Part shown: positions 1 to 64,000 of the stretch, in pieces
Position numbering within the stretch: position 1 is the stretch's first letter
Layout: each line of letters begins with the position of its first letter
Virus record (IMG/VR): IMGVR_UViG_3300047678_000160
Location: 31,729-95,728 of that record
Length of the DNA: 64,000 nt
Source of the DNA: a virus
Strand: one strand, 5' to 3'
Made by a program: the position numbers and the translations under genes
Notes under the pieces: model-generated
Seen by the model: only the letters and a program-made list of their open reading frames with translations
The model's database searches: none
Told to the model about the DNA's origin: nothing

Positions 1-2
1 AC

Positions 3-2354
3 GCATTAAAGTTTACACCTTGGGGATTGAAGCCAGTCTCTCCTTACATTGAGAAGGAGTTAAAGACTAGAGCGGCATCTTACGGTATGTCAATTCCTCC
101 TGGCGGAGAATATGATTCCTCCAAAGCAAACGGACCAAAAACAGCTTGGATTCGTGTGTGTTCAAATGCCGTTGTTCCAAAGGATAGAAGCAAGATGTTT
201 TCTACCAACAGAACAAGCAATGTTGATTGTTTTCAGGGATTTGTTTTGGATGTCGTCGATGGATTTAAAGACACATACGGACTTGGAGATGGCAAAGAAA
301 CCATTCTCGGAAGAACTCCCGATGGTAAGGGGAAACACGTTCTGTATAATGGTGAGGGTTCTACATTCCCTCACAGACCAAGTCCGGGTGTAACATCTAT
401 AGAAGGTGAATTTTACGGTGCTGGCGCGGGATTCAATGGACTTTGTAGAAAAGTAACTATTCATTGGAGAGCAAACTCTCTCGACCAATTGAATTATCTT
501 TTACCATATTTCTTGAGTCCACAAGTGTCTGTCGTAATTGAATGGGGTTGGAACCATTATAATGAGCCCGGCTCACTCATTGATTTAACAGATTTGGGCG
601 TTTGTGCTGATTCGGAAAAGGGTATTGAGGGTAGCGGTCTAAGAGGATTGTTTACCAACAGTCAGTTAATCTATAAAAGAATCGAAAAATCTCAAGGAAA
701 TTACGATTGTCACATTGGTAAAATATTTGATTATTCAATCACGTTGAATTCTCAGGGTGGGTTTGATTGCACGACCGTTGTTGTTAATGCTGCCTTTTTG
801 GCCGAAGGAATGTCTACGTTAAACCAAACTATCAAATCTTCATCTACTGGAAAATTGTTAATGAATTTTAATGAGTTCATTGGAAAAGAATTCAACAACA
901 TTGGAAGAGCGTCAAAGAACATCACTGACCCTGAATTAAAAGCCATCTTGAGTCATCCTGAAATGGTGTTTTCGACTCGCCCTTATATTAAAAAGGGTGA
1001 TGATGTTGAAGATGGAACTTGGATTCGCATGGAACTCTTGGTAATGATTTTGAACAAATATTTTTCAATAACTTTACCATCCGAAGGAGATTCAAAAACT
1101 AAGATATTGGAACTCGACATTAAAGATGTTAAAATTTGTGCTCACCCATTTTTAAAATCCACCGATAGAGCTGTATTGGTTCCAAACGTGTTTGCTCCAA
1201 AGATATTTTCATTTGGAACTCAAGACCAAGCGACGAACAAGGGAACCACGATAGGAGAAGTTAAGTCTACTTTAGAAGGATTGGGAACACCATCCACAGT
1301 AAATACGGAATATCCAGATTTACTGTCCAAATTATCAAAAGAAGCTAAGCTTGGCCAATCCCAACTATCGTTGAGATTCGATGACTTGAATAAGATTATC
1401 AATCATCACGTTGGGAATGCCGACCACGCGTTTCCTCAATTACGTTCGGAAACGGATTGTGGAAAAGCTGGTTATTGGGGTTATTTAAAAGATTTGTATG
1501 TCTCGGTTAACTTGGTAAAAGAAGTAGTTGAATCCAATGATAATGCAGTTAAGATAATTGAAACCATTTTGAACAGAATGTCATCAGCGTGTGCCAACAT
1601 CTGGAAGTTCAGAATTGCTCCATTTGATACCGCACAAAATAACAAAATTACTGTTCACGATGAGAATTATTTTCAATTCAATACTTCTAAAGCTGCTGAT
1701 ACTCTGCCGGTGTTCAAAATTGGGTCAGTTCAATCTGCCCACTTTACAGAGATTGGAATGAACATTCAGATGAAACAAGAAATGGCTGCGCAGTCTATTC
1801 TTGGTCAGTCTGCTCACAACTACCGTTCTCCAAAAAACTCGAAGCCAGGAGAAACAGATACAAGTGTTGATGTTCAAAGTAGCTTATTTTTATACACTGA
1901 TAGAATGTTTGATACTGGCCACATCGCTACTACACAACCTTCCAACAACGATATTGAATCAGAAAATAAAGAGGCCACATACAATCGTGGTTCTGTAAAG
2001 GACTTTTTAACGGTTAAGGAAAAAGGTATAACATATTTCTTGACAGAAAAAGACCCCGAATTGATGAAGTCTCTCGTCAAAACAAAGGTTTCTAGTGGAG
2101 TTGGTTCTACAGAAGCGACCTATCTTACTTCCCCAATTATGCCAGGAACAGAAATCACTCTTTCCACACAAGGTATCGGTGGATTTAGATTCTTGGATAT
2201 GTTCACCCTCGAAGGAGTTCCTGAACCATATTCTCGCCGCCGAGCCGTATGGCAAATCGAATCGGTAAAAGGAATTGTAGAAAACAATTCGTGGAAGACG
2301 GTAATAACAGCCAAAGTCAGACCAATAACAATATTGGAGGATGTTAATCAATGA
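3..2354 (+). CDS. Large virion/baseplate-hub-like protein, probably 5'-truncated by the window
   Basis: 775-aa ORF whose frame stays open upstream of the TTG at 27 to the window edge; C-terminal WQIESVKGIVENNSWKTVITAKVR resembles the ends of baseplate hub/tail proteins of large phages. Confidence 0.45.
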   Translation, partial: ALKFTPWGLKPVSPYIEKELKTRAASYGMSIPPGGEYDSSKANGPKTAWIRVCSNAVVPKDRSKMFSTNRTSNVDCFQGFVLDVVDGFKDTYGLGDGKETILGRTPDGKGKHVLYNGEGSTFPHRPSPGVTSIEGEFYGAGAGFNGLCRKVTIHWRANSLDQLNYLLPYFLSPQVSVVIEWGWNHYNEPGSLIDLTDLGVCADSEKGIEGSGLRGLFTNSQLIYKRIEKSQGNYDCHIGKIFDYSITLNSQGGFDCTTVVVNAAFLAEGMSTLNQTIKSSSTGKLLMNFNEFIGKEFNNIGRASKNITDPELKAILSHPEMVFSTRPYIKKGDDVEDGTWIRMELLVMILNKYFSITLPSEGDSKTKILELDIKDVKICAHPFLKSTDRAVLVPNVFAPKIFSFGTQDQATNKGTTIGEVKSTLEGLGTPSTVNTEYPDLLSKLSKEAKLGQSQLSLRFDDLNKIINHHVGNADHAFPQLRSETDCGKAGYWGYLKDLYVSVNLVKEVVESNDNAVKIIETILNRMSSACANIWKFRIAPFDTAQNNKITVHDENYFQFNTSKAADTLPVFKIGSVQSAHFTEIGMNIQMKQEMAAQSILGQSAHNYRSPKNSKPGETDTSVDVQSSLFLYTDRMFDTGHIATTQPSNNDIESENKEATYNRGSVKDFLTVKEKGITYFLTEKDPELMKSLVKTKVSSGVGSTEATYLTSPIMPGTEITLSTQGIGGFRFLDMFTLEGVPEPYSRRRAVWQIESVKGIVENNSWKTVITAKVRPITILEDVNQ

Positions 2355-2740
2355 TTACAAACAACAATTTAATCAAAGAATATGGTCAATTCAATATTTC
2401 TCTGAATAGAAATTCAGTGCCTCCTGTTTTTAAGCCGGCTCCGGTTGATGAAGATTACAAAAAAGGATATATCGAAAGATATTTCATTGTTAAACATAGC
2501 GACAAGTCCGGCCATGAGATTGACCCAAGCGCTTCTGAGGATGTGGATACATTTATTTATTCCATTGTTAAAATTGTTTGGAGAATCAAAGGTAAAAAAC
2601 ACTTTACTAAAGTTGGAACGGTGATTGAAGATTACGGAGTATCGGAACAAAATCTTAGTCAAATAAACAATGTAAAAATTGATACAGGAATTTCACTTTC
2701 CCCGTTTTTGAAAAATCCACTAGAATTCTGGAAAAGTTAA
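2351..2740 (+). CDS. Hypothetical phage protein
   Basis: 129-aa ORF overlapping the upstream stop (ATGA); motif PAPVDEDYKKGYIERYF. Confidence 0.6.
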   Translation: MITNNNLIKEYGQFNISLNRNSVPPVFKPAPVDEDYKKGYIERYFIVKHSDKSGHEIDPSASEDVDTFIYSIVKIVWRIKGKKHFTKVGTVIEDYGVSEQNLSQINNVKIDTGISLSPFLKNPLEFWKS

Positions 2741-2780
2741 GAAGTTGACAACGAATCTATGAGTGTTATAGTCTCATGGT

Positions 2781-4154
2781 ATGGTTATTGTCGAAAATCA
2801 ATCGGATTTCAACGAATTCTTATCTAAGTTACGCATTGATAACTGCGTTATAGATGTTGTTCTTTCGGATACAAGAAAGCACGCGTTAAATAATAAACCG
2901 TCACTTATTATCACCATTTTTCCAAAGCAGGGCGACCTGTGGATAGTTCCAATCTCTCATAATGAAGGAGTTACGATTCCAGAAGCATTGGTTAAAGTGA
3001 AAGAAAGTCTGAAAATGAGTCTTGGTAAAAAGTGCGTTTTTGACAAGAAAATGATGGTTGAGACTTTTGGCGGAGATGTTGGTTTTGTAGATTTAAATAT
3101 TATCAAATATTTGGATACAGGCTCTTATGAGGCATTGGATGAAGTGACCAATAACGCTCAAAATTTCGTTACAATAAATTTTAAAAGATTGAGTGAATTG
3201 AATCGAGCCGTTCCAATTTACAAACATTGTGAGATATTTCTTCAAAAATATTCACGATTTGTTATTCCTCCCAATGATGGTTCATTGGATTCAAGTTTTG
3301 AATTCATAAACAATGTTGCTCTAGCAAGATTTTCCGAACTGGAAGCGATTGGCATGGCCGTCGATGAAGAAAAATTCTTGCTTCAATTCGGTGAAGAACA
3401 ACAATCCAACATAAAAAATGGGCTGGTGTTTACTCAATACAATTTATTTACTTCCACCGGACGCCCAAGTAATCGATTTGGTGGAATCAACTTCGCAGCT
3501 TTGAACAAGAAAGATGGTTCTCGAACTCCATTTGTTTCACGTTATGGTGATGACGGTATGCTTATAATGGTCGATTATAGTGCCTTTCACCCGCGCCTCA
3601 TTTCAAATCTAATTAATTATGATTTGGCATTGGATACGAATCCATACGAATATTTAGCTCGTTATTTCTTCAAAACAAACACTCCTAACAAAGAAGAAAT
3701 TGCTTTGTCCAAGGGATACACTTTTCAACAGTTATACGGAACCATTCAAAAGCAATACGCTCACATTCCATATTATAAAAAGGTTCAAGAATACATTGAC
3801 CACCGATGGCGTTATTTTGAAGAGAATGGGTTCGTTGAAACGCCTGTTTATTTTAGAAAAATCAAAAGATGTCACATTGATGACCCGAGCCCAAACAAGC
3901 TTTTCAACTACATTTTACAGGCCTATGAAACGGAAGTTGGTGTATTAGCTTTAGGAAGGATTCTAGACCATTTAAAGAGTCGCTTGACTCAACCAGTTCT
4001 CTATACCTACGACAGTCTTTTATTCGATGCACATCGTTCAGATGGTCAGGAAACCATACGCCAAATTAGAGATATTATGATTGATAATCAGTTTCCGGTG
4101 AAGATTTTTGCTGGAAAAGATTATAACGATATGCGGAAGATAGAAATCGACTGA
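2781..4154 (+). CDS. Divergent family A DNA polymerase-like protein
   Basis: TGRPSN, motif A-like MVDYSAFHPRL, motif B-like KGYTFQQLYG, motif C-like YTYDSLLFD; short (457 aa). Confidence 0.75.
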   Translation: MVIVENQSDFNEFLSKLRIDNCVIDVVLSDTRKHALNNKPSLIITIFPKQGDLWIVPISHNEGVTIPEALVKVKESLKMSLGKKCVFDKKMMVETFGGDVGFVDLNIIKYLDTGSYEALDEVTNNAQNFVTINFKRLSELNRAVPIYKHCEIFLQKYSRFVIPPNDGSLDSSFEFINNVALARFSELEAIGMAVDEEKFLLQFGEEQQSNIKNGLVFTQYNLFTSTGRPSNRFGGINFAALNKKDGSRTPFVSRYGDDGMLIMVDYSAFHPRLISNLINYDLALDTNPYEYLARYFFKTNTPNKEEIALSKGYTFQQLYGTIQKQYAHIPYYKKVQEYIDHRWRYFEENGFVETPVYFRKIKRCHIDDPSPNKLFNYILQAYETEVGVLALGRILDHLKSRLTQPVLYTYDSLLFDAHRSDGQETIRQIRDIMIDNQFPVKIFAGKDYNDMRKIEID

Positions 4155-4211
4155 TATTTATAGTCAAGGATATTCCTATACAGTTTTTGTATATATGACT
4201 ATTTATTATCA

Positions 4212-5402
4212 ATGTTAATCGATTCTAGCAAAATTTTTCTTGAGTGGGCAATGCATTCCGAAGACGGTCTTGCCCTTGGAATTACACCCGAAAATATTTC
4301 CGTGTTAAAGAGAGTGTTGAAGGAGCATGGTGCCGATGACCAGATGGCAAACGATTTTGTCAGCGATGTCATCAACAACGGAGAATTCACGGAAGCTAAG
4401 AAAGAGCCAGCTCAACGTGATTTGACAGACATGTTTGTGAACATGGAAGTTGTAAAGGGATTGAAAAAAGTCTATATTGACCCACTGAAATCTGTTCTCG
4501 AAAAGCATCCAGAATTTGCCGCTCTTTACGATAAGGCTCCTTCTCTTGAACAAGCTGTCTCTCTTTACAACAACCCTCAATATTCTAAAGCAGTTGAGGA
4601 TATTAACAAGGGAATCGCTGACAGAACCCTTGGGCCAGGAGAAGTTGCTTTGGTGTTTTTGACCAAAGGATGTAAGTCTGGAGGACAGAAGACCGGCGAC
4701 TTGATTCTATCCAATGGAAAGGTTGTTGATGTTAAAGCGTGGGATTCCACAAAAACATTGAGAATTGAATACAATTCCATCAAAAATTTTAAAGGATTGA
4801 AGTTTCAAAAGGCCCTAACAGAATTAGCAACATTTATCAGAACAGAGAAAGAATCTGTTGATATTTTACTTTCGTTGATTAACGACGATACATTCGGGGT
4901 CCGCCCAGCGACTGCTAGAGAAAAGGGTTATACCACCAGCTTCTTAAATGAACTCAATACAGAAGAAATGGGTTCGTCTGTTTTCAATGGACTTGAATTG
5001 ATTGGAAAAAGATTGAAGAAGATTCCAGCAAATAAAGTATCTGACTTTGTTGAGTTGAATGTAAATGGAGAAAAAATGTTGGTATCGGTAAAGAATGGTA
5101 AGGAGCTATTGGCTCAGTTGAAAAGAAGCCCTTCGGAACAACGTTACAACCTAACATTGGCACCGATTGACGATAAAGCTTCTCAAATCATTATTCCAAT
5201 GTTGAAGAAATTACAATATTTTGCCGAAGAAATTTCTCTCAAAACAATCAACGAAGAAATTTTAAACAGTCTTCACTACGATGGTATCGTGGTGGTCGAT
5301 TCTTTTGGAAAGAACGCACTTTTAATTCCAAAAGACAAAATGAAGAATCATTTAAAATTCACTCGCTTGTCAAAGGGCGTAAAACTTGAGGTTATATTAT
5401 GA
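4212..5402 (+). CDS. Hypothetical protein with PD-(D/E)xK nuclease-like motif
   Basis: GPGEVAL...GDLILSNGKVVDVKA pattern; N-terminus IFLEW...ISVLKRVL resembles that of the next ORF. Confidence 0.45.
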   Translation: MLIDSSKIFLEWAMHSEDGLALGITPENISVLKRVLKEHGADDQMANDFVSDVINNGEFTEAKKEPAQRDLTDMFVNMEVVKGLKKVYIDPLKSVLEKHPEFAALYDKAPSLEQAVSLYNNPQYSKAVEDINKGIADRTLGPGEVALVFLTKGCKSGGQKTGDLILSNGKVVDVKAWDSTKTLRIEYNSIKNFKGLKFQKALTELATFIRTEKESVDILLSLINDDTFGVRPATAREKGYTTSFLNELNTEEMGSSVFNGLELIGKRLKKIPANKVSDFVELNVNGEKMLVSVKNGKELLAQLKRSPSEQRYNLTLAPIDDKASQIIIPMLKKLQYFAEEISLKTINEEILNSLHYDGIVVVDSFGKNALLIPKDKMKNHLKFTRLSKGVKLEVIL

Positions 5403-6289
5403 GTCACATAAACGATTTTATCAAAAACATTCTACTTGAATCAGCATTGGATAACCGTATCGAAAACGGTATTCTTGAAGTAAACAACCCAGAACACTTG
5501 ATGGTGTTGGCTGACCATCTCTTTGAACATGGACTCACTGAGGAATTCGTCACTGAGGTAGTGAATAATTTAACCCTCCGCGATGGTAAATATCCAGATA
5601 GACAAGCTTACAACAAAAATGGATGGTTGGTAACATTTCCATCTCCAGATTACAGAAATGCTGCTATCAAGAAAGGAACTCACTATACATCTGACCCTAC
5701 ACATGGTAAGGGCGGAATGCATCTTTACTATAAGAGTAAGGGAAAGCAAGCTCGACAAGCTCAACAAGCTGCCTCTCAAGTTCAGCCAGGCCAACAGCCA
5801 CCAGCTCAACCTGGTCAACCAGCGCCCGCTGCGGAGCCAGCCCCAGTAGCTCCAATATCGCCAGCGCCTCAAGCAGAAACTCCCCCAGCTGCGACTCCAG
5901 CACCTCAGGAAGCTCCTTCGGCTCAATCTCAAAAAGCTCCAGATTCTTCTGGAGAAAAATCTTCTCTCCCTGCAGCGGGTGATGAAAAAGCTCCACCGAC
6001 CCCATCTGCCGCGGCGGATGGTGAGACTCCAAAAGCCTCAGATGGTTCCGCCCAATCAGTTACACCGCCTACCCAAACGCCAGCACCTGCTACAGGCCCT
6101 TCTATAGTTGAATTGAGTAAGAAATTTGCCGCATCAAAGAATTGGCAATCCACTCCTTATGGAGATTGGAACGGAACAACAGGCGAAAAGGTCGCTGTTT
6201 CTGGTTACGATGGCCAGGTTGTTCCTGTAAATCATCCGGACAGAGAATCTCTTGCCGGTTTCATCGAGCGTAATAAGCCTCAAGCATAA
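5399..6289 (+). CDS. Hypothetical protein with Pro/Ala/Gln-rich linker
   Basis: 296-aa ORF with low-complexity central region; overlapping start/stop with both neighbours. Confidence 0.6.
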   Translation: MSHINDFIKNILLESALDNRIENGILEVNNPEHLMVLADHLFEHGLTEEFVTEVVNNLTLRDGKYPDRQAYNKNGWLVTFPSPDYRNAAIKKGTHYTSDPTHGKGGMHLYYKSKGKQARQAQQAASQVQPGQQPPAQPGQPAPAAEPAPVAPISPAPQAETPPAATPAPQEAPSAQSQKAPDSSGEKSSLPAAGDEKAPPTPSAAADGETPKASDGSAQSVTPPTQTPAPATGPSIVELSKKFAASKNWQSTPYGDWNGTTGEKVAVSGYDGQVVPVNHPDRESLAGFIERNKPQA

Positions 6290-6681
6290 TGGAGGCTTAT
6301 TCTCAACTACTCTGCACATTTTCTACCCTGGAAAATTATTCCAAGGATATTGATTCTATTGCGCAATCGTATAAGATTTTCAATAATTCCGTATTTGTTT
6401 TACAAAACGTAGAAGATAGAGCCGAAGTTTTTCTCACCTACAATGTGGAAAAACAATCCAATCTGAGGCACTTTAAAACTATTTCAGTTCATCGTAAGAA
6501 AGATTACAACGTAATTTATTCCATCAACGCATTGAATAAATTGATAGCAAGCGAAGCCGGAGAAGCTGGTGCGAATCGCCAAGTAGATTGGACGAAGTAT
6601 AAGAACAGTATTATCATAAGTTGTGAGGAAGAATTGAAGATTATCCACACAAAATTGTTGACAATTTATCGCCTAAAATAA
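6289..6681 (+). CDS. Conserved hypothetical phage protein upstream of SSB
   Basis: 130-aa ORF, QLLCTF...TYNVE...TISVHRKK..NVIYSINALN. Confidence 0.6.
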   Translation: MEAYSQLLCTFSTLENYSKDIDSIAQSYKIFNNSVFVLQNVEDRAEVFLTYNVEKQSNLRHFKTISVHRKKDYNVIYSINALNKLIASEAGEAGANRQVDWTKYKNSIIISCEEELKIIHTKLLTIYRLK

Positions 6682-6710
6682 GGCGATTTCTGAGCTGAAA
6701 TGATACTTAT

Positions 6711-6856
6711 TTGTGTGCGGTTAATGCACACATTTAACGATTGATAACTTATTACAGATTGACAAATGCGCGTTAACCACACACAATACACAAATTCTAA
6801 TTGAACTATGTTCACTTAGTAAATTAACCAATAACAAATAAACAAAAGATAAAATT
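6711..6856 (+). promoter_or_regulatory. Structured then A-rich 5' leader of ssb
   Basis: TTGTGTG/CACACAA, GGTTAATGC/GCGTTAACC and CATTT/AAATG form a long imperfect hairpin (6711-6786), followed by an A-rich tract up to the ATG. Confidence 0.4.
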
Positions 6857-7687
6857 ATGGCACTAGATATGTCGAAAGTAAAGAGTCGCCTTGAGGCACT
6901 CAAGACCACAAATGGAAAGTCAGCCCACTTGTGGAAACCAACGGGAAAGAGCGTAATTCGCATTGTCCCTTATAAGCATAACCCAGAGAATCCGTTCATC
7001 GAACTTCTCTTTCACTACGGAGTAAACAACAAGACTTATCTAAGTCCTTCCTCCTTCAACCGTCCGGACCCAATCGTTGAGTTCGCTAACAAGTTGAAGA
7101 AGAGTGGCGACAAAGAGAGCTGGAAAGAAGGTCGCAAGCTTGAACCAAAGATGCGCACTTACGTTCCTATCCTTGTTCGTGGTGAGGAAGACCAAGGTGT
7201 TAAGTTTTGGGGTATGGGTAAGACGGTGTATCAAGAAATTCTTGCTATCATCGCTGACCCTGATTACGGTGATATTACCGACCCAAAGACGGGACGCGAC
7301 ATTCTTGTCGAGTTCAAGACAGCTGAAGAGACGGGAAAGAGCTTCCCTGAGACTTCTATTCGTGTAAAGCCAAATCAGACTCCTGCATTTGACGTTACCA
7401 ACAAGTCTGTTTTGGATAAGTTCAAGGACCAAAAGAACATTTTGGACTTGTTCCCTGAACTGAGCTACGATGAATTGGCTAAGGTCATGGACGCATGGCT
7501 CAACGCTCCTGAGAGCGAGGAAGCCCCTGTTGCTGGAGTTGAAACTCCTGCCGTTGACGACGACGCTGAAGTAGAGGCTCCTAAGGCCGCTGTTAAGAGC
7601 CCTGTCGCAGCATCTGGTAAGAAAGTCTCCGCTACAACTACAGACGTAGCAAAGGACTTTGACGACTTGTTCTCGGACAAGAAGTAA
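6857..7687 (+). CDS. ssb: Single-stranded DNA-binding protein (gp32-like)
   Basis: LWKP.GKSVIRIVPY, PFIELLFHY, DPIVE, YGDITDP..GRDI; acidic C-tail DFDDLF. Confidence 0.85.
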   Translation: MALDMSKVKSRLEALKTTNGKSAHLWKPTGKSVIRIVPYKHNPENPFIELLFHYGVNNKTYLSPSSFNRPDPIVEFANKLKKSGDKESWKEGRKLEPKMRTYVPILVRGEEDQGVKFWGMGKTVYQEILAIIADPDYGDITDPKTGRDILVEFKTAEETGKSFPETSIRVKPNQTPAFDVTNKSVLDKFKDQKNILDLFPELSYDELAKVMDAWLNAPESEEAPVAGVETPAVDDDAEVEAPKAAVKSPVAASGKKVSATTTDVAKDFDDLFSDKK

Positions 7688-7690
7688 TTT

Positions 7691-7751
7691 GGGTTAGTAA
7701 CCCTTTAACCGGCGAGCGGGCGCTGAATAGCAGCGCCCGCTTACCTAACCC
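7691..7751 (+). promoter_or_regulatory. GC-rich stem-loop between ssb and recA
   Basis: GAGCGGGCGCTG-AATAG-CAGCGCCCGCTT with outer GGGTTAG/CTAACCC; no U-tract. Confidence 0.45.
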
Positions 7752-7760
7752 TATACAATC

Positions 7761-8996
7761 ATGGCAGAGAAAAAGAAAAGAATTGAGCATGAAGTTGCTC
7801 CAGTTGGCGACGATTTGGCCAACAGTTTAGCAGAAACGCTAAACGCAAATAATAAAGACAATGGCAAGGTTGCGTTCTTCCTTAGTGATTCGGAAGACCC
7901 TTCAAAGATTACCGATTGGATTTCCACCGGTGAACATCAACTTGACATTGCTATTTCAAATCGTCCTAATGGTGGTTTGCCCGCTGGGCGTATCACTGAG
8001 CTAACCGGCTTGGAAGCATCGGGAAAGAGTTTGGTGGCCGCTCACTTGTTAGCAGACACACAGAAGAAGGGTGGAGTTGCTGTATTCATTGATACTGAAT
8101 ACGCTGTTTCGCCTGAGTTTCTCACTGCAATCGGTGTAGATGTTAGTAAGATGCTTTACATCAACGTTAATACCGTTGAAGATATTTTCGATAATATCGA
8201 AGCTATCGTTGCAAAAGTTCGTCAGTCTAATAAAAATCGTCTCGTTACGATTGTTGTGGATTCGATGGCTGCAGCAAGCACTAAGAAAGAAATGGCATCA
8301 GACCACGGTGCTGATGGATACGCTACCGGAAAAGCCATTGCTATCAGTAAGGCAATGCGTAAAATCACTGAACTTGTTGCTCGTCAGAGAATTTGTTTGG
8401 TGTTCACAAATCAACTTCGTCAGAAGATTGGTTTCGTTGGATTCGGCGACCCTTGGACGACAAGTGGTGGTAAGGCTCTCGCCTTCCACGCTTCCGTTCG
8501 TATTCGTCTAAAATCCACGGGAGGCATCAAGGTCGGTGACACGCCAATTGGTATCAAGACCAAGGCTGTTGTCATTAAGAATCGTATGGGCCCACCGCTT
8601 CGCGGCTGTGAGTTCAATATTTTCTTCGACCGCGGTATTGATAGTTACGGAAGCTGGCTCGAGACACTTATCGAGAATAAGGTCGTAACCAATGCTAAAA
8701 AAGTTAAAGAAGACAAGACAGCCAAGAAAACCAAGAAGCAGTTGGAAGAAGATGTGGAAACCGATAAAAAGGCCAAGTCTCTTCAAATTCTATTGCCGAA
8801 GGGAGAAGGCGTCGAACCAGAACAAGTGTTGTTTGAGAAGAAAGACTTCCCAACCTTGTTGAATTCGCGTGAGGATGTAAGGGAATATCTTTACAATCAG
8901 CTCTGCGAAGTGTGCATCATGAAATACAAGTCTCCGAATTCAACACTCGAAGATGATGTAGAGGTAGATGCTGGTCAGGAAGGTCTCGACGAATAA
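7761..8996 (+). CDS. recA: RecA/UvsX recombinase
   Basis: GGLPAGRITELTGLEASGKS (Walker A), FIDTEYA, IVVDS, NQLRQKIG, TTSGGKALAFHASVR, KNRMGPP. Confidence 0.95.
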   Translation: MAEKKKRIEHEVAPVGDDLANSLAETLNANNKDNGKVAFFLSDSEDPSKITDWISTGEHQLDIAISNRPNGGLPAGRITELTGLEASGKSLVAAHLLADTQKKGGVAVFIDTEYAVSPEFLTAIGVDVSKMLYINVNTVEDIFDNIEAIVAKVRQSNKNRLVTIVVDSMAAASTKKEMASDHGADGYATGKAIAISKAMRKITELVARQRICLVFTNQLRQKIGFVGFGDPWTTSGGKALAFHASVRIRLKSTGGIKVGDTPIGIKTKAVVIKNRMGPPLRGCEFNIFFDRGIDSYGSWLETLIENKVVTNAKKVKEDKTAKKTKKQLEEDVETDKKAKSLQILLPKGEGVEPEQVLFEKKDFPTLLNSREDVREYLYNQLCEVCIMKYKSPNSTLEDDVEVDAGQEGLDE

Positions 8997-9002
8997 ATCA
9001 TT

Positions 9003-9036
9003 GTTGTGTGAAGTGAAATACCTTCACACAGCTTTT
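9003..9036 (+). terminator. Probable intrinsic terminator after recA
   Basis: TGTGTGAAG-TGAAATAC-CTTCACACA followed by GCTTTT. Confidence 0.5.
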
Positions 9037-9040
9037 ATAC

Positions 9041-9163
9041 ATGAATATAAAAACAGCAATTCAAGCGGCGAAGTTAGTTAGAAGATATTGCCAACATTGC
9101 GCTTATAAACAAAACAAATCACTCTACCAAGCGTATTGTGAAAAACACGGAATGAAAGTATGA
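9041..9163 (+). CDS. Small 40-aa protein with CxxC...CxxH (not in ORF track)
   Basis: MNIKTAIQAAKLVRRYCQHCAYKQNKSLYQAYCEKHGMKV; stop overlaps next ATG (ATGA). Confidence 0.45.
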   Translation: MNIKTAIQAAKLVRRYCQHCAYKQNKSLYQAYCEKHGMKV

Positions 9164-10221
9164 ACAAAGCACTTTACACTTCCATCTTCTCTCAAATTAA
9201 GAAAGAACACGATGAAGCTGGTCCAGTTTTGGCAAAGACAAGAGATAGCGACGTTTTAATTGTTGACGGAACCAACAATTTTATCAGAGTTTGGTCAGTT
9301 GTTCCTACTTTAACCGACAATGGAGAACATTGTGGAGGTATTTCGGGTTTTCTAACCACAGTGGGCCACGCTGTCAAGCTATTGAAGCCAACAAGAGTTA
9401 TCATCGTATTTGATGGTAAAGGTGGGAGTGCTAGACGCAGAAAGTTATATCCAGACTATAAGAACAAAAGCGCTGTTACAATGCGAATCAACAGGGCTTA
9501 TGAAGAGATGAGTAATCCAGAAGATGAAAGAAAAGCGATGATGCACCAAATGGCAACACTCGCAAATGACTTTTTAACATGTCTGCCTGTGACAGTGATG
9601 GCTGTAGATAACATCGAGGCTGATGATGCTATTGCTTATCTAGCTACTACAGTATTCAACAAGCCAGAAAATCGTGTCACTATTATGAGTGCAGATAGAG
9701 ACTTTCTTCAACTTGTGAACGATAGAGTTACAGTGTGGAGTCCTATCAAGAAGAAAGTATATAGCACAATGGATGTTGTGAATCAATACACCATTCATCC
9801 CACGAATTTCGTCTATTATAGAATGTTGGAGGGGGATACCTCAGATAACATCCCAGGTATTTATGGAATTAAATTGAAGACCGCTATCAAGAGATTTCCG
9901 ATGCTCACCGAATCAACAGAAACAAGTGTCGAAAAGATTCTCGAATTCGCTAAAGACAAAATCAATGAATCAAAGGTTTATGCAACGGTTGTGAATAACT
10001 CTGACGTTGTTGTAAGAAATCATATGTTGATGCAGTTAAAGAATCCTGATTTTTCTCCTTCTCTTCAAATGCAAATTTCAGACGCATCGGAAAAGGTAAA
10101 TGATTTCAACAAATTTCATTTTATTCAAAAGTTAACTCAACATGGCATGCACAGTGCAATTCCAAATTATCACCTGTGGCTACAGGAAGTTTTCTATCCT
10201 CTTTCTTGTTATACCAAATAA
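9160..10221 (+). CDS. 5'-3' exonuclease / flap endonuclease (T4 RNase H-like)
   Basis: LIVDGTN, IVFDGKGG..RR...YK, EADD.IA, SADRDFLQL, GDTSDNIPG. Confidence 0.92.
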   Translation: MNKALYTSIFSQIKKEHDEAGPVLAKTRDSDVLIVDGTNNFIRVWSVVPTLTDNGEHCGGISGFLTTVGHAVKLLKPTRVIIVFDGKGGSARRRKLYPDYKNKSAVTMRINRAYEEMSNPEDERKAMMHQMATLANDFLTCLPVTVMAVDNIEADDAIAYLATTVFNKPENRVTIMSADRDFLQLVNDRVTVWSPIKKKVYSTMDVVNQYTIHPTNFVYYRMLEGDTSDNIPGIYGIKLKTAIKRFPMLTESTETSVEKILEFAKDKINESKVYATVVNNSDVVVRNHMLMQLKNPDFSPSLQMQISDASEKVNDFNKFHFIQKLTQHGMHSAIPNYHLWLQEVFYPLSCYTK

Positions 10222-10277
10222 CACTAATTATCAATTGACCTATAGACAAATTAACCTAAGATAAACACTTATCAATT

Positions 10278-11684
10278 ATGGCACCAGTAATCATAGACAA
10301 CCTACATAAGTTTGGACTTGAGTTCCAATCTAAAATCATAGCAGGCATTTTAAGCGACCAAACATTTCTCGAAAGAATTTTGGATATTGTGGAAATTGCT
10401 GCGTTTGAAAACGAAGCTCATCAGTGGATTCTTAAAGAAACAATTTCTTATTATCACGAATACAAAGCTGTTCCTACAATGCAAGTATTCAAGATTCGTA
10501 TTGACACCATTCACAATGAAATGTTGAAGCAAATGGTTATCGAAAGTCTTCGTTCAGTTTTTCTAAGATTGACTGACGCTGACCTTGATTTTGTTCGTGA
10601 ACAGTTTCTTGAATTTTGTAAGAACCAAAAGCTCAAGGGAGCCATCTATGATTCAGTTGACCTTATTAAATCAGGTGAATATGAACGTGTAAAACAACTT
10701 GTGGACGAAGCCATGAAGGCTGGTATGGAGAGGAATCTTGGCCACAACTATCATATTGAAATTGAGAAGCGTATGAGTGAAATGTCACGTAAGACTATTA
10801 CAACCGGCTGGGATGTTGTTGATTCTCTTATTGACGGAGGCCTTGGGCCGGGAGAACTTGGAGTCATTGTGGCTCCAGCGGGTATTGGTAAATCTTGGTT
10901 ACTGGCAAGCCTCGGTGCCTCAGCAATGAAAGCAAAGAAGAACGTTATTCATTACACTCTAGAATTAAATGAAAACTACGTTGGTCTTCGTTATGATTGT
11001 TGTTTTACGGGAATTCAATTCCAAGATATTAAGAATCACGTTGAAGACGTTAAAACAAAACTCGAAACAATTCCTGGCAAATTGTTCGTTAAATATTTTC
11101 CAATCAAGACGGTCAGCGCTCAATCCTTAAAGTTCCACTTTGAGAGAGTCGCAATGTTGGAAGGAGTTCGTCCAGATGTTATTGTTGTGGACTATGCTGA
11201 CATTCTTCGTCCAATTGAGAAAGATAAGAACAGTAACAGCTACTCAGAAGCAGGTGGTATCTATGAAGAACTTCGTATGGTCGCCGGCGAATTGGGTGTT
11301 CCTCTGTGGACAGCCTCACAAACCAATCGTGGTGGAGCAAATGAAGATGTAGTTCAAGCTCATAACATTGCCGATTCTTATAGAAAGATTATGACCGCTG
11401 ATTTTGTTATGTCTGTATCGCGTAATATGCAAGACAAAGCAAATAACACCGCTCGTATGCACATTATCAAAAACCGTTTTGGTCCTGATGGTATCACTTT
11501 ATATTCCAAGATGGATGCTGGTAACGGAGATATACGTATATTCGATGAGAAGTCCGCTGAATCAGCAAATATCAAATCTATTATGGATGAGAGTGATGAA
11601 GAGGAAAATGATGTCAAGAAACAACTTAGCTCAAAATGGCGCGGTTATCGCAGCGATGCTGTTGGAAATAATAGCGGAAATTAA
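10278..11684 (+). CDS. dnaB: Replicative DNA helicase (DnaB/gp41-like)
   Basis: GGLGPGELGVIVAPAGIGKS, TLEL, VVDYADIL, WTASQTNR, IIKNRFG. Confidence 0.92.
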   Translation: MAPVIIDNLHKFGLEFQSKIIAGILSDQTFLERILDIVEIAAFENEAHQWILKETISYYHEYKAVPTMQVFKIRIDTIHNEMLKQMVIESLRSVFLRLTDADLDFVREQFLEFCKNQKLKGAIYDSVDLIKSGEYERVKQLVDEAMKAGMERNLGHNYHIEIEKRMSEMSRKTITTGWDVVDSLIDGGLGPGELGVIVAPAGIGKSWLLASLGASAMKAKKNVIHYTLELNENYVGLRYDCCFTGIQFQDIKNHVEDVKTKLETIPGKLFVKYFPIKTVSAQSLKFHFERVAMLEGVRPDVIVVDYADILRPIEKDKNSNSYSEAGGIYEELRMVAGELGVPLWTASQTNRGGANEDVVQAHNIADSYRKIMTADFVMSVSRNMQDKANNTARMHIIKNRFGPDGITLYSKMDAGNGDIRIFDEKSAESANIKSIMDESDEEENDVKKQLSSKWRGYRSDAVGNNSGN

Positions 11685-11791
11685 TATTTTCAAAACTACT
11701 TATGGCTAGCGGAATGTATGTGGAAATATTTTTTAATCACTACTTATCCTCCCAGCCGATTAATCGTTAATCTTAAAAATTTATAAAAGAC

Positions 11792-14029
11792 ATGATACAA
11801 TATAAGACACTTGAAGAGGGAATGCCAACAGCAGTTGCAGAACGAACAATTTTACGAAAGGTTTCGGAAATTTCTCGCGAAACTTGGGAAGATGTTTCAA
11901 AGCGTGTAGCGCTTGGAAACGCTTTACTTTGTCCAAAAAGTGAAAACGTAGAAAAAGAACGCGGACTGCTAGAAGAGAAGATTGGAAAAGGTATCATTCT
12001 TATGAGTGGTCGTCACCTGCAACATGGTGATAAAGACCAACCAAAAAGAAATATGGAGGTTTTTACAAACTGTGCTACCAGCCCAACAAGTTTCTTATTG
12101 TTCTATCTTCTATTGAATGGTTCTGGAGTAGGACGTGCTTATGACAATGACCTTGTTTTGGTAAATTGGGATTATGCTCCCAATTTAAGATGTGTTTTAT
12201 CAGACACCCATCCAGATTTTGATTGGTCACGCCACGAATCAATCCGTGATGCCAAGCACAAATATGGAACTGGTAGAAATGTCATGTGGCACGAAGTTGA
12301 AGACAGCCGTGAAGGTTGGGCAAAAGCTTTGGAACTATGGGAAAATGCTGCATTTGAAAAGATTCACAATGATAAACTTCTTGTATTAGATTTCTCAAAG
12401 ATTCGTCCAAAGGGTTCTCCAATCGGCGGGATGCAAAGTCGTCCAGCTAGCGGCCCAAGAGAACTAATGGATGCATTTGAAAAGAGTGCAAAGTTAAAGG
12501 GTGCGGGTTTGCTTCCTTGGCAACAAGCCATATACGTTGACCATTATTTTGCAGAATGTGTGTTGGTCGGTGGCGCTCGTAGAGCAGCTCGTATGGCAAC
12601 TAAGTCTTGGAGAGACAAAAACGTTCTCGACTTCGTTACAATTAAACGACCATTGGAACTTTTGGGAAAGACGCCAGAAGAAATTTTGGAAATCAAAGAA
12701 AAGTCCAATCCACAAGGATTCTTATGGTCTTCAAATAATTCAGTAACGGTTGATGCCGATTTCTGGGCATATGTAAATGATAAAAAGAATGATAACAAGG
12801 AACTAAAAGACCACGCTAAGAAAGTCTTTGAGGCCGTGTGTCAAGCATCTTACTTCGATGGAACTGGAGAGCCAGGCCTCATTAACGTTGACCGTTTGGT
12901 TCAAAAGGATGATGGATACAAAGAACTTCTTGCTGGAACATATGTTGGTAGCAAGAAGTTCCAAGTCAATGAGGATACTCAGTTATATCTGGCAAAAATT
13001 GCTAGAAAGGCCCGTAACAAACAATATACTCAAATCACAAATCCTTGTGGTGAGATTTCTTTGACCACCGTTGGTGGATTCTGTGTCATCGCTGACATTG
13101 TTCCGTTCCACGCTGATACCCTCGACGAAGCGGAAGACGGTTTTCGAATCGCTACTCGTGCTCTCATTAGAGTTAATTTGATGGACTCCATCTACAATAA
13201 GGAAGTTAAGAGAACAAATCGTATTGGTGTTGGTATGACGGGTGTTCACGAATTTGCTTGGAAATTCTTTAAACTTGGATTTAGAGATTTGTTGGACGAA
13301 CAGAAGTCTAAAAATTTCTGGTTAACACTGGCCCGATTCAACCGCGCTGTTCATGATGAGGCTGTAAAATATTCCAAAGAGCTTGGTGTTTCGGTTCCTC
13401 ACACAATGACCACTCAAAAGCCAAGTGGAACCATTTCTAAATTGTTCCTATTGACGGAAGGATGGCATTTACCATCAATGAGAGAGTTTTTACGCTGGGT
13501 TCAATTCAGAACGGATGACCCTCTTGTAAAGGATTATCAAAAGAGAGGATACCCAATCAGAGAATTGAAAACCTATTCAGGAACAACCATTGTAGGATTT
13601 CCGACTTCTCCAACTATAACTCGTCTCGGTATGGGAAACAAACTTGTTACGGCCGCTGAAGCAACTCCGGAAGAACAGTATCAGTGGCTCATGCTTGGTG
13701 AAAAGTATTGGATTCATGGAACAGATGACAAGGGAAAACTGGTTTCTGAACAATATGGAAATCAAATCAGCTATACCTTGAAATATACTCCGAAAGATGT
13801 GTCTTACGAAAATTTCCGAAGCATGATGAAGCAATATCAATCCCAGATTGCATGTTGCTCGGTTATGCCACAGACAAGCACAACGGCATATGAATATCAA
13901 CCAGAACAGCCAGTTACACATACAGAGTATGATGAAATCGTTTCTAAAATAACCAAAACAAAAGAAGACGTTGATTTTGCTCACGTTGATTGTGCGGCTG
14001 GAGCTTGTCCAATTGATTTCAAAAAATAA
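11792..14029 (+). CDS. nrdJ: Class II (adenosylcobalamin-dependent) ribonucleotide reductase
   Basis: NCAT, GSGVG, ASGP, GGARRAA, TNPCGEI radical Cys, KPSGT, C-terminal CAAGACPI; no NrdB partner nearby. Confidence 0.88.
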   Translation: MIQYKTLEEGMPTAVAERTILRKVSEISRETWEDVSKRVALGNALLCPKSENVEKERGLLEEKIGKGIILMSGRHLQHGDKDQPKRNMEVFTNCATSPTSFLLFYLLLNGSGVGRAYDNDLVLVNWDYAPNLRCVLSDTHPDFDWSRHESIRDAKHKYGTGRNVMWHEVEDSREGWAKALELWENAAFEKIHNDKLLVLDFSKIRPKGSPIGGMQSRPASGPRELMDAFEKSAKLKGAGLLPWQQAIYVDHYFAECVLVGGARRAARMATKSWRDKNVLDFVTIKRPLELLGKTPEEILEIKEKSNPQGFLWSSNNSVTVDADFWAYVNDKKNDNKELKDHAKKVFEAVCQASYFDGTGEPGLINVDRLVQKDDGYKELLAGTYVGSKKFQVNEDTQLYLAKIARKARNKQYTQITNPCGEISLTTVGGFCVIADIVPFHADTLDEAEDGFRIATRALIRVNLMDSIYNKEVKRTNRIGVGMTGVHEFAWKFFKLGFRDLLDEQKSKNFWLTLARFNRAVHDEAVKYSKELGVSVPHTMTTQKPSGTISKLFLLTEGWHLPSMREFLRWVQFRTDDPLVKDYQKRGYPIRELKTYSGTTIVGFPTSPTITRLGMGNKLVTAAEATPEEQYQWLMLGEKYWIHGTDDKGKLVSEQYGNQISYTLKYTPKDVSYENFRSMMKQYQSQIACCSVMPQTSTTAYEYQPEQPVTHTEYDEIVSKITKTKEDVDFAHVDCAAGACPIDFKK

Positions 14030-14199
14030 TGGTCAGAATTGTTAAACCAAAGTTTACAATCGAAGAGATTGACTCCCTAATAAGAGTCAATCTTTCTCTT
14101 TTACAAGACCTTGATGAATGGGAACATATACAGTCGAATAAAAGAAGTATTGACGCCTTACTTGAAGATAGATTTTATTTAATGAATGAAGGAACATAA
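14029..14199 (+). CDS. Small hypothetical protein (56 aa, not in track)
   Basis: Starts in TAATG overlap with nrdJ stop; MVRIVKPKFTIEEIDSL...; contains hairpin AGAGATTGACTC/GAGTCAATCTTT. Confidence 0.4.
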   Translation: MVRIVKPKFTIEEIDSLIRVNLSLLQDLDEWEHIQSNKRSIDALLEDRFYLMNEGT

Positions 14200-14365
14200 A
14201 GCCACACATTGTATCTGTTTCCACAAGTCTTTTGAGGAAATAAAACAAATTGCCAAAGACCGTAGGCTTACAAATACAAAGCAAGTTGTCTTGGCAACTA
14301 AGTGTGGCACTAAATGCAAAATGTGCCTTCCTTATATCCGTAGGATGATGAATTGTGGTATTTGA
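14186..14365 (+). CDS. BFD-like [2Fe-2S] ferredoxin (59 aa, not in track)
   Basis: MKEHKATHCICFHKSFEEIKQIAKDRRLTNTKQVVLATKCGTKCKMCLPYIRRMMNCGI: CxC plus CxxC spacing of the BFD fold. Confidence 0.7.
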   Translation: MKEHKATHCICFHKSFEEIKQIAKDRRLTNTKQVVLATKCGTKCKMCLPYIRRMMNCGI

Positions 14366-14507
14366 ACTTATAAAACTAGACCATCTCGACGTTTATGGTT
14401 ATTATGACCAGGACGGCAATCGCTATGTTTTTTTAAGTGAACGTGAGATGCGAGCATTTCTCGACAAAAGTATATTGACATTTTTGTTAACCTGTCGTAA
14501 TCTATGA
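14355..14507 (+). CDS. Small hypothetical protein (50 aa, GTG start)
   Basis: Open frame filling the gap: MVFELIKLDHLDVYGYYDQDGNRYVF... Confidence 0.3.
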   Translation: MVFELIKLDHLDVYGYYDQDGNRYVFLSEREMRAFLDKSILTFLLTCRNL

Positions 14508-14512
14508 GTTGA

Positions 14513-15313
14513 ATGAGCGATTCTTTCATAGACACATCCAAAATCTCTCTTAGAGAAATTAACCAACACATTGCCAAAGACATTATAGTGAGAAATCATT
14601 ATAGTCATAAATGGAGCTTGTGTTCAGTAGCATTGGGTGTCTTTTACAAGAACGGTGTAGATAAAGACAGTTTCTTCGACAACGATGATGAAAAGCTCAT
14701 CGGTTGTATAATCTACGGAAATCCGGTCGGTCGCTCCGCTGCAGCCTCAATCTCTGAGACATTGAAGATTGATGAAGTGTATGAATTGGTTCGCCTTTGG
14801 ATTGCTGATATTCCAAATGGAAAGAACATGGAAAGTTATTGCATTTCTCAATCGTTTCATTGGTTGAGAAAGAATAAGCCAAAAATCAAGGCTTTATTGA
14901 GTTATGCTGACAATGAGGCCGGTCACACGGGCATTATCTATCAAAGCACCAATTGGCTCTATCAAGGAAATTCTCAGTTAGCGTTGATGCCAAACTACAG
15001 CCTTTCGTTGACTGGGCCAGAAGAAGGGTATCAATGGATTCACAGTAGAACCGTTTCAGAACGTTGGGGGAGCCATAATGTTGAACATTTGAAAAAAACC
15101 ATTGGTAAAACATTTTGGTTAAAGAAAGAGTCTTCAAAACATCGCTATATCTATGTTCTATCCAAGGGTAAAGAACGTCAGAAAATTTTAGATAATCTCA
15201 AACACAAAACATTTCCTTATCCAAAAGAAGATGTTCACGCAGACGAAATACGCGAGGTGTTTGTTAATCCAGAAGACTATACACCAAACTCAACCAATTC
15301 ATTTTTTGTATGA
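14513..15313 (+). CDS. Mom-like GNAT-fold DNA modification enzyme
   Basis: HYSH, IGCIIYG.P, YELVRLW, NMESYCISQS, LSYAD...GHTGIIYQSTNWLYQG typical of Mom-family acyltransferases. Confidence 0.75.
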   Translation: MSDSFIDTSKISLREINQHIAKDIIVRNHYSHKWSLCSVALGVFYKNGVDKDSFFDNDDEKLIGCIIYGNPVGRSAAASISETLKIDEVYELVRLWIADIPNGKNMESYCISQSFHWLRKNKPKIKALLSYADNEAGHTGIIYQSTNWLYQGNSQLALMPNYSLSLTGPEEGYQWIHSRTVSERWGSHNVEHLKKTIGKTFWLKKESSKHRYIYVLSKGKERQKILDNLKHKTFPYPKEDVHADEIREVFVNPEDYTPNSTNSFFV

Positions 15314-15900
15314 ACCACTTTTTCGATGTAGGCGCTAATATAGGTCAAACTTTTGACAAGTATCTTTTAAAAACCAACGAATATGACGGACACAAGATAT
15401 GGTGCTTTGAACCGTCTCCAAGAAATATGGGTGCTCTGGTCGAAAATGCCAAGAAAGTAACCGGCTGGCCGCATGGCGAAATTCACAATTTTGAAGTAGT
15501 TGTTTGTCCTTATGGTCTTTGGGATAAGGCGGGAAGCTTCTTTTTTTATGAAAAAAAGGATGCACTAGACCCACAAGGAAGAGAAAATGGTGAAGGAGAT
15601 TCGTTTATTGAGTCATTTTTAACCAACAACTCAGCAGGGTATAGAATCAACGCTGTAACCGTTTCTGCTTCAGCCTTTATCTTGGCTAACACTTTGCCAG
15701 AAGATTCAATTACAATCAAGCTAGATTGTGAGGGCGGTGAGTTTGGTATCCTCGAAGATTTACTCAAATCACCGGAGGCTTTGAAGAGGGTCAAAAAGTT
15801 TATTGTGGAATGGCATACAACCAATGAATTCTATAAAAAAGAGGCATTGGTCAGTGAATATTTGAAGTTGGGCTACACATTGGAAGATTGGCCGTTTTAA
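15310..15900 (+). CDS. FkbM-family SAM-dependent methyltransferase
   Basis: FDVGANIG, CFEP, IKLDCEGGE, IVEWH. Confidence 0.85.
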   Translation: MNHFFDVGANIGQTFDKYLLKTNEYDGHKIWCFEPSPRNMGALVENAKKVTGWPHGEIHNFEVVVCPYGLWDKAGSFFFYEKKDALDPQGRENGEGDSFIESFLTNNSAGYRINAVTVSASAFILANTLPEDSITIKLDCEGGEFGILEDLLKSPEALKRVKKFIVEWHTTNEFYKKEALVSEYLKLGYTLEDWPF

Positions 15901-15958
15901 TTGACGTTTTCTGCTACTTTGAACTATTTATATACAACCCAACCCGTATATAAATAAT

Positions 15959-16801
15959 ATGAACCGTGACCAGCTAAAATCTCGTATCAAAGAGTTAGTC
16001 TTAAAAGAAGTTTCCAGAAACAAAGCGTCCGTCATCACCGAAGCTGATGGTAAGAGACAGGCTTTGAAAGAGGTCATTCGTAAGCTCGTTCTTCAGGAAA
16101 TTACACGTAATGAGTTCGGAACTCCTGACGTTTCCACTGATGACGAAGGTGTTAAAGTCATTGAAAAAGTATTGGGTAAAGGGGCCGATGCTAAGAAGGT
16201 TGCCGGTTCTTCTAAAACCATTGGAGTTACCCCATCTCACACCGTTGAGCTATACAAACAAAGTAACGGTTGTTATGATGTTATTTCCGTAACAAATGGT
16301 GAAGACCGCAAGATTGCCAAGAATTTAAAATTGGAAGATGTTGGAGAGTTCTTGAAGAAGCACGCTGCTGATTCGGAGAAGACATATCAACAGAAGGCTT
16401 ATGACAAATCCAAAAAAGGATTTGGAATTGAAAAGAAAGAAGATAAGAAGAAAGACGAATCTGATAAGATGGAAGATGTCAAAGAAAAGACCCAAACCGA
16501 TATTTCTGACAAGACAGATGTTAAGGCTGAAGAGAAGGGTGAAAAAGATTTGGCTCCGGTTGATGATGATTTGTCAGCACAAATGGGTGGAGAACTTGTT
16601 GACAAGATTGAAAGAATCATGGACAAGGTGTTGAAGAGTAAGACCAAGGCAGAAACAAAAACCGCTTATTTGAAGACAGACAAAGACATGGAAAGCACTG
16701 ATAAGTTGGCTGTGAAGTTAGACGGAACAAACGCTATTAAAGGTGCTAAGTCTAAAGAGAAGATTACTCCAAAAGTTAAGGCAGTAGATTCAAAGAAGTG
16801 A
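15959..16801 (+). CDS. Hypothetical highly charged protein, probable virion/internal protein
   Basis: Two N-terminal repeats LKSRIKELVLKE / LKEVIRKLVLQE; preceded by TATTTAT motif. Confidence 0.5.
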   Translation: MNRDQLKSRIKELVLKEVSRNKASVITEADGKRQALKEVIRKLVLQEITRNEFGTPDVSTDDEGVKVIEKVLGKGADAKKVAGSSKTIGVTPSHTVELYKQSNGCYDVISVTNGEDRKIAKNLKLEDVGEFLKKHAADSEKTYQQKAYDKSKKGFGIEKKEDKKKDESDKMEDVKEKTQTDISDKTDVKAEEKGEKDLAPVDDDLSAQMGGELVDKIERIMDKVLKSKTKAETKTAYLKTDKDMESTDKLAVKLDGTNAIKGAKSKEKITPKVKAVDSKK

Positions 16802-17193
16802 AAAAATCGGAGCTAAAGTCTCTTATTTTGGAAGTGGTTTCAGAAATATACGGAAATCAGAAGCTCGATGATATTGATATTATCAAGGGTGAGACAATCA
16901 TTTCGGTCAATCCCAAAGAATATTCTAACGAAGTTTACTTGAATTGTGCAAGTGGAAATGTCTACGAGGTATTCGCCTACCCAGACGATAACGCAACGGC
17001 GGAAATTTCAGTAGTGAATTTGGATAAAATAATTGGAAAGCCCATCGTTTTTGCTCAACACTCCGACAAAGATTCTTATGGCGTTACTTTGATAATGAAA
17101 GCGGGTGACGGCAGCATTGGTGAAATTTTGATTAGTTGTGACCATAACGGATATTACGGATTTGAGTATGGTGTTACCAAAAGAGGTTCGTAG
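16798..17193 (+). CDS. Hypothetical protein
   Basis: N-terminal MKKSELKSLILEVVSE; C-terminal HNGYYG; ends with TAG. Confidence 0.55.
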   Translation: MKKSELKSLILEVVSEIYGNQKLDDIDIIKGETIISVNPKEYSNEVYLNCASGNVYEVFAYPDDNATAEISVVNLDKIIGKPIVFAQHSDKDSYGVTLIMKAGDGSIGEILISCDHNGYYGFEYGVTKRGS

Positions 17194-17257
17194 ACCGCAA
17201 GAAAATTCTTGACATTTGATAAAAAAGACTACATCGTTGGTCTATTAAATCAATTTC

Positions 17258-17331
17258 GCGTTTGTAGCTCAATGGCTGAGCAGTCGTCTCTAAAACGATG
17301 GATGTGGGTTCGAGTCCCATCTGACGCACCA
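17258..17331 (+). tRNA. Amber suppressor tRNA (anticodon CUA)
   Basis: Cloverleaf: acceptor GCGTTTG/CTGACGC, D-arm GCTC/GAGC, anticodon stem GTCGT/ACGAT with loop CT-CTA-AA (CTA at 17290-17292), T-arm GTGGG-TTCGAGT-CCCAT, encoded ACCA. Confidence 0.88.
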
Positions 17332-17338
17332 CTTTCTA

Positions 17339-17536
17339 ATGAAGCATAAAGCAACAATCTCAATCGCCACTCCGGAGACGGACGCCTTACTCTCCAAAGA
17401 GTATGGGGAAAAAGGACATGAGGCGAAGCTTGCTGGTAAGACAAGGGAAGATTGCCCTTATTCCGGCGGCAAGGTAAGAGATTGGTGGTTAGAAGGTTTT
17501 GATGGTATTTCTATGAACACAAATACAAATAGTTAG
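17339..17536 (+). CDS. Ribosome modulation factor (Rmf/CrpP-fold)-like protein
   Basis: EKGHEAKLAGKTREDCPY....RDWWLEGF matches the RMF pattern GYQAG..G.S...CPY....R..WL.GW; ends in TAG. Confidence 0.6.
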   Translation: MKHKATISIATPETDALLSKEYGEKGHEAKLAGKTREDCPYSGGKVRDWWLEGFDGISMNTNTNS

Positions 17537-17575
17537 GTTCCAGATACATAGGCTAAGGTAGATACTACCCTTAGA
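17513..17575 (+). pseudogene. Orphaned ancestral 5' end of pth2 with two in-frame TAG codons
   Basis: Translates MNTNTNS*VPDT*AKVDTTLR, matching MNT...DTTLR at the start of pth2 at 18513. Confidence 0.65.
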
Positions 17576-17641
17576 CGTGTTATAGTTGAAAATATTTTCA
17601 ACTTTTTTGCGTTTTCTATTTTCTATTCTATACTCATTGGT

Positions 17642-17797
17642 ATGGGAAGAAAATCACTAAATAAGACACACGAACAAATACTTGAAGAAAATCGTATTCG
17701 TTCTGCAAAATATTATTTGCTTCATAAAGAAGAAATAAACAAAAAGACAATGGATAGGTATAACAAGAGAAAGAAGTTGTCTCTTGAAAATCGCTGA
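17642..17797 (+). CDS. Small basic protein preceding a homing endonuclease (51 aa)
   Basis: MGRKSLNKTHEQILEENRIRSAKYYLLHKEEINKKTMDRY...; not in track. Confidence 0.5.
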   Translation: MGRKSLNKTHEQILEENRIRSAKYYLLHKEEINKKTMDRYNKRKKLSLENR

Positions 17798-17798
17798 T

Positions 17799-18516
17799 AT
17801 GAATGTGTATTACGCATATCTCTTGAAGCGGCCCGACGGAACTCCGTTTTATGTTGGAAAAGGAAAAGGTAGAAGATGTTATGCACACCCAAAACCTTGG
17901 CATCTAAAAAAGGATGAAAACAGATATAAAGTTCATATCATAGAAAAAATCCGTCGTGAGGGCCAAGAACCTATCATTGAAATACTACAAAATAATCTAT
18001 CTGAGGAAGACGCTTTTGTGCTTGAAATCCAACAAATAAAACTTTATGGAAGAACTATAAATGGCGGATTGTTATGCAATATGTCCGTCGGCGGTGAGGG
18101 ACAATCCGGATTTCACCACAGCGAAGAAACTAAAAGAAAACTTGCTATTATAAGCAAAGAAAATAATGGATTTGTCGGAAAGAAACACAACGAAGAAACT
18201 CTAAAATAATAGGTGATGTAAATAGAGGAAAAGTTCTTGACGATGGGTGGAGAAAGAAACTTAGTGATGCCACTAAAGGCAGACCTAAGAGTGAGGAGCA
18301 TAAGCTAAAAATAAAAAGCGCCCATCTAAATAGAGAAATACCAACGGAACAAAGACAGAGAATGGTAGATATGAATAAATCAAGAATCGGAAAATCTCTG
18401 AGCAAGGAGCACGGAGAGAAACTCAGCAAGGCTACAAAGGGCGTTTCAAGAGGACCGATGAAGCCAGAAACTAAAGAAAAATACGACTTGCCAGAATAAA
18501 AACATACAAAATATGA
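17799..18516 (+). mobile_element. GIY-YIG homing endonuclease with NUMOD3 repeats, frameshifted
   Basis: YAY...FYVGKG..RR, E..AF..E, GGEG.SG, HSEETKRK; further NUMOD3 repeats (KSEEHKLKI, ETKEKIR) continue after single-A losses near 18205 and 18480. Confidence 0.75.
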
Positions 18517-18890
18517 ACACAGAAAAAATGTAGGACACTACACTAAGAATATACACGCTTTTACGCACTGACCTAAATATGGGATGTGGTAAAAGTTGTA
18601 GTCAGGCGGGCCACGCTGCCCTCGGAACATTTTTACAGGCCCCAAAGGATTTACAAGACGCCTACCACAAAGACGGAATTGGAACGAAGGTATGCTTAGC
18701 ATGCCCCAATCTATCACAGCTTCAAACGGCATACGAAACTGCCGTTTCATTGGGTTTACCAGCCGATTACATCGTTGATTCGGGCTGCCCCGATTTCTTT
18801 GGTGGTCAACCCACTCCCACAGCCGTTGGCATTGGTCCTATTACGCGTGCTCAGGCCAAGTTCTTAAAGAAGTTTCAACTCCTCAAGTAA
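18513..18890 (+). CDS. pth2: Peptidyl-tRNA hydrolase Pth2 with in-frame amber codon at 18531
   Basis: LRIYTLLRTDLNMG.GK...QAGHA, KVCL, IVDSG, PTAVGIGP. The conserved first strand lies upstream of the track's Met (18579) and is separated from ATG 18513/18528 by TAG. Confidence 0.85.
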
Positions 18891-18891
18891 T

Positions 18892-19341
18892 ATGCAAACT
18901 ATAGTAGAACTAACCCAAATCGTGAACGAAGGTGAGAGTGCCCAAGATTCACTCAATTCAATCGCGGAGTCAATCTACGATTTTTATATGGCTGAGATTG
19001 AGCGTCAAAAGAAGGAATTGGAAATACAATATCCTTGGTTTGACGAACAGATTTCAGAACTGGAGCGTTGTAATTCTGGCTTTCATAAGTATCGATTCTC
19101 CGGAAACGACCTTATGCTCATTGGTCGGGATTACTTCCGAGGTGAAACCAACACAGAATATGATTCGCTTCCTATTGGCGTCTTTATTGACGACCAAGAT
19201 AAGCGTCATCAATTAATCAAGGATTTTGTCTCTTCTAAGTTCAATGCAATTCACGCACGAATGAAGAAGAAACAAGAACAAGAAAATGAACAAGAGCGTC
19301 AGCAATATGAGGCTCTCAAAGAAAAGTTTGAAACAAAATGA
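18892..19341 (+). CDS. Hypothetical protein
   Basis: 149-aa ORF; C-terminal ERQQYEALKEKFE is similar to the end of the next ORF. Confidence 0.6.
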   Translation: MQTIVELTQIVNEGESAQDSLNSIAESIYDFYMAEIERQKKELEIQYPWFDEQISELERCNSGFHKYRFSGNDLMLIGRDYFRGETNTEYDSLPIGVFIDDQDKRHQLIKDFVSSKFNAIHARMKKKQEQENEQERQQYEALKEKFETK

Positions 19342-19820
19342 ACTATACACTCATACTATACAAGTCAGATGGATGCAACACCTGTCGGGGTTGTGTCATG
19401 GAACAGTGGGGAAGTGATTTCTCACTTGATATGAACGTCAGCGAAGACGAAGCTATTGAAAGAATTTCCAATGCTTTTACTTCTCCATCTGAAGGCGGCT
19501 CTTACGAAGCAAATCTAATTTCTGTCCGTAATAGCGAGCAAGTCAAGCATCAGTTTGACCAATACAGTAGCTCAAGTTGGAAACAAGAAGTTGGTGGAGT
19601 TTCCACTTGGGGAACTGGAGATTATTGGGAAGACATTGATGAAAAAGAAGGAAAGAGACTCAACGACCTTATCAGAAAAAAGGTCAATGAAATCACAGAA
19701 AACAAACGTCTAGCCGAAGAAAAGGCCAAGACAGAACAGAAAGATAAAGAAGCAAAAGCGAAAGAAACTTATGAGCGCCAACAACTGGAAGCTCTCAAAC
19801 AAAAATACGAAATCAAATAA
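19338..19820 (+). CDS. Hypothetical protein
   Basis: 160-aa ORF; C-terminal ERQQLEALKQKYE. Confidence 0.6.
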   Translation: MNYTLILYKSDGCNTCRGCVMEQWGSDFSLDMNVSEDEAIERISNAFTSPSEGGSYEANLISVRNSEQVKHQFDQYSSSSWKQEVGGVSTWGTGDYWEDIDEKEGKRLNDLIRKKVNEITENKRLAEEKAKTEQKDKEAKAKETYERQQLEALKQKYEIK

Positions 19821-19824
19821 AGTT

Positions 19825-20259
19825 ATGAAAAACCTGGTATACAAAAACTACAATACATTCAACGAAGAGTTACTAAAGCTTGCGGAGACGCATTCTAAGG
19901 CTCTCACGTTTATCACTCGGGATGAGTATCTTATCTGGGTCAAACAATGGAAGGAGGACTATAAGACTGTCCTTCAGCTCCACACCATTGAGAAATTCAC
20001 CCGTCGTCGAGACCGTTCTACTCTTCAAGAGAAGATTGACCGCTTTCAGAAGATTTTGGACAAAATTCCGAATCTTTCCGATGAGCAGAAGGCTCGTATC
20101 GAAGTTCTCAAGAAGGAATTTTTATCCCTTTGGGGTTTGAATTCCTACACATACTGCTCACATTATCTTCTCTGGCACATGTATGTTGTCAGAAAGGCCG
20201 GGAAGATTCGTGCCGGGCAGCAACGTGAACTAAGAATCAATCCGCCGATTACGGCTTAA
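19825..20259 (+). CDS. Hypothetical protein
   Basis: Likely start MKNLVYK; open frame up to the terminator. Confidence 0.6.
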   Translation: MKNLVYKNYNTFNEELLKLAETHSKALTFITRDEYLIWVKQWKEDYKTVLQLHTIEKFTRRRDRSTLQEKIDRFQKILDKIPNLSDEQKARIEVLKKEFLSLWGLNSYTYCSHYLLWHMYVVRKAGKIRAGQQRELRINPPITA

Positions 20260-20263
20260 TCAT

Positions 20264-20296
20264 AAACCCCACATTAACAGTGTGGGGTTTTTCTTT
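20264..20296. terminator. Bidirectional intrinsic terminator
   Basis: AAACCCCACA-TTAACAG-TGTGGGGTTTTT between convergent genes. Confidence 0.75.
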
Positions 20297-20934
20297 AGAA
20301 TCTGACCCTGTAATAATCGTCCCAAACAGTTTTGGTCAATCCAAAATCAACTAGAACCAGCTTTGGAAGACCGTCTCTCAAAACTTCTCCATAGGTGGAT
20401 ACTCTACCCATGTCTCCAACCGGAGGAAAGTCATAATCGGCTATAAGGGAAGTCAAATCAATAACAAACTCATTATTTTCAATATCAGAGAGTGGAGTAT
20501 TTTCCATAGACCAGGGCAAAGAAATTCGACTTGTTTTTCGTTCTCTGTATCTTAGATATGCTTCTAATCCTGTATGTGATATTCCGGCTAGTTCTTTAAA
20601 TCTCTTTGGCCCGATTTTTTTGCCAATTCCATTTCTACCCAAAAATCGTTTCTATCGGTGTCGAAAACTCGAGCTACAATATCATAATTTTGAATGTAAG
20701 CTTCCGCTTCTACAGAATTCTGTGCCAAACCTTTTTTATTCTTTGCAATCTTGATTACTTTTTGGTTATCAATCATGAATACCGTTCGGCCGCTCCCTGC
20801 TGCAATTTTTGAAGTCTTTCCGCTGCATAACGATACTTTCCTGCGAATGAGATTATTTTCTGAAATTCATCTTTGATAAAATTAGTCGGATAATCTTCTT
20901 TCAAATTCATAAAAAACTCTTTGTAATTAGACAC
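20295..20934 (-). pseudogene. Protein-kinase-like gene broken by two single-base frameshifts
   Basis: Joining three frames at A-runs (plus-strand T-runs 20806-10 and 20615-21) gives IAAGSGRTVF, KVIKIA, QNSVE, GDMGR, LVDFG kinase motifs. Confidence 0.65.
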
Positions 20935-20988
20935 TTGTATAAGTAGTTATTGATAGAAATAAACTAACCACTTGACATTTTATAGATA

Positions 20989-21954
20989 ATGAGTAGCGTT
21001 GAAAATATGAGTAAACCCAAGCGTTTGTTATCTGATTACAAAGATGTTGCGGAAGCGGTCAAGAATTGTTATTCTTACAAGCCGGACAAGCTTATCGTCA
21101 GTGAATTGAAGTGGAAGTATATGATACGTAGTGCTTTACGAGGCAAAAACATTCTTCTTCTTGGGCCAACTGGTGCTGGTAAGACGCTTATGGCTCAATC
21201 TTCTGTCGAAGCTCTTTCCAAAGAAGACAAGTATTTTTACATCAACATGGGTGCTACCCAAGACCCGAGAGCCGCTTTGATTGGCAACACTCATTTTAAA
21301 AAGACGGATGGAACATTTTTTGACGAAAGCCCGTTTGTTCGTGCTATTAGAACTCCGGGAACCATTGTTCTTCTTGACGAAATTTCCCGCGGACATCCCG
21401 ATGCTTGGAATATTTTGATTACGGTTTTGGATGAACTTCAACGTTATCTTCGCTTAGACGAAAAAGAAGGAAGTGAAACTGTTAAAGTGGCGGAGGGTGT
21501 CACTTTCATTGCTACGGCAAACATTGGTAATGAATACACCGCTACTCGTGTCATGGATAGAGCCTTACTTGACCGTTTTCAGGTCAAAATTGAAGTTGAT
21601 ACTCTGACAAAAGACCAAGAAGTAGTTCTTCTTAAATCGAGATTTCCCACCATTGACGACAACGTTCTTTCTTCGATTGCCAATATCGCAGCCGATTCTC
21701 GTAAATTGGAAACCGACACCAAGTTAACCAAATCGATTTCTACCAGAGCAACAGTAGAAATGGCCGGATTGAGTGTGGATGGATTTACCCTCCATGAGAT
21801 TGTCTCCGCGGTTATCTATCCGGATTATTCTCCGGATGGTGGAGTTGACAGTGAACGAACCATGATGAAGCAATTGGTTCAAAAATACGTTCCAAATAAT
21901 AACAATTCTCCGTTGTTTGGTTCTTCCAGCAACAATAAGCAACCTCCTTTCTAA
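20989..21954 (+). CDS. MoxR/CbbQ-type AAA+ ATPase
   Basis: LLGPTGAGKT, VLLDEISR, FIATANIG.EY...RVMDRALLDRF; start may be 21007. Confidence 0.9.
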   Translation: MSSVENMSKPKRLLSDYKDVAEAVKNCYSYKPDKLIVSELKWKYMIRSALRGKNILLLGPTGAGKTLMAQSSVEALSKEDKYFYINMGATQDPRAALIGNTHFKKTDGTFFDESPFVRAIRTPGTIVLLDEISRGHPDAWNILITVLDELQRYLRLDEKEGSETVKVAEGVTFIATANIGNEYTATRVMDRALLDRFQVKIEVDTLTKDQEVVLLKSRFPTIDDNVLSSIANIAADSRKLETDTKLTKSISTRATVEMAGLSVDGFTLHEIVSAVIYPDYSPDGGVDSERTMMKQLVQKYVPNNNNSPLFGSSSNNKQPPF

Positions 21955-23996
21955 TGAAGAAAGACCTAGCAGAGCATTCAAAGTTTTGGCTTGGAGAAGG
22001 CTTTGACGAAGCAAATATTAACCAGATGGATTTATACCGTCTGGCTTCCTTCCGTCGCTCTATTTCAAACTTCGTAACAATTTTAACCGGAGAAACTATT
22101 CCGGTAAAATTCACCGAAAAGGCCGACTCATTTACCGATGGTAAGACGGTTCACATTGGCGGAGAAATCACCAAAGGTCAATTTGACTCCACAGTTGGTT
22201 TGGCTCTCCATGAAGGTTCGCATGTTATCAAATCAGATTTCGATTTGGTTAAAAATCTTTGGGGAACCATTCCAAATAGACTTTATGCGGCGGGGAAGGA
22301 TAAACTATCTAAGAATAGTATTGCCAACTTGACAAAGGTGATGCATAACTATGTCGAAGACAAGTATATTGATGCGTGGGCTTTCAAAGCAGCTCCCGGC
22401 TATAGAGGATATTATCGTGCGCTGTATGACAAATATTTCAATGATGATAAGATTACTCTCGCACTTCTTTCCAAATCATATAGGAAGAAGACGCTAAAGA
22501 ATTATAGCTTTAGAGTTATTAACATTACCAATCCTAACTCTCCATTGGATGCTCTTCCGGGATTAAGAAAAATTCACGAGCTCCTCAATTTGGACAACAT
22601 TCTTCGTTTAGAGACTCCACCGGAAAGACTGGAGCTTGCCTATGATATTGTAGAAATCATATTGACAGAGGTTCTTAAAGAAGAAGAGAAGCCGAAAACC
22701 AAGAAAGGTCAAAACCAAGAAGCTCAATCCAGCGGAGACGATTGTGGAGAACAGTCTGGAGAAAAAAACGAGCAACCATCCGACGAGCAGCCTGAGACTG
22801 GCGATTCAAAGGAAGAATCAAAAGAAGAACCGAACATAGATGATGTTCTCGGAGGTTCTACTGGAGACGAGGATGAAAAATCCGAGCCTACTTCCGTTGA
22901 TGGTGAAGCTGAGGAGCCCACTGAGGAATTATCAGAAAAACAGATTGAGCAGATTGAAAAGGCCATCGAACAACAAGAAAATTTTACTAATCGTGAGTTA
23001 AAGAAGTCTGGCTTAAGCGAAGCTCTCATTAAGAGGTTGGATGTTATTGAAAAGAGCTCGACTCAGATTGTGGAAGTTGGCGGAGAAGAGGGAGTGCCTA
23101 AAGTTGAGTGCGTTCTCGTCAATAAGATGGATAAGTCTATCATGGAAGACGAATCCTTTCCATTCTGCTCCAAGTTATCGGTCAGTAAGAATCTACATCA
23201 AGATGCAGTTGTAGCTGGCGTGGCTCTTGGAACACTTTTAGGCAGGCGCCTACAGATTCGTAACGATTCCAAAACCACCAAGTTTTCAAGATTGCCGAGA
23301 GGTAAAATAGAAAAGAGACTCTTGGCGGAACTTGGATACGGGTCTTCTCAAATCTTTTACCAATCTTCCGTTGACCAATATAAGAAAGCTCACGTGCATA
23401 TATCAGTTGATGCTTCTGGGTCTATGGCACGCAAATGGAAAAAGACATTAACCACAGTAGTTGCTCTGGCCAAAGCCGCTTCTATGGTTAGAAACTTGGG
23501 TGTTACCATTACCTTTAGAGCCGGCTCGGGTGTTTTATCTACCACTCCATACATTGTGGTTGCTTACGATTCTCGCCACGACTCATTTTCAAAGGTCACT
23601 CAATTGTTTCCGGCGCTTATTCCAGATGGGTCAACTCCAGAGGGATTGACTTTTCAAGCAATTCTCGGATTGATTCCCAAGTCCGGGCCTGACTTTGATA
23701 GTTTCTTTGTAAATCTATCCGATGGTGTTCCTGAATTTAGTGAGGGGTATCATGGAGCAACTGCTCAAAACCATACCAAGTTGCAGGTTGAAAAAATGCG
23801 TGCTGCGGGAATAACCGTGATAAGTTATTTCTTAGAAGCTGTTGAAGATAAACGAGATATAAAACTCACAGAATTTCGTGGGAACAGTATGATTGCTTTC
23901 AAAAAAATGTATGGAAGAGACGCCTTATTCATTGATGTTGATAACGTTAAGGAGATAGCTCATTCCATGAATAAAAAGTTTCTTGAGAAGAATTAA
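21954..23996 (+). CDS. vWA-domain protein with N-terminal HExxH metallopeptidase-like motif (AAA+ partner)
   Basis: LALHEGSH, NYVED, acidic linker, MIDAS VDASGSM, TPEG, LSDG. Confidence 0.8.
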   Translation: MKKDLAEHSKFWLGEGFDEANINQMDLYRLASFRRSISNFVTILTGETIPVKFTEKADSFTDGKTVHIGGEITKGQFDSTVGLALHEGSHVIKSDFDLVKNLWGTIPNRLYAAGKDKLSKNSIANLTKVMHNYVEDKYIDAWAFKAAPGYRGYYRALYDKYFNDDKITLALLSKSYRKKTLKNYSFRVINITNPNSPLDALPGLRKIHELLNLDNILRLETPPERLELAYDIVEIILTEVLKEEEKPKTKKGQNQEAQSSGDDCGEQSGEKNEQPSDEQPETGDSKEESKEEPNIDDVLGGSTGDEDEKSEPTSVDGEAEEPTEELSEKQIEQIEKAIEQQENFTNRELKKSGLSEALIKRLDVIEKSSTQIVEVGGEEGVPKVECVLVNKMDKSIMEDESFPFCSKLSVSKNLHQDAVVAGVALGTLLGRRLQIRNDSKTTKFSRLPRGKIEKRLLAELGYGSSQIFYQSSVDQYKKAHVHISVDASGSMARKWKKTLTTVVALAKAASMVRNLGVTITFRAGSGVLSTTPYIVVAYDSRHDSFSKVTQLFPALIPDGSTPEGLTFQAILGLIPKSGPDFDSFFVNLSDGVPEFSEGYHGATAQNHTKLQVEKMRAAGITVISYFLEAVEDKRDIKLTEFRGNSMIAFKKMYGRDALFIDVDNVKEIAHSMNKKFLEKN

Positions 23997-24004
23997 AATA
24001 AGGT

Positions 24005-24032
24005 TTGACATTTTATAAACAAAATATACTCT
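24005..24032 (+). promoter_or_regulatory. Sigma70-like early promoter
   Basis: TTGACA-16-TACTCT upstream of rIIA; similar TTGACA boxes at about 2745, 14476, 20972, 26249, 30914, 39827. Confidence 0.55.
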
Positions 24033-24053
24033 CATATTTGAAACTAATAACTT

Positions 24054-26252
24054 ATGATTATCGCAGATACTGTCTCGTCTCCGGTGGCCACCAACGTTGG
24101 TGCGGCTCCGTCCAAGTTCAAGATTAAAGCGAGTGCGAAGGCGTTCAAGATTTTGAGCGGCTTCTACTCTGACCCCGTTCTCGCTATTCCGCGTGAATTG
24201 GGCGCCAACGCGTGGGACAGCCACGTATCGGCTGGCAAGACTGACAAAATGTTTGAGGTTCATGCTCCGAACACGCTTGAGCCGTGGTTTTCAATTCGTG
24301 ACTTTGGCACTGGCCTCTCTGCTGAGGCGATTGACCAAATTTACACGACCTACTTTGAGAGCACAAAGACCGGCGACAATGATTCCGATGGCTGTATGGG
24401 TCTTGGTTCCAAGACCCCTTTCAATTATACCGAGAATTTTTCGGTGACTTCGTGGTTCAATGGTAAGAAGTTTGTTTACAACTGCTTCATTGATGAGAGG
24501 GGCTCTCCGAATATTCTTCCCTTTGGTGTGGAAAATTCGACCGAACCGAATGGTGTGGAAGTAAAATTTGCGGTCAAATCGGCCGATATTTCGACCTTCG
24601 TTGACAAGATTCGTCAGGCTTACGCTCCGTTCCGCTACAAGCCGACCATCACTGGCGCTACCATCACGTATCCTACTATCAAGTATACCTTTAAGGGCAC
24701 TGATTGGGCGATTCGTGAGTATGAGAATGGATACAGTTACGGTGCCAAGTCGTTTGCCTTCATGGGCAACTATTCGTATCCTATCAACGTCGATGCTCTG
24801 TTTAGCTCCGATGCTCGTTACAACAACGACAAGGTTTACACCAAGGTTTCGCATATTCTCCAATACGCTTCCACTGAGCTTTATTTCAACATCGGCGACC
24901 TTGAGGTTGCTCCTAACAAGGAACAGCTTCAATACGACGCTGATGAAAAGACTCAAAAGGCCATCATCGCGGCTGCTGTAAAGGCTTATGACGAACTACT
25001 TGAGCTCGTTCAGAAGTCCATTGACAAGCCGACCTCGATTTGGAATGCGATGGAGCTTTACGCCAAGTATAACAGCTACGACAGCAAGTATTACAACTTC
25101 AATCGTATCATCGGCTCTATTCCGATTCGCTATAACAAGAAAGACATTTCCTCCAAGGATGTTCGTTCTGATGATGTTCATGAGGAATCTGGTTTGAACA
25201 AGGGCGTGGTCACTGACCCGCGTGATTCAAGGAAGCAATTTGCTGACAAATACGGTCATTTTGCTGTGGAGCAGTATGAGTATCGCCTCAGCAATGGTCA
25301 ACTCCGCAAGCGTTACACAAACACCTATACCGCTGGTGGCCCGTCTGGTTCTCTGTTTTTCTATACGAACGACACCAAGTTCCGCCGCGCCCGCGTCCGC
25401 CATTATCTGACGACCAACTACTCTGGAAAGAACTTTCCGACGATTCACATCATCTTCGACCATTCCAAGAAGGGTGAAGTTTTTGAGGCTCATCGTAAGT
25501 ATCTTGGTTTGGATAATGCTCAAGTGTTGCACATTGAGTCACTTCCGAAACCTCCTCGCACTCCTCGCAATCCTTCGACGGCGAAGACCGACGAAATTCC
25601 TGAGTTTATTCTCGACAGCAACTATTGGTCGCGTAATTCTTTCACCGCTGAGGCGAAGGGCACATATTATTACATCGACTTCATTTATTCCGCTGCCTAT
25701 TACAAGACCAATCAAATTGGATTTGATACTGTCTCTGGAATTCTTTCCTATGGTGTGAAAGAGAAGATTCTGTCCAAGACCAAGACTCGTATTTTTGGTA
25801 TCAACAAGCGTAACGCTTATATGCTCAAGACCGGAACGTGGATTAACGTCCTCGACCTCGTTCTTGACCACGCCAAAAAGAACAAGGAATCTCTTGAACA
25901 TCAGCTCTACCTCCAAGATACGTATCAGCCGCTGTGTCAGAGCCATAACAATCTTCGTTATAAAATTCAACGTTCCAGCTTTACCACAAAGCTCGACAAT
26001 AAGGACACGAAGAAGCTGTTTGAATCCTTTGACAACGCCTTTGCCACGCAGAACACTGATTCTGTGTTGGTTGGGGTGGCTCGTTTCATGGGTTTGAAGG
26101 GTAAGAAGCTCTCCACCTTTGACGACAGCCTTCTGGATACTGTCAAGACCATTCAGACGAAATACATGGGTCTTTTCGACATGGTTGACACTTATTCCAT
26201 TGATACGACGAAATTTGCAAAGATTGTGAATTTCATTGATAAAAACAGTTGA
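24054..26252 (+). CDS. rIIA: rIIA-like protein (GHKL ATPase N-terminus)
   Basis: RELGANAWDSH, IRDFGTGLS, YFESTK, GCMGLGSKTPF, NGVEV; followed by rIIB. Confidence 0.85.
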   Translation: MIIADTVSSPVATNVGAAPSKFKIKASAKAFKILSGFYSDPVLAIPRELGANAWDSHVSAGKTDKMFEVHAPNTLEPWFSIRDFGTGLSAEAIDQIYTTYFESTKTGDNDSDGCMGLGSKTPFNYTENFSVTSWFNGKKFVYNCFIDERGSPNILPFGVENSTEPNGVEVKFAVKSADISTFVDKIRQAYAPFRYKPTITGATITYPTIKYTFKGTDWAIREYENGYSYGAKSFAFMGNYSYPINVDALFSSDARYNNDKVYTKVSHILQYASTELYFNIGDLEVAPNKEQLQYDADEKTQKAIIAAAVKAYDELLELVQKSIDKPTSIWNAMELYAKYNSYDSKYYNFNRIIGSIPIRYNKKDISSKDVRSDDVHEESGLNKGVVTDPRDSRKQFADKYGHFAVEQYEYRLSNGQLRKRYTNTYTAGGPSGSLFFYTNDTKFRRARVRHYLTTNYSGKNFPTIHIIFDHSKKGEVFEAHRKYLGLDNAQVLHIESLPKPPRTPRNPSTAKTDEIPEFILDSNYWSRNSFTAEAKGTYYYIDFIYSAAYYKTNQIGFDTVSGILSYGVKEKILSKTKTRIFGINKRNAYMLKTGTWINVLDLVLDHAKKNKESLEHQLYLQDTYQPLCQSHNNLRYKIQRSSFTTKLDNKDTKKLFESFDNAFATQNTDSVLVGVARFMGLKGKKLSTFDDSLLDTVKTIQTKYMGLFDMVDTYSIDTTKFAKIVNFIDKNS

Positions 26253-26300
26253 CATAATTTGTTAAGTCACATACTATAAGAACAGTTAAAAAATAACTAT

Positions 26301-27503
26301 ATGAGCAAAACCACCCAATACGTTCCCCATGTCATCAAGGCAAAAGGAAGCATCACCATGTATCTCAACGGTGAGAGCATGACAGTTGAAATCGACCATC
26401 CCAATTATTCTAAGATTGTGGATGCACTCAAGTCTGGCACCTACGACAAACTCGACCAACTGGTCAACATTTCTCGCGCTGTGACCAGCTATGGACAAGG
26501 CAAGATTGACGTTAAGAACGGAGAAGTTTTTTACGCCGGCAAGCCGCTTCACAGCACTCTCACAAATCGCATTCTCGCTATGATGAATGAGGGCTTCCAA
26601 GTGAAGCACATGCTTCTCTTCTTGGAGAATCTCATGTCCAATCCTTCATTCCGCGCAGTGAATGAGACTTACACGTTCCTTGAGAACCACGGTCTTCCTA
26701 TCACTGAGGATGGTTGTTTCCTCGCCTACAAGGCGGTTCGCAACAACTACACCGATATGCGCACGGGCACTTTCGACAACCATGTTGGCAAGTCGCCTTC
26801 GATGCCTCGCAATCAAGTCGATGAAGACTATGAGCAGGACTGCTCCAGCGGTCTGCACGTTGGTTCTCTTGGCTATGTCATTGACTTCGGACATTTTTCA
26901 AAGGGTGCCGCTGTTAGTGAGGATGGTAATCGTTTGCTCATCGTCAAGGTCAATCCTCGTGACGTTGTGAGCGTTCCTAAATACGCTTCCCACACCAAGA
27001 TGCGTGTCGCAACCTATACGGTTGTGGACGAAATCAAGGACATTGTTAAGGAGCTCGATAAGGTGGTTTATACCTCCGATGCGAAGGTGCTCGCTCCTGA
27101 CCGTAAGGATGATGATTTCACCGCGTCCCAAAAGCCAGAAGTGGTTGATGCTGATGTGGAGAATGAATTTTATCTCCAAGGTTTTGACGCCGGCGACAAC
27201 GATAATATCAATGGTGACGAATATGGTTACTCCCGCGACTATGACCGTAAGGGAAATTATCTCAAGGGTTACAACGATGGCTACAACAGCCGTGACGCAT
27301 CGATTCCGTTTCCAGACGACCACAGCGATTGCGCTGGGTGTGAAACGGCGGTAAGTGACGCTGACCGTGAATACGCCGATGGTCTTTCTCTCGGTGAGGA
27401 TGACTTCAACAATGGCTTCGAATACCAAGAGAATCTCAGCGCTTACGCGTCTGAAAGTTTTAAGGATGGCTACCGTGACGGTTTTAACGGCGTCGTCCAA
27501 TAA
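26301..27503 (+). CDS. rIIB: rIIB-like protein
   Basis: LPITEDGCFLAYKAVR, DNHVG....MPRNQVD, CSSGLHVG, VKVNPRDVVSVP. Confidence 0.85.
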   Translation: MSKTTQYVPHVIKAKGSITMYLNGESMTVEIDHPNYSKIVDALKSGTYDKLDQLVNISRAVTSYGQGKIDVKNGEVFYAGKPLHSTLTNRILAMMNEGFQVKHMLLFLENLMSNPSFRAVNETYTFLENHGLPITEDGCFLAYKAVRNNYTDMRTGTFDNHVGKSPSMPRNQVDEDYEQDCSSGLHVGSLGYVIDFGHFSKGAAVSEDGNRLLIVKVNPRDVVSVPKYASHTKMRVATYTVVDEIKDIVKELDKVVYTSDAKVLAPDRKDDDFTASQKPEVVDADVENEFYLQGFDAGDNDNINGDEYGYSRDYDRKGNYLKGYNDGYNSRDASIPFPDDHSDCAGCETAVSDADREYADGLSLGEDDFNNGFEYQENLSAYASESFKDGYRDGFNGVVQ

Positions 27504-27526
27504 CAAATAACAAATAAAAACAAATT

Positions 27527-27892
27527 ATGGCAACTAAACGTAATAATACATTAATTGACTGGCCAGCAACCGGTCACTTCACAATTGAAGACCTTCAACA
27601 GAAGTATCCTTCGATGGTCAACATCACCCTTCGTTTTCGTGTAAAGAAAGCTCTCGACGCAAATGAAATCACCGCAATTGGTAAAATCAAGCCGGCTATT
27701 GGCCGACCAAAGCTTGTCTTTGTCAAGGGCCTTGCAACAAAGGAAGCTATTGAAACCGCTCTCAAGAGCGGTGTTCTCCCCCTCGAAAACAAGTCCGTTG
27801 TCTCTACCGCTGACGTTAAGACAGAAAAGAAGGTTGCTAAGACCTCACCGGCTCCTACGGTTGACGCAAAGCCAATCCACGCAACAGTCTAA
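27527..27892 (+). CDS. Basic protein, possible winged-helix DNA-binding protein
   Basis: FTIEDL...ITLRFRVKKAL...IG...IGRPKLVF. Confidence 0.45.
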   Translation: MATKRNNTLIDWPATGHFTIEDLQQKYPSMVNITLRFRVKKALDANEITAIGKIKPAIGRPKLVFVKGLATKEAIETALKSGVLPLENKSVVSTADVKTEKKVAKTSPAPTVDAKPIHATV

Positions 27893-27913
27893 TCAAGATT
27901 GATGCTTTTCATA

Positions 27914-27946
27914 AGGGCCGGTGATAAATAATATCACCGGCTTTTA
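27914..27946 (+). terminator. Intrinsic terminator
   Basis: GCCGGTGATA-AATAA-TATCACCGGC-TTTT. Confidence 0.7.
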
Positions 27947-27957
27947 TATTTATAGAC

Positions 27958-28254
27958 ATGAGGCCACCGCCATATCCAAAGAAAATCGAGTTTACCGAAA
28001 GACTTTTCTTTCATTATAAGCTCGATGCCAGCACGTATTCTTTGTTTGATTCTTCCATGAGCACACCTATTGCTTATGGGCCAATAAATTTTGTGGCGGC
28101 GACCATCAAAAATCTTCCTGCCAAATCAACAATTTTTTATTTTGAATTGGACAACAGAGAAGGATGGAAGATGAAAAAGGTTTACAAACCAAGCGCAGAA
28201 ACTGCTCAAACAGCGGATGCCAAAAATAAAGTGGAGAAGAAGAAAGATGAATGA
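27958..28254 (+). CDS. Hypothetical protein
   Basis: 98-aa ORF immediately after ATATTTATAG motif. Confidence 0.55.
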   Translation: MRPPPYPKKIEFTERLFFHYKLDASTYSLFDSSMSTPIAYGPINFVAATIKNLPAKSTIFYFELDNREGWKMKKVYKPSAETAQTADAKNKVEKKKDE

Positions 28255-28456
28255 AATTGAAATTTCCTTAGCAGTTTCAGCAGAAATGGACTCAATGGGA
28301 GAAATTTTCAACGATAGAGAAATCGTTGACATGAAGAATGAATCTGACGGAGAACAGATGCTCATTTATGGAATTGCTGACGATGGCGTAATCATTCCAT
28401 TTTTTAAAACCATGAGCAAGGTAAACTCTGACAATGACTTACCAAGTATTGTTTGA
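28247..28456 (+). CDS. Hypothetical protein
   Basis: Likely start MNEIEIS. Confidence 0.45.
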   Translation: MNEIEISLAVSAEMDSMGEIFNDREIVDMKNESDGEQMLIYGIADDGVIIPFFKTMSKVNSDNDLPSIV

Positions 28457-28495
28457 GTATTGACATTTGATAGTTTTATCTATTTGATAGTCTAT

Positions 28496-28723
28496 ATGTT
28501 AAAGGAATTCCTTACGGTTTTTTACGCTTGGTCTGGAGCTGTTCAATGTGTTTTTGTTCTTGTTATAGCGATGTTTCTGACAGCTATTGTAAACAAGATT
28601 TTAGACATTTTCAATTCAGTCTTTGCGAGCCTCCCAATTTTATTTCACGGATGGCCGAAAAATTCAAGCCCAGAAGTAGATGATGATGACGAAGACAAAA
28701 AAGAAATTGAAACCCAACTCTAA
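28496..28723 (+). CDS. Small membrane protein
   Basis: Hydrophobic segment followed by HGWP and acidic tail. Confidence 0.5.
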   Translation: MLKEFLTVFYAWSGAVQCVFVLVIAMFLTAIVNKILDIFNSVFASLPILFHGWPKNSSPEVDDDDEDKKEIETQL

Positions 28724-28727
28724 GAAA

Positions 28728-29918
28728 ATGAGCAAATCTGCTGATGTTTTTTTTGAAACTTCTACCTTCGATTACGAAGCAGAGAAGCAAGCGTTCAAAG
28801 ACCACATGGACAAGTTGAAAGACATGTCTGTGGAAGAAAGCGTATTTTACAAAAAGTGGATGGAAATCAAAAATTACCGCGACTTCATGCCGAAGTCCGA
28901 AGAAGTAAAGGCCAAAATTTGGCGTCCATCGGATATTAACAACAAAGAACAGACGCTTCAAGAAATTCGTGATTTGAAGCCACGCATTTTCTATGTTGAA
29001 CCAACCAATAAGACACACATGGCAGACTGGCTCATGATTCGTGTATTCTGTCACACGATGGCGTATGAACAAACGCCTGGCCGTTTTATTCGATTCCTCG
29101 TCATTGACGATAATTCTCAAAAATATCTTGGAGCAGTATCCATTAGTAATGACGTAATGGCATTGACCTGCCGAGACAATTACATTGGTTGGACAAGCGA
29201 AAATCGCATCAAGGACAAGAGATTGATTCACTCAGCTATCGGTAGCTGTATCATGGGAACTCAACCATTTGGATATAATTTCCTCGGCGGAAAGCTGGTT
29301 GCTTCTTTGATTCTTTCTCAATATGTCCGCGACACTTGGAAGCGTGTTGTTGGAAAAACTCTTGTTGGTATGACCACTACGAGCCTTTATGGCCCAAATT
29401 CCATGTATTGTGGTATTCCTTACTGGCATGGTTGTGGTTGTTCCGCCGGAAAAATTTCCATCAAGCCTGACGATTCTCATTATGAGACTTGGCATAAGTA
29501 TATTAAAGAAAATCGTGCCGATGAATATGAGCGCAAGACGGTCAAGAAAGATTCGGCAAATGGCCCGGTGACCGGAGTAAAGCAAAGAATTTTGGAAATT
29601 ATCTTCCGTGAATTGGGTATCTCAGCGTCCAAATATAACCACGGATTTGAACGAGGCGTCTATTATGCTCCATTTTACGACAATACCAAGGATTTCCTAT
29701 GTAATCGTCTAACGGACGAAGCACAGTTGAAGCTATCCAAGCGATTTGAGAAGGATTCGACAGGTATCATCGAATGGTGGAGAGAAAAGGCATTGAAGCG
29801 TTATTCCAAACTTCACGATGAAGGTCGCATCAAGGGTGATATTCTTTATTATAACAAAATGATTGATATGTCTTACACCAAGGCAAAAAAAGAATTCTTT
29901 GGTGAAGTTGGTCGATAA
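28728..29918 (+). CDS. DUF4338 / DruA-like GNAT-related protein
   Basis: PGRFIRFLVID, RDNYIGW, QPFGYNFLGGKLVA, TTTSLYG. Confidence 0.65.
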   Translation: MSKSADVFFETSTFDYEAEKQAFKDHMDKLKDMSVEESVFYKKWMEIKNYRDFMPKSEEVKAKIWRPSDINNKEQTLQEIRDLKPRIFYVEPTNKTHMADWLMIRVFCHTMAYEQTPGRFIRFLVIDDNSQKYLGAVSISNDVMALTCRDNYIGWTSENRIKDKRLIHSAIGSCIMGTQPFGYNFLGGKLVASLILSQYVRDTWKRVVGKTLVGMTTTSLYGPNSMYCGIPYWHGCGCSAGKISIKPDDSHYETWHKYIKENRADEYERKTVKKDSANGPVTGVKQRILEIIFRELGISASKYNHGFERGVYYAPFYDNTKDFLCNRLTDEAQLKLSKRFEKDSTGIIEWWREKALKRYSKLHDEGRIKGDILYYNKMIDMSYTKAKKEFFGEVGR

Positions 29919-29931
29919 ATATACTTTTTAT

Positions 29932-30154
29932 ATGAATAAATACAAATGCACAAATTGCGGGCGAGAAGAGTCGTCTTATTCTGCTCCATTGAGCTGTTTT
30001 GGTTGTAACAAGAGCTCGTTTTCGGAGCAAAGTGACATTGGAACCATTGGGTTTCGGTATTGACCCTACCTGCGGAAGCATCGAGCCTTCAATTAAGCTT
30101 GGCAATGGATTGGGACTCGGATTCGACGGTCATATTACATTCAATCTATTTTGA
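29932..30154 (+). CDS. Small zinc-ribbon protein, apparently frameshifted near 30050
   Basis: CTNC...CFGC; Gly-rich continuation FGIDPTCGSIEPSIKLGNGLGLGFDG in another frame. Confidence 0.4.
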
Positions 30155-30182
30155 TAACGCCTGTTGACCTATATTTATAGGA

Positions 30183-30455
30183 ATGGACGTATTTTATGTT
30201 TCTTATCCTGTAAGTGGTTCACCAGAAGGGTTGATAACTGCCAATGCTGGCGCTTTATTTTTGGCTGCTGGAAGTTATAACAAAATTAATTATAGTGGAA
30301 CTGGTTCTTGGATTGACATAACATATAAAGCACGTAGAATTCCAAGTAGCCGTGAAATTCCAAACGAATTTGGCGGAACCTATATCTACACAAAAACAAC
30401 AAACGGAACAAACACAGGTTGGAAATTTTTGACCTCAGGCAGTTTCTTTTTCTAA
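30183..30455 (+). CDS. Small virion-type protein
   Basis: GSPEG.ITA..GALF ... YTKT...NTGW motif seen in tail-fibre-associated domains; preceded by ATATTTATAG. Confidence 0.45.
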   Translation: MDVFYVSYPVSGSPEGLITANAGALFLAAGSYNKINYSGTGSWIDITYKARRIPSSREIPNEFGGTYIYTKTTNGTNTGWKFLTSGSFFF

Positions 30456-30901
30456 TGCAACCAGAATTATTCATCATGGTCGGTATCAGTGGTTCAGGCA
30501 AAAGCACATTTGCTAATGGACTGAAAACATCCAAGAGTGCTACCATTGTTAGCACTGACGATATTCGTGAGGAATTGTTTGGTGATGCCGGCGTCCAAGC
30601 GGACGGTGGAAGAGTGTTTGGAATTGCTCGTAAGAGAGTTCACGATTTATTAGCTCAGGGAAAGAACGCGGTTATTGATGCGACCAGTTTGAACGCTAAA
30701 GACCGCCGCACTTGGGTTGAGATTGGAAAGGCAAACAACGCTAAAATTACGGCGTATGTTGTGAATCCATCTATTGAAAAGGCGAAATTACAAAATCAAA
30801 AGAGAACTAGAAAAGTTCCGGATTTCGTCATTGACCGCCAGTTTGCTAAATTTAAAATGCCTTCAGCTTCGGAAGGCATTGACGTAGTTGTTTCTGTCTA
30901 A
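30455..30901 (+). CDS. P-loop polynucleotide kinase-like protein (AAA_33)
   Basis: MVGISGSGKST, VSTDDIR, VIDATSL...R, R.RKVP. Confidence 0.8.
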   Translation: MQPELFIMVGISGSGKSTFANGLKTSKSATIVSTDDIREELFGDAGVQADGGRVFGIARKRVHDLLAQGKNAVIDATSLNAKDRRTWVEIGKANNAKITAYVVNPSIEKAKLQNQKRTRKVPDFVIDRQFAKFKMPSASEGIDVVVSV

Positions 30902-30952
30902 TCTTATTATAGGTTGACAGCGTGGTTGAGTTGGCATATCCTATAGAGGATT

Positions 30953-32308
30953 ATGAATGTATTCGATTTTTCGGAAGAGAAAGATTCTACCAAGGCATAC
31001 CCATACAAAGTATTGGTCTATCCAAATATAACATGGGCCAAGGACTTGAATAAAGATAGCTATGTAGTTGTTATAAACAACATCATAACCAACCTAGAAA
31101 AAGTTAGAAAGGATATTCACTGGACTCTTTTGCTGCCAGAGAAACTTCCAATGTTCAATAGAGACAACATTGAACAGATAATTTATTCTCTCCCAACGTA
31201 TCCAAATCAGATGCGTGCGCACTTTAACACAGATGAATTTCTGAAAGCAATTGACTGGAAGAATACCGATTTTGATTTGGTTTATAGCCACTTGCCAGAA
31301 CACACTCTCCAAATCAAAAACGTATTATACAATACGACCAATTTGAAACCCAACTTCATCGGTTACAGTCATTGGACGGAATTTCCAGAAGTGACGGGTT
31401 ATCCAATGACCTTACGCTCTCACAATCTTCTTGGATTGATGGAAATGGATGTTTGTGGTATCAATACCGAAGCACAAAAACAGCTTCTATTGAAACATAG
31501 CACAGAATTCAGTAAAGGCTCAGTTGAGAGAATCGACAAGGTTGTGGTTCCTCAATATCTCGGATGGGAAGTTCCCGATTACCAAGAATTATCTCGAAAG
31601 GGAAAAACGATTGTGTTCAACCATCGTCCAAATGAATATAAGAGTTATCCTTGGTTTTTGGCTCAAATGGATAAATTATGGGCCGAGCGACAAGACTTTA
31701 GAGTTTGGGTTCCTCTTGCGGAAACTCCTGATAGAGAATACATCGATGTTGGGCTAAATAAAACACGTTACGAATACTTGAGTCATTTGAGTTCATGCAC
31801 CGTTGGTGTTTGTGGAAGACAGAAGTATGCAGGTTGGAGTGTCAGTGCTACAGACGGAATGAGTGTTGGAGTTCCTTATGTTTTTGCTGACGAAGATTAT
31901 TATCGTGAACTGGCTGGAAAGGCCGGGCTTTATTACAAGGATGATGAAGGATTTTTGATGTGTGTAAAAACCATATTGGACAATCCCCATTTGAGATTGA
32001 AGTATTCGGAAGAATCTCTCGACAAATTCAAAGCATCAATGTGGGACAGCGCTATCAAACCTTTTAACGAAATGTTCCAAGATGCATTCGACAAACTTCC
32101 CAAACTTTCAGAAAAAACCGAAAGTTATCAAAAAATTGTTGACTATATTAAGTTGAACAAGAGTGTATCAAAGAAAGATATTCTTGAATACATGGGTTGG
32201 GGAGTCAGAATCGCTTTTACTTCATATCGTAACATGCTTCGTAATGAAGAGGGTATCATCTTTACCAAGAATCGATACGAATACCGTGTTGACACCGTGG
32301 CCAGTTAA
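30953..32308 (+). CDS. GT-B (GT4-like) glycosyltransferase, candidate DNA modifier
   Basis: YSHLPEH, VFNHR...YK, WSVSATDGMSVGVP; lies just upstream of polB. Confidence 0.7.
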   Translation: MNVFDFSEEKDSTKAYPYKVLVYPNITWAKDLNKDSYVVVINNIITNLEKVRKDIHWTLLLPEKLPMFNRDNIEQIIYSLPTYPNQMRAHFNTDEFLKAIDWKNTDFDLVYSHLPEHTLQIKNVLYNTTNLKPNFIGYSHWTEFPEVTGYPMTLRSHNLLGLMEMDVCGINTEAQKQLLLKHSTEFSKGSVERIDKVVVPQYLGWEVPDYQELSRKGKTIVFNHRPNEYKSYPWFLAQMDKLWAERQDFRVWVPLAETPDREYIDVGLNKTRYEYLSHLSSCTVGVCGRQKYAGWSVSATDGMSVGVPYVFADEDYYRELAGKAGLYYKDDEGFLMCVKTILDNPHLRLKYSEESLDKFKASMWDSAIKPFNEMFQDAFDKLPKLSEKTESYQKIVDYIKLNKSVSKKDILEYMGWGVRIAFTSYRNMLRNEEGIIFTKNRYEYRVDTVAS

Positions 32309-32321
32309 TAATCATCATAAC

Positions 32322-32531
32322 ATGAAGAATACGAAAAAGATTTACATTGTCTTTAATCATCAAGGCACATTACTGTCTGCTTTCACTGCCAAAGAAAAAA
32401 TGTTTGAATACATTCGCCGCCATAAATTTGACCAAATTCAAATCAAAGTAGCGACAGCTAATTCTTGGAATGAAACCGAAGGCATTGTTGATGATTCAAA
32501 GTATCTTATCAACCAAGCATATTTCGGTTAA
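32322..32531 (+). CDS. Small hypothetical protein
   Basis: MKNTKKIYIVFN... after a TTGACA box. Confidence 0.45.
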   Translation: MKNTKKIYIVFNHQGTLLSAFTAKEKMFEYIRRHKFDQIQIKVATANSWNETEGIVDDSKYLINQAYFG

Positions 32532-32533
32532 TT

Positions 32534-35044
32534 ATGTATCAAGCGGTATTCTACGATAGAAAGGCATCTGTGGTTCATCTTTGGGATGACAAAAACGGTT
32601 ATGCCAACTTCAAATACGTTCCTTACGCTTTCAGAAAGAAGATTGGGGGAAAATATCGCTCAATTTACGGTGATGAATTAGAAAAAATTACAGGCTTCCA
32701 TCCAGCAACCGGAGGATTGTTTGAATCGGATGTTCCGGTTGATACTCGCGTTCTCGTTGATGCTTACTCTCACAGCGATGAAGTCAGCACTGGTCACCGA
32801 GTAGCGGTATTGGACATAGAGGTTAATTCAGTGGGGGGCTATCCCAACATGGCTACTTTCAATCAGCCCGTGACCGCTGTTGCTGTTTATGACAGTGAAC
32901 ATAAGCATTATTATTGTTATGTTCTCGACGAAGATGGAGTGATTGAGGATTCCGTCGCGGAGTTTCAAACAATCAAAGCATTTAAAACAGAAGAAGAACT
33001 GTTATTGGCATATTTGGATTTGTGGGAAAAAATCAATCCCACCATTGCTACAGGTTGGAATATCGATGGATTCGACTTTACATATCTCTACGGACGCTTG
33101 GAACGAGTGTTTGATGAAAAGACTGCCTGTAGGTTGTCTCCAATTGGCATTGCTTATTTCAATAAGTTTAAGAATAAGATGACCATTGCTGGTATCAACT
33201 GTCTCGACTATCTTCTTCTCTATAAACGTTATTCTCAAAAGAGCCTCCCAAATTTTCGACTTGATACTGTTGGTATGGAGGAATTGAAGCAGGGTAAGAT
33301 TTCTTATCAAGGCAGTCTTGATGATTTGAAGAAAAATGACCCTAAAAAGTTCATTGAATATAACATTCATGATATTAGGCTTATCGTTTTATTGGATGAA
33401 CATTTGAAGTTCATTGACCTTGCAATGTCTATTTGCCACGTTTGTCACGTTGGTTACGAAGAATTCCACGTTAGTAGCAAGTTCCTCGAAGGAGCTATGT
33501 TAACCTATCTACGTAGAGAAAAACTCGTGGCTCCAAACAAAGTATTTGAGGAAAGTGACGACTCACTTTTTGGTGATGATGACGATGACGACGACAAGTT
33601 TGAAGGAGCTTACGTCAAAGACGTTATTCCAGGTCGCTATGAATGGGTATGCAGCGCCGATATTAATTCTCTATATCCGTCAGTTATTATGACATTAAAC
33701 GTGTCGCCAGAAACCAAAATTTGTAAAATTGATGGATGGGACACTGATGCATTCGTTCGTAAAACGATGACAGAAGTTTTATTTACTGGAGAGAAATATC
33801 CAATCGAAGAATTCAACAAACTGATTGTGGATAACAATCTTTCGGTCAGCGCAAATGGTGTTATCTATGACCAAAATAAAGTTGGTTGTATTCCAGAAAT
33901 TTTGAAAAAGTGGTTCAACGAACGTGTTGAATTCAAAGATAAAATGAAAGAGTGTTCCGAAAAAGGTGATAAAGAGGGAACTATATTTTGGAAGCGTCGT
34001 CAGCAAGTTCAAAAGATTCTACTAAACTCGTTGTATGGAGTTGTTGGTATGAAAGGTTGGAGATTCTATGACATGGACAATGCGGAGGCTATTACCTTGA
34101 CCGGCCAAAGCATCATTAAAACTTCTGAAAAATTTGTTAATAGCCATTTAAACCAACGATGTAAAACGAAGGATGTGGATTATATTGTCGCTATTGACAC
34201 AGATTCACTTTATATCAACTATGCTCCTTTGGTTGCGTTTGAAAAAGTATCCGACCCGAAGGCTTTTTGTATCAAAACAATTGGTGACACAGCAGATTCC
34301 TTAAACAAACTGTATGAAGTAATGGTGGTTCGTATGTTCAATTCTTCGTTGAACCGAATTAAAATTGCGGCAGACGTTGTTTCCAGTTCCGCTTTGTGGA
34401 CAGCAAAGAAGCGTTACGCCATGTTAAAGGTATATGACATGGAGTTGAAAAAGGACATTGATAAGCTTGAAGTAAAAGGAATCGACGTAGTTCGCTCGAG
34501 TTATCCAAAAAAGTTTCGTGAATTCATGAGCTCAGTCCTTATGGATATTCTTAGAGGAACTAATAAAAAAGACCTCGACAAGAAGGTTCTTGCTTTCAAA
34601 TCTGAGATTAAGGGCTTTAAATTGTCAGACGTTGCCAAGAATACAAGTGTAAAGTTCTCTGCTAAGAAGGACAAATCTACTTACAATCCAAAGGGTCGTA
34701 GTCCATTTAACTTTATATCAAAAACGCCTGCTCAAGCAAAAGCTGCTCTTGCATATAACGACATGCTCAAGAAGTATGAGCTAAAAGAAACCGAGCCTAT
34801 TCTTGATGGTAGTAAGGTGAAGTGGGTTTATCTATATGACAATCCATTTGGGTTGGATGGATTGGCCTTCAAGGACGATGGAACCGACCCGAAAATGATT
34901 CAAGACTTCTTAAACAAATATGTTGACTGTAACAAGATTTGGGATAAGGAGCTACACAAAAAGCTCGAAGACTTCTACGCAGCATGTAAGTGGGATATTT
35001 ATAGCGTAGATGGTGAGAAGATAAATGAGTTTTTTAGCTTCTAA
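32534..35044 (+). CDS. polB: Family B DNA polymerase
   Basis: Exonuclease DIE, GWNIDGFD, YNIHD; polymerase DINSLYPS, KILLNSLYG, DTDS, KKRY, KGID. Confidence 0.96.
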   Translation: MYQAVFYDRKASVVHLWDDKNGYANFKYVPYAFRKKIGGKYRSIYGDELEKITGFHPATGGLFESDVPVDTRVLVDAYSHSDEVSTGHRVAVLDIEVNSVGGYPNMATFNQPVTAVAVYDSEHKHYYCYVLDEDGVIEDSVAEFQTIKAFKTEEELLLAYLDLWEKINPTIATGWNIDGFDFTYLYGRLERVFDEKTACRLSPIGIAYFNKFKNKMTIAGINCLDYLLLYKRYSQKSLPNFRLDTVGMEELKQGKISYQGSLDDLKKNDPKKFIEYNIHDIRLIVLLDEHLKFIDLAMSICHVCHVGYEEFHVSSKFLEGAMLTYLRREKLVAPNKVFEESDDSLFGDDDDDDDKFEGAYVKDVIPGRYEWVCSADINSLYPSVIMTLNVSPETKICKIDGWDTDAFVRKTMTEVLFTGEKYPIEEFNKLIVDNNLSVSANGVIYDQNKVGCIPEILKKWFNERVEFKDKMKECSEKGDKEGTIFWKRRQQVQKILLNSLYGVVGMKGWRFYDMDNAEAITLTGQSIIKTSEKFVNSHLNQRCKTKDVDYIVAIDTDSLYINYAPLVAFEKVSDPKAFCIKTIGDTADSLNKLYEVMVVRMFNSSLNRIKIAADVVSSSALWTAKKRYAMLKVYDMELKKDIDKLEVKGIDVVRSSYPKKFREFMSSVLMDILRGTNKKDLDKKVLAFKSEIKGFKLSDVAKNTSVKFSAKKDKSTYNPKGRSPFNFISKTPAQAKAALAYNDMLKKYELKETEPILDGSKVKWVYLYDNPFGLDGLAFKDDGTDPKMIQDFLNKYVDCNKIWDKELHKKLEDFYAACKWDIYSVDGEKINEFFSF

Positions 35045-35092
35045 TCTTATTATATGTTGACCATTGGACTAAAATAATCCACACTTGTCTTT

Positions 35093-35338
35093 ATGAAAGT
35101 ATTACAGCGCAAGATTTCCAAGATTATCGATGATAATAAGGGATTGGTTTTTAAGAAAGAGAAGATTGTAAAGCAATTAAACTCAGCCATCGCTTCAATC
35201 AAATCTATCAAAGAGTCGTCTATCGAACTCACAAACATTGACAAAGATGGTCAATTCACTATATTCGTCGGATATAGCACAAGCAAGAAGCCAGAATACA
35301 CCATTCTCACTTGCGAAGTATTTACTCCAAAAAATTAA
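35093..35338 (+). CDS. Hypothetical protein
   Basis: 81-aa ORF between polB and the clamp gene. Confidence 0.5.
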   Translation: MKVLQRKISKIIDDNKGLVFKKEKIVKQLNSAIASIKSIKESSIELTNIDKDGQFTIFVGYSTSKKPEYTILTCEVFTPKN

Positions 35339-35341
35339 CAC

Positions 35342-36073
35342 ATGAACAAATCCACATTATTAAACTATATTGAAAAATACAATCTCAACGGCGTTGTTGA
35401 GAGCGTAAAGTTTACCGTCAAAGACAAGGTATTGAAGACCGCTTTTATCACAGAAGATAAAAACATGGCCGGTAACGTAACCGCAAACGTCTTTGATTTT
35501 GAGGATTGTGAATTTGGTATCCTTGAAACGGTAAAGTTCAAAAACTTCCTCAAGGTTCTCGAAGATGAAATTGAACTTACCTTGAACAAGACTGATGATA
35601 AGCCTACCAGCTTGACCATTTCAGATAAGAATATGGAAGTCACTTTCATGTTGTCTGACCTATCGGTTATTCCTACGGCCCCGAAGGTCAAGGAAGTAAA
35701 AGACTTTGATGTGGAAATTCCTGTCGATTCCGACTTTGTTTCACGATTTGTCAAGGCGAAGAACGCTTTGTTTGATGTTGACAGCTTCACGTTGTTGATG
35801 AATAAGAAGGGTGATAAACTCGAAATGGTCATCGGATTTGCAAGTATCAACAGCAATCGCATCAAGTTGGAATTGGCTCCTACCAAGGGCAAGGACAAGC
35901 TCGACAAGCCGATTAGCTTCAATGCTAATTACTTCAAGGACATTCTTACAAAGAATACCGATTGCACAGGCGCTATCTTTAAGGTAGCAGCAGCTGGTAT
36001 CGCTCAGATGGATTTCAAGAACAAAGAGTTCGCCTCCACCTACTTCCTCATTCAGAAACAGATTGAGAATTAA
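35342..36073 (+). CDS. DNA polymerase sliding clamp (gp45/PCNA-like)
   Basis: 243 aa, two-domain beta-rich pattern, located between PolB and clamp loader. Confidence 0.7.
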   Translation: MNKSTLLNYIEKYNLNGVVESVKFTVKDKVLKTAFITEDKNMAGNVTANVFDFEDCEFGILETVKFKNFLKVLEDEIELTLNKTDDKPTSLTISDKNMEVTFMLSDLSVIPTAPKVKEVKDFDVEIPVDSDFVSRFVKAKNALFDVDSFTLLMNKKGDKLEMVIGFASINSNRIKLELAPTKGKDKLDKPISFNANYFKDILTKNTDCTGAIFKVAAAGIAQMDFKNKEFASTYFLIQKQIEN

Positions 36074-36074
36074 T

Positions 36075-36458
36075 ATGGATGTTCCAGGTTTAATTGTTGA
36101 TACGGTTAAATCTCTCTTATCAATTAAGATAAATGAGAGGTTTGAACTTAACATTCTGTCTTCGAATACTGCATGGACAAAAAGGCAGACCGAGCGCATT
36201 GATAAAAACACTTTCTCCAAGGTTACGTCAAAAACAAAGCCAGAAGATGTTTATGATTCTTACGTTTCTGTTCCTGTTAAGTTTTCAGCTGGTAAACAGG
36301 GAAAGAATGTTAGGTATCTAATTTTATGGAAACTTGCATTTTTGTGGGTTGACCATCATGAAGTATTCTTCACACTTGACAAAGAGTTTGTAAATAAAGT
36401 ATTGTCGTATCCGTCAACTTACAAAGTGACCTCACACACAATTCCAGAAAAAGATTAA
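36075..36458 (+). CDS. Hypothetical protein
   Basis: Likely start MDVPGL. Confidence 0.5.
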   Translation: MDVPGLIVDTVKSLLSIKINERFELNILSSNTAWTKRQTERIDKNTFSKVTSKTKPEDVYDSYVSVPVKFSAGKQGKNVRYLILWKLAFLWVDHHEVFFTLDKEFVNKVLSYPSTYKVTSHTIPEKD

Positions 36459-36459
36459 T

Positions 36460-37413
36460 ATGAATTTTCTTGAAGAAGAAACAGTCGATACAAAACCAGC
36501 TCAATTGGCTCACACCATTTGGGCGGAGCGTTATCGCCCAAATAAACTGTCCGATTATGTCGGTAATACGGTTTTAAAATCGAAGGTAGAACAATTCATC
36601 AAGACCAATGATATTCCACACTTACTTTTTTACGGTAAAGCTGGAACGGGTAAGACGACACTCGCTAAGTTGATTACCAAATCAATCAAGTGTGACGTTC
36701 TTTATCTAAATGCTTCTGACGAAAGAGGTATTGATACTATCCGTGATAAGGTCAGGAGCTTCGCCTCTACTCTTGGATTTAACTCCCTAAAGGTTGTTAT
36801 TTTGGATGAAGCTGATTATTTGACCAATGAAGCTCAAGCTGCTCTCAGAAACTTGATGGAAGCGTTCAGTGCATCCACAAGATTCATTCTGACATGTAAT
36901 TTTCATGAGAGAATTTCTACTCCGATTGTATCGCGTTGTCAGGCTTTTGAAATTGTTCCCCCAACTAAGAAGGATGTAGCAGTCTGTTTAATCAACATTC
37001 TTACCAAAGAAAAGATTGAATTTTCTAAGGAAGACATTGTTTTGATTGTAAACAGTCATTACCCGGACATTCGTTCCTGCATTCAAACTTCACAGCGTGG
37101 CTCAGTTGATGGAAAGCTAACCTTAGATAAGAATGATGTTATTGAAGGAGATTTGAAGACAAAGATTGTCGAAGAATTAAAATCTCCAAATACTGCCTAT
37201 TCAAACATTCGTCAGATGTTGGCGGACAGTTCTATCAGAAACTTCGCAGACTTTTACAGTGTTCTATACGAAAAAGTTGATGATTATTCCAATGGTGCTA
37301 CCGTTGGTGTCATCACGACCCTTGCCGACCATCAATTCATGGACACTTCCGTTGTTGATAAAGAAATCAACTTCATGGCAGCAATCGTAAAAATCCTCAA
37401 CATTATCAAATAA
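36460..37413 (+). CDS. Clamp loader / RFC small subunit (gp44-like)
   Basis: WAERYRP, HLLFYGKAGTGKTT, LNASDERGID, ILDEAD, AQAALR, SRC. Confidence 0.93.
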   Translation: MNFLEEETVDTKPAQLAHTIWAERYRPNKLSDYVGNTVLKSKVEQFIKTNDIPHLLFYGKAGTGKTTLAKLITKSIKCDVLYLNASDERGIDTIRDKVRSFASTLGFNSLKVVILDEADYLTNEAQAALRNLMEAFSASTRFILTCNFHERISTPIVSRCQAFEIVPPTKKDVAVCLINILTKEKIEFSKEDIVLIVNSHYPDIRSCIQTSQRGSVDGKLTLDKNDVIEGDLKTKIVEELKSPNTAYSNIRQMLADSSIRNFADFYSVLYEKVDDYSNGATVGVITTLADHQFMDTSVVDKEINFMAAIVKILNIIK

Positions 37414-37414
37414 C

Positions 37415-37801
37415 ATGCCAGCAAGATATTCCGCAATAGTATTGGACGAAGCTTCCCACAAGAAGCTTGTTGATTGGGCAATTGAAAAATTTCCTACTAT
37501 CAAAAGAGAAAAATATGAAGTGATTGCTCACCACATGACTATCACAATGGGAGAACTCCCTAGTTATCTTCAATCTGATAAGGGAACTGTTCAATCCATT
37601 GAGGTAAGTGGATATGGTAATACCGATAAGGTATTTGCTGTTAGAGTGTCTGGTTACTACACAAAGAACAAGGTTCCTCACATTACCCTTGCCGTCAATC
37701 GTGCCAAGGGTGGAAAGCCTGTTCAAAGTAATGAAATCAAGAATTGGCAACCCCTCGATAAGCCTTTCAATTTGAAAGGCGTTGTCACTGAGGTCGAGTG
37801 A
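37415..37801 (+). CDS. 2H phosphoesterase (cyclic phosphodiesterase, tRNA-ligase CPDase-like)
   Basis: Two HxT motifs, HHMTI and PHITLAV, then KPVQSN.I..W. Confidence 0.75.
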   Translation: MPARYSAIVLDEASHKKLVDWAIEKFPTIKREKYEVIAHHMTITMGELPSYLQSDKGTVQSIEVSGYGNTDKVFAVRVSGYYTKNKVPHITLAVNRAKGGKPVQSNEIKNWQPLDKPFNLKGVVTEVE

Positions 37802-38028
37802 AAATTGTAGAAGCAATATTCAGCTCAGACGGAACATATGTCAGATTAGAGACTGGCAAAGAGAAGTTTTATGCTTCTAAGGGAAAATTTTACGATTGTT
37901 GTCCAGTAAATTGCTTTGCTAAAGTAGTTTCATCAACCTTATCAAAAGAAATTCAGTCAGCGGTCGATAAAGGTGGATACAATCAAGTTTCAGAAGTCAA
38001 AAAATTTATAAAGGATTCAGCAAAATGA
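37798..38028 (+). CDS. Hypothetical protein
   Basis: 76-aa ORF with coupled start/stop. Confidence 0.5.
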   Translation: MKIVEAIFSSDGTYVRLETGKEKFYASKGKFYDCCPVNCFAKVVSSTLSKEIQSAVDKGGYNQVSEVKKFIKDSAK

Positions 38029-38503
38029 AAAATGTCAAAGACAAATTAAAATCGTTGGTCAATCACATGGAATCAAATAGACAGACAGGACATACAACTG
38101 CTGTCATTTATGGAGCAAAACATGTTGATTCTGTTTGGTTGTCCACGATAGAAGCATGGGGGATTATTTGGGAAAATCGAATGGACCACTAAATCCTCAT
38201 GGAGAATTTGTGTTAGAAACCCGCGATATGACTAAGCCAATAGAAGCTGTAACAATTCATGAATTGGATGCCTTGTTGGGTGTTCACAAACCAATTATAT
38301 TTGACAATTGCGCCCTCCACGTTCTATTCAGTGAAGCAATCAAAAAAATTGATGAGGTTGAGAAGGAGAATGAGTCTTTGGAAAACATCAACACATTGAT
38401 TAACAGAGATAATGATAAACTCATTGCTGAAAAGGTAAAACTTAACTATGAGATTTACGAATTGAAGAAGAAACTTGAAGCGGTTAAGAAAGCTATTGCG
38501 TGA
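38025..38503 (+). CDS. Hypothetical protein, frameshifted near 38135
   Basis: MKNVKDKL...RQTGHTTA joins the 38135 frame if one T is added in GTTTGG; C-terminal coiled coil. Confidence 0.45.
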
Positions 38504-38733
38504 AAATCTTTGTCATACTGATTCTATGTCTATTGATTTTAACACCTAAAGAATTTCTTCTTTATTTCAATAGATGGGTTAGGCCGAAATGGTCTTTCAA
38601 ATCAGTTTGCTTTCCTCCGGTCAACACAACATTCCCAATTCTTAATGTAGGCGATTTCGTTGGTGTTCAACCAATGACAAAATCGGCCGATAGTATTTTC
38701 TACATGGATTTCAAACACAATGAGCCTAAATGA
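38500..38733 (+). CDS. Hypothetical protein
   Basis: Hydrophobic N-terminus; FVGVQPM...IFYMDF resembles a major-capsid-like peptide. Confidence 0.4.
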   Translation: MKIFVILILCLLILTPKEFLLYFNRWVRPKWSFKSVCFPPVNTTFPILNVGDFVGVQPMTKSADSIFYMDFKHNEPK

Positions 38734-38953
38734 CTTTAATTTTCCAATGATAGAACTTGTGTTCCCTGCTGGACAAGTAATTGGATTTCAAAAGACGACA
38801 TATCGTGACTCTGTTATAGGCATTGATTTTTCACCAAAAGAAATAGGGTTGTGGATATTTTGTTTTACATATCGATGCACTTGGTATGGGAGCAATGTAA
38901 TAGGCCAAAATGCTATTAGAATTAACAATGAAACTATTTGGAGAGTAAAATGA
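38720..38953 (+). CDS. Hypothetical protein
   Basis: 77-aa ORF. Confidence 0.4.
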   Translation: MSLNDFNFPMIELVFPAGQVIGFQKTTYRDSVIGIDFSPKEIGLWIFCFTYRCTWYGSNVIGQNAIRINNETIWRVK

Positions 38954-39294
38954 TTAGAATTGTAAACAAATACAGACACGAACCGACCCCCAATGACGTT
39001 TATATTGGTCGGGGCTCTCCATTTGGTAATCCATACGCTTTTAAGCCAGGAACCAAAGCAGAATTCATTGTAGCCACAAGAGAAGAGGCAATAGAAAAAT
39101 ATAGAGAACACTTTCACAGGAAACGAATGAACGATGTGTTTATGTATGAGATGCTACAGATAATGTTTGCTGCTCATGTCCGTGGAGAAGATATTAATTT
39201 AGTTTGTTATTGCTCACCAGCTCCTTGTCATGGACAAGTTATTAAAGAATATCTCGACGAAAGATTATCCATTATAGATAAAAATCTTGAGTAA
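38950..39294 (+). CDS. DUF4326 family protein
   Basis: VYIGRGSPFGNPY, REEAIEKY, LVCYCSPAPCHG. Confidence 0.85.
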   Translation: MIRIVNKYRHEPTPNDVYIGRGSPFGNPYAFKPGTKAEFIVATREEAIEKYREHFHRKRMNDVFMYEMLQIMFAAHVRGEDINLVCYCSPAPCHGQVIKEYLDERLSIIDKNLE

Positions 39295-39853
39295 TGAAAA
39301 AAGGTATTTGCGGATTAAAATGCAATATCACTGGAAAATGGTATATTGGCCAAAGCGTAAATATAGAAAGTGCTTGGAACAAAAGATATAAAACTCTTCA
39401 CTGCAAGAAGTAGACAAAAATATACAATGCTCTACTGAAGTATGGGTTTGATAATTTCGACAAAATTATATTGGAAGAGTGTGATGAAGACCAAATTAAC
39501 GATAGGGAAATATATTGGATAAAAATATATAATTCGGTAAAAGATGGATACAATATTCGACCCGGCGGAGGAGGCTTTACGGAAAATCAACGAAAAAATT
39601 TATCTATAGCTAATACTGGCCAAGTATGTTCTCCAGAACAAAGAGAAAAAATATCTAAATCTTGGATAAAACGTAGACTGGTTGGAGTATCGGATGAAAC
39701 TAAAAAACGCATGTCTTTGTCAAAACTAGACAGAAAATTGCAATTGCATGTAGTGGAAAAAAACATTCTATAGAAACTAAGCACAAAATGTCAGAATCAA
39801 GGAAGAGTTATTTTAAAAGAAAAAAATTGACAAAAATAGAATCTAACATATAG
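39294..39853 (+). pseudogene. Decayed GIY-YIG homing endonuclease (in-frame TAG at 39411, frameshift near 39740)
   Basis: GIC...KWYIGQS, YNALLKYGFDNF, E..WI...NS..DGYN..GG; NUMOD3 HSIETKHKMS in a shifted frame. Confidence 0.7.
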
Positions 39854-39907
39854 TTATCGATTGACAGTCCTCATTGTGAGGCTAGACAACTAAACAAAAG
39901 GTTTGAT

Positions 39908-40969
39908 ATGTATAAAAATAATATTGATGTGCGCGTCCTTGTAAATGGGCGTTCAGTCAGGGAATACTCCCACAAAGGAATGACTCTTATTGAGTCTCGA
40001 CACGGCACCAACTACACGGTGAAGGTCAAAAATGATAACGGCTATAGAGTAATGGCTGTATTATCAATCGATGGTTTGGATATTCTAACTGGAAAACCAG
40101 CTGAAGATTCAAAAAAAGGTTACATTGTTGACGCATATAGCTCAACCGAAATCAAGGGGTATAGACTCAGCGACACTGATTCTGCTGCGTTTGTATTCAC
40201 AAGTAAGGGTAAATCTTATGTCTCTAAGACCGCCGGCGAAGCTCGTAACACGGGCGTAATTGGTGTCAGAATTTTTAGAGAAAAAGAAGAGCCTGTAAAG
40301 GTTGTTGAAAGGATTGTCGAAAAGACAAAATACGTTGACCGTCCTTATCCGGTTTGGACAAGTCCATATAATCCGTGGAACCCATATTATTGTGGAACGC
40401 CACATGTCCAATACGGAAGTATTCTATGCGATTCATCGAGTCATATTGGTTCCGTGACCACTGAAAATCATGCGGGAGCTCTAACAGTTACCTCCAATGC
40501 GGTTGGTAACGTTACATTGAACAATTCGGATGGAACATCTTTCGCTGTAGCTGCTAATAACGTGTCTTTGACCTCAGCGCAGGCTGGTGTGAAGGGTGCG
40601 GCAGCTTCTGGGCAATATTTTCCTTCCCTCACAGAAAACGAATCGTCTAGGGGTATTTCCGCTAGGTCGTATAAATCATATACAAAGCCGGCTAAACTAT
40701 CAGCAGCGAAGAATGATTTTGACTCTCCTATTACTCAAGATTCGTTTGATACAGGAACATCATTTGGAAAGAAGCAGGTGGACAAGGTAAAGAAGGAATA
40801 CTTCAATCTCGGTCCAGTTATTTCCGAAATTGTGTTTTATTACGCAACAAGACAGGCTCTCGAAAATATGGGTGTTGATTTTGATGAGACACCGGCGGTA
40901 GCAGATGTATTACCTTCTGCTTTCGGTGAATCAAAATATTGCCTCCCTCCTAAAGATTGGAGAGGCTAA
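39908..40969 (+). CDS. Conserved hypothetical protein next to a vWA gene
   Basis: YTVKVKN...RVMAVLSIDG.D...G, GYIV, I.GYR, NTGVIGVRIFRE. Confidence 0.6.
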   Translation: MYKNNIDVRVLVNGRSVREYSHKGMTLIESRHGTNYTVKVKNDNGYRVMAVLSIDGLDILTGKPAEDSKKGYIVDAYSSTEIKGYRLSDTDSAAFVFTSKGKSYVSKTAGEARNTGVIGVRIFREKEEPVKVVERIVEKTKYVDRPYPVWTSPYNPWNPYYCGTPHVQYGSILCDSSSHIGSVTTENHAGALTVTSNAVGNVTLNNSDGTSFAVAANNVSLTSAQAGVKGAAASGQYFPSLTENESSRGISARSYKSYTKPAKLSAAKNDFDSPITQDSFDTGTSFGKKQVDKVKKEYFNLGPVISEIVFYYATRQALENMGVDFDETPAVADVLPSAFGESKYCLPPKDWRG

Positions 40970-40998
40970 AACATTAACAAATCAACAACTATAAAATC

Positions 40999-41688
40999 AT
41001 GAAAAAAATTATTCACACACTATTCATTCTCGACAAAAGCACCAGCATGTCGGGATACACAAAACGCACCATCGAAAGCATCAACGCCAATTTAGCTATT
41101 CTAAGAAAGGAAGCAGCTGAAAATGGAATAGATATTTTCAATACATTACTGTCATTCAGTGCCAACAATAACAATTGGGGACTCCTCAACGCTGCACAAA
41201 ACAGCGATGACTTCAATTTCATTCGCATTGGAAAGAATGTCAATGATATTGCTGACATTACAGATGCTGAGTATATTCCTCAAGGTGGAACTCCTTTATT
41301 GGACGCCATCGGCAAGGGAATTGAAAAGCTCAAGGAAACTCTTGGCGATGAACTTGGTAAGGATAACGTAACTGTTGTCGTAACCATCTTTACCGATGGA
41401 GAGGAAAATTCTTCGAGACAGTTTTCAAAGGCTGATATTAAGAAGATGATTGAACACTTCTCTTCTGACAATAAATGGACGTTTACCTTCGTTGGTTGTG
41501 GAAGTATCGACAATGTTACCGCTACCTCTGCTAACCTTGGTATTGCAGCGATGAATACCATCGCTTTCGCTGATACTGCTAAGGGTCGTGACGATTCTTA
41601 TGCAACTCTTGCCACCTACTATACGTCAACAGCACGTAGTGTTTCTCGTGGTGAGAAGATTAAGGGATTGGCTGAAGTTACGAAGTGA
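40999..41688 (+). CDS. von Willebrand factor A domain protein
   Basis: FILDKSTSM (MIDAS), GGTPLLDAIG, IFTDGEENSS, WTFTFVG. Confidence 0.88.
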   Translation: MKKIIHTLFILDKSTSMSGYTKRTIESINANLAILRKEAAENGIDIFNTLLSFSANNNNWGLLNAAQNSDDFNFIRIGKNVNDIADITDAEYIPQGGTPLLDAIGKGIEKLKETLGDELGKDNVTVVVTIFTDGEENSSRQFSKADIKKMIEHFSSDNKWTFTFVGCGSIDNVTATSANLGIAAMNTIAFADTAKGRDDSYATLATYYTSTARSVSRGEKIKGLAEVTK

Positions 41689-41713
41689 TAAAATAACATC
41701 GAATCACTATAAT

Positions 41714-41740
41714 AAGGCATCCGAAAGGGTGCCTTTTTTG
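41714..41740 (+). terminator. Intrinsic terminator
   Basis: AAGGCATCC-GAAA-GGGTGCCTT-TTTT. Confidence 0.8.
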
Positions 41741-41760
41741 TTTTGGTCATATATATTGGT

Positions 41761-42366
41761 ATGAACAACAACTTTCTTGAGAAGATTAAAGATGACCCAG
41801 ATTTTGCCCAACTTTTTGCGAAGAAGGCTGTGGAAATTAGACAGACAAAAGCCAACTTAGTTGAAGCTGCTAGAAACTATCAAGACAAGTATAGTGAGGA
41901 GATAGAACAAGGCACCATCAAACATGCTTTGAAATTGACAGAAGGTAGAAACAAAGGACTGAAAGATGATGAGATTTTTAGAGACAATCAGCTATTCATC
42001 CCAACTAAACAAACACCGATTCTGAACTATCTATACTTCCTATTGAGAGAAACCAAATTTGAAGACTTAGAAATTGATGTATTGAGACTTCCGGCGGATG
42101 TTCGTAAAGACCTACAATTACTGAAAGAAGAGTATGAACAGAAATACGGCGCCGCAGTTCATGAAAAAATGAAGGAAGCTCCATTACCAAACATGGTAAG
42201 TTACATCTATAAAAACATTGGCGATGAAACATTCGCTACAATTAAGAAGCTGAAGACTTTATCTCAGTCTAGCAATGAAGCAGAAGCATTCTCAGCATAT
42301 AGAAAGTGTTTGGATATGTGCAAAAAATATAATTTGGAGTTCGACAAAATTCCGTTAAATAATTGA
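41761..42366 (+). CDS. Hypothetical protein with C-terminal DUF2786-like motif
   Basis: IKKLKTLSQSSNEAEAFSAYRKCLDMCKKYNL. Confidence 0.55.
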   Translation: MNNNFLEKIKDDPDFAQLFAKKAVEIRQTKANLVEAARNYQDKYSEEIEQGTIKHALKLTEGRNKGLKDDEIFRDNQLFIPTKQTPILNYLYFLLRETKFEDLEIDVLRLPADVRKDLQLLKEEYEQKYGAAVHEKMKEAPLPNMVSYIYKNIGDETFATIKKLKTLSQSSNEAEAFSAYRKCLDMCKKYNLEFDKIPLNN

Positions 42367-42475
42367 TTAGACTTGACAGGACCTCAAATCGGCAATAAGG
42401 TCCAACCGTAATCAATTCAGTAAGAACTGTATTATTCGCTTCGCTGAATCAAACATTCGTAATCTACGAAGTCTT

Positions 42476-44071
42476 TTAAGTAGCTTGTGAAACAGCTGGA
42501 GAGTATTGAAGAACCCACTTCAACGCTTTGGTCAAGGTATCTTTACGGCCAGCTCCTTGGATAGATTGAACTGGTTTCTTAGTGGATACAGTTACATCGT
42601 AAACATCTACGCTGTTATCATTCTTTAAAGCTACCTTTATTTTAGTCCATCTCTCAGAAGCCATTGCTGCTTTTTGTTGAGCTTTGGCTTCAACATCGTT
42701 CTTAGGTGGTAGATAATATACTTTCGTGTAAGCATCTTTGTTCTGAATGGTATCTACAACATCTTGCTTATCTTTAAACTTGAATCTTGGACCAGAAGAT
42801 AGAATCTTGATTGTATTGATTACAGCGTTTGCGTTGGGGTCTAGGGCTAAGATTCCTTCAGCTGCTTCTTGAGCATAATCCATAACATCTTCAAATTTAG
42901 CAAACTTTGCTGCTGGTTCTTTATAACGAATACGAATGTTCACCCAAGCCAGAGCTTGAAGCTGATAAGACGTTAGGCCCATCTTACCTCCGACTTCATG
43001 CATAATTTTTACAAGATTCTGACGGACTTCATCATCGCCAAACAGTTGCATAATGGCTACGTTAACTACAGCATCTTTGTTCTTTTGAAGTAAGGCTGCT
43101 CTTCTCTTAGCAACATCATCAACCTTACCTTGTTTTACAGATGTGTTATCGGTCACATGTTGAATCCAAGCTGAAACGTCTTCTGAAACCATCTTTTCAA
43201 GAGGTTTATCAAAAAACACACGAATCATCCAACGGTCAACTGTAGCTGGGTCTATCTTATCGTTCCATTTGAAACCAGGAAAAATGAGATTCATGAAGAA
43301 AGAATTAATCTTGGTCCCACCAATTTTCAGCTTACCATTCTTCAAGTCTTCGAACAGCTCATTCCTAGAAACCTTTCCATCGTGAGCTATGTAGTATTTA
43401 ACAAACAGATTGAAATTAGGAATCTTTGCATTGGACACTGTAATTTCGCTGAATACATCATCTTGTCCCTTTCTTGCTCCAGCGTCAACAGTTCCACCCT
43501 TGTAATCCTTCTTTGGAGCCAACAACTCAGCATATTTCGAACCTTTACCTTCATATGACTTCAAATAAGCCAACGTAGCGTTGTTCGTGTTGTCTTTGAC
43601 ATGTGTAGATAGGTTCAACAACATCTCTTTGCCGTTTGGTAAACCCAAGTCATGACTTACAGCTGTATAAAGCTTTGCTGCTTCAAGAATGTTTTGGTCG
43701 AGGGCTGTATTGGCTGAACAATAGGCACAGGCAGCCAAAAATAAACATGCCTCGTTTTCAGGCATACTTTTAAAAATCAATTTGTTAAAATTATCATACC
43801 AATAGGCGTAAGTATCGAATTTCTTTTTTACTTCCGGAGGAGCTTCGAGATATTGTTTGACTTCATCCTCAAGATTCTGCATCTCCAAAGTAATCGGAAT
43901 CTGTAGGTCAACTTTCTTATCACCGACCTTAAATGGAATTCTGACCGTGAAGGTGTCCTTTGATTGAAATTCATCGCCGGTCAACTGATTATAAAATTCA
44001 GGACCAGACATGGCTTCCAAAAGCTCTTGATAATCGGATTCGGTGAGATTTAAGAGGTTGGATAATTTCAT
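42476..44071 (-). CDS. Large protein with HhH-GPD/DNA-glycosylase-like motifs, possibly virion-packaged
   Basis: SANTALDQN, GTKINSFFMNL, ATVDRWMIR, YQLQALAW; N-terminal MKLSNLL..TE..ELLEA; preceded by TATTTAT. Confidence 0.45.
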   Translation of the reverse strand: MKLSNLLNLTESDYQELLEAMSGPEFYNQLTGDEFQSKDTFTVRIPFKVGDKKVDLQIPITLEMQNLEDEVKQYLEAPPEVKKKFDTYAYWYDNFNKLIFKSMPENEACLFLAACAYCSANTALDQNILEAAKLYTAVSHDLGLPNGKEMLLNLSTHVKDNTNNATLAYLKSYEGKGSKYAELLAPKKDYKGGTVDAGARKGQDDVFSEITVSNAKIPNFNLFVKYYIAHDGKVSRNELFEDLKNGKLKIGGTKINSFFMNLIFPGFKWNDKIDPATVDRWMIRVFFDKPLEKMVSEDVSAWIQHVTDNTSVKQGKVDDVAKRRAALLQKNKDAVVNVAIMQLFGDDEVRQNLVKIMHEVGGKMGLTSYQLQALAWVNIRIRYKEPAAKFAKFEDVMDYAQEAAEGILALDPNANAVINTIKILSSGPRFKFKDKQDVVDTIQNKDAYTKVYYLPPKNDVEAKAQQKAAMASERWTKIKVALKNDNSVDVYDVTVSTKKPVQSIQGAGRKDTLTKALKWVLQYSPAVSQAT

Positions 44072-44187
44072 AAATGGTTATAGACAATAAATATAAGAAT
44101 GAGAAACGAATATGAAAGTGAATTTCAATTTATAAATATTTTTCTAAAAAAATGTCGTTTTATTGAATTTCATCTATATTTATTGAT

Positions 44188-44763
44188 ATGAATATCTGTT
44201 GTGATTGTGGTCTTCCGGTTTCCAGAAAAGGAACTTTACGTTGTATGAGTTGTGCCTCAAAGAACAGACCAAGAAGAGTGACAGATGAAGAAAAACAAAC
44301 AAGGGCACTAGAAATAAAAAAATACAAGGCGGAACTTTATCAAAAAAACAAGGAGAAAATATCACAAAGAAGAAAAGCCCACAGAGAAAAAATGAAGAAA
44401 GAAAATCCAGAACTTGTTAGATTGAAAGACTTTGGATATTTTTTGCGGTGGAAATATGGAATGGAAATATCTGATTACGAAGGTCTTATAAAAAAACAAG
44501 GAGGATGTTGCGCCATTTGTGGTCATAAACCTATCGACGGAGCAAAAAAAGAGAATAAATTGTATATAGACCACAATCATAAGACACAGAGAGTCAGAGG
44601 GTTGTTGTGTATGAATTGTAATTCAGCAATTGGTCATCTGAATGACGACTTGACAATAATAAAAAGTGCTTTAGAGTATCTGGAGATAAATCATAAAATA
44701 GATGAGAAAACTAGCCTCCATACAGAAAATACTGGATATTCGCCCAATCCCCGGAGCGGATAA
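44188..44763 (+). mobile_element. Endonuclease VII-type HNH homing endonuclease
   Basis: KYG...Y...QGGCCAIC, IDHNH.T.RVRGLLC..CN..IG. Confidence 0.85.
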
Positions 44764-45430
44764 AATTGTGGTTGTCAAGGTTTTAGGGTGGGAATGTGTT
44801 GCTCTAAAAGATGAATTTTCTGTTGGAGATGATTGTGTTTATTTTGAGTTGGATAGTATTCTCCCGATTGCCGACTGGAACGCTCACCTTCGTAAAGGTA
44901 GCGACGCTCATAAACCATTGAGAGTGCGGACTATCCGCCTTCGTGGCCAACTTTCTCAGGGTCTTGCCCTTCCTATGAGCCTTCTTCCTGAAGGCCAATA
45001 TGAACTTGGTCAAGACGTTACAGAACTCGTTGGAGTCAAGAAATGGGAACCTTACATTCCACCGGAAATGACCGGCAAGGTCAAAGGAACTCGCCCACAT
45101 TTCATTCCAAAAACGGATGAACCACGTTGTTTGGATGGTGATACTCTGGTGATAACCGAAGATGGCAAAAAAAGAATAAGTGATATTTGTAGAGAGCAAT
45201 ATCAAGGAAAGGCTCTCAGCCTCAATGAAATGACCGGAGAGCTAGAATACAAAAATATAACAAATCATATTGTTTCAAGAGCAAATGACGATTGGTATGA
45301 GATTGAAATAGAGGGTGTCCATAAGTTGATATGCACCGGAAACCACTTGATTTACATTCCTGAATTAATGTCATATCGCCGTGCAGACCAACTATCAATT
45401 GAAAATAATGTGTTATATACAAAAAACTGA
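44702..45430 (+). CDS. RNA ligase (DRB0094/Rnl2-like) N-terminal part fused to split-intein N-half
   Basis: MRKLASIQ, PIPGAD, LRGQLSQGL, FIPKTDEPR; intein block A CLDGDTLV from 45128, block B CTGNH, stop at 45428-30. Confidence 0.88.
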   Translation: MRKLASIQKILDIRPIPGADKIVVVKVLGWECVALKDEFSVGDDCVYFELDSILPIADWNAHLRKGSDAHKPLRVRTIRLRGQLSQGLALPMSLLPEGQYELGQDVTELVGVKKWEPYIPPEMTGKVKGTRPHFIPKTDEPRCLDGDTLVITEDGKKRISDICREQYQGKALSLNEMTGELEYKNITNHIVSRANDDWYEIEIEGVHKLICTGNHLIYIPELMSYRRADQLSIENNVLYTKN

Positions 45431-45459
45431 TGGTTTTTGTCTTATGTATAGTTATATAC

Positions 45460-46509
45460 ATGAACAAAAAATGCAAAAAGTGCGAACAACATAAAAATAA
45501 CCCACGAATATTAAGGATACACTGGGGAACCATCCACCGCAATAGTTATAAAAATTATGAAACTTTCTATGGAGATTACATCCAGTTAGCTAGAGGAATA
45601 ACAGAAGAAAATATAAAAAATATAGTAGAAGAATATTCTCTCGGAGTGTCAAGGCCGGACCTACAAAAAAAATGGGGGTTTGATGTAACTGAAATTTTGA
45701 AATCTAAAAGTATAAAAATAAGAACTATATCCGACTCACGGAAAACAGAAAATTACAAAACTAAACATAGAAACACAACGTTGAAGAATTGGGGAGTAGA
45801 AAATATATCACAATCGGACGTTGTAAAAGAAAAAAAGAAGAAAACATTTATAAAACATTTTGGATATAAGAATAATTTTTGTAACGAAGAGATATTGAGA
45901 AAAGCAAAAATTATCCAACGAGAAAATTTTACACAAAACAGAGAAGAAATAATTAAAAGACAAAAAGACGGAATGATAAAAAATTGGGGCGTTGATAATG
46001 TATCAAAGCATCCAATCATATCTAAAAAAATATCCGAAACACATAAAATCCTAAATGCAAATAAAACAATAGAAGAAAAAAGAAAACAAACATTCGCATG
46101 TAGAAACGCTCTATTACAAACTCAATATACTGCACGTTCAAATTTAGAAAGAAGAATAGAAGAAATTATAAAAATACTCTCATATAAAATAAAATTTAAC
46201 AAAATAGTATGTCGAAAAAATGTAGATATATTATTGACAGAGATAAAAGTTATAATAGAAATACAAGGAACATACTTTCACGCCGACCCAAGAAAATACA
46301 AACCGACAGATTATTTTAAGCAATTTAACTGCACCGCTGGGGATATATGGAAAAAGGATAATAATAAGAAAATTCTATTTGAAAACAATGGATATAAAGT
46401 ATATCATCTCTGGGAAAAAGAAATCAACGAAATGTCAGATGGTCAAATAATAGAATTTATCATAAAAATTTACAATGAAAACAGTTACGGGAAAAATAAC
46501 ATCAATTAA
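45460..46509 (+). mobile_element. Free-standing Vsr/DUF559-like endonuclease between the split-intein halves
   Basis: Repeats KNWGVEN/KNWGVDN; SNLE, VDILL....IIEIQGTYFHADP, D..K......GYKVYHLWE; different frame from the ligase. Confidence 0.8.
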
Positions 46510-47203
46510 AAAATTAAATGTAAAATCAAAAAGATATGATATATCTGTTGAAGATAATCATAATTTTTTTGCCAATAACGTTTTGGTTCATAATTGCCAA
46601 TCTAATCCAGATGCGCTGACGGAGTTGCTTGCGCTTGATACTGAGGTTGTCGGGACGATGAAAATGGACGGAACAAGCATTTCTTGCTACATCAAGGATG
46701 GAGCTTTTGGCGTGACTTCCCGTAACATGGAACTCATTGAAACTGAGGACAATGCCTATTGGAAAATCGTCCGTGAGTGCGACATTGAGGGTAAGATGCG
46801 TTCTTTCTTCTCTTGCAACATTTTCGGCGGTGACTACGTGATTCAGGGTGAGTTATGTGGTCCCGGCATCCAAGGCAACAAAATGGGTCTGGATAAACTG
46901 ACTCTGTTTTGGTATAACGTCTATCACGTTGGTATGGGTGATTATATGTCACACAAGATTCTGCGTGACTTCACTCTATCGACTGGCCTAAACATGGTCG
47001 AAGTAGTTTTTCAAGGAAAATTGCCTCAAAACACTACAATCAATAGCCTACTTGAGATTGCGGACAGACTCGATTACAAAAACGGCCTTCCAGCCGAAGG
47101 AATTGTTTGGCGTCCTGTAATGGAACAACGGAGTGAAACTCTTGGTTCTCGTATGAGCTTCAAGACAATCTCAAACCGTTTTCTTGAGCTCTATAAAGAA
47201 TAA
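46475..47203 (+). CDS. Split-intein C-half (40 aa) fused to RNA ligase catalytic part
   Basis: YDISVEDNHNFFANNVLVHN|C junction at 46594/46595; ligase motif I KMDGTS, QGELCGPGIQGN, EGIV, SFKTISN. Confidence 0.9.
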   Translation: MKTVTGKITSIKKLNVKSKRYDISVEDNHNFFANNVLVHNCQSNPDALTELLALDTEVVGTMKMDGTSISCYIKDGAFGVTSRNMELIETEDNAYWKIVRECDIEGKMRSFFSCNIFGGDYVIQGELCGPGIQGNKMGLDKLTLFWYNVYHVGMGDYMSHKILRDFTLSTGLNMVEVVFQGKLPQNTTINSLLEIADRLDYKNGLPAEGIVWRPVMEQRSETLGSRMSFKTISNRFLELYKE

Positions 47204-47204
47204 C

Positions 47205-47690
47205 ATGAGCAACCACAGCAACCCCCGATTCAACGTCACTGGCCAAGAAGAAGATGGTCTAGCGGCTACACTAGCGCTTTGGGGAACCATCAACCTCAGT
47301 AGCTATCAGATTGCAAAAGTAAAGAGTCCTTTGGATTTCAAGGGATACCGACTTGACCCATATCTCGGCATGGTTCTTTTTCAATATGAAATAGAAAACA
47401 CCAAGATGATTCCTTTTCCTTTTGACGAAGGAAAATATCCTGAGCGTCTTGCTTCATTCTTTTACAACTATCTCAAAAGTGATAAATCGAAAGTGTCTAT
47501 TCCTGAGAAGCCGGTCGGATTGTTAGATTACTACGCTGACTTTCGTGCGGATTTCCCACTGGATGTAGATGAAGACCACGACGGCCATAACGAACGTGGT
47601 TGGAGAGTTTCAACGGGTCGCTGGGGCCATGTTCTAAACTACGATGAAGCCATCTTCATCCGCCCAATTCATATTTGGTATGGAAAATAA
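47205..47690 (+). CDS. Hypothetical protein
   Basis: MSNHSNPRFNVTG...DHDGHNERGW...IWYGK. Confidence 0.6.
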   Translation: MSNHSNPRFNVTGQEEDGLAATLALWGTINLSSYQIAKVKSPLDFKGYRLDPYLGMVLFQYEIENTKMIPFPFDEGKYPERLASFFYNYLKSDKSKVSIPEKPVGLLDYYADFRADFPLDVDEDHDGHNERGWRVSTGRWGHVLNYDEAIFIRPIHIWYGK

Positions 47691-47693
47691 CCT

Positions 47694-48053
47694 ATGAGCA
47701 CCTTTTTAATTTGCACCGAAGTTTTCAATAAACGTGGGGGAGAACATGGAAGATATTTCCGTTTTCCCCTCGATGCACATAATGGAGATTTTGATGTTAA
47801 ATCACGAACAGCTTTTAATGCATTTTTCAACAATCCCAAAAAACAGAGGAATTGGACACCTAGTAGAGAAATTTTATATCACGTTCAAGACTATTCTGAT
47901 TATCTTCTCAGTCAAGAAAGTTGGAAAAAATCTCCGACCAGAATCAAATGTAAAATTGAATACGAAGAGCCAAAACTAATTGAACTCAGTTCTATTTTTG
48001 AGTTATTTGAGGCCATTGGATTTAACAACAAAACGAAAAAATATAACACCTAA
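47694..48053 (+). CDS. Hypothetical protein
   Basis: 119-aa ORF. Confidence 0.55.
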   Translation: MSTFLICTEVFNKRGGEHGRYFRFPLDAHNGDFDVKSRTAFNAFFNNPKKQRNWTPSREILYHVQDYSDYLLSQESWKKSPTRIKCKIEYEEPKLIELSSIFELFEAIGFNNKTKKYNT

Positions 48054-48058
48054 TTATT

Positions 48059-49099
48059 ATGGGCTGCTGGAACGAAACATGTGCAATCAGTCGGATGTCA
48101 ATATCCGCCGGCGAAGCTGTTCGCTTTCTCCCTATCGTCATGAATCCGTATCACGTAGAGACGGTTAAGGGATTGAAATTGCCCAAGGGAGTTTCTACCA
48201 CCACCATTACCGGCAAATCCGGCTGCTATATCAGCGACCTATGGGCACCATTGTGCTATCCGATTCGTGGAGAATACAATGATTACGGAACCATTGAGAA
48301 TATTCCTGAAAAAACAGACAAGGACAAGGCTGAATTGGCTCAATTTGTGGATGCCTTTAAAGAGCATTGTCTTCCCATTGAACTTGGGGAGAACGAATAT
48401 CATGACGTTGCAGTGAAGAAATTCTCCGTTGATGAAATTTTAGGGGCTCTTCAAGAAGGCCGCTGTTTCAAGCTGTATCAAAGTTCTCTGCCGGGCTACG
48501 CTGACCGACTACTTCCTATTGCGTGGATGATGATTAAGGAATCTGTCTGGCAATCACTGTTGAAAATTGACATTAAAAAATCAAAAGAAGTTTGGCACAC
48601 AAAGGGTGAGAAAGACCGTTATTCTCTCAAAGGAATTCGTGAGGGACTTTTGGAGTCATTTGAAAGAATCAACAAGAGAAACAAAGTAGACAAGCTCTTG
48701 GAGAAGAAAGAAAATCTTGAAGGAGACGAATTAAGAAAAGCAGCCTCCGAAATATTAGAACTGATGAAGGATTCTCATTCTTTCATGAACATGACTCGCT
48801 CACGAACATGGCACAATTCTCCAATTACTGAGCCGGTCATCAATGAAAATTTGATTGATGTTGTCACCGAAATGGAATACGTTTACGGCATGATGAGCAT
48901 TTTAAGAATCAATTTCGCTCCAACCACAGGCTCAGGAAGTCAATGTAATAACTACGCTCTTTGGAGTCTTGTCAATTCAAGTTGGAAAAAACTTGTGTCC
49001 AAAGACTTAAAAGAAGAAAGAGAAGAGACTAAAAAATCAAATGCTGAGTATAAAGAATTTTTAAAAAAAGAAGCAGAAAAGAAAAAGAAGAAAGTATGA
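48059..49099 (+). CDS. Hypothetical phage protein
   Basis: MGCWNETCAIS...PIRGEYNDYG...GSGSQ, a pattern seen in large-phage hypotheticals. Confidence 0.65.
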   Translation: MGCWNETCAISRMSISAGEAVRFLPIVMNPYHVETVKGLKLPKGVSTTTITGKSGCYISDLWAPLCYPIRGEYNDYGTIENIPEKTDKDKAELAQFVDAFKEHCLPIELGENEYHDVAVKKFSVDEILGALQEGRCFKLYQSSLPGYADRLLPIAWMMIKESVWQSLLKIDIKKSKEVWHTKGEKDRYSLKGIREGLLESFERINKRNKVDKLLEKKENLEGDELRKAASEILELMKDSHSFMNMTRSRTWHNSPITEPVINENLIDVVTEMEYVYGMMSILRINFAPTTGSGSQCNNYALWSLVNSSWKKLVSKDLKEEREETKKSNAEYKEFLKKEAEKKKKKV

Positions 49100-49809
49100 G
49101 TAAGTTAAAATTAGATTCAAAGAAACAACGAATTTGGTTTGTTTCCGACCTACATTATGGTCACGGAAAGCCGTTTATTATTGACCCGCGCGGCTACAAA
49201 ACCCTCAAAGAAGCGATGGAAGACACTTTCCATAAGTGGAAACAATACATCGCTCCTACTGATATTGTCATCAATCTCGGTGACCAAATCGTAGGCGCAG
49301 GTCAAAACACCAGACAGTATGTTTTCGATTTACTGTCTCTCCCTTGTGCTCACCAATATTTCATTTGGGGAAATCACAATGCCGGTATGAGCGACATTTA
49401 CACAGAATCCATGAAGGACGCTGGCCACGACGCCAACGAATACAATATCTATCCTTGGACACTGAGCAATTATCCGTTCACCTTCTTGGGTGATTATGCT
49501 GAAATCATCATTGACCATCAGCATGTGGTGTTGTCTCACTATCCAATTGCTTCGTGGAACCATGTCAGCAAAGGTGCTTATATGCTTCATGGTCACTGTC
49601 ACGGAAACTTGAAAGATGATAAAACCCTCAAGCGACTTGACATTGGTTGGGACTGGAAAAATCGTCCAGTCGAATGGACAGAAATCGTCCGAGAATTGGA
49701 AGGTCGAAAGGGTGTTCCGGTTGACCATCATGGCACCGCTAAGTTCATTCTCAACGAAAAGTCTGGAAACAGCTTCTTTGAAGACCACAAAGATAGAAAA
49801 GATACATGA
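49096..49809 (+). CDS. Calcineurin-like metallophosphoesterase
   Basis: SDLHYGH, LGD, GNH, LSHYP, LHGHCH. Confidence 0.9.
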   Translation: MSKLKLDSKKQRIWFVSDLHYGHGKPFIIDPRGYKTLKEAMEDTFHKWKQYIAPTDIVINLGDQIVGAGQNTRQYVFDLLSLPCAHQYFIWGNHNAGMSDIYTESMKDAGHDANEYNIYPWTLSNYPFTFLGDYAEIIIDHQHVVLSHYPIASWNHVSKGAYMLHGHCHGNLKDDKTLKRLDIGWDWKNRPVEWTEIVRELEGRKGVPVDHHGTAKFILNEKSGNSFFEDHKDRKDT

Positions 49810-50063
49810 AAAAACAATTAATCGTCACCGGGCTTTCCTTAAAACAAGGAAGGCCTGTTGTGTGCTATAATGCATCGAAGGAGCCTTCTACTTGGGGAAC
49901 AATTTCTGAATATGGAAGTTCATCAAGCACCGTAGCATATGGCGACCACGCTCCAATTTGGGGCAGTAATTTTTGGGCCAACGAATTCCTCGTTGGATTC
50001 AACTCAATCGAAGAGGCAATGAAAGTCGTAAGAGACTTTGAAGATAGTCAACCAAACAGATGA
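49806..50063 (+). CDS. Hypothetical protein
   Basis: 85-aa ORF. Confidence 0.45.
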   Translation: MKKQLIVTGLSLKQGRPVVCYNASKEPSTWGTISEYGSSSSTVAYGDHAPIWGSNFWANEFLVGFNSIEEAMKVVRDFEDSQPNR

Positions 50064-50064
50064 C

Positions 50065-50430
50065 ATGAAATATATCAAATACCTAATCATCAGCTTGCTG
50101 TTTTCAGCCGCTTTGTCAGCACAAACAATTACGCTTGATAAATTCGTTGTAACATCTTCACCAACTGGAGAACTGACGTTCAGCGGAGAAATCGGAAAAT
50201 CAGCGTTTTCTGATAATGGCACAATCCTCAATACACCCCGAAGTGTTAGCTCAATTGACAATTCTATTCTGACCCAATTCAACTTGAAGTCCATTGGACA
50301 AGTGATGAACTTTGTGTCAGGCGTTCAAACCGTTGGTTCATTTGGACAATTTGCTTCCGTAAACGTCAGAGGAGATTTGGCTGAAAGCTTAAATTGGATA
50401 CCTGTAAAGATAGATATGATTTGGTCATAA
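50065..50430 (+). pseudogene. Truncated TonB-dependent receptor (signal peptide plus plug fragment)
   Basis: Signal peptide, TonB-box-like LDKFVVT, TPRSVSSID, VRGDLAE, then similarity stops abruptly. Confidence 0.65.
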
Positions 50431-50624
50431 TCTGTGCGGACGATATTCCGTTTGTTCAAGATGGAACGCGACTTACGGACGAAGATAGAAGAAAAACTCA
50501 AGTCCAGATAATTACGGAGCTAACCAAACGAAAGATTGGATGTATCATCGTATCAGGTTCCGTCGAAGAAAGAGTTTCTCAGGTCAAGGACATAATTCTT
50601 GACAAGTTTGGAATAGAGGTATAA
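50388..50624 (+). pseudogene. C-terminal fragment of NadR-like AAA_28 kinase
   Basis: YDLVII..DDIPFVQDGTR...VSGSVEERV; Walker A half is missing. Confidence 0.65.
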
Positions 50625-50634
50625 ATTATAGTCC

Positions 50635-50892
50635 ATGATTAGATTATCTGGACAAGCAGTCGCTGAAGACTGCAAGAATACTTCATTTGCTGGCGACGAA
50701 AATCACTTGGTCGCTGGTATTGGATTGAAAGATATTATGGTCATACACACCAAATCGGCTACAATCGTGGCTCCGATTAATCGTCCTCAACTAATCAAAC
50801 AATTCATAGCAAAAAATTTAGTAAACAGATTGAGTAAAGATGAAATAGACTTAATCATTCGAGGCATAAACTCCAACGCTATCGATATATGA
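50635..50892 (+). CDS. Small protein resembling the C-terminal beta region of mannose-1-phosphate guanylyltransferase
   Basis: HLVAGIGLKDIMVIHTKSATIVAP....QLIKQ. Confidence 0.5.
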   Translation: MIRLSGQAVAEDCKNTSFAGDENHLVAGIGLKDIMVIHTKSATIVAPINRPQLIKQFIAKNLVNRLSKDEIDLIIRGINSNAIDI

Positions 50893-51122
50893 CAGACCAA
50901 GAATACACTTATACCGGAAAGGAATTATTTTCTCGCGGATTTAAAGTCCAAATGACCAAAAACAGCGGCGCTACCCACAAGTATCTGGTGACAAGAACAG
51001 ATGCTCTTCCGTGGCCAGAAAAAATCAACATGATTAATTTTTGTGACCACGGCCCAGGCAATTTTGGTGGTAAGGTAACATACGTTGGCGACATTGCCTA
51101 TGTAGACGTTTACGTTGACTAA
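50889..51122 (+). CDS. Hypothetical protein
   Basis: INFCD...NFGG.V.....YVDVYVD. Confidence 0.55.
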   Translation: MTDQEYTYTGKELFSRGFKVQMTKNSGATHKYLVTRTDALPWPEKINMINFCDHGPGNFGGKVTYVGDIAYVDVYVD

Positions 51123-51125
51123 TTT

Positions 51126-51872
51126 ATGGGCATAAGAATAAACGTTACATTAGGATACGGCTTTCGGTATTCCAAATACGATAAAGACCCGCGCATAAAT
51201 TGGAGTGTATTGGAAATGAATGGTGAGGAAATCTTGAAAAAGATGCAAGCCCTTGCCAAAAAACACAAGAAAGACCCAGAAAAAATTGGATACGCCAAAT
51301 GGCATATAGAAGATTTTGAAAACTATGTCTCTGGAAAGATGTATGGAAAAAAGGGAGAAAAGATAACTCGATTGGATGCACATGATTTCATTTCTTATGA
51401 CATGTATGCTACAGAGGGAGAAAATGGAATCGGGCCCTTTGTGATTACAAATCCGGAAATGGGAGATTGGCATCGCTATGACAACATTATCGACTATTAC
51501 AGCTATCCTTCGATGACAACAACTGTCAAACCAATTCTCGATGGCGCCGGACAACCGGCACAAATTTATCCATACTGTGCATTTGTCCACAGAAAAACAG
51601 GCGTCAAAGGAAAAGAGTCAGTCAATCAAAGTGACCGCTGGAGCATAACCAACATGTATTTTGATAAGAAATACAAGAAGACTAGAGGTAAGGATTGGAA
51701 ATGGAAAGTCTTCAAAAAAAATTTTGGAGTATCTAACATAGTTGAATGGCAACGAGATATAGTTCCTCAACCTCCTTACATCATATACTTGTTTTGCGAA
51801 GCGACAAATTTCTTTAAAAATCCCTTGACTTTGTATAGATTGAAACCAATGATTATCAGTTATTGGTGTTAA
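51126..51872 (+). CDS. Hypothetical protein
   Basis: MGIRI...LGYG, W.RYDN.IDYY, LKPMIISYW. Confidence 0.6.
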   Translation: MGIRINVTLGYGFRYSKYDKDPRINWSVLEMNGEEILKKMQALAKKHKKDPEKIGYAKWHIEDFENYVSGKMYGKKGEKITRLDAHDFISYDMYATEGENGIGPFVITNPEMGDWHRYDNIIDYYSYPSMTTTVKPILDGAGQPAQIYPYCAFVHRKTGVKGKESVNQSDRWSITNMYFDKKYKKTRGKDWKWKVFKKNFGVSNIVEWQRDIVPQPPYIIYLFCEATNFFKNPLTLYRLKPMIISYWC

Positions 51873-51876
51873 AAAT

Positions 51877-52596
51877 ATGAAAATGTTATGCAAAACGCTC
51901 GGCGGAAGTCGGGCCTACGGACTTGAAACTCCGGAGTCAGATACAGATTACCGTGGGGTGTTTATCAACACAGACCCAGCGGTGATTCTCGGTCTTTCAC
52001 GCCATGACGTTGTTCAAAAACAAGAAACCGATGATGTTGTTTATTTTGAGGTTAGAAAATTCTTCGAGCTTCTAAAGAATGGTAACACCGGCGCTCTTGA
52101 AATCCTTTTCAATAGGAAAGAACAATTTCTTGAGCTTGACCCTGCCTTTGAAATGGTCTATGAAAATCGCTTTAAGTTTGTCGATACCGACAAAATGTTT
52201 AAGTGCCTTCGTGGATATATGCAAGGTGAACTTCGCCTCGCCAACGGTGAGCGCACGGGCCAACTTGGTGGAAAAAGAAAGACTCAACTTGAAAAGTATG
52301 GATTTAGCCCAAAAAACTTCGTCCAACTATTCAGACTAGCATGGGCCGGAGAGACTCTCTTCCAAGAGGGTTATTTCCCAGTCAATGTTAAAGAAGCTTC
52401 TCCTGAAATGCATGAGAAACTTATCCATCTAAAGACAAACCCAGCTCTATACACAAAAGAGCAACTTAATGCTGAATATGTTAAGGCCGAAGCGTCTCTA
52501 GTTGTTGCTTATGAAACACGCAAACATCAGTTCGCGTTTGATGAGGCTCTGGCTAACGACATTCTTCGTAAGCTATACCTACCCTACCTAAAGTGA
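51877..52596 (+). CDS. Pol-beta superfamily nucleotidyltransferase (RlaP-like)
   Basis: GGSRAYGLETPESDTDYRGVF, NGN...LEILF. Confidence 0.85.
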   Translation: MKMLCKTLGGSRAYGLETPESDTDYRGVFINTDPAVILGLSRHDVVQKQETDDVVYFEVRKFFELLKNGNTGALEILFNRKEQFLELDPAFEMVYENRFKFVDTDKMFKCLRGYMQGELRLANGERTGQLGGKRKTQLEKYGFSPKNFVQLFRLAWAGETLFQEGYFPVNVKEASPEMHEKLIHLKTNPALYTKEQLNAEYVKAEASLVVAYETRKHQFAFDEALANDILRKLYLPYLK

Positions 52597-53138
52597 AGAC
52601 AAGAAAAGAACTTCCACAACTTTTCAACTCCCTCAACCTTCTCGGTGAGGGAGTTGAAGTTGGTGTGCATCGCGGTGGATTCTCCGCAGCTATCCTATCC
52701 GTTTGGAAAGGTAAGAAGCTTCATGCCGTTGACCCGTGGCTCCATCAGGGAGTCAAAATGGACATTTCTGACGAAAGCCAAGAAATCCATGATGAAAATT
52801 TGAGGGTGACAAAAGAAACACTGTCAAAATTCAAAGGAAGATTTGCTATTGTCCGAGATTTTTCCATTAGTGCTTCAAACCGATTCTTAGATGGTTCCCT
52901 CGATTTTGTTTATCTTGATGCTAGACACGACTATCGTTCTATTTGGAGCGATTTGGAAGTTTGGTATCCAAAGGTAAGAAAAGGTGGAATCATTTCTGGT
53001 CATGATTACAAAAATTCATGCGTCAGAAAGAATCTCGTTGAAGTAAAAAGAGCAGTCGATAACTTCTTCCTAATTGTGGGCGGAAAGATTGAGACTACAA
53101 CCGAAGATAATCTTCCTTCTTGGCATGTCATTAAGTAA
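52593..53138 (+). CDS. Class I SAM methyltransferase (Methyltransf_24-like)
   Basis: GVEVGV.RG, AVDPW, DFVYLDARHDY, GGIISGHDY. Confidence 0.88.
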   Translation: MKTRKELPQLFNSLNLLGEGVEVGVHRGGFSAAILSVWKGKKLHAVDPWLHQGVKMDISDESQEIHDENLRVTKETLSKFKGRFAIVRDFSISASNRFLDGSLDFVYLDARHDYRSIWSDLEVWYPKVRKGGIISGHDYKNSCVRKNLVEVKRAVDNFFLIVGGKIETTTEDNLPSWHVIK

Positions 53139-53436
53139 AAAGAAAATCAGACAAGAATGGAGATTGTCGGTGTTTGAGCGAGACTTCTTTCAGTGTAAGA
53201 AGTGCAACCCAAAAGCTAGAAAAAAGCCGATGGTGATTGTCTATGCCGAAATAGATGCTCATCACATCGTTGACCGTAACGAAATTCCGGATGGAGGGTA
53301 TGTCCTGTCCAACGGCATTACGTTATGCCATCCATGTCATTTAAAAGCGGAACAATATCACATCTCAGGCGGAGCTAATTGGAACGCTGGGTATCATCCA
53401 GACGACCTATCAAAGCTGGTATGTCAGCGATGGTAA
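53125..53436 (+). CDS. HNH endonuclease-domain protein
   Basis: VFERD.FQC..C, DAHHI, NGITLC..CH. Confidence 0.8.
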   Translation: MSLSKKKIRQEWRLSVFERDFFQCKKCNPKARKKPMVIVYAEIDAHHIVDRNEIPDGGYVLSNGITLCHPCHLKAEQYHISGGANWNAGYHPDDLSKLVCQRW

Positions 53437-53861
53437 GAATTGTAAAGAGCCTCAACGTCATTGGCATAAAACCACTTTGGGATTTTATAGTGTTGGGCGT
53501 GAACGCCGCAAGTCCATCTTAATGCGACATTATGAGCGGTTATAGGCAGTCTTTCTTTGGTCAAAGCGTCCACTATGCTTCGAAGATATAGGTCGGCCAC
53601 TCTCTCTACCTCTTTTTGATATGCTTTCTCACTAGCGTGACGAAATGGAACCTTACTGAACATTTCCCAAGTCGATTGTAAAAATTGATACTGAGAGCGT
53701 TCACCAGCACCACCGATACTTCGATAATTTTGGTGAGTTTCTCTTGCCGAAATCGCTCGTTTTATGTTGTTCCAATTCAACGAGTTATCCATACCAAAAC
53801 CCGCTGAAGTCATTAATAGTAAAAGACTTATAAACGCGATTTTGAAGCGCATAGAACGCAT
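53424..53861 (-). CDS. Secreted lysozyme/lytic-transglycosylase-like protein
   Basis: Signal peptide; AISARET...IGGAGERSQYQF...TW, ALRW..G, YANDV..LY. Confidence 0.6.
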   Translation of the reverse strand: MRSMRFKIAFISLLLLMTSAGFGMDNSLNWNNIKRAISARETHQNYRSIGGAGERSQYQFLQSTWEMFSKVPFRHASEKAYQKEVERVADLYLRSIVDALTKERLPITAHNVALRWTCGVHAQHYKIPKWFYANDVEALYNSYHR

Positions 53862-53928
53862 AAATATCATACCGAACGTCATTTAAGTTTGACTTTTATT
53901 AACGCTCATGTAGAGTGGAAGTATATAC

Positions 53929-54405
53929 ATGAAGAAGAAGTTGTCAAAATTAAAAAAGCGCCCAAATTTCGGGCCTCCTTCTTGGAAGAAGGACAATTCG
54001 TTAGCGAATTTGAAGAAATATTATCCGAACGCAAAACCAAAAATGCTCAAGCAGTTCCTAACAGAGAACAGTAAGCTTGAAAAATTTTTAGTTAAGAATG
54101 GATGGAAATATTGGGATTCTTGCAATATCTGGGAACATGGATTCACGCTTACTTTTGTTAAAAAGAAAGATGGAACCCAAAAAAGAAACATGTATTTTTC
54201 ATGGTATTGGGATAACCAAGGTGGGGATGAATTTTATTTCGCTGAAATGAGAAATTATTGTGAGCTATACCCCCGCGATGAACTTTCTACACCGGGCCTC
54301 ACCGCAGAAATTCGTTACATTACGGCTCGCCACATCAAAGACATTGCTAAGTTTGAAGATGCTTTATTCCGAGCAGTTGCTTATCAAGCACCCATTCCAG
54401 AATGA
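53929..54405 (+). CDS. Hypothetical protein
   Basis: 158-aa ORF after TTGACT-16-TAGAGT. Confidence 0.5.
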   Translation: MKKKLSKLKKRPNFGPPSWKKDNSLANLKKYYPNAKPKMLKQFLTENSKLEKFLVKNGWKYWDSCNIWEHGFTLTFVKKKDGTQKRNMYFSWYWDNQGGDEFYFAEMRNYCELYPRDELSTPGLTAEIRYITARHIKDIAKFEDALFRAVAYQAPIPE

Positions 54406-55019
54406 AATTAGAAGATACAATTGCTAAGTCTCTTCACGATTACCCATCTTTGTATAAAGATACAACGTGGGAGAAAAGTCGTCTCAAGGTTCTCGACCAT
54501 TTATTTCTTGTAAACGGAAATGGCTACGAATGGTATGATGGTTATCTTGTGGATAAGCACGACAATACTTCTAGCAAGAAAAAACTTCCTAAGTATGGAA
54601 AACAAAAATACACTTGGAGGCCAGATGATAGCTGGTTTTCAACAAAACTCTATCGTGACTATAATTGGTCGCCGGAAATTCTTGAAGTCATCAAGAATGA
54701 CGAAAAATTTAAAGATTTAGCTTTCATTGAAGAAGCTAGTGGATACACCGCAAAACCATACCCGGTTTCTGAGTATTCAGCCATCTGCACCGCCCCAGAT
54801 AACATTCGTCCTGATTGGCTCGCTGGAGCAATCGAAGCAGCTGAATGGGCAAAAAACTTTTACAGTGGCCCGCCAGCGCAGGTCATGACTGCCGGATTCA
54901 TTCAAGAATCTGGTATTTCAGAAAAGTCTGTAAAAAACCACATAGATAAACGATTGGAGTTAACATGCAAAGCACTGACACGGTTAAAGGCTCTCGAGCC
55001 GAAATTGAAGACGACCTGA
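54402..55019 (+). CDS. Hypothetical protein
   Basis: YPSLY...VLDHLF..NGNGYEW..GYL, KPYP. Confidence 0.6.
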   Translation: MKLEDTIAKSLHDYPSLYKDTTWEKSRLKVLDHLFLVNGNGYEWYDGYLVDKHDNTSSKKKLPKYGKQKYTWRPDDSWFSTKLYRDYNWSPEILEVIKNDEKFKDLAFIEEASGYTAKPYPVSEYSAICTAPDNIRPDWLAGAIEAAEWAKNFYSGPPAQVMTAGFIQESGISEKSVKNHIDKRLELTCKALTRLKALEPKLKTT

Positions 55020-55137
55020 AACATTGGTCTGAACAGAAGGCGAAGGCTGTCAAAGATAAAAATCAAGACAGAATCAATGTCTGTAATAAACTACTCGACA
55101 AATATCTCGACGAATTGAATTCTCTCCCAAAGGGATT

Positions 55138-55632
55138 ATGAAAAAGCTAACATACGTCAAAGGAAACCTACTCACTAGACAGGACATTGGTATCATTGGC
55201 CATCAAGCCAATTGTCAAAATACGTTTGGAGGTGGAATCGCTAAGTCAATTCGTGAAATGTTTCCCGAAGCATACGCAGCCGACACGGCTGCCCATAATG
55301 CTGGAATGAATCGCCCGGGTTCGATTAGCGTCAGCCATAGATTTCCTGACGCCGTTAGCTCTATCGGAACCATTTTCAACCTTTATGGACAAAATTTGAA
55401 TGGTAAGGGTAAAAGACAAACAAATTATGAAGCGTTGTTCAACGCTTTGAGCACAATGGCAAAAGAAGTCTGTCACAGCTCAGTCATGACTGGACTGACA
55501 CCAGCCGTTGGGTTTCCTTACTTGATTGGTTGTGGTCTGGGTGGAGGAGATTGGAACATTGTTGAGCGCCTCATTGAGGTTGCTTTTGAACATTATGATG
55601 GTGATGTAATCATTGTTGTATTTGTTAATTAA
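55138..55632 (+). CDS. Macro domain protein (ADP-ribose binding/hydrolase)
   Basis: KGNLL, HQANC..TFGGGIA, NLYGQ, FPYLIGCGLGGGDW. Confidence 0.88.
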   Translation: MKKLTYVKGNLLTRQDIGIIGHQANCQNTFGGGIAKSIREMFPEAYAADTAAHNAGMNRPGSISVSHRFPDAVSSIGTIFNLYGQNLNGKGKRQTNYEALFNALSTMAKEVCHSSVMTGLTPAVGFPYLIGCGLGGGDWNIVERLIEVAFEHYDGDVIIVVFVN

Positions 55633-55633
55633 A

Positions 55634-56155
55634 ATGAATCAGAAAAAAATCATATTCTTGGATATTGATGGTGTTTTAAACCATCATCTGTTCTATGTTG
55701 CCGAAAAAGAAGCCGGTAGGATAGGGCAAAGAGATACTGACCCAAAAAGTGTAGAATACCTAAATACTCTATGCAATGAAACGGGAGCAGAAGTTGTTGT
55801 ATCCTCAACATGGAGGCTCGGCCGCACCACGGAACAACTTCAAGAACTTTTGAAAGAAGCTGGATTCACCGGAAAAGTCATTGGTCGAACCGAAGACCTA
55901 CGATATGGTAAAGGTGGAGAATCAATCCTTAGAGGAAATGAGATTCTTCATTGGATTAAAGAAAACACGAAACTCATTGGAGCGGAATATTGGCAATACA
56001 AAAGTTATGTTATTCTCGACGATGATTCTGATATGTTGTATTGGCAGAAGGACAATTTTATTCTCGTTGACCATTATTGCGGCATCACTCCATCCACAAT
56101 TTTTCAAGCTAAGAAAATTTTGGGAGCAAAATTGACCATCGCCGCTATTCCTTAA
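55634..56155 (+). CDS. HAD phosphatase (Swiss-Army-knife RNA repair type)
   Basis: IFLDIDGVLN, VVSSTWR, RGNEI..W, YVILDDDSDM. Confidence 0.85.
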   Translation: MNQKKIIFLDIDGVLNHHLFYVAEKEAGRIGQRDTDPKSVEYLNTLCNETGAEVVVSSTWRLGRTTEQLQELLKEAGFTGKVIGRTEDLRYGKGGESILRGNEILHWIKENTKLIGAEYWQYKSYVILDDDSDMLYWQKDNFILVDHYCGITPSTIFQAKKILGAKLTIAAIP

Positions 56156-56185
56156 CTTTTTATATTTTAGCCAATACCATACCTT

Positions 56186-56569
56186 ATGTTCAACTTATAC
56201 TTAGACGATGTTCGTGTCCCAACCGATTCCTACACAGGAAAATCTGCGGAAGGATGGACTATTGTTCGAAGCTACGATGAATTCGTTAAAATCATAACTG
56301 AGAAGGGATTGCCCTACATAATCAGTTTTGACCACGACCTCGCCGACGAACATGTTTATGATTACATTCTCAACGTAAGACGAGAAGGGACAATCAATTA
56401 CGACAAATACAGAGAGAAAACCGGCCTTAGTTGTGCTAAGTGGTTGGTGGAGTATTGTATGGACAAGAATCTTCCGCTCCCTGGCTACGCTGTTCATAGT
56501 GCCAATCCCATTGGTGCAGAGAACATTAAGTCGTATCTTGAGTCTTATTTAAAAAGTAGAATCGAATAA
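56186..56569 (+). CDS. Cyclic-phosphate-processing receiver-like domain protein
   Basis: LYLDDVR.P, RSYDEF, ISFDHDL, KTG..CAKWL, HSANP.G..NI. Confidence 0.8.
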   Translation: MFNLYLDDVRVPTDSYTGKSAEGWTIVRSYDEFVKIITEKGLPYIISFDHDLADEHVYDYILNVRREGTINYDKYREKTGLSCAKWLVEYCMDKNLPLPGYAVHSANPIGAENIKSYLESYLKSRIE

Positions 56570-56572
56570 TTT

Positions 56573-56872
56573 ATGAAAATCCCAAAGAGAGTCAAACAAG
56601 TCAGTCGCAAAGAGAGAAAATCTCTCGTCTCGCGTGGCTTGAAACTAAATGAAGAGGCCGGAGAGCTGGCCGCTGAAATTCTCAAGTTCGTTGGTGAGAA
56701 AGGTGCCAAGGGAAAGAGCAAGAAAGAAATCCTCGCCGACCTTCATCTTGAAGCCGTTGACTGTCTTTTGATGGCTATGGACATTCTCGTTCACACAGGC
56801 GCATCTGAGAAGGTAATCAGCCGAATCATGAACAGCCAGCTCAATAAATGGGAAAGGAATTTCAAAAAATGA
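56573..56872 (+). CDS. MazG-like NTP pyrophosphohydrolase
   Basis: KLNEEAGELA, EAVD, KW. Confidence 0.75.
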   Translation: MKIPKRVKQVSRKERKSLVSRGLKLNEEAGELAAEILKFVGEKGAKGKSKKEILADLHLEAVDCLLMAMDILVHTGASEKVISRIMNSQLNKWERNFKK

Positions 56873-57165
56873 ACCTAAAAGGCACATACATCCACTGGAA
56901 AAACGAAGAGAAAGTTGATAATAAGTTCATCAAGAACTTTTACACTTCGGACAATCTTCGCTCGACTGTTTCCAAACTGAAATTGTCCAAGAGAGAGTTT
57001 GTAACTCTGTTGAAGGGTTTTACGAGCAAAGAATTGAAGCTCTTTGTTGATGGAAACAACCACCACCAGCTAATGGCTAACACGCCTGAGGATTTACATG
57101 TTCTCATGGACAAGTTTGCCAATGTCACTGGCTTCAAGGGTGCTCGATTCATTGAAATTCTATGA
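56869..57165 (+). CDS. Hypothetical protein
   Basis: Likely start MNLKGTY overlapping the upstream stop. Confidence 0.5.
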   Translation: MNLKGTYIHWKNEEKVDNKFIKNFYTSDNLRSTVSKLKLSKREFVTLLKGFTSKELKLFVDGNNHHQLMANTPEDLHVLMDKFANVTGFKGARFIEIL

Positions 57166-57917
57166 ATCTTTTGGTCTTACCTCCGAATCATACGGCTGAA
57201 GACCAAGGAATCTGGCGTGCAGCCATCCAACGTGGTTGGAAGACCATTCGCTTCAATGATAAAGATGACCCTGAATTGTTAAAGGGTTATGATATGGTTC
57301 GTTATTATGGTAACGTTCTTCATAAGTCTCGCATTGAAAAATTTCTTCCCATAAAGTTTAAAGAAGTTTCTCAAACTCTTCTTGCAGATTTAGACATTTC
57401 TTGGACCGGAAGAAAAATCAAGAGAATTCCGTTTGGAGATTTGGAAACTCCTCTTAAAGAGGATACATTTATCAAGTGCGTTGATATTAAATGGCTTGAG
57501 GCCAGAGTTTATCGCAAAGATGAAAAGCCTTCTAGCCAGTGGCAAGGTATGCAAGACAAAGATTTGATTTACGTTCAAGAACCCATTGTGTTTGTTGATG
57601 AGGTTCGTTGTTTTGTGAAAGGTAGAGACGTGCTGACCATGAGCATGTATAAAAAGAACAAAGTGTTCTATACAGAAAATATTCCAGTTAATCTCGAAAC
57701 GGCTATGTCTGGAATGTGCTGTTCCCATTCTTATTGGCTCACTGAGCCAGAATTTATGAAATTGAACTTGCCTGAGGGAGTTGTTCTCGATTACGGATGC
57801 ACGGAATATGGAATTTGGTATTTTATCGAAGCAAATGAAGCATGGGGGAGTGGATTGTATGACTGTGACCCTAATAAGGCATTTGACGCCATCATTGCAT
57901 CACAAGAAAATTTATGA
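57162..57917 (+). CDS. ATP-grasp domain protein (DUF4343/R2K-like)
   Basis: FIK, EVRCFV, VLDYG...W..IEANEAWGSGLYDCDP. Confidence 0.75.
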   Translation: MNLLVLPPNHTAEDQGIWRAAIQRGWKTIRFNDKDDPELLKGYDMVRYYGNVLHKSRIEKFLPIKFKEVSQTLLADLDISWTGRKIKRIPFGDLETPLKEDTFIKCVDIKWLEARVYRKDEKPSSQWQGMQDKDLIYVQEPIVFVDEVRCFVKGRDVLTMSMYKKNKVFYTENIPVNLETAMSGMCCSHSYWLTEPEFMKLNLPEGVVLDYGCTEYGIWYFIEANEAWGSGLYDCDPNKAFDAIIASQENL

Positions 57918-58102
57918 AAAAGAAAAATCAATCTTACTTAGTCAAATTCACCTACGATTATTATTGTCAAGGTTATGAGGACACCCGTGAAACTGTTTTG
58001 GTTCACAACTGTCCTTCTTTCGAAGCTGCTTGTAATAGAATCAGAATTGTAAGCACTTATCTTAACGCTCGTGATTTTGAAAACCTGACCATTGATATTT
58101 GA
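57914..58102 (+). CDS. Small hypothetical protein
   Basis: 62-aa ORF with coupled start. Confidence 0.5.
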   Translation: MKKKNQSYLVKFTYDYYCQGYEDTRETVLVHNCPSFEAACNRIRIVSTYLNARDFENLTIDI

Positions 58103-58103
58103 T

Positions 58104-58589
58104 ATGAAAAAATTTTCTACAATTGATTGGAAGACCATTGCTACACATGATGAAAGCAATGTGAAAGGATTTTTTGGCCCATGCCGTTTTCTTTCCAATT
58201 TTCATTTGTGTAAAATTGAATTTGAAGGTAGATTCTATCCAAGCACAGAAAACGCTTATCAAGCAGCGAAGATTGTTCATGATGAACGTGGATTTTTCAC
58301 TACTTGTAGCCCAAATGAATCAAAAACTCTTTGGAAAAAGCTAACGAAGATAGACTCTTCTTCAATTGAATGGGATGCTCGACGCTTATACGTGATGAAT
58401 CCTCTTGTCATTCAGAAGTTTACTGAGCACGATGATTTGAAACAGCTTTTATTAGACACAGGCGACAGATACCTAGAAGAAACGAACTGGTGGGAGGATT
58501 CATTTTGGGGAGTTGATACGAAGCTAGGTGGAAAAAACCATCTGGGCAAGCTTTTAATGGAAGTGAGGACTTCGCTAAGACAAAAATAA
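58104..58589 (+). CDS. NADAR (YbiA-like) family protein
   Basis: FLSNF, YPSTENAYQAAK, KF..H..LKQLLL.TG...L.E.N.W.D.FWG, G.NHLGKLLM.VR. Confidence 0.9.
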   Translation: MKKFSTIDWKTIATHDESNVKGFFGPCRFLSNFHLCKIEFEGRFYPSTENAYQAAKIVHDERGFFTTCSPNESKTLWKKLTKIDSSSIEWDARRLYVMNPLVIQKFTEHDDLKQLLLDTGDRYLEETNWWEDSFWGVDTKLGGKNHLGKLLMEVRTSLRQK

Positions 58590-58715
58590 CATATTATAAG
58601 TCATTAATAACCAATTACTTACAAAAATGTGTGAGAAAAGTAAAAAACTTTATTGACTTTTGATTTTTTTCCCTTCATTGTTCTACTTATAGATAGAACA
58701 AATTCACTTTCAACA

Positions 58716-58835
58716 ATGACCTATACAGTCTCAACCTTTACAGCAAAGCCTATCCACTCCCAATGGAGCGTGTGCGGCATTGCACTTCCATTGGAAGCAC
58801 GTAAAGGTGATAATATGGGAAAGATGGGCCTCTAA
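58716..58835 (+). CDS. Putative attenuator leader peptide (39 aa, contains all 20 amino acids)
   Basis: MTYTVSTFTAKPIHSQWSVCGIALPLEARKGDNMGKMGL; 31 different codons; stop region base-pairs with the terminator 5' arm. Confidence 0.7.
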   Translation: MTYTVSTFTAKPIHSQWSVCGIALPLEARKGDNMGKMGL

Positions 58836-58904
58836 GGCGATTTTAAAAGAGTAAAATCCAAAACCTTAAAGGCCCACCGACCATGAAAAGTCAGTGGGTT
58901 TTTT
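58825..58904 (+). promoter_or_regulatory. Antiterminator/terminator switch upstream of the tRNA array
   Basis: Antiterminator TGGGCCTCTAAGG (58825-37) with CCTTAAAGGCCCA (58864-76); terminator CCCACCGAC (58873-81) with GTCAGTGGG (58890-98) plus T6; the two share CCCA. Confidence 0.75.
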
Positions 58905-58939
58905 GTTTAACAAATTTTCAAAATAATTCAAGATAAAGA

Positions 58940-58968
58940 TTGACAGTTTATAAATTTTAGTTTAGAGT
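58940..58968 (+). promoter_or_regulatory. Sigma70-like promoter upstream of the tRNA array
   Basis: TTGACA-17-TAGAGT. Confidence 0.5.
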
Positions 58969-59284
58969 TCAGTTCCGTTATTTTACAGTTCAAATTTTTT
59001 TAGTGATAGTTGGGGTAAAGACGCACCCAGCCAAGAAAGCGTATTAAAATAGCCACCGAGCATAGAGTCCTATGGAGGATGAATCTACGGCATCGTTTTG
59101 TGGGATTCAATATCAACATATTCAGTGATAGGTTAGTGTTAGTGAGAAATATGTTGTGAGGCCGAAGTGTATAATTATTTTTTAGAATTGGGGAAAGAAG
59201 ACTTCAACAGAGCGTTTACGTTTGAGAATGTTTTTCTTTCCCCTTACTTTGGGTTTGTCAGTTCCGCATAAAAACTGACCTTAT

Positions 59285-59368
59285 GGTGTCGTTCCTATAG
59301 CGGCGAATAGCTCTGGCTCTTAACCAGATATACAAACAACGGGGGTTCGAGTCCCTCCGGCACCACCA
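59285..59368 (+). tRNA. tRNA-Lys(CTT), atypical
   Basis: Anticodon arm TCTGG-CTCTTAA-CCAGA; long unpaired variable region; CCA. Confidence 0.85.
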
Positions 59369-59429
59369 CTTTTAGAGAACAGCTGGACGGAGACTCCGTT
59401 AATAAATTAACCAGTGTGGTTCTTGTCAT

Positions 59430-59521
59430 TCCTCGGTAGGCTAATTGGTAAGCCGGCAGGCTGTTAACCTGTGTAAGCTCGTAAGAGTTCGATGGAGGTT
59501 CGAGACCTCCCTGGGGAGCCA
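59430..59521 (+). tRNA. tRNA-Asn(GTT) with long variable arm
   Basis: GCAGG-CTGTTAA-CCTGT; variable hairpin AGCTC-GTAA-GAGTT; GCCA end. Confidence 0.85.
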
Positions 59522-59529
59522 TTTCAAAT

Positions 59530-59605
59530 GCATCGGTAGCTCAATTGGTAGAGTGTCTGCCTTCCAAGCAGAATGTTGCAGGTTCGACTCCTGTTCGGTG
59601 CTCCA
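59530..59605 (+). tRNA. tRNA-Gly(TCC)
   Basis: TCTGC-CTTCCAA-GCAGA; TCCA end. Confidence 0.9.
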
Positions 59606-59618
59606 TTTTTTAGTATTT

Positions 59619-59702
59619 GCTTCGATTCCTGTAGCGGCGAACAGTTCAGACTTTTAATCTGACACACAAACATCGGGGGTTCGAGTCCCTCTCGGAGCAC
59701 CA
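59619..59702 (+). tRNA. tRNA-Lys(TTT), atypical
   Basis: TCAGA-CTTTTAA-TCTGA; long variable region; ACCA. Confidence 0.85.
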
Positions 59703-59711
59703 ATTTATCAT

Positions 59712-59788
59712 GGAGTTGTAGCTCAACTGTATAGAGCAACTGTCTTCGAAACAGAAGGTTGTGGGTTAGAGTCCCACTTACTCCACCA
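59712..59788 (+). tRNA. tRNA-Arg(TCG)
   Basis: CTGT-CTTCGAA-ACAG; T-loop TTAGAGT; ACCA. Confidence 0.75.
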
Positions 59789-59931
59789 TTTGTCGGGGCG
59801 GCTAGCACCCTGAACGTTTGTATAAGATAGTCGCCATTTCATGGCCGCATGTGTTCGTAAGTCTCTCTGAAAAGAGAGAGCCAAACAACCGGTAATACAG
59901 CGAAACGTCTGAGGACAAACGAAGAATTTAC

Positions 59932-60006
59932 GCGGAATTCATATACCGGCTATTATGTGAGTTTTCCAAACTTGACAAGGCGGCTCGACCCCGCCATTCC
60001 GCACCA
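59932..60006 (+). tRNA. tRNA-Gly(TCC), divergent second copy
   Basis: Acceptor GCGGAAT/ATTCCGC; TGAGT-TTTCCAA-ACTTG; T-loop CTCGACC. Confidence 0.7.
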
Positions 60007-60070
60007 ATTTCTGGCCAAGAAGAGGTAACACGGCGTAATTAACCTGTATGACCTCCTGAAACGTAATATG

Positions 60071-60147
60071 TTAGCTGTTCGGCTAGTGGCAGGCCAGCCC
60101 CCCCCTAAAGGGGCGCGCATAGGTTCGATTCCTATACAGATTAACCG
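60071..60147 (+). tRNA. Degenerate tRNA-like element with 8-nt anticodon loop CCCCTAAA
   Basis: D-arm GGC/GCC, stem GCCCC/GGGGC, T-arm ATAGG-TTCGATT-CCTAT; imperfect acceptor, no CCA. Confidence 0.45.
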
Positions 60148-60182
60148 CGACCTACGTTTCTTAAACTTTCTGTTAGTAATTT

Positions 60183-60268
60183 GGTGGCATCGCATAGCGG
60201 CAATTGCGCGGCACTGTAAATGCTGTGGCCTTCGGTCTTCGTTGGTTCGAGTCCAACTGTCACCACCA
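60183..60268 (+). tRNA. tRNA-Tyr(GTA)
   Basis: CGGCA-CTGTAAA-TGCTG; long variable arm; ACCA. Confidence 0.92.
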
Positions 60269-60274
60269 ATTTAT

Positions 60275-60351
60275 GGCGTCTTACTCAAGCGGTCCAAGAG
60301 GGTTCTCTGCAAAAGAACTATACGTCGGTTCGAATCCGACAGATGCCTCCA
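60275..60351 (+). tRNA. tRNA-Cys(GCA)
   Basis: GTTCT-CTGCAAA-AGAAC; TCCA. Confidence 0.92.
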
Positions 60352-60361
60352 TTTTTAATAT

Positions 60362-60436
60362 GCCGTATAAACATACATGGTGATGTGCGAGTCTTGTAAA
60401 CTTGAAAACTCAGTTCGATTCTGAGATATGGCTCCA
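60362..60436 (+). tRNA. tRNA-Thr(TGT)
   Basis: CGAGT-CTTGTAA-ACTTG; TCCA. Confidence 0.85.
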
Positions 60437-60448
60437 AACAAATTTTAT

Positions 60449-60522
60449 TGGGATATTGCATAGTGGTAGTGCCTGAGTCTTTGAAACTCGTGGTTATGGT
60501 TCGATTCCATATGTCCCAGCCA
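60449..60522 (+). tRNA. tRNA-Gln(TTG)
   Basis: TGAGT-CTTTGAA-ACTCG; T1-A72, GCCA. Confidence 0.88.
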
Positions 60523-60527
60523 ATTAC

Positions 60528-60603
60528 GGAAGCGTGGCTCGACCGATAAGGCGGCATCTTCATAAGGTGTATCATAAGGGTTTGACTCCCTTCGCTTCCC
60601 CCA
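60528..60603 (+). tRNA. tRNA with CAT anticodon (Met or Ile2), atypical
   Basis: GCATC-TTCATAA-GGTGT; acceptor GGAAGCG/CGCTTCC; CCCA. Confidence 0.7.
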
Positions 60604-60614
60604 TTTTTAAGTTT

Positions 60615-60690
60615 GCCCTTGTAGCTCAGCTGGTAGAGCGCGGTATTTGTAATGCCGATGTCGTCGGTTCGAACCCGTCCGAGGGCTCCA
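60615..60690 (+). tRNA. tRNA-Thr(TGT), second copy
   Basis: CGGTA-TTTGTAA-TGCCG; TCCA. Confidence 0.9.
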
Positions 60691-60704
60691 TTTAAGATTT
60701 TCAT

Positions 60705-60778
60705 CCATTAGAAGTGTTACGGTAGCACACACCGTTTGGGGCGGCGGAGACACAGTTCAATTCTGTGCTAGTGGACCA
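60705..60778 (+). tRNA. tRNA-Pro(TGG)
   Basis: CCG-TTTGGGG-CGG; acceptor CCATTAG/CTAGTGG; ACCA. Confidence 0.75.
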
Positions 60779-60784
60779 TTTTAT

Positions 60785-60860
60785 GGCGCGTAAGATTTGC
60801 TGTTGAATTACGTTCTTGGTAAGAACGACCAATGCGGTTAGACTCCGCAACGCGCATCCA
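60785..60860 (+). tRNA. tRNA-Thr(GGT), atypical D/T loops
   Basis: CGTTC-TTGGTAA-GAACG; TCCA. Confidence 0.7.
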
Positions 60861-60929
60861 TTTCAATTTGTTCAAACAGTGTTCAAAGAGGTTCGAAACT
60901 TGGAGAAGCGACTGTGGATTAGTATTCGG

Positions 60930-61003
60930 TGGGTTATAGCTCAGAGGTAGAGCGTCCTCCTAATAAGAGGAAGGTCGGAGGTTCAATCCCTTCTAATCGG
61001 TTA
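60930..61003 (+). tRNA. Pseudo-tRNA-Ile(AAT)
   Basis: TCCTC-CTAATAA-GAGGA; good D-arm; broken acceptor, no CCA. Confidence 0.45.
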
Positions 61004-61029
61004 TTCAGAATATGAGTCCTTAACTTTAC

Positions 61030-61106
61030 GCAGATGTAGTTCAATTGGTAGAATGCTTCGTTGCCAACGAAGAGGTTTGTCGGTTCGAGCCCGACCATCT
61101 GCACCA
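61030..61106 (+). tRNA. tRNA-Gly(GCC)
   Basis: CTTCG-TTGCCAA-CGAAG; ACCA. Confidence 0.9.
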
Positions 61107-61332
61107 TTTAAATTTTGTTAAAGATGAGAGTTCAAGTCACGTTTTGTTATTGTAGTTGATATGACTACCAAATTACAATAGTCGGTGACACTTAATACAT
61201 GTGCGAAATGCTCATCTGTAATTCCTTTTGAAAAAAGAAGAAATAAATTATGTAATTGACTACAGCAGACATCATAGATTTATCTATGTGTGGGTCGTCA
61301 CTATAACGCCCACTGCACTCTAAAAACTTTAT

Positions 61333-61404
61333 GGTGTCGGTTTGGGTAAACAGCATCCGTTGAAGGCGGAAGCATCTGGGGTTCGAATCCCCGAGGCACC
61401 ACCA
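61333..61404 (+). tRNA. tRNA-Phe(GAA) with shortened D-arm region
   Basis: TCCG-TTGAAGG-CGGA; T-arm GGGG-TTCGAAT-CCCC; ACCA. Confidence 0.55.
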
Positions 61405-61409
61405 CTTAT

Positions 61410-61484
61410 GGTCGAGTAGCACAATGGTAGTGCTCCGTCTTGATAAGGCGTAGGTTGTGGGTTCGAGTCCCACTTCGACCACCA
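61410..61484 (+). tRNA. tRNA-Ile(GAT)
   Basis: CGTC-TTGATAA-GGCG; ACCA. Confidence 0.88.
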
Positions 61485-61486
61485 AT

Positions 61487-61782
61487 TTGAGGGTCTTTGC
61501 GACTCCTCAAAAAAGGAGTTCTTTTTCAAAAAGAAAAACACCTGAAGAAATATTTGGTATGTGCTCCGATATTAGAGTAAAAACCACTCTTTTGTGTAGA
61601 GCGCTAATAGAAATAGGAACAGAATACAAATGTGTTAAATGTAACACAGGAAAAACATACAATAATTTACCGATAGTTTTAGAAATTGACCATATAGATG
61701 AAAATTGGAAAACAATAGAAAAGAAAATCTTCAATTTATGTGTCCGAATTGTCATAGTCAAAAAACTAAGGGTTTGAAATAA
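61487..61782 (+). pseudogene. Truncated, frameshifted HNH homing endonuclease within the tRNA array
   Basis: YKCVKC, LEIDHID, then after adding one A: NNRKENLQFMCPNCHSQ. Confidence 0.7.
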
Positions 61783-61785
61783 TTT

Positions 61786-61869
61786 GGGCATGTGGCGTAA
61801 TGGCAGCCGCGCAAGTCTTAGGAACTTGTTTCGAAAGAAGTGTGGGTTCGAGTCCCCCCGTGCCCACCA
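61786..61869 (+). tRNA. tRNA-Leu(TAG)
   Basis: CAAGT-CTTAGGA-ACTTG; variable arm; ACCA. Confidence 0.9.
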
Positions 61870-61874
61870 TTTTT

Positions 61875-61960
61875 GGTCGTGTGATGGAATGGCAGACATA
61901 CTTGTTTCAGAAGCAAGCACCTTAACTGGTATGAGGGTTCGAGTCCCTCTGCGACTACCA
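61875..61960 (+). tRNA. tRNA-Leu(CAG)
   Basis: CTTGT-TTCAGAA-GCAAG; variable arm; ACCA. Confidence 0.88.
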
Positions 61961-62142
61961 TTTTAGAATTTGTATGATGCGTTGAGGTTTTCCCTACTCA
62001 ACACTTAGACGAGAAGCTCGTAAACATCAAATAGGTCAAGGGCGACGGACAAGGGGCAACGCGCTACCTACCTGTCGCTGGAAACGTCGGCTCCCCAATC
62101 GATATTCCACAATGGGGCAAAACGGTTGACTTAACAATTTAT

Positions 62143-62217
62143 AGCAGAGTAGAGTATGTGGTAACTTATTTGGCTCATAACCAAGCGCAACGGATTCAAA
62201 CGCCGTCTCTGCTACCA
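62143..62217 (+). tRNA. tRNA-Met(CAT), initiator-like body
   Basis: TTGG-CTCATAA-CCAA; acceptor AGCAGAG/CTCTGCT; ACCA. Confidence 0.75.
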
Positions 62218-62221
62218 TTTC

Positions 62222-62305
62222 GGGGGGATAGCTCAGTAGATTAGAGCACCATCAAGTAGCAATACACGATGGAGGTCGAAGGTTTAAATCCTTCTCCCCC
62301 CACCA
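62222..62305 (+). ncRNA. tRNA-like RNA lacking a canonical anticodon loop
   Basis: Perfect acceptor GGGGGGA/TCCCCCC plus ACCA, D- and T-arms; anticodon arm CCATC-AA-GTA-GCAA-TAC-AC-GATGG. Confidence 0.65.
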
Positions 62306-62311
62306 TTTTAT

Positions 62312-62387
62312 CGGAGTGTATTGTCAGTGGTAGACGGCCGCCTTTGGAGCGCGGAGGCCGTGGGTTCGAATCCCACCATTCCGACCA
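62312..62387 (+). tRNA. tRNA-Pro(TGG), second copy
   Basis: CCGC.-TTTGGAG-.GCGG; C1-G72; ACCA. Confidence 0.85.
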
Positions 62388-62392
62388 TTTAT

Positions 62393-62470
62393 CGTGATTA
62401 AGCTGAAGAACAACGAAGTGTCTCCTTTGGTGGAGAGGATTACAACGTGGAAGTCGTTGGGTCACTACCA
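62393..62470 (+). tRNA. Degenerate tRNA, identity uncertain (6-nt loop TTTGGT)
   Basis: Acceptor GTGATT/GGTCAC, stem TCTCC/GGAGA, ACCA end, non-canonical T-loop. Confidence 0.4.
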
Positions 62471-62501
62471 ATTTAACGATTTAGGAGTCATGACCTAAAA
62501 C

Positions 62502-62576
62502 GTCGCATCTGAGCCTGGACGGACGCCTTCACTGAGGGCAATATCGATTAGTTGGTTCAATTCCAACGGTGCGACA
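62502..62576 (+). ncRNA. tRNA-like element with 8-bp acceptor and no CCA
   Basis: GTCGCATC/GGTGCGAC; T-arm GTTGG-TTCAATT-CCAAC; anticodon ambiguous. Confidence 0.35.
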
Positions 62577-62584
62577 AATTTTAT

Positions 62585-62658
62585 GGGAGTATCATATATG
62601 GGTATTATGCTGCGCTGTCTACGCAATCAAGCGAGTTCGAGTCTCGCTACTCTCGCCA
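62585..62658 (+). tRNA. tRNA-Asp(GTC)
   Basis: TGCG-CTGTCTA-CGCA; GCCA. Confidence 0.88.
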
Positions 62659-62663
62659 TTTAT

Positions 62664-62739
62664 GGGAATATAGTGAAATTGGATATAATAGCGCCCCGCG
62701 AAGGCTCAGTTTTGGGTTCGAATCCCAATATTCCCACCA
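62664..62739 (+). tRNA. tRNA with GCG anticodon (Arg), atypical
   Basis: GCC-CCGCGAA-GGC; acceptor GGGAATA/TATTCCC; ACCA. Confidence 0.6.
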
Positions 62740-62743
62740 TTTT

Positions 62744-62818
62744 GCCTTGGTCGTTCAACGGATAGGACCACTGACTTCTAATCAGTTGATGAGAGTTCGA
62801 TTCTCTCCCGGGGCACCA
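62744..62818 (+). tRNA. tRNA-Arg(TCT)
   Basis: ACTGA-CTTCTAA-TCAGT; ACCA. Confidence 0.92.
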
Positions 62819-62822
62819 CTTT

Positions 62823-62907
62823 ATTGATGAATGACAGAAACGAAGGTTCAAATCCTTCTCTCCGACCACCGGGGATGGTTCAATCAGGTAAAACACTTCA
62901 CATCAAT
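62823..62907 (+). ncRNA. Circularly permuted tRNA mimic (YrlA/Y-RNA-like)
   Basis: Order is T-arm, acceptor stem closed by loop ACCAC, then D-arm; 5' and 3' ends pair (ATTGATG/CATCAAT) with bulges. Confidence 0.6.
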
Positions 62908-62917
62908 TTCAATTTAT

Positions 62918-62993
62918 GGCCCAGTCATTACTAAGGGTAGGTAACGAAGCTTTCAACTTCGGAATCGGAGTTCGACTCTCCGCTGGGCTACCA
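62918..62993 (+). tRNA. tRNA-Glu(TTC)
   Basis: CGAAG-CTTTCAA-CTTCG; ACCA. Confidence 0.85.
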
Positions 62994-63085
62994 TTTGCTA
63001 AGAAAAAAACAGTATAGTCCAAAGATTATTTAGCGTTCTGTCACGAAGCTTCGTGTGTCTACTTGGAACTTAGCATTATTTTTGT

Positions 63086-63160
63086 GGCCTCATAGTATAT
63101 CGGCTAGTATATCTGATTTTCACTCAGAGGAGCCGGGTTCGATTCCCGGTGGGGCTACCA
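63086..63160 (+). tRNA. tRNA-Glu(TTC), second copy
   Basis: TCTGA-TTTTCAC-TCAGA; ACCA. Confidence 0.88.
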
Positions 63161-63272
63161 TTTTGCAAACAGTATTGTTCATTCGAATATTAGTTTGGAC
63201 ACTTGACTGGAAGTGATTTAGTGGGCGGTTGCGAAACTGCATTAGAACACGATTTCATTTCTTTAACTTTAC

Positions 63273-63347
63273 GGCGCTATCGTCTATCGGTTAGGACGAC
63301 TGGTTCTCAACCAGTGGAGCGGGGTTCGATTCCCCGTAGCGCTACCA
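63273..63347 (+). tRNA. tRNA-Glu(CTC)
   Basis: ACTGG-TTCTCAA-CCAGT; ACCA. Confidence 0.9.
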
Positions 63348-63351
63348 TTTC

Positions 63352-63427
63352 GGTTGTGTAGTCTTCGGGGTAAGGCACTTGCTCGACATGCAAGCTCAGG
63401 TGGGTTCGAGTCCCACCACAACCACCA
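63352..63427 (+). tRNA. tRNA-Val(GAC)
   Basis: CTTGC-TCGACAT-GCAAG; ACCA. Confidence 0.85.
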
Positions 63428-63430
63428 AAT

Positions 63431-63739
63431 AGTAATCGCCAGTTCAGATTTTCTTTATCATCCTATCCAAAAGAGTTCGACTTCAACATGATTGAAAAAT
63501 ACGGATGGTATTCAGCAAAAAACAAAGGCGACAATCCAAACGGAGTAAGTCGTGACCACATAATTTCAGTAAGATGGGCATTTGATAACGGCGTGGAGCC
63601 AAAGTGGATAAGCCACCCAGCAAACTGTCAGTTACTCAGACATAATGATAATGTGAGTAAAGGAAAGAAAAAATCAATTTCTCTTCAAGAACTCATAAAT
63701 AAGATTGAAGAATGGGATAAAAAATATTTGGGCTTGTAG
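63431..63739 (+). pseudogene. C-terminal remnant of an HNH homing endonuclease
   Basis: GVSRDHIISV...ISHPANCQLL...DN.SK; N-terminus absent; stop overlaps the next tRNA. Confidence 0.65.
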
Positions 63740-63804
63740 TGATAATGGCAGCACAGTTGATTTGCATTCAACAGGTAAGGGTTCGATTCCCTTCAGGTCC
63801 ACCA
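63730..63804 (+). tRNA. tRNA-Ala(TGC)
   Basis: GTTGA-TTTGCAT-TCAAC; G3:U70 present; ACCA. Confidence 0.92.
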
Positions 63805-63815
63805 TTTTAGATTTT

Positions 63816-63901
63816 GCTTCGGTTCCTATAGCGGCGAATAGTTTAGCCTTTTAAGCCGATGTGTAATAACCAACGGGGTTCGAGTCGCTCCCGGAGCACC
63901 A
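63816..63901 (+). tRNA. tRNA-Lys(TTT), atypical second copy
   Basis: Loop CTTTTAA; same odd D-arm and long variable region as the other Lys tRNAs; ACCA. Confidence 0.75.
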
Positions 63902-64000
63902 ATTACAACTGAGGTTGGGTTCAAATGAACAATCCAATCCGGAGAATCCAACTGATTCTCCTTCCGTGAAAGACGGACGCTTACTGATGACGGCATCGGT

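What the first reader, a model, noticed from the sequence alone, without database searches (positions are those of the whole stretch)
17258..18890. Amber-suppressor tRNA with an amber-gated peptidyl-tRNA hydrolase (Pth2) and an RMF-like gene
Seen: a stand-alone tRNA with anticodon CUA (17258-17331), far from the main array, is followed by an RMF-like ORF and then pth2. The conserved first strand of Pth2 (LRIYTLLRTDL) can only be reached from ATG 18513/18528 by reading through TAG at 18531 (MNTEKM*DTTLRIY). An older copy of the same 5' end survives upstream of an inserted endonuclease (17513-17575: MNTNTNS*VPDT*AKVDTTLR) with two in-frame TAGs. All three TAGs are followed by G. Amber codons in two diverged copies argue against a random nonsense mutation. 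Core genes in the window have no internal TAG, and TAG is rarely used as a stop, so this is not whole-genome code 15 here. Established: Pth2 recycles peptidyl-tRNA, RMF drives ribosome hibernation, and suppressor tRNAs occur in many large phages. Inference: Pth2 synthesis depends on the suppressor out-competing release factor 1, which makes it a translational switch or feedback loop. The old 5' end is in frame with the RMF-like ORF, so the ancestral locus could have made an RMF-Pth2 read-through fusion.
Basis: partly seen in the sequence, partly recalled or inferred. Interest (0 to 1): 0.9.

Follow-up and report, generated by a model that had tools for sequence, protein, structure and literature searches.

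The report
Stop-codon-gated phage Pth2 with suppressor tRNA
A large standard-code phage carries a tRNA that reads the stop codon UAG and a tRNA-recycling enzyme gene (Pth2) that can be made whole only by reading through a UAG at its 7th codon. Dozens of distant phages keep this pairing, with stop codon and anticodon changing together, so it looks like a real translational switch that I found described in no paper.

Summary
tRNA-CUA (17258-17331) is a solid tRNA. pth2 (18513-18890) has TAG at codon 7, ahead of a first beta-strand that every Pth2 needs, and no ATG/GTG/TTG lies between them. An old pth2 5' end (17513-17575, two TAGs) sits upstream of a decayed GIY-YIG homing endonuclease.

In 58 non-redundant relatives of this Pth2 clade, 45 have start, 1-9 codons, stop, then the strand. 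The gated strand shows a coding pattern of substitutions. Purines follow the stop in 43 of 45. The stop type matches a nearby suppressor in 32 of 45, with no mismatch: TAG/CUA, TAA/UUA, and TGA/UCA in Atu_ph07. Two further TGA loci (L021, L028) carry tRNA-UCA but fall outside the strict set. Seventeen ungated Pth2 loci have no suppressor.

The window and the related loci use the standard code, so this is one gated gene, not recoding.

Best reading: full-length Pth2 is made only when the phage suppressor decodes the gate. Why the two are coupled is inferred, not shown.

The RMF-like gene belongs to the Rmf/CrpP family and is absent from all related loci, so an ancestral RMF-Pth2 fusion is not supported. 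The second tRNA-CUA, in the array, is doubtful.

This scan has noted the same module many times on other DNA. I found no paper describing it. Nothing here is experimental.

The parts
17258..17331 (+). Amber-suppressor-type tRNA: anticodon CUA, loop CUCUAAA, encoded CCA. It is the 'key' of the module.
   Evidence: ARAGORN. Rfam RF00005 scores 61.8 bits. It is 81-84% identical to the tRNA-CUA that abuts pth2 in L003.
17339..17536 (+). Rmf/CrpP-family small ORF of 65 aa. It has no stop of its own. It runs in frame into the old pth2 leader and ends at that leader's first TAG. It is specific to this window.
   Evidence: Pfam RMF 28.3 against 27.9. NF041886 31.6 against 28; RMF equivalog 33.8 against 40. 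No tblastn hit in any related locus. A word-based search of 5.8 billion proteins found only itself.
17513..17575 (+). Remnant of the resident pth2 5' end: ATG, 6 codons, TAG (17534), 4 codons, TAG (17549), then AKVDTTLR. It breaks off after the Arg codon of the first strand.
   Evidence: 89% DNA identity to the L003 leader, which reads MNTNTNS*VPDT*AQEVDTTLRLY and continues into an intact Pth2.
17576..18512 (+). Inserted mobile cassette. It holds a small basic ORF (17642-17797) and a GIY-YIG/NUMOD3 homing endonuclease (17799-18209, continuing in another frame at 18203-18499). The endonuclease has a one-base deletion relative to the intact L002 copy.
   Evidence: Pfam LEM-3_GIY-YIG 32.4 and NUMOD3 30.9; PHROG 314. 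It is 71% identical in protein to the intact endonuclease that sits between tRNA-CUA and pth2 in L002.
18513..18533 (+). Current pth2 leader and gate: ATG AAC ACA GAA AAA ATG TAG, followed by G.
   Evidence: Sequence. The A-rich context upstream of 18513 resembles that of other gene starts in this phage, which mostly lack a Shine-Dalgarno (SD) ribosome-binding motif. The ATGAACACA start is shared with the old leader.
18534..18890 (+). Pth2 body. The first beta-strand is at 18546-18566, the conserved structural Met at 18579, and the stop is TAA.
   Evidence: PF01981 61.4 bits. The AlphaFold2 model has mean confidence (pLDDT) 93, with strand 1 at residues 12-18. Foldseek finds Pth2 2zv3 and 3erj at TM-score 0.8-0.9. 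Solved Pth2 chains begin with this strand.
19771..20259 (+). Member of an uncharacterised gene family with the motif F..KeEYL.WR.eWK..Y. In 43 related loci an ORF of the cluster that holds this family lies close to pth2, nearly always downstream. It may be a third part of the module.
   Evidence: Cluster of ORFs found in 43 loci. The cluster appears to join two adjacent families. A profile of the cluster matches this ORF at E = 3.5e-08. No Pfam or NCBIfam match.

Best explanation
This is one copy of a conserved two-part phage module: a suppressor tRNA and a Pth2-family hydrolase gene whose reading frame is locked by the matching stop codon a few codons after its start.

In this window translation starts at ATG 18513 and meets UAG at codon 7. 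Release factor 1 then ends a six-residue peptide, unless the phage tRNA-CUA (17258-17331) decodes the UAG. In that case the ribosome goes on through the first beta-strand and makes a complete, foldable 125-residue Pth2. Pth2 output therefore follows the activity of the phage's own suppressor.

Shown here by sequence and comparison: the tRNA, the gate, the need for the gated strand, coding selection on that strand, standard code elsewhere, and co-variation of stop type with anticodon across phages.

Inferred: that the tRNA is expressed, charged and able to compete with RF1. An internal gate codon aligns with Gln or Glu in relatives, so Gln is plausible but untested.

Also inferred is the purpose of the coupling. 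I think it most likely keeps a tRNA-ester hydrolase in step with suppression, in one of two ways. It could clear the peptidyl-tRNA and stalled-ribosome by-products that read-through creates. Or it could act back on the suppressor as a homeostat. The early position of the gate makes the failure product a harmless short peptide.

The local peculiarity is a homing-endonuclease cassette that replaced the gene's 5' end. Both the old and the new leader keep their amber gate.
For: 1. Need for read-through. The Pfam PTH2 match starts at residue 13. The AlphaFold2 model (mean pLDDT 93) places strand 1 at residues 12-18 with pLDDT about 98. Solved Pth2 structures start with this strand, and the Met that gene callers take as the start is a conserved internal residue (DLxMGKGK) even in archaeal and human Pth2. 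No ATG, GTG or TTG lies between the TAG and that Met.

2. Recurrence. Of 58 non-redundant loci of this clade, 45 show a start codon, 1-9 codons, a stop, then the strand, with no ATG or GTG in between. Several of the others are double-gated.

3. Selection. Pairwise differences per site by codon position in the gated strand are 0.42/0.23/0.67. Downstream of the Met they are 0.26/0.20/0.64.

4. Lock and key. A matching suppressor lies within 4 kb in 32 of the 45 gated loci, none has a mismatched one, and none of 17 ungated canonical Pth2 loci has a suppressor (Fisher p = 1.6e-7). L020 has TAA twice with tRNA-UUA 115 nt upstream. L021 and L028 have TGA with tRNA-UCA. Agrobacterium phage Atu_ph07 gp256 has TGA, and its paper reports UCA as its only suppressor. 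On a quick tree these TAA and TGA cases nest inside TAG-gated clades with SH-aLRT support of 96-99 for the TGA cases and 87 for the TAA case, which needs at least 3 switches. L014, which has no suppressor within 4 kb, has its only tRNA-CUA 27 kb away.

5. Context. The base after the gate is a purine in 43 of 45 loci. From my own knowledge of the classic E. coli work of Bossi and of Miller and Albertini (1983), this context favours amber suppression.

6. Not recoding. ORF coverage rises from 0.86 to 0.93 when the gate stop is read through, and to 0.935 when the other stops are. Only two genes in 95.7 kb carry an internal TAG.

7. Two independently derived leaders in this window both carry TAG.

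8. ATG 18513 sits in the A-rich context typical of this phage's gene starts, most of which lack an SD motif.
Against: Nothing here is experimental. Expression, charging and the inserted residue are unknown, and raw reads could not be checked.

Thirteen of the 45 gated loci show no suppressor within 4 kb. One half-complete record has no tRNA at all.

In L021 and L028 the codon after TGA is GTG, so those two could start there. ATT follows the gate in 12 loci and could be a weak start. In this window ATA at 18549 could in principle give a product that keeps most of strand 1.

Two to three real genes of this phage still end in TAG, so a strong suppressor would have side effects.

The purpose of the coupling is not established by any result here.
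Confidence: 0.8

Rival explanations
1. The phage, or its late genes, uses a reassigned code (TAG as Gln, 'code 15'). Pth2 is then just one of many recoded genes, and the tRNA serves the whole genome.
For: A suppressor tRNA is present. TAG is rare as a terminator. The same contig encodes a release-factor homologue with a prfB-type UGA frameshift site, a pairing reported for TAG-recoded phages. A second gene, the endonuclease at 39294-39773, has an internal TAG.
Against: Code 11 gives a dense, unbroken gene map of the window. Reading TAG through gains no more ORF coverage than reading TAA or TGA through, both in the window and across the related loci. Only 2 genes in 95.7 kb have an internal TAG. 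The gate sits at a fixed place, codons 2-10, instead of being scattered. Only 41% of the genome is in hand, so distant recoded blocks cannot be excluded.
Confidence: 0.06
2. The short ORF before the stop is a regulatory leader peptide. Pth2 is translated separately, from a non-canonical start after the stop or from the internal Met, and the suppressor tRNA lies nearby for unrelated reasons.
For: ATT follows the stop in 12 loci and GTG in 2. The ATA at 18549 in this window would keep most of strand 1. Gene callers and GenBank annotators start the protein at the internal Met.
Against: This does not explain why the stop type changes together with the anticodon, with no mismatch. Most loci have no plausible start after the stop; the next codons are GTT, GAA, GAT, GAC and the like. 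Residues between the stop and the strand are also conserved in close relatives, for example DTTLR. The internal Met is a conserved structural residue of all Pth2. Starting there deletes a core strand.
Confidence: 0.08
3. pth2 here is a decaying gene. The TAG is a nonsense mutation linked to the damage done by the homing-endonuclease insertion, and the gene no longer functions.
For: The locus has plainly been rearranged. The endonuclease itself carries a frameshift, and the old 5' end is a dead remnant.
Against: The body of the gene is intact, with all family-invariant residues present. HEG-free relatives such as L003 and L004 have the same gate. Coding selection acts on the gated strand. The two leaders in this window come from different lineages and both carry TAG.
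Confidence: 0.03

Closest known systems
Stop-codon recoding in phages with phage-encoded suppressor tRNAs (TAG read as Gln 'code 15', TGA read as Trp 'code 4'; crAss-like, Lak and Agate phages; Borges et al., bioRxiv 10.1101/2021.08.26.457843)
   Same: A phage-encoded suppressor tRNA allows translation of phage genes that carry in-frame stops. TAG is depleted as a terminator. A release factor is sometimes co-encoded, and a release-factor homologue lies in this contig. The proposed role is regulation of expression.
   Different: There, many genes, mostly late and lysis genes, carry scattered in-frame stops, and the genome is called under another code. Here the genome uses the standard code and one small gene carries the stop at a fixed early position. 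That paper does not contain the word 'hydrolase'.
prfB (release factor 2) autoregulation through an early in-frame UGA
   Same: An early in-frame stop in a translation-factor gene makes the yield of full-length protein depend on the outcome of competition at that stop. It is a possible template for a feedback loop.
   Different: prfB bypasses the stop by a +1 frameshift, and the regulator is the gene's own product. Here the bypass would be decoding by a separate tRNA gene, and any feedback from Pth2 to the tRNA is hypothetical.
Archaeal and eukaryotic peptidyl-tRNA hydrolase Pth2 (PF01981; PDB 2zv3, 3erj, 1q7s)
   Same: Same fold (TM-score 0.8-0.9) and the same conserved GK...Q.GH and D.G motifs. 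The first strand sits at the very N-terminus.
   Different: This is a separate phage clade. Its score is far below the NCBIfam equivalog cut-offs (60.5 against 126). It has a short N-terminal leader holding a stop codon. Substrate and activity are untested.
Suppressor tRNAs reported in cultured jumbo phages (XacN1, Atu_ph07, RsoM2USA)
   Same: Standard-code jumbo phages with one or two suppressor tRNAs and an annotated peptidyl-tRNA hydrolase.
   Different: Those papers name no target for the suppressor, and XacN1's authors say so explicitly. Atu_ph07 gp256 is annotated from the internal Met, which leaves the TGA-gated leader and strand 1 unannotated. XacN1's own Pth2 is of the ungated canonical type.
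Free-standing GIY-YIG homing endonucleases of T4-like phages (Seg and Mob proteins; from my own knowledge, segB lies in the T4 tRNA gene cluster)
   Same: A free-standing GIY-YIG/NUMOD3 gene is inserted next to a tRNA gene. It moves with flanking DNA and leaves mosaic alleles.
   Different: Here the cassette carries or is followed by a replacement 5' end for the gene it interrupts, and the endonuclease itself is frameshifted.

Membership tests
Pth2 (PF01981) | Profile match above the curated cut-off over the whole domain | tested here: met
   61.4 bits against 23, covering profile positions 3-114 of 115, but only if TAG 18531 is read through.
Pth2 (PF01981) | Pth2 alpha/beta fold with the N-terminal strand in the core sheet | tested here: met
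   The AlphaFold2 model has mean pLDDT 93 and pTM 0.86, with strand 1 at residues 12-18. Foldseek matches 2zv3, 3erj, 1wn2 and 1q7s at TM-score 0.78-0.92.
Pth2 (PF01981) | Conserved motif residues (GK, Q.GH, D.G, G.GP) | tested here: met
   Q31, H34, K59, D89, G106, G108 and P109 are invariant, and K27 is nearly invariant, across 24 homologues. They align with the same motifs in 2zv3 and 1q7s.
Pth2 (PF01981) | Equivalog-level identity with cellular Pth2 (NCBIfam PRK04322, TIGR00283) | tested here: not met
   60.5 against 126 bits and 52.6 against 82 bits. It is a divergent phage clade, separate from canonical Pth2 on the tree.
Pth2 (PF01981) | Hydrolysis of peptidyl-tRNA | not testable with these tools
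   Needs an enzyme assay or complementation of pth(ts).
Suppressor tRNA | Cloverleaf tRNA with a 7-base anticodon loop, U33 and anticodon CUA | tested here: met
   Rfam scores 61.8 bits. ARAGORN finds CUA. The loop is C-U-CUA-A-A. There is one U-U mismatch in the acceptor stem.
Suppressor tRNA | Expressed, aminoacylated, and decodes UAG in vivo | not testable with these tools
The amino-acid identity could not be typed by similarity.
Stop-gated Pth2 / suppressor tRNA module (as defined by the comparison made here) | Start codon, 1-9 codons, then an in-frame stop before strand 1, with no canonical start in between | tested here: met
   In the window, ATG 18513 (or 18528) is followed by TAG 18531. 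The same holds in 45 of 58 relatives.
Stop-gated Pth2 / suppressor tRNA module (as defined by the comparison made here) | A suppressor tRNA on the same strand whose anticodon matches the gate stop | tested here: met
   In the window, tRNA-CUA lies 1.25 kb upstream on the + strand. Relatives show 32 matches and 0 mismatches.
TAG-recoded phage (code 15) | In-frame TAGs in many conserved genes, and better gene calls under code 15 than under code 11 | tested here: not met
RMF (ribosome modulation factor) | Match at equivalog level | tested here: not met
   NF011162 scores 33.8 against 40. The Rmf/CrpP subfamily (31.6 against 28) and Pfam RMF (28.3 against 27.9) are passed, the latter only just.
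GIY-YIG homing endonuclease | GIY-YIG catalytic domain plus NUMOD3 DNA-binding repeats in one intact ORF | tested here: not met
   The domains are present. The ORF is broken by a one-base deletion near 18200 relative to the intact L002 copy.
Group I intron carrying the endonuclease | Match to an Rfam group I intron model | tested here: not met
   No intron hit at E up to 10 in 17000-19000. The duplicated start codon also argues for a free-standing cassette.

The most novel reading that the evidence does not exclude
The tRNA and Pth2 form a closed homeostat. Suppressor activity opens the gate, and the Pth2-like hydrolase then acts back on the suppressor, by hydrolysing its acylated or peptidyl form or by clearing the ribosome stalls that it causes. 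This would hold read-through at a set level in a standard-code cell. Double gates (two stops, as in the old leader here and in L003, L005, L012 and L020) would sharpen the response. The uncharacterised downstream gene family (19771-20259 here) would be a third component. If so, this would be a natural, portable, stop-codon-agnostic translational circuit, and the first defined role for suppressor tRNAs in standard-code jumbo phages.
Probability: 0.25. Interest if true: 0.9.

Novelty: new variant of a known kind. Interest (0 to 1): 0.78.

Why it matters
Suppressor tRNAs turn up in many standard-code jumbo phages, and their targets have been an open question. The XacN1 paper states that none could be identified. 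This module gives a specific, conserved target that can be tested. It also shows that GenBank records start these Pth2 genes about 20 codons too late (Atu_ph07 gp256 and Phosso).

If the gate works as read, it is a natural gene-specific stop-codon switch that has been rebuilt for all three stop codons. That bears on how phages move towards recoded genetic codes, on phage control of host translation, and on the design of orthogonal read-through switches.

The window adds a natural replicate. A homing-endonuclease event replaced the gene's 5' end, and the replacement kept the gate.

Tried and rejected
- Group I intron. The splice-like boundaries (T before TAG 17534, G ending the TAG at 18531-18533) suggested one, but Rfam gives no intron hit in 17000-19000 at E up to 10, and the duplicated ATGAACACA start fits a free-standing cassette.
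- Close relatives in viral contigs, searched with the single protein: none. The profile search worked.
- The metagenome-contig scan gave only distant or partial loci.
- Typing the suppressor's amino acid by nearest typed tRNA was uninformative, with votes spread over Arg, Thr, Val and others.
- Promoter and terminator scan of 16700-19400: counts were no higher than in shuffles.
- RNA structure after the gate: z = -2.3 for 18500-18610 and -0.9 for the old leader. This is too weak to claim a read-through stimulator, and it was not tested by covariation.
- Release factor as an obligate partner: an RF-1 domain was found in only 2 of 5 other gated-Pth2 phage records, and is absent from a 100%-complete one.
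- Other N-terminally gated genes in the 95.7-kb contig: none. Long frames open across a TAG in the first 31 kb look like shadows of genes on the other strand.
- Literature: six full-text searches and five papers read. None links a suppressor tRNA to an in-frame stop in a Pth gene.
Full report
**What is in the window.** The window is the last 64 kb of a 95.7-kb IMG/VR phage contig. CheckV estimates it as 41% complete, so the phage is a jumbo phage of roughly 230 kb. G+C is 40%.

Genes are densely packed on the + strand and read cleanly under code 11. Only 7 of 50 gene starts have a Shine-Dalgarno (SD)-like ribosome-binding motif. Starts lie in A-rich sequence instead.

From 17258 to 18890 the order is as follows:
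- tRNA-CUA.
- A 65-aa Rmf/CrpP-family ORF.
- A 63-bp remnant of a pth2 5' end.
- A 0.9-kb cassette holding a small ORF and a frameshifted GIY-YIG/NUMOD3 homing endonuclease.
- A complete pth2 whose 7th codon is TAG.
This rests.

**Checking the observation.** The tRNA is sound. Rfam scores it at 61.8 bits, the loop is C-U-CUA-A-A, and the CCA is encoded.

ARAGORN calls a second tRNA-CUA in the main array (60071-60146). It is not found by Rfam at gathering score and folds with an 8-base loop. I treat the stand-alone tRNA as the only convincing suppressor in the contig.

Pth2 is confirmed by Pfam (61.4 bits). A confident model (mean pLDDT 93) superposes on solved Pth2 structures at TM-score 0.8-0.9. 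The first strand, residues 12-18 (18546-18566), lies between TAG 18531 and the next ATG (18579), with no ATG, GTG or TTG in between.

Solved archaeal and human Pth2 chains begin with this strand. They also carry the same Met inside the DLxMGKGK motif. The ATG at 18579 that gene callers use is therefore a conserved internal residue and not evidence of a start.

**Is the TAG more than a nonsense mutation?** A profile search of IMG/VR gave 79 loci. About 60 belong to one phage clade whose first strand reads LRLYAIVRxDLxM. The rest are canonical Pth2 genes that open MKQVIVLRKDLNM.

In the phage clade, the frame upstream of the strand almost always contains a stop that follows an ATG by a few codons. 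I used a strict definition: a start 1-10 codons before the stop, and no ATG or GTG between the stop and the strand. By it, 45 of 58 non-redundant loci are gated. Among the remaining 13 are double-gated genes (L003, L005, L012) and ambiguous cases.

The twelve codons of the gated strand differ between loci in the pattern of coding sequence. Per-site differences by codon position are 0.42/0.23/0.67. For twelve codons after the Met they are 0.26/0.20/0.64. So the stretch that cannot be reached without read-through is under protein-level selection.

**Lock and key.** ARAGORN on the loci finds a suppressor-type tRNA within 4 kb in 32 of the 45 gated loci. It is always on the same strand, usually upstream and sometimes only 20-60 nt away. 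Its anticodon always matches the gate.

None of 17 ungated canonical Pth2 loci has a suppressor (Fisher p = 1.6e-7).

Cases with a stop other than TAG:

| Locus | Gate | Suppressor |
|---|---|---|
| L020 | two TAA | tRNA-UUA, 115 nt upstream |
| L021, L028 | TGA | tRNA-UCA |
| L030 (cultured Agrobacterium phage Atu_ph07) | TGA in gp256 | the paper reports one suppressor, anticodon UCA |

On a quick maximum-likelihood tree these TAA and TGA cases nest within TAG-gated clades. SH-aLRT support is 96-99 for the TGA cases and 87 for the TAA case. That needs at least three switches of stop type.

I examined two loci that lack a suppressor within 4 kb. One record has its only tRNA-CUA 27 kb away. The other is a half-complete record with no tRNA at all.

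The base after the gate is a purine in 43 of 45 loci. The next codon is mostly ATT, GTT or GAA, and GTG only twice. This argues against re-initiation. It fits the 3' purine context that, from my own knowledge of classic E. coli work, favours amber suppression.

**Not a recoded genome.** Reading the gate stop through raises ORF coverage of the loci from 0.86 to 0.93. Reading either of the other stops through gives the same rise, to 0.935. The window itself behaves the same way.

In the whole 95.7-kb contig, only pth2 and one GIY-YIG endonuclease (39294-39773, TAG at 39411) have an internal TAG with homology running across it.

TAG is nearly absent as a terminator. The real cases are the gene just upstream of the tRNA, the RMF-like ORF and that endonuclease.

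**What is special here: a natural replicate.** The upstream remnant (17512-17571) is 89% identical in DNA to the leader of L003. That leader reads MNTNTNS*VPDT*AQEVDTTLRLY and continues into an intact Pth2. L003 also shares the two genes upstream and the gene downstream.

The endonuclease and the present pth2 are closest to L002. There an intact copy of the same endonuclease sits between tRNA-CUA and a gated pth2.

The locus is therefore a mosaic. An L002-like endonuclease-plus-pth2 segment was joined to an L003-like resident locus at the Arg codon of DTTLR. That left the resident leader behind as a remnant. Both leaders, from two lineages, carry amber gates: two in the old one, one in the new one.

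Rfam finds no group I intron.

**The RMF-like gene.** It passes the Rmf/CrpP subfamily model and, only just, Pfam RMF. It does not pass the RMF equivalog. It has no homologue in any related locus, and the word-based search of 5.8 billion proteins found none.

In L003 the tRNA abuts the leader directly. The ORF has no stop of its own and ends at the old leader's first TAG. Suppression would therefore extend it by 87 residues into the cassette. I read it as a local insertion and not as part of the module. An ancestral RMF-Pth2 fusion has no comparative support.

**Mechanism.** The steps shown are the anatomy, the need for read-through, selection, the standard code and the co-variation.

The steps inferred are these:
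- The tRNA is made and charged.
- It competes with RF1 at codon 7.
- Pth2 yield therefore reports suppressor activity.

An internal gate codon at one conserved site in L002, L010, L026 and L039 aligns with Gln or Glu in relatives. P0030 reads MQDTTLRLY where the window reads M*DTTLRIY. Gln is plausible but untested.

The purpose of the dependency is open. A gate matched to one tRNA makes most sense if the level of the hydrolase must follow suppression. It might clear the drop-off and stalling products of read-through, or act back on the suppressor.

The early position keeps the failure product to a peptide of up to about ten residues. From established work on lambda bar minigenes, such very short ORFs tend to release peptidyl-tRNA, which is the substrate class of Pth enzymes. 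That is a lead, not a result.

**Context in the same genome.** Following earlier notes of this scan, I checked a gene 10.4 kb before the window. It is a class-I release-factor homologue with GGQ and an unusual P-K-N recognition loop. It is preceded by a 27-codon ORF ending GGGGGAGT-CTT-TGA, a prfB-type +1 frameshift cassette.

This suggests that the phage also intervenes in termination. But an RF-1 domain is present in only 2 of 5 other gated-Pth2 phage records, so it is not an obligate partner.

An uncharacterised family (motif F..KeEYL.WR.eWK..Y) belongs to an ORF cluster found close to pth2, nearly always downstream, in 43 loci. It is present here at 19771-20259.

**Known or new.** Six full-text searches and five papers found no description of a stop-gated Pth gene paired with a suppressor tRNA. 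The phage-recoding paper does not mention a hydrolase. The XacN1 paper states that no target of its CUA tRNAs could be identified. GenBank records of Atu_ph07 and Phosso start the gene at the internal Met.

This scan has noted the same module many times on other DNA, with similar readings. I re-derived the evidence independently here.

The principle is familiar from amber genetics and from recoded phages: a phage suppressor tRNA licensing a gene that carries an in-frame stop. I therefore class this as a new variant of a known kind, and of high interest.

**Limits.** The closest relatives' DNA and the raw reads could therefore not be examined. The tree is a quick search on 122 columns.

Noticed in passing
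window 39294-39773: A second GIY-YIG homing endonuclease has an in-frame TAG at 39411 (codon 40) and a TAG terminator. The TIGR01453 match (88 bits) runs across the TAG. It is either a pseudogene or a second amber-dependent gene.
   Followed up: partly
same contig, 10.4 kb before the window (L089:2125-2868 = G000:C1:21124-21867): A phage-encoded class-I release-factor homologue has GGQ, a P-K-N recognition loop and no domain 1. It is preceded by a 27-codon ORF ending GGGGGAGT-CTT-TGA, a prfB-type +1 frameshift cassette.
   Followed up: partly
window 19771-20259; L005-L057 downstream of pth2: An uncharacterised family (motif F..KeEYL.WR.eWK..Y) belongs to an ORF cluster that lies close to the gated pth2, nearly always downstream, in 43 loci. 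The cluster seems to join two adjacent families, which are fused in some loci. No Pfam or NCBIfam match.
   Followed up: partly
window 60071-60146: ARAGORN calls a second tRNA-CUA inside the tRNA array. Rfam does not find it at gathering score, and it folds with an 8-base anticodon loop and two acceptor-stem mismatches. It is probably not a working suppressor.
   Followed up: yes
window 16798-17193 and 17339-17536: The two genes flanking the tRNA-CUA both end in TAG, which is otherwise almost unused as a terminator. Read-through would extend the first by 52 residues across the tRNA gene, and the RMF-like ORF by 87 residues.
   Followed up: no
window 62222-62302: Rfam finds an 81-nt tRNA (54.6 bits) that ARAGORN did not list.
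   Followed up: no
L081 (NC_042013.1 Atu_ph07) 1120-1236; L083 (PV764938.1 Phosso) 1075-1236: In these GenBank records the Pth2 gene is annotated from the internal Met. This leaves about 190 nt unannotated, which hold the gated leader (TGA in Atu_ph07, TAG in Phosso) and the first strand.
   Followed up: yes
L051:5991-7313 and homologues in 14 loci: A polynucleotide-kinase/phosphatase-type gene (AAA_33 plus Metallophos, a tRNA-repair type) recurs within 1-4 kb of the gated pth2.
   Followed up: no
whole window: Only 7 of 50 gene starts have an SD-like motif, and starts lie in A-rich sequence. This suggests a host with SD-independent initiation, such as Bacteroidota.
   Followed up: partly

Follow-up and report, generated by a model that had tools for sequence, protein, structure and literature searches.

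The window, i.e., the whole stretch of 64,000 nt that was analysed, covers two-thirds, at the 3' side, of a viral contig from IMG/VR that is 95.7 kb long and has an estimated completeness of 41%. Its phage is T4-like, encoding RIIA and a family B polymerase (PolB), and by PolB its nearest cultured relative is the Microcystis phage Mel-JY01 (41.5% polymerase identity), which has one tRNA and gives no information on the leader studied here. An RNA-repair-type cluster is followed by a leader region of about 700 nt and then by 29 tRNA genes that extend to the contig end. The cluster (55138-58589; Macro, HAD_SAK_2, cREC_REC, R2K ATP-grasp and NADAR) lies directly 5' of leader and array. The tRNA array itself (59285-64000, + strand, 29 ARAGORN calls) starts with Lys(CTT) and runs off the contig.

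All features of the leader region are on the + strand. A sigma-70-like promoter, P1 (58653-58681, TTGACT and CATTGT spaced by 17 nt), is followed by the late-type promoter motif TACTTATAG (58684-58692), one mismatch from TATTTATAG. The leader ORF (58716-58835) starts 24 nt past this motif and 35 nt past the -10 box of P1, and runs from ATG to TAA (stop at 58833-58835) with 39 sense codons. Re-reading it gave what had been annotated, i.e., 31 distinct codons and all 20 amino acids, the last of them reached by residue 33. The initial annotation had put the chance of finding all 20 in 39 residues at about 1%, which is close to the 0.34% we computed from the window phage's own amino-acid frequencies. 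Among the 137 ATG ORFs of 30-45 codons in the window, one has all 20 amino acids, namely the leader. Since 1/137 comparable ORFs shows it, the property is not beyond chance in the window alone, and the significance of the leader's composition derives from its relatives. No codon run is found in the leader, unlike the regulatory codons of classical attenuators.

The last three leader codons and the stop form the 5' arm of an antiterminator hairpin (58825-58876). As described before, 12 of the 13 bases in 58825-58837 find their partner in 58864-58876, enclosing an inner hairpin (58839-58858) of 58839-58845 with 58852-58858. The intrinsic terminator (58873-58904) was likewise recovered: 58873-58881 pairs with 58890-58898 around an 8-nt loop (8/9 pairs, one C.A mismatch), and T6 follows at 58899-58904. 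Both structures need CCCA (58873-58876) and are mutually exclusive, in agreement with the earlier proposal. The antiterminator alone folds at -20.7 kcal/mol. It dominates the local 87-nt RNA at equilibrium, where the terminator pair probability is about 0.04; forcing the terminator costs 1.8 kcal/mol in this RNA and 5.2 kcal/mol if the whole leader is included. With -69.6 kcal/mol (z -4.86), the region 58690-58910 folds unusually well. Such a value would also suit a non-coding small RNA or a 3' UTR structure at the terminator of the upstream NADAR gene with a merely fortuitous ORF, as would the chance-level composition of the ORF within the window. On the other hand, no Rfam family matches the leader and the RNA downstream of it (58400-59400) at E-values up to 10, and the relatives provide further evidence on this point.

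Polymerase relatives that bear tRNA arrays gave true sequence homologues of the leader region, e.g., G011, to which blastn aligns window positions 58644-59182 with 63% identity (E 2.5e-31). The conserved block downstream of P2, the second promoter behind the terminator, served as search pattern. It recovered 35 viral loci as well as 24 metagenome loci, two of which (L126, L128) are chance matches. The 34 further viral loci provide 20 further distinct leader regions. Homologous leaders are thereby found 5' of arrays of 20-30 tRNA genes in about 50 viral and metagenome contigs plus unrelated phages. In all cases, a large tRNA array follows the cassette in the same orientation. In the relatives, this array occupies the same place on the same strand and often starts with Lys(CTT) as in the window.

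Relatives identified via NADAR share no intergenic similarity with the window, except that locus L008 shows the same architecture. It is part of the complete 146.9-kb phage G001 and presents, 450 nt before a 20-tRNA array, a promoter block, a short ORF, a hairpin/terminator and a TTGACA promoter. The same architecture is seen in G018 and G019, which were found as relatives of G001. The window's PolB has no homologue in G001, such that the cassette is shared by phages that are not related. When compared via blastn with cultured phages, the regions of the window, L008 and L091 gave no or trivial matches, such that no cultured carrier is known. The element is also not universal, because no such leader was found upstream in G010, G014, G015 and G017; the same holds for the second cluster of G011 and the gaps of the G011 array. 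A DNA pattern search based on the terminator gave unrelated terminators of another phage group, and a search with the back-translated peptide pattern nothing new.

The initial annotation had staked its proposal on conservation of the ORF, and in the relatives the ORF is indeed kept in frame through indels while the peptide drifts. It is open in 34/34 related viral loci with enough upstream sequence and also in 15 further metagenome loci and in other phages. Leader lengths are 20, 22, 23, 37-40, 43, 47 and 51 codons. Main-family leaders align codon by codon with indels being one-codon events, and the variant of G004/G005/G007 has a 45-nt in-frame deletion (15 codons) that leaves start and stop unchanged. 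The distance from stop to T-tract, by contrast, varies by single bases (45-60 nt). An ATG-to-stop frame in every relative with indels that are all multiples of three, next to a stop-to-T-tract spacing that changes in single-base steps, argues against the fortuitous ORF of a non-coding RNA. The element furthermore has its own conserved promoter. In the 21 distinct relatives of alignment A4, TTGAC of P1 is invariant, CAT.GT nearly so and the spacing the same, and the P1 block is also found in L008, G013 and L138. We thus regard the non-coding explanation as extremely unlikely. With regard to translation, 92/108 genes of the window phage have no Shine-Dalgarno sequence. Its absence at the leader is therefore no evidence against translation, and a ribosome-binding-site test is not applicable to leaders of these phages, as they lack such sequences.

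A coding ORF could also specify a small protein that is functional itself and has a promoter and a terminator of its own; the hairpin at the stop codon would then be just one part of a compound terminator. Conservation of the ORF and of parts of the main-family peptide, i.e., a Trp..Cys-Phe-Ile..Gln-Pro core and a Gly-Val-Ala end, would agree with this. The constraint on the peptide is weak, however: pN/pS is 0.55, and variability shows almost no bias by codon position (22/19/25 variable sites of 38). A protein would also have to function at any length from 20 to 51 codons and to tolerate the 15-codon internal deletion, while its Gly-Val-Ala end falls on the antiterminator arm, where it covaries with the partner strand. 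Together with the folding controls given below, this makes a functional protein very unlikely. Weak peptide constraint fits a leader whose translation would matter more than its product.

Both helices are family features. In alignment A4, the antiterminator helix is 86.7% paired compared to 38-61% for slid controls, and the terminator is 84.8% paired and followed by a T-run. Covariation, which the initial annotation expected for the stop-overlapping antiterminator, is seen in two pairs, namely 219-282 (GC 8, AU 7) and 228-273 (UA 9, AU 7), with seven covarying sequences for each pair. Column 228 corresponds to the third, synonymous position in the codon of the last Ala. None of 500 shuffles (0/500) reached the observed antiterminator covariation score. 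RNAalifold in addition proposes that codons 5-6 form 5 bp with the 5' arm of the antiterminator. This is a candidate upstream pause or anti-antiterminator (1:2) helix, as would allow termination without translation, and it shows no covariation.

The geometry is conserved as well. Co-transcriptional folds were computed for RNA that ends with the terminator loop. In the window as well as in 18/18 main-family members, the partner of the terminator 5' arm is provided by the last codons (-11 to -3 relative to the stop). This partner lies 15-28 nt upstream of the stop in L074 and G013 and just after the stop in G001 and G018. That is, the ORF ends in or beside the antiterminator 5' arm in every lineage examined, and the same helix competition is built from differing sequences in the window, L074, L138, L008, G013, G018 and G019.

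To represent translation, the ribosome was modelled as a mask of 30 nt, an assumed footprint, and base-pair probabilities were computed at equilibrium. To mimic stalling, the mask was put on codon 5, on the middle of the ORF or ten codons ahead of its end. If the ribosome is instead at the stop, terminator probabilities of 0.96-0.99 result in 10/11 members of the mask model. For ribosomes stalled upstream, the predicted values drop to 0.00-0.26 in the window, L073, L076, L078, L008 and L111. The response to stalling is partial in L075 and G013, and the equilibrium model predicts only a weak switch for L091 and L112. In L074, whose stop is located farther downstream, it is the arm itself that has to be masked. 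Without any ribosome, the terminator probability is 0.85-0.92 in L008 and L111 compared to 0.04-0.26 in L076 and the window. L008 and L111 hence follow a three-state logic in the model, where an absent ribosome terminates, a stalled one reads through and a finished one terminates. The observed switch size of 0.73-0.98 falls to about zero when the upstream part is dinucleotide-shuffled, and 0-2 of 150 shuffles reach the observed value. The loss of any ribosome-dependent switch upon shuffling upstream sequence also speaks against the small-protein explanation. Folding both states, as had been suggested, thus supports a ribosome-dependent switch within the limits of a thermodynamic model, in which the end of the ORF is placed such that a terminating ribosome masks the antiterminator while one stalled upstream does not.

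Our main reading, to which we assign a rough probability of 65%, is that a ribosome-mediated (trp-type) attenuator gates read-through from the upstream promoter into the phage tRNA array. RNA polymerase would start at P1 or at the late-type motif and transcribe the leader ORF. The hairpin of final codons and stop would then sequester the terminator 5' arm. A ribosome that arrives at the ORF end would melt or mask this antiterminator, such that the terminator can fold and transcription would end about 35 nt short of P2. If the ribosome is held up earlier in the ORF, the antiterminator would stay intact and the polymerase would continue into the array. The leader attenuator would thus probably raise tRNA production when ribosomes decode slowly. 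The annotated combination of a translated leader and an antiterminator that covers its stop and excludes the terminator is backed, at the level of sequence analysis, by conservation and covariation in the relatives. Translation of the ORF and read-through upon stalling are what we infer from these patterns.

The well-known enterobacterial leader-peptide attenuators (trpL, hisL, leuL, thrL, pheL and the ilv leaders) regulate biosynthetic enzymes. The phage element shares with them a promoter-proximal short ORF, an intrinsic terminator and an antiterminator that uses bases of the terminator 5' arm, and in both the position of the ribosome at or before the ORF end decides on the helix (here according to the model). 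Unlike them, it targets a tRNA array, has no codon run and is followed by a second promoter after the terminator. By its predicted structure the element is a leader-peptide attenuator, one that departs from the known ones by the lack of a codon run and by its tRNA target.

The second promoter, P2 (58940-58968, TTGACA-17-TAGAGT), is present downstream of the terminator as annotated. The initial annotation had cautioned that the attenuator may for this reason control only the upstream transcript, a caveat that holds for the relatives too: P2 is kept as TTGACA with a TA.AGT/ATAGT -10 box in 19/21 distinct relatives, and TTGACA promoters occupy the equivalent place in L008 and G019. Only part of the transcription of the array can therefore be gated, since the conserved P2 bypasses the attenuator. 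Plausibly, the host polymerase would express the array from P2 without gating, and transcripts that begin at the upstream and late promoter would reach it only via the attenuator. The late-type motif TACTTATAG has TATTTAT as its counterpart in the family, and in G018 the T4 late consensus TATAAATA occurs 10 nt before the leader ATG. Across the contig, TATTTATAG / TATTTATA(G) has 12 copies on the + strand, of which most precede a gene start at a short distance and some directly follow a terminator. TATTTATA(G), with copies, e.g., at window positions 4155, 15925, 27947 and 30172, is the reverse complement of the T4 late consensus and a candidate phage-specific (late) promoter.

With regard to what the attenuator senses, we compared the amino-acid composition of 31 distinct leaders. 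All 20 types are found in 13 of them, 19 types in 14, and 18, 17, 14 and 13 types in one each. The claimed diversity hence recurs in diverged and unrelated phages (27/31 leaders hold 19-20 types), while the strict presence of all 20 does not (13/31). The most extreme case is the leader of L008 (8167-8229), which has 19 types in 20 codons (exact P 7.7e-7). No other of 3011 small ORFs is an outlier like this, and the runner-up has 17 types. Combining 8 representatives below 60% identity gives a Stouffer Z of 5.4, where independence is overstated, and the diversity statistics are not fully independent, because the lineages share ancestry. The window was left out of this test since it had been picked for its all-20 trait, and the extreme leader of G001 is not among the 8 either.

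Diversity also appears to be kept while its carriers move. A column-shuffle test yields an observed mean of 19.44 types compared to 18.81 +/- 0.15. Several amino acids are found at alternative alignment positions, i.e., Tyr at 4, 9 or 15, Arg at 18, at 26 or on an inserted codon, and Leu at 7, 12 or 18. The leader of L124 has its rare Cys not at the conserved place but seven residues later. If the last 8 codons are removed, diversity is still high but less extreme (z +1.5 to +2.4). Residues that occur only in the last 7-8 codons, which in the main family are Asp and Val, would not be sensed, as a ribosome there already masks the antiterminator.

The same attenuator could report only ribosome loading and movement, i.e., translation capacity or coupling, without being tuned to individual tRNAs and with diversity as a by-product or under weak selection. 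Leaders of low diversity are what such a general report would allow. The G004/G005/G007 lineage (L078:6871-6942) has 13 types in 23 codons and keeps the attenuator, and G019 has 14 types in 20 codons and keeps the structures; completeness of the amino-acid set is thus not required. The weak peptide constraint (pN/pS 0.55) points the same way, as do the amino acids confined to the last codons, where the antiterminator determines the sequence. Nor do amino acids missing from the leader match tRNAs missing from the array, e.g., the Glu-less L076 leader precedes an array with tRNA-Glu, and the idea that leaders match their own arrays in codons or amino acids is not supported. What this explanation leaves unaccounted for is a diversity far above random in most lineages, up to 19 types in 20 codons, and the reappearance of lost amino acids elsewhere in the peptide. 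On balance we consider it rather unlikely.

Under attenuation by a leader that samples almost all amino acids once or twice each, the element would provide feedback on the general aminoacyl-tRNA supply. Transcription of the array would then rise whenever codons of almost any class are decoded slowly. The natural signal would be a shortage of tRNAs, caused for instance by host anticodon nucleases or loss of host tRNAs; an anticodon nuclease as the actual trigger is speculative. A wider version, which we put forward tentatively at a little short of even odds, is that large phages run a homeostatic feedback on tRNA supply. The leader would act as a universal gauge of decoding speed, a shortage of any aminoacyl-tRNA (through host anticodon nucleases, host tRNA decay or mismatched codon usage) would boost the whole array, and the cassette would have spread between unrelated phages with arrays.

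Other known systems resemble the element in part. T-boxes bind one specific uncharged tRNA independently of translation and regulate aminoacyl-tRNA synthetase and amino-acid genes. They share with the proposed phage element the choice between terminator and antiterminator in response to the charging of tRNAs. A T-box riboswitch was rejected as a candidate for the locus, as no Rfam T-box match was found in 58400-59400 at E-values up to 10. The leaders of ermC, cat and similar resistance genes respond at specific peptide motifs to ribosomes that have bound a drug, and their effect is mostly on translation initiation of the downstream gene. There, too, a short ORF reports a stalled ribosome via RNA rearrangement and without amino-acid specificity; the phage leader, in contrast, has no such motif and no downstream protein gene.

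We found neither a published attenuator of a tRNA operon nor a description of this element in the literature, and to our knowledge the control of phage tRNA genes is essentially unknown. The nearest published system we found is the trn array of Anabaena sp. PCC 7120, a long tRNA operon that is induced under translational stress (PMC8421152) and controlled at its promoter by the repressor TrcR, which acts on direct repeats (PMC10272220). Like the phage array, it comprises a large supernumerary set of tRNAs with neighbouring or co-regulated RNA-repair genes (rtcB in Anabaena). Leader peptides, attenuation and terminators are not mentioned in the Anabaena paper, whereas control in the phage would act at the terminator via a translated leader. 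Phage tRNAs have been linked to escape from tRNA-cleaving defences (PMC10264068, PMC11464382, PMC11555353). If our reading is correct, attenuation would no longer be limited to sensing one amino acid for one pathway but could monitor decoding capacity in general, and no earlier attenuator would have been reported for a tRNA operon. The predicted response of a cassette of about 330 nt to the depletion of any single tRNA might also be of use in synthetic reporters of translation health.

P2 is separated from the first tRNA by a conserved structured RNA (58975-59284, + strand), with 63-64% identity to relatives over about 370-550 nt. Family-wide, it shows near-invariant blocks and three consensus helices, one of them a long hairpin.

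The arrays themselves have further peculiarities. Two tRNAs of the window have a CUA anticodon, one within the array (60071-60146) and one far away (17258-17331); they are amber suppressors and are called Pyl by ARAGORN. The genes for tRNA-Lys and tRNA-Asn are unusually long (84-92 nt) due to enlarged variable regions (window 59285-59368, 59430-59521 and 59619-59702). Long tRNA-Lys and tRNA-Asn of differing sequence are also found in the unrelated phage G001 (L008 10298-10576). A gap of the window array holds an ORF of 106 codons (61457-61777), which has a weak homologue (33%) in an array gap of G001 and a terminator-like hairpin (61501-61520) at its start. In G018, a tmRNA gene ends the tRNA array (L109 3762-4148). 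Between the G018 leader and its first intact tRNA, we observe an endonuclease-like ORF and tRNA-like fragments (L111 1340-1500, 1506-2160), which suggests a mobile insertion at the head of this array.
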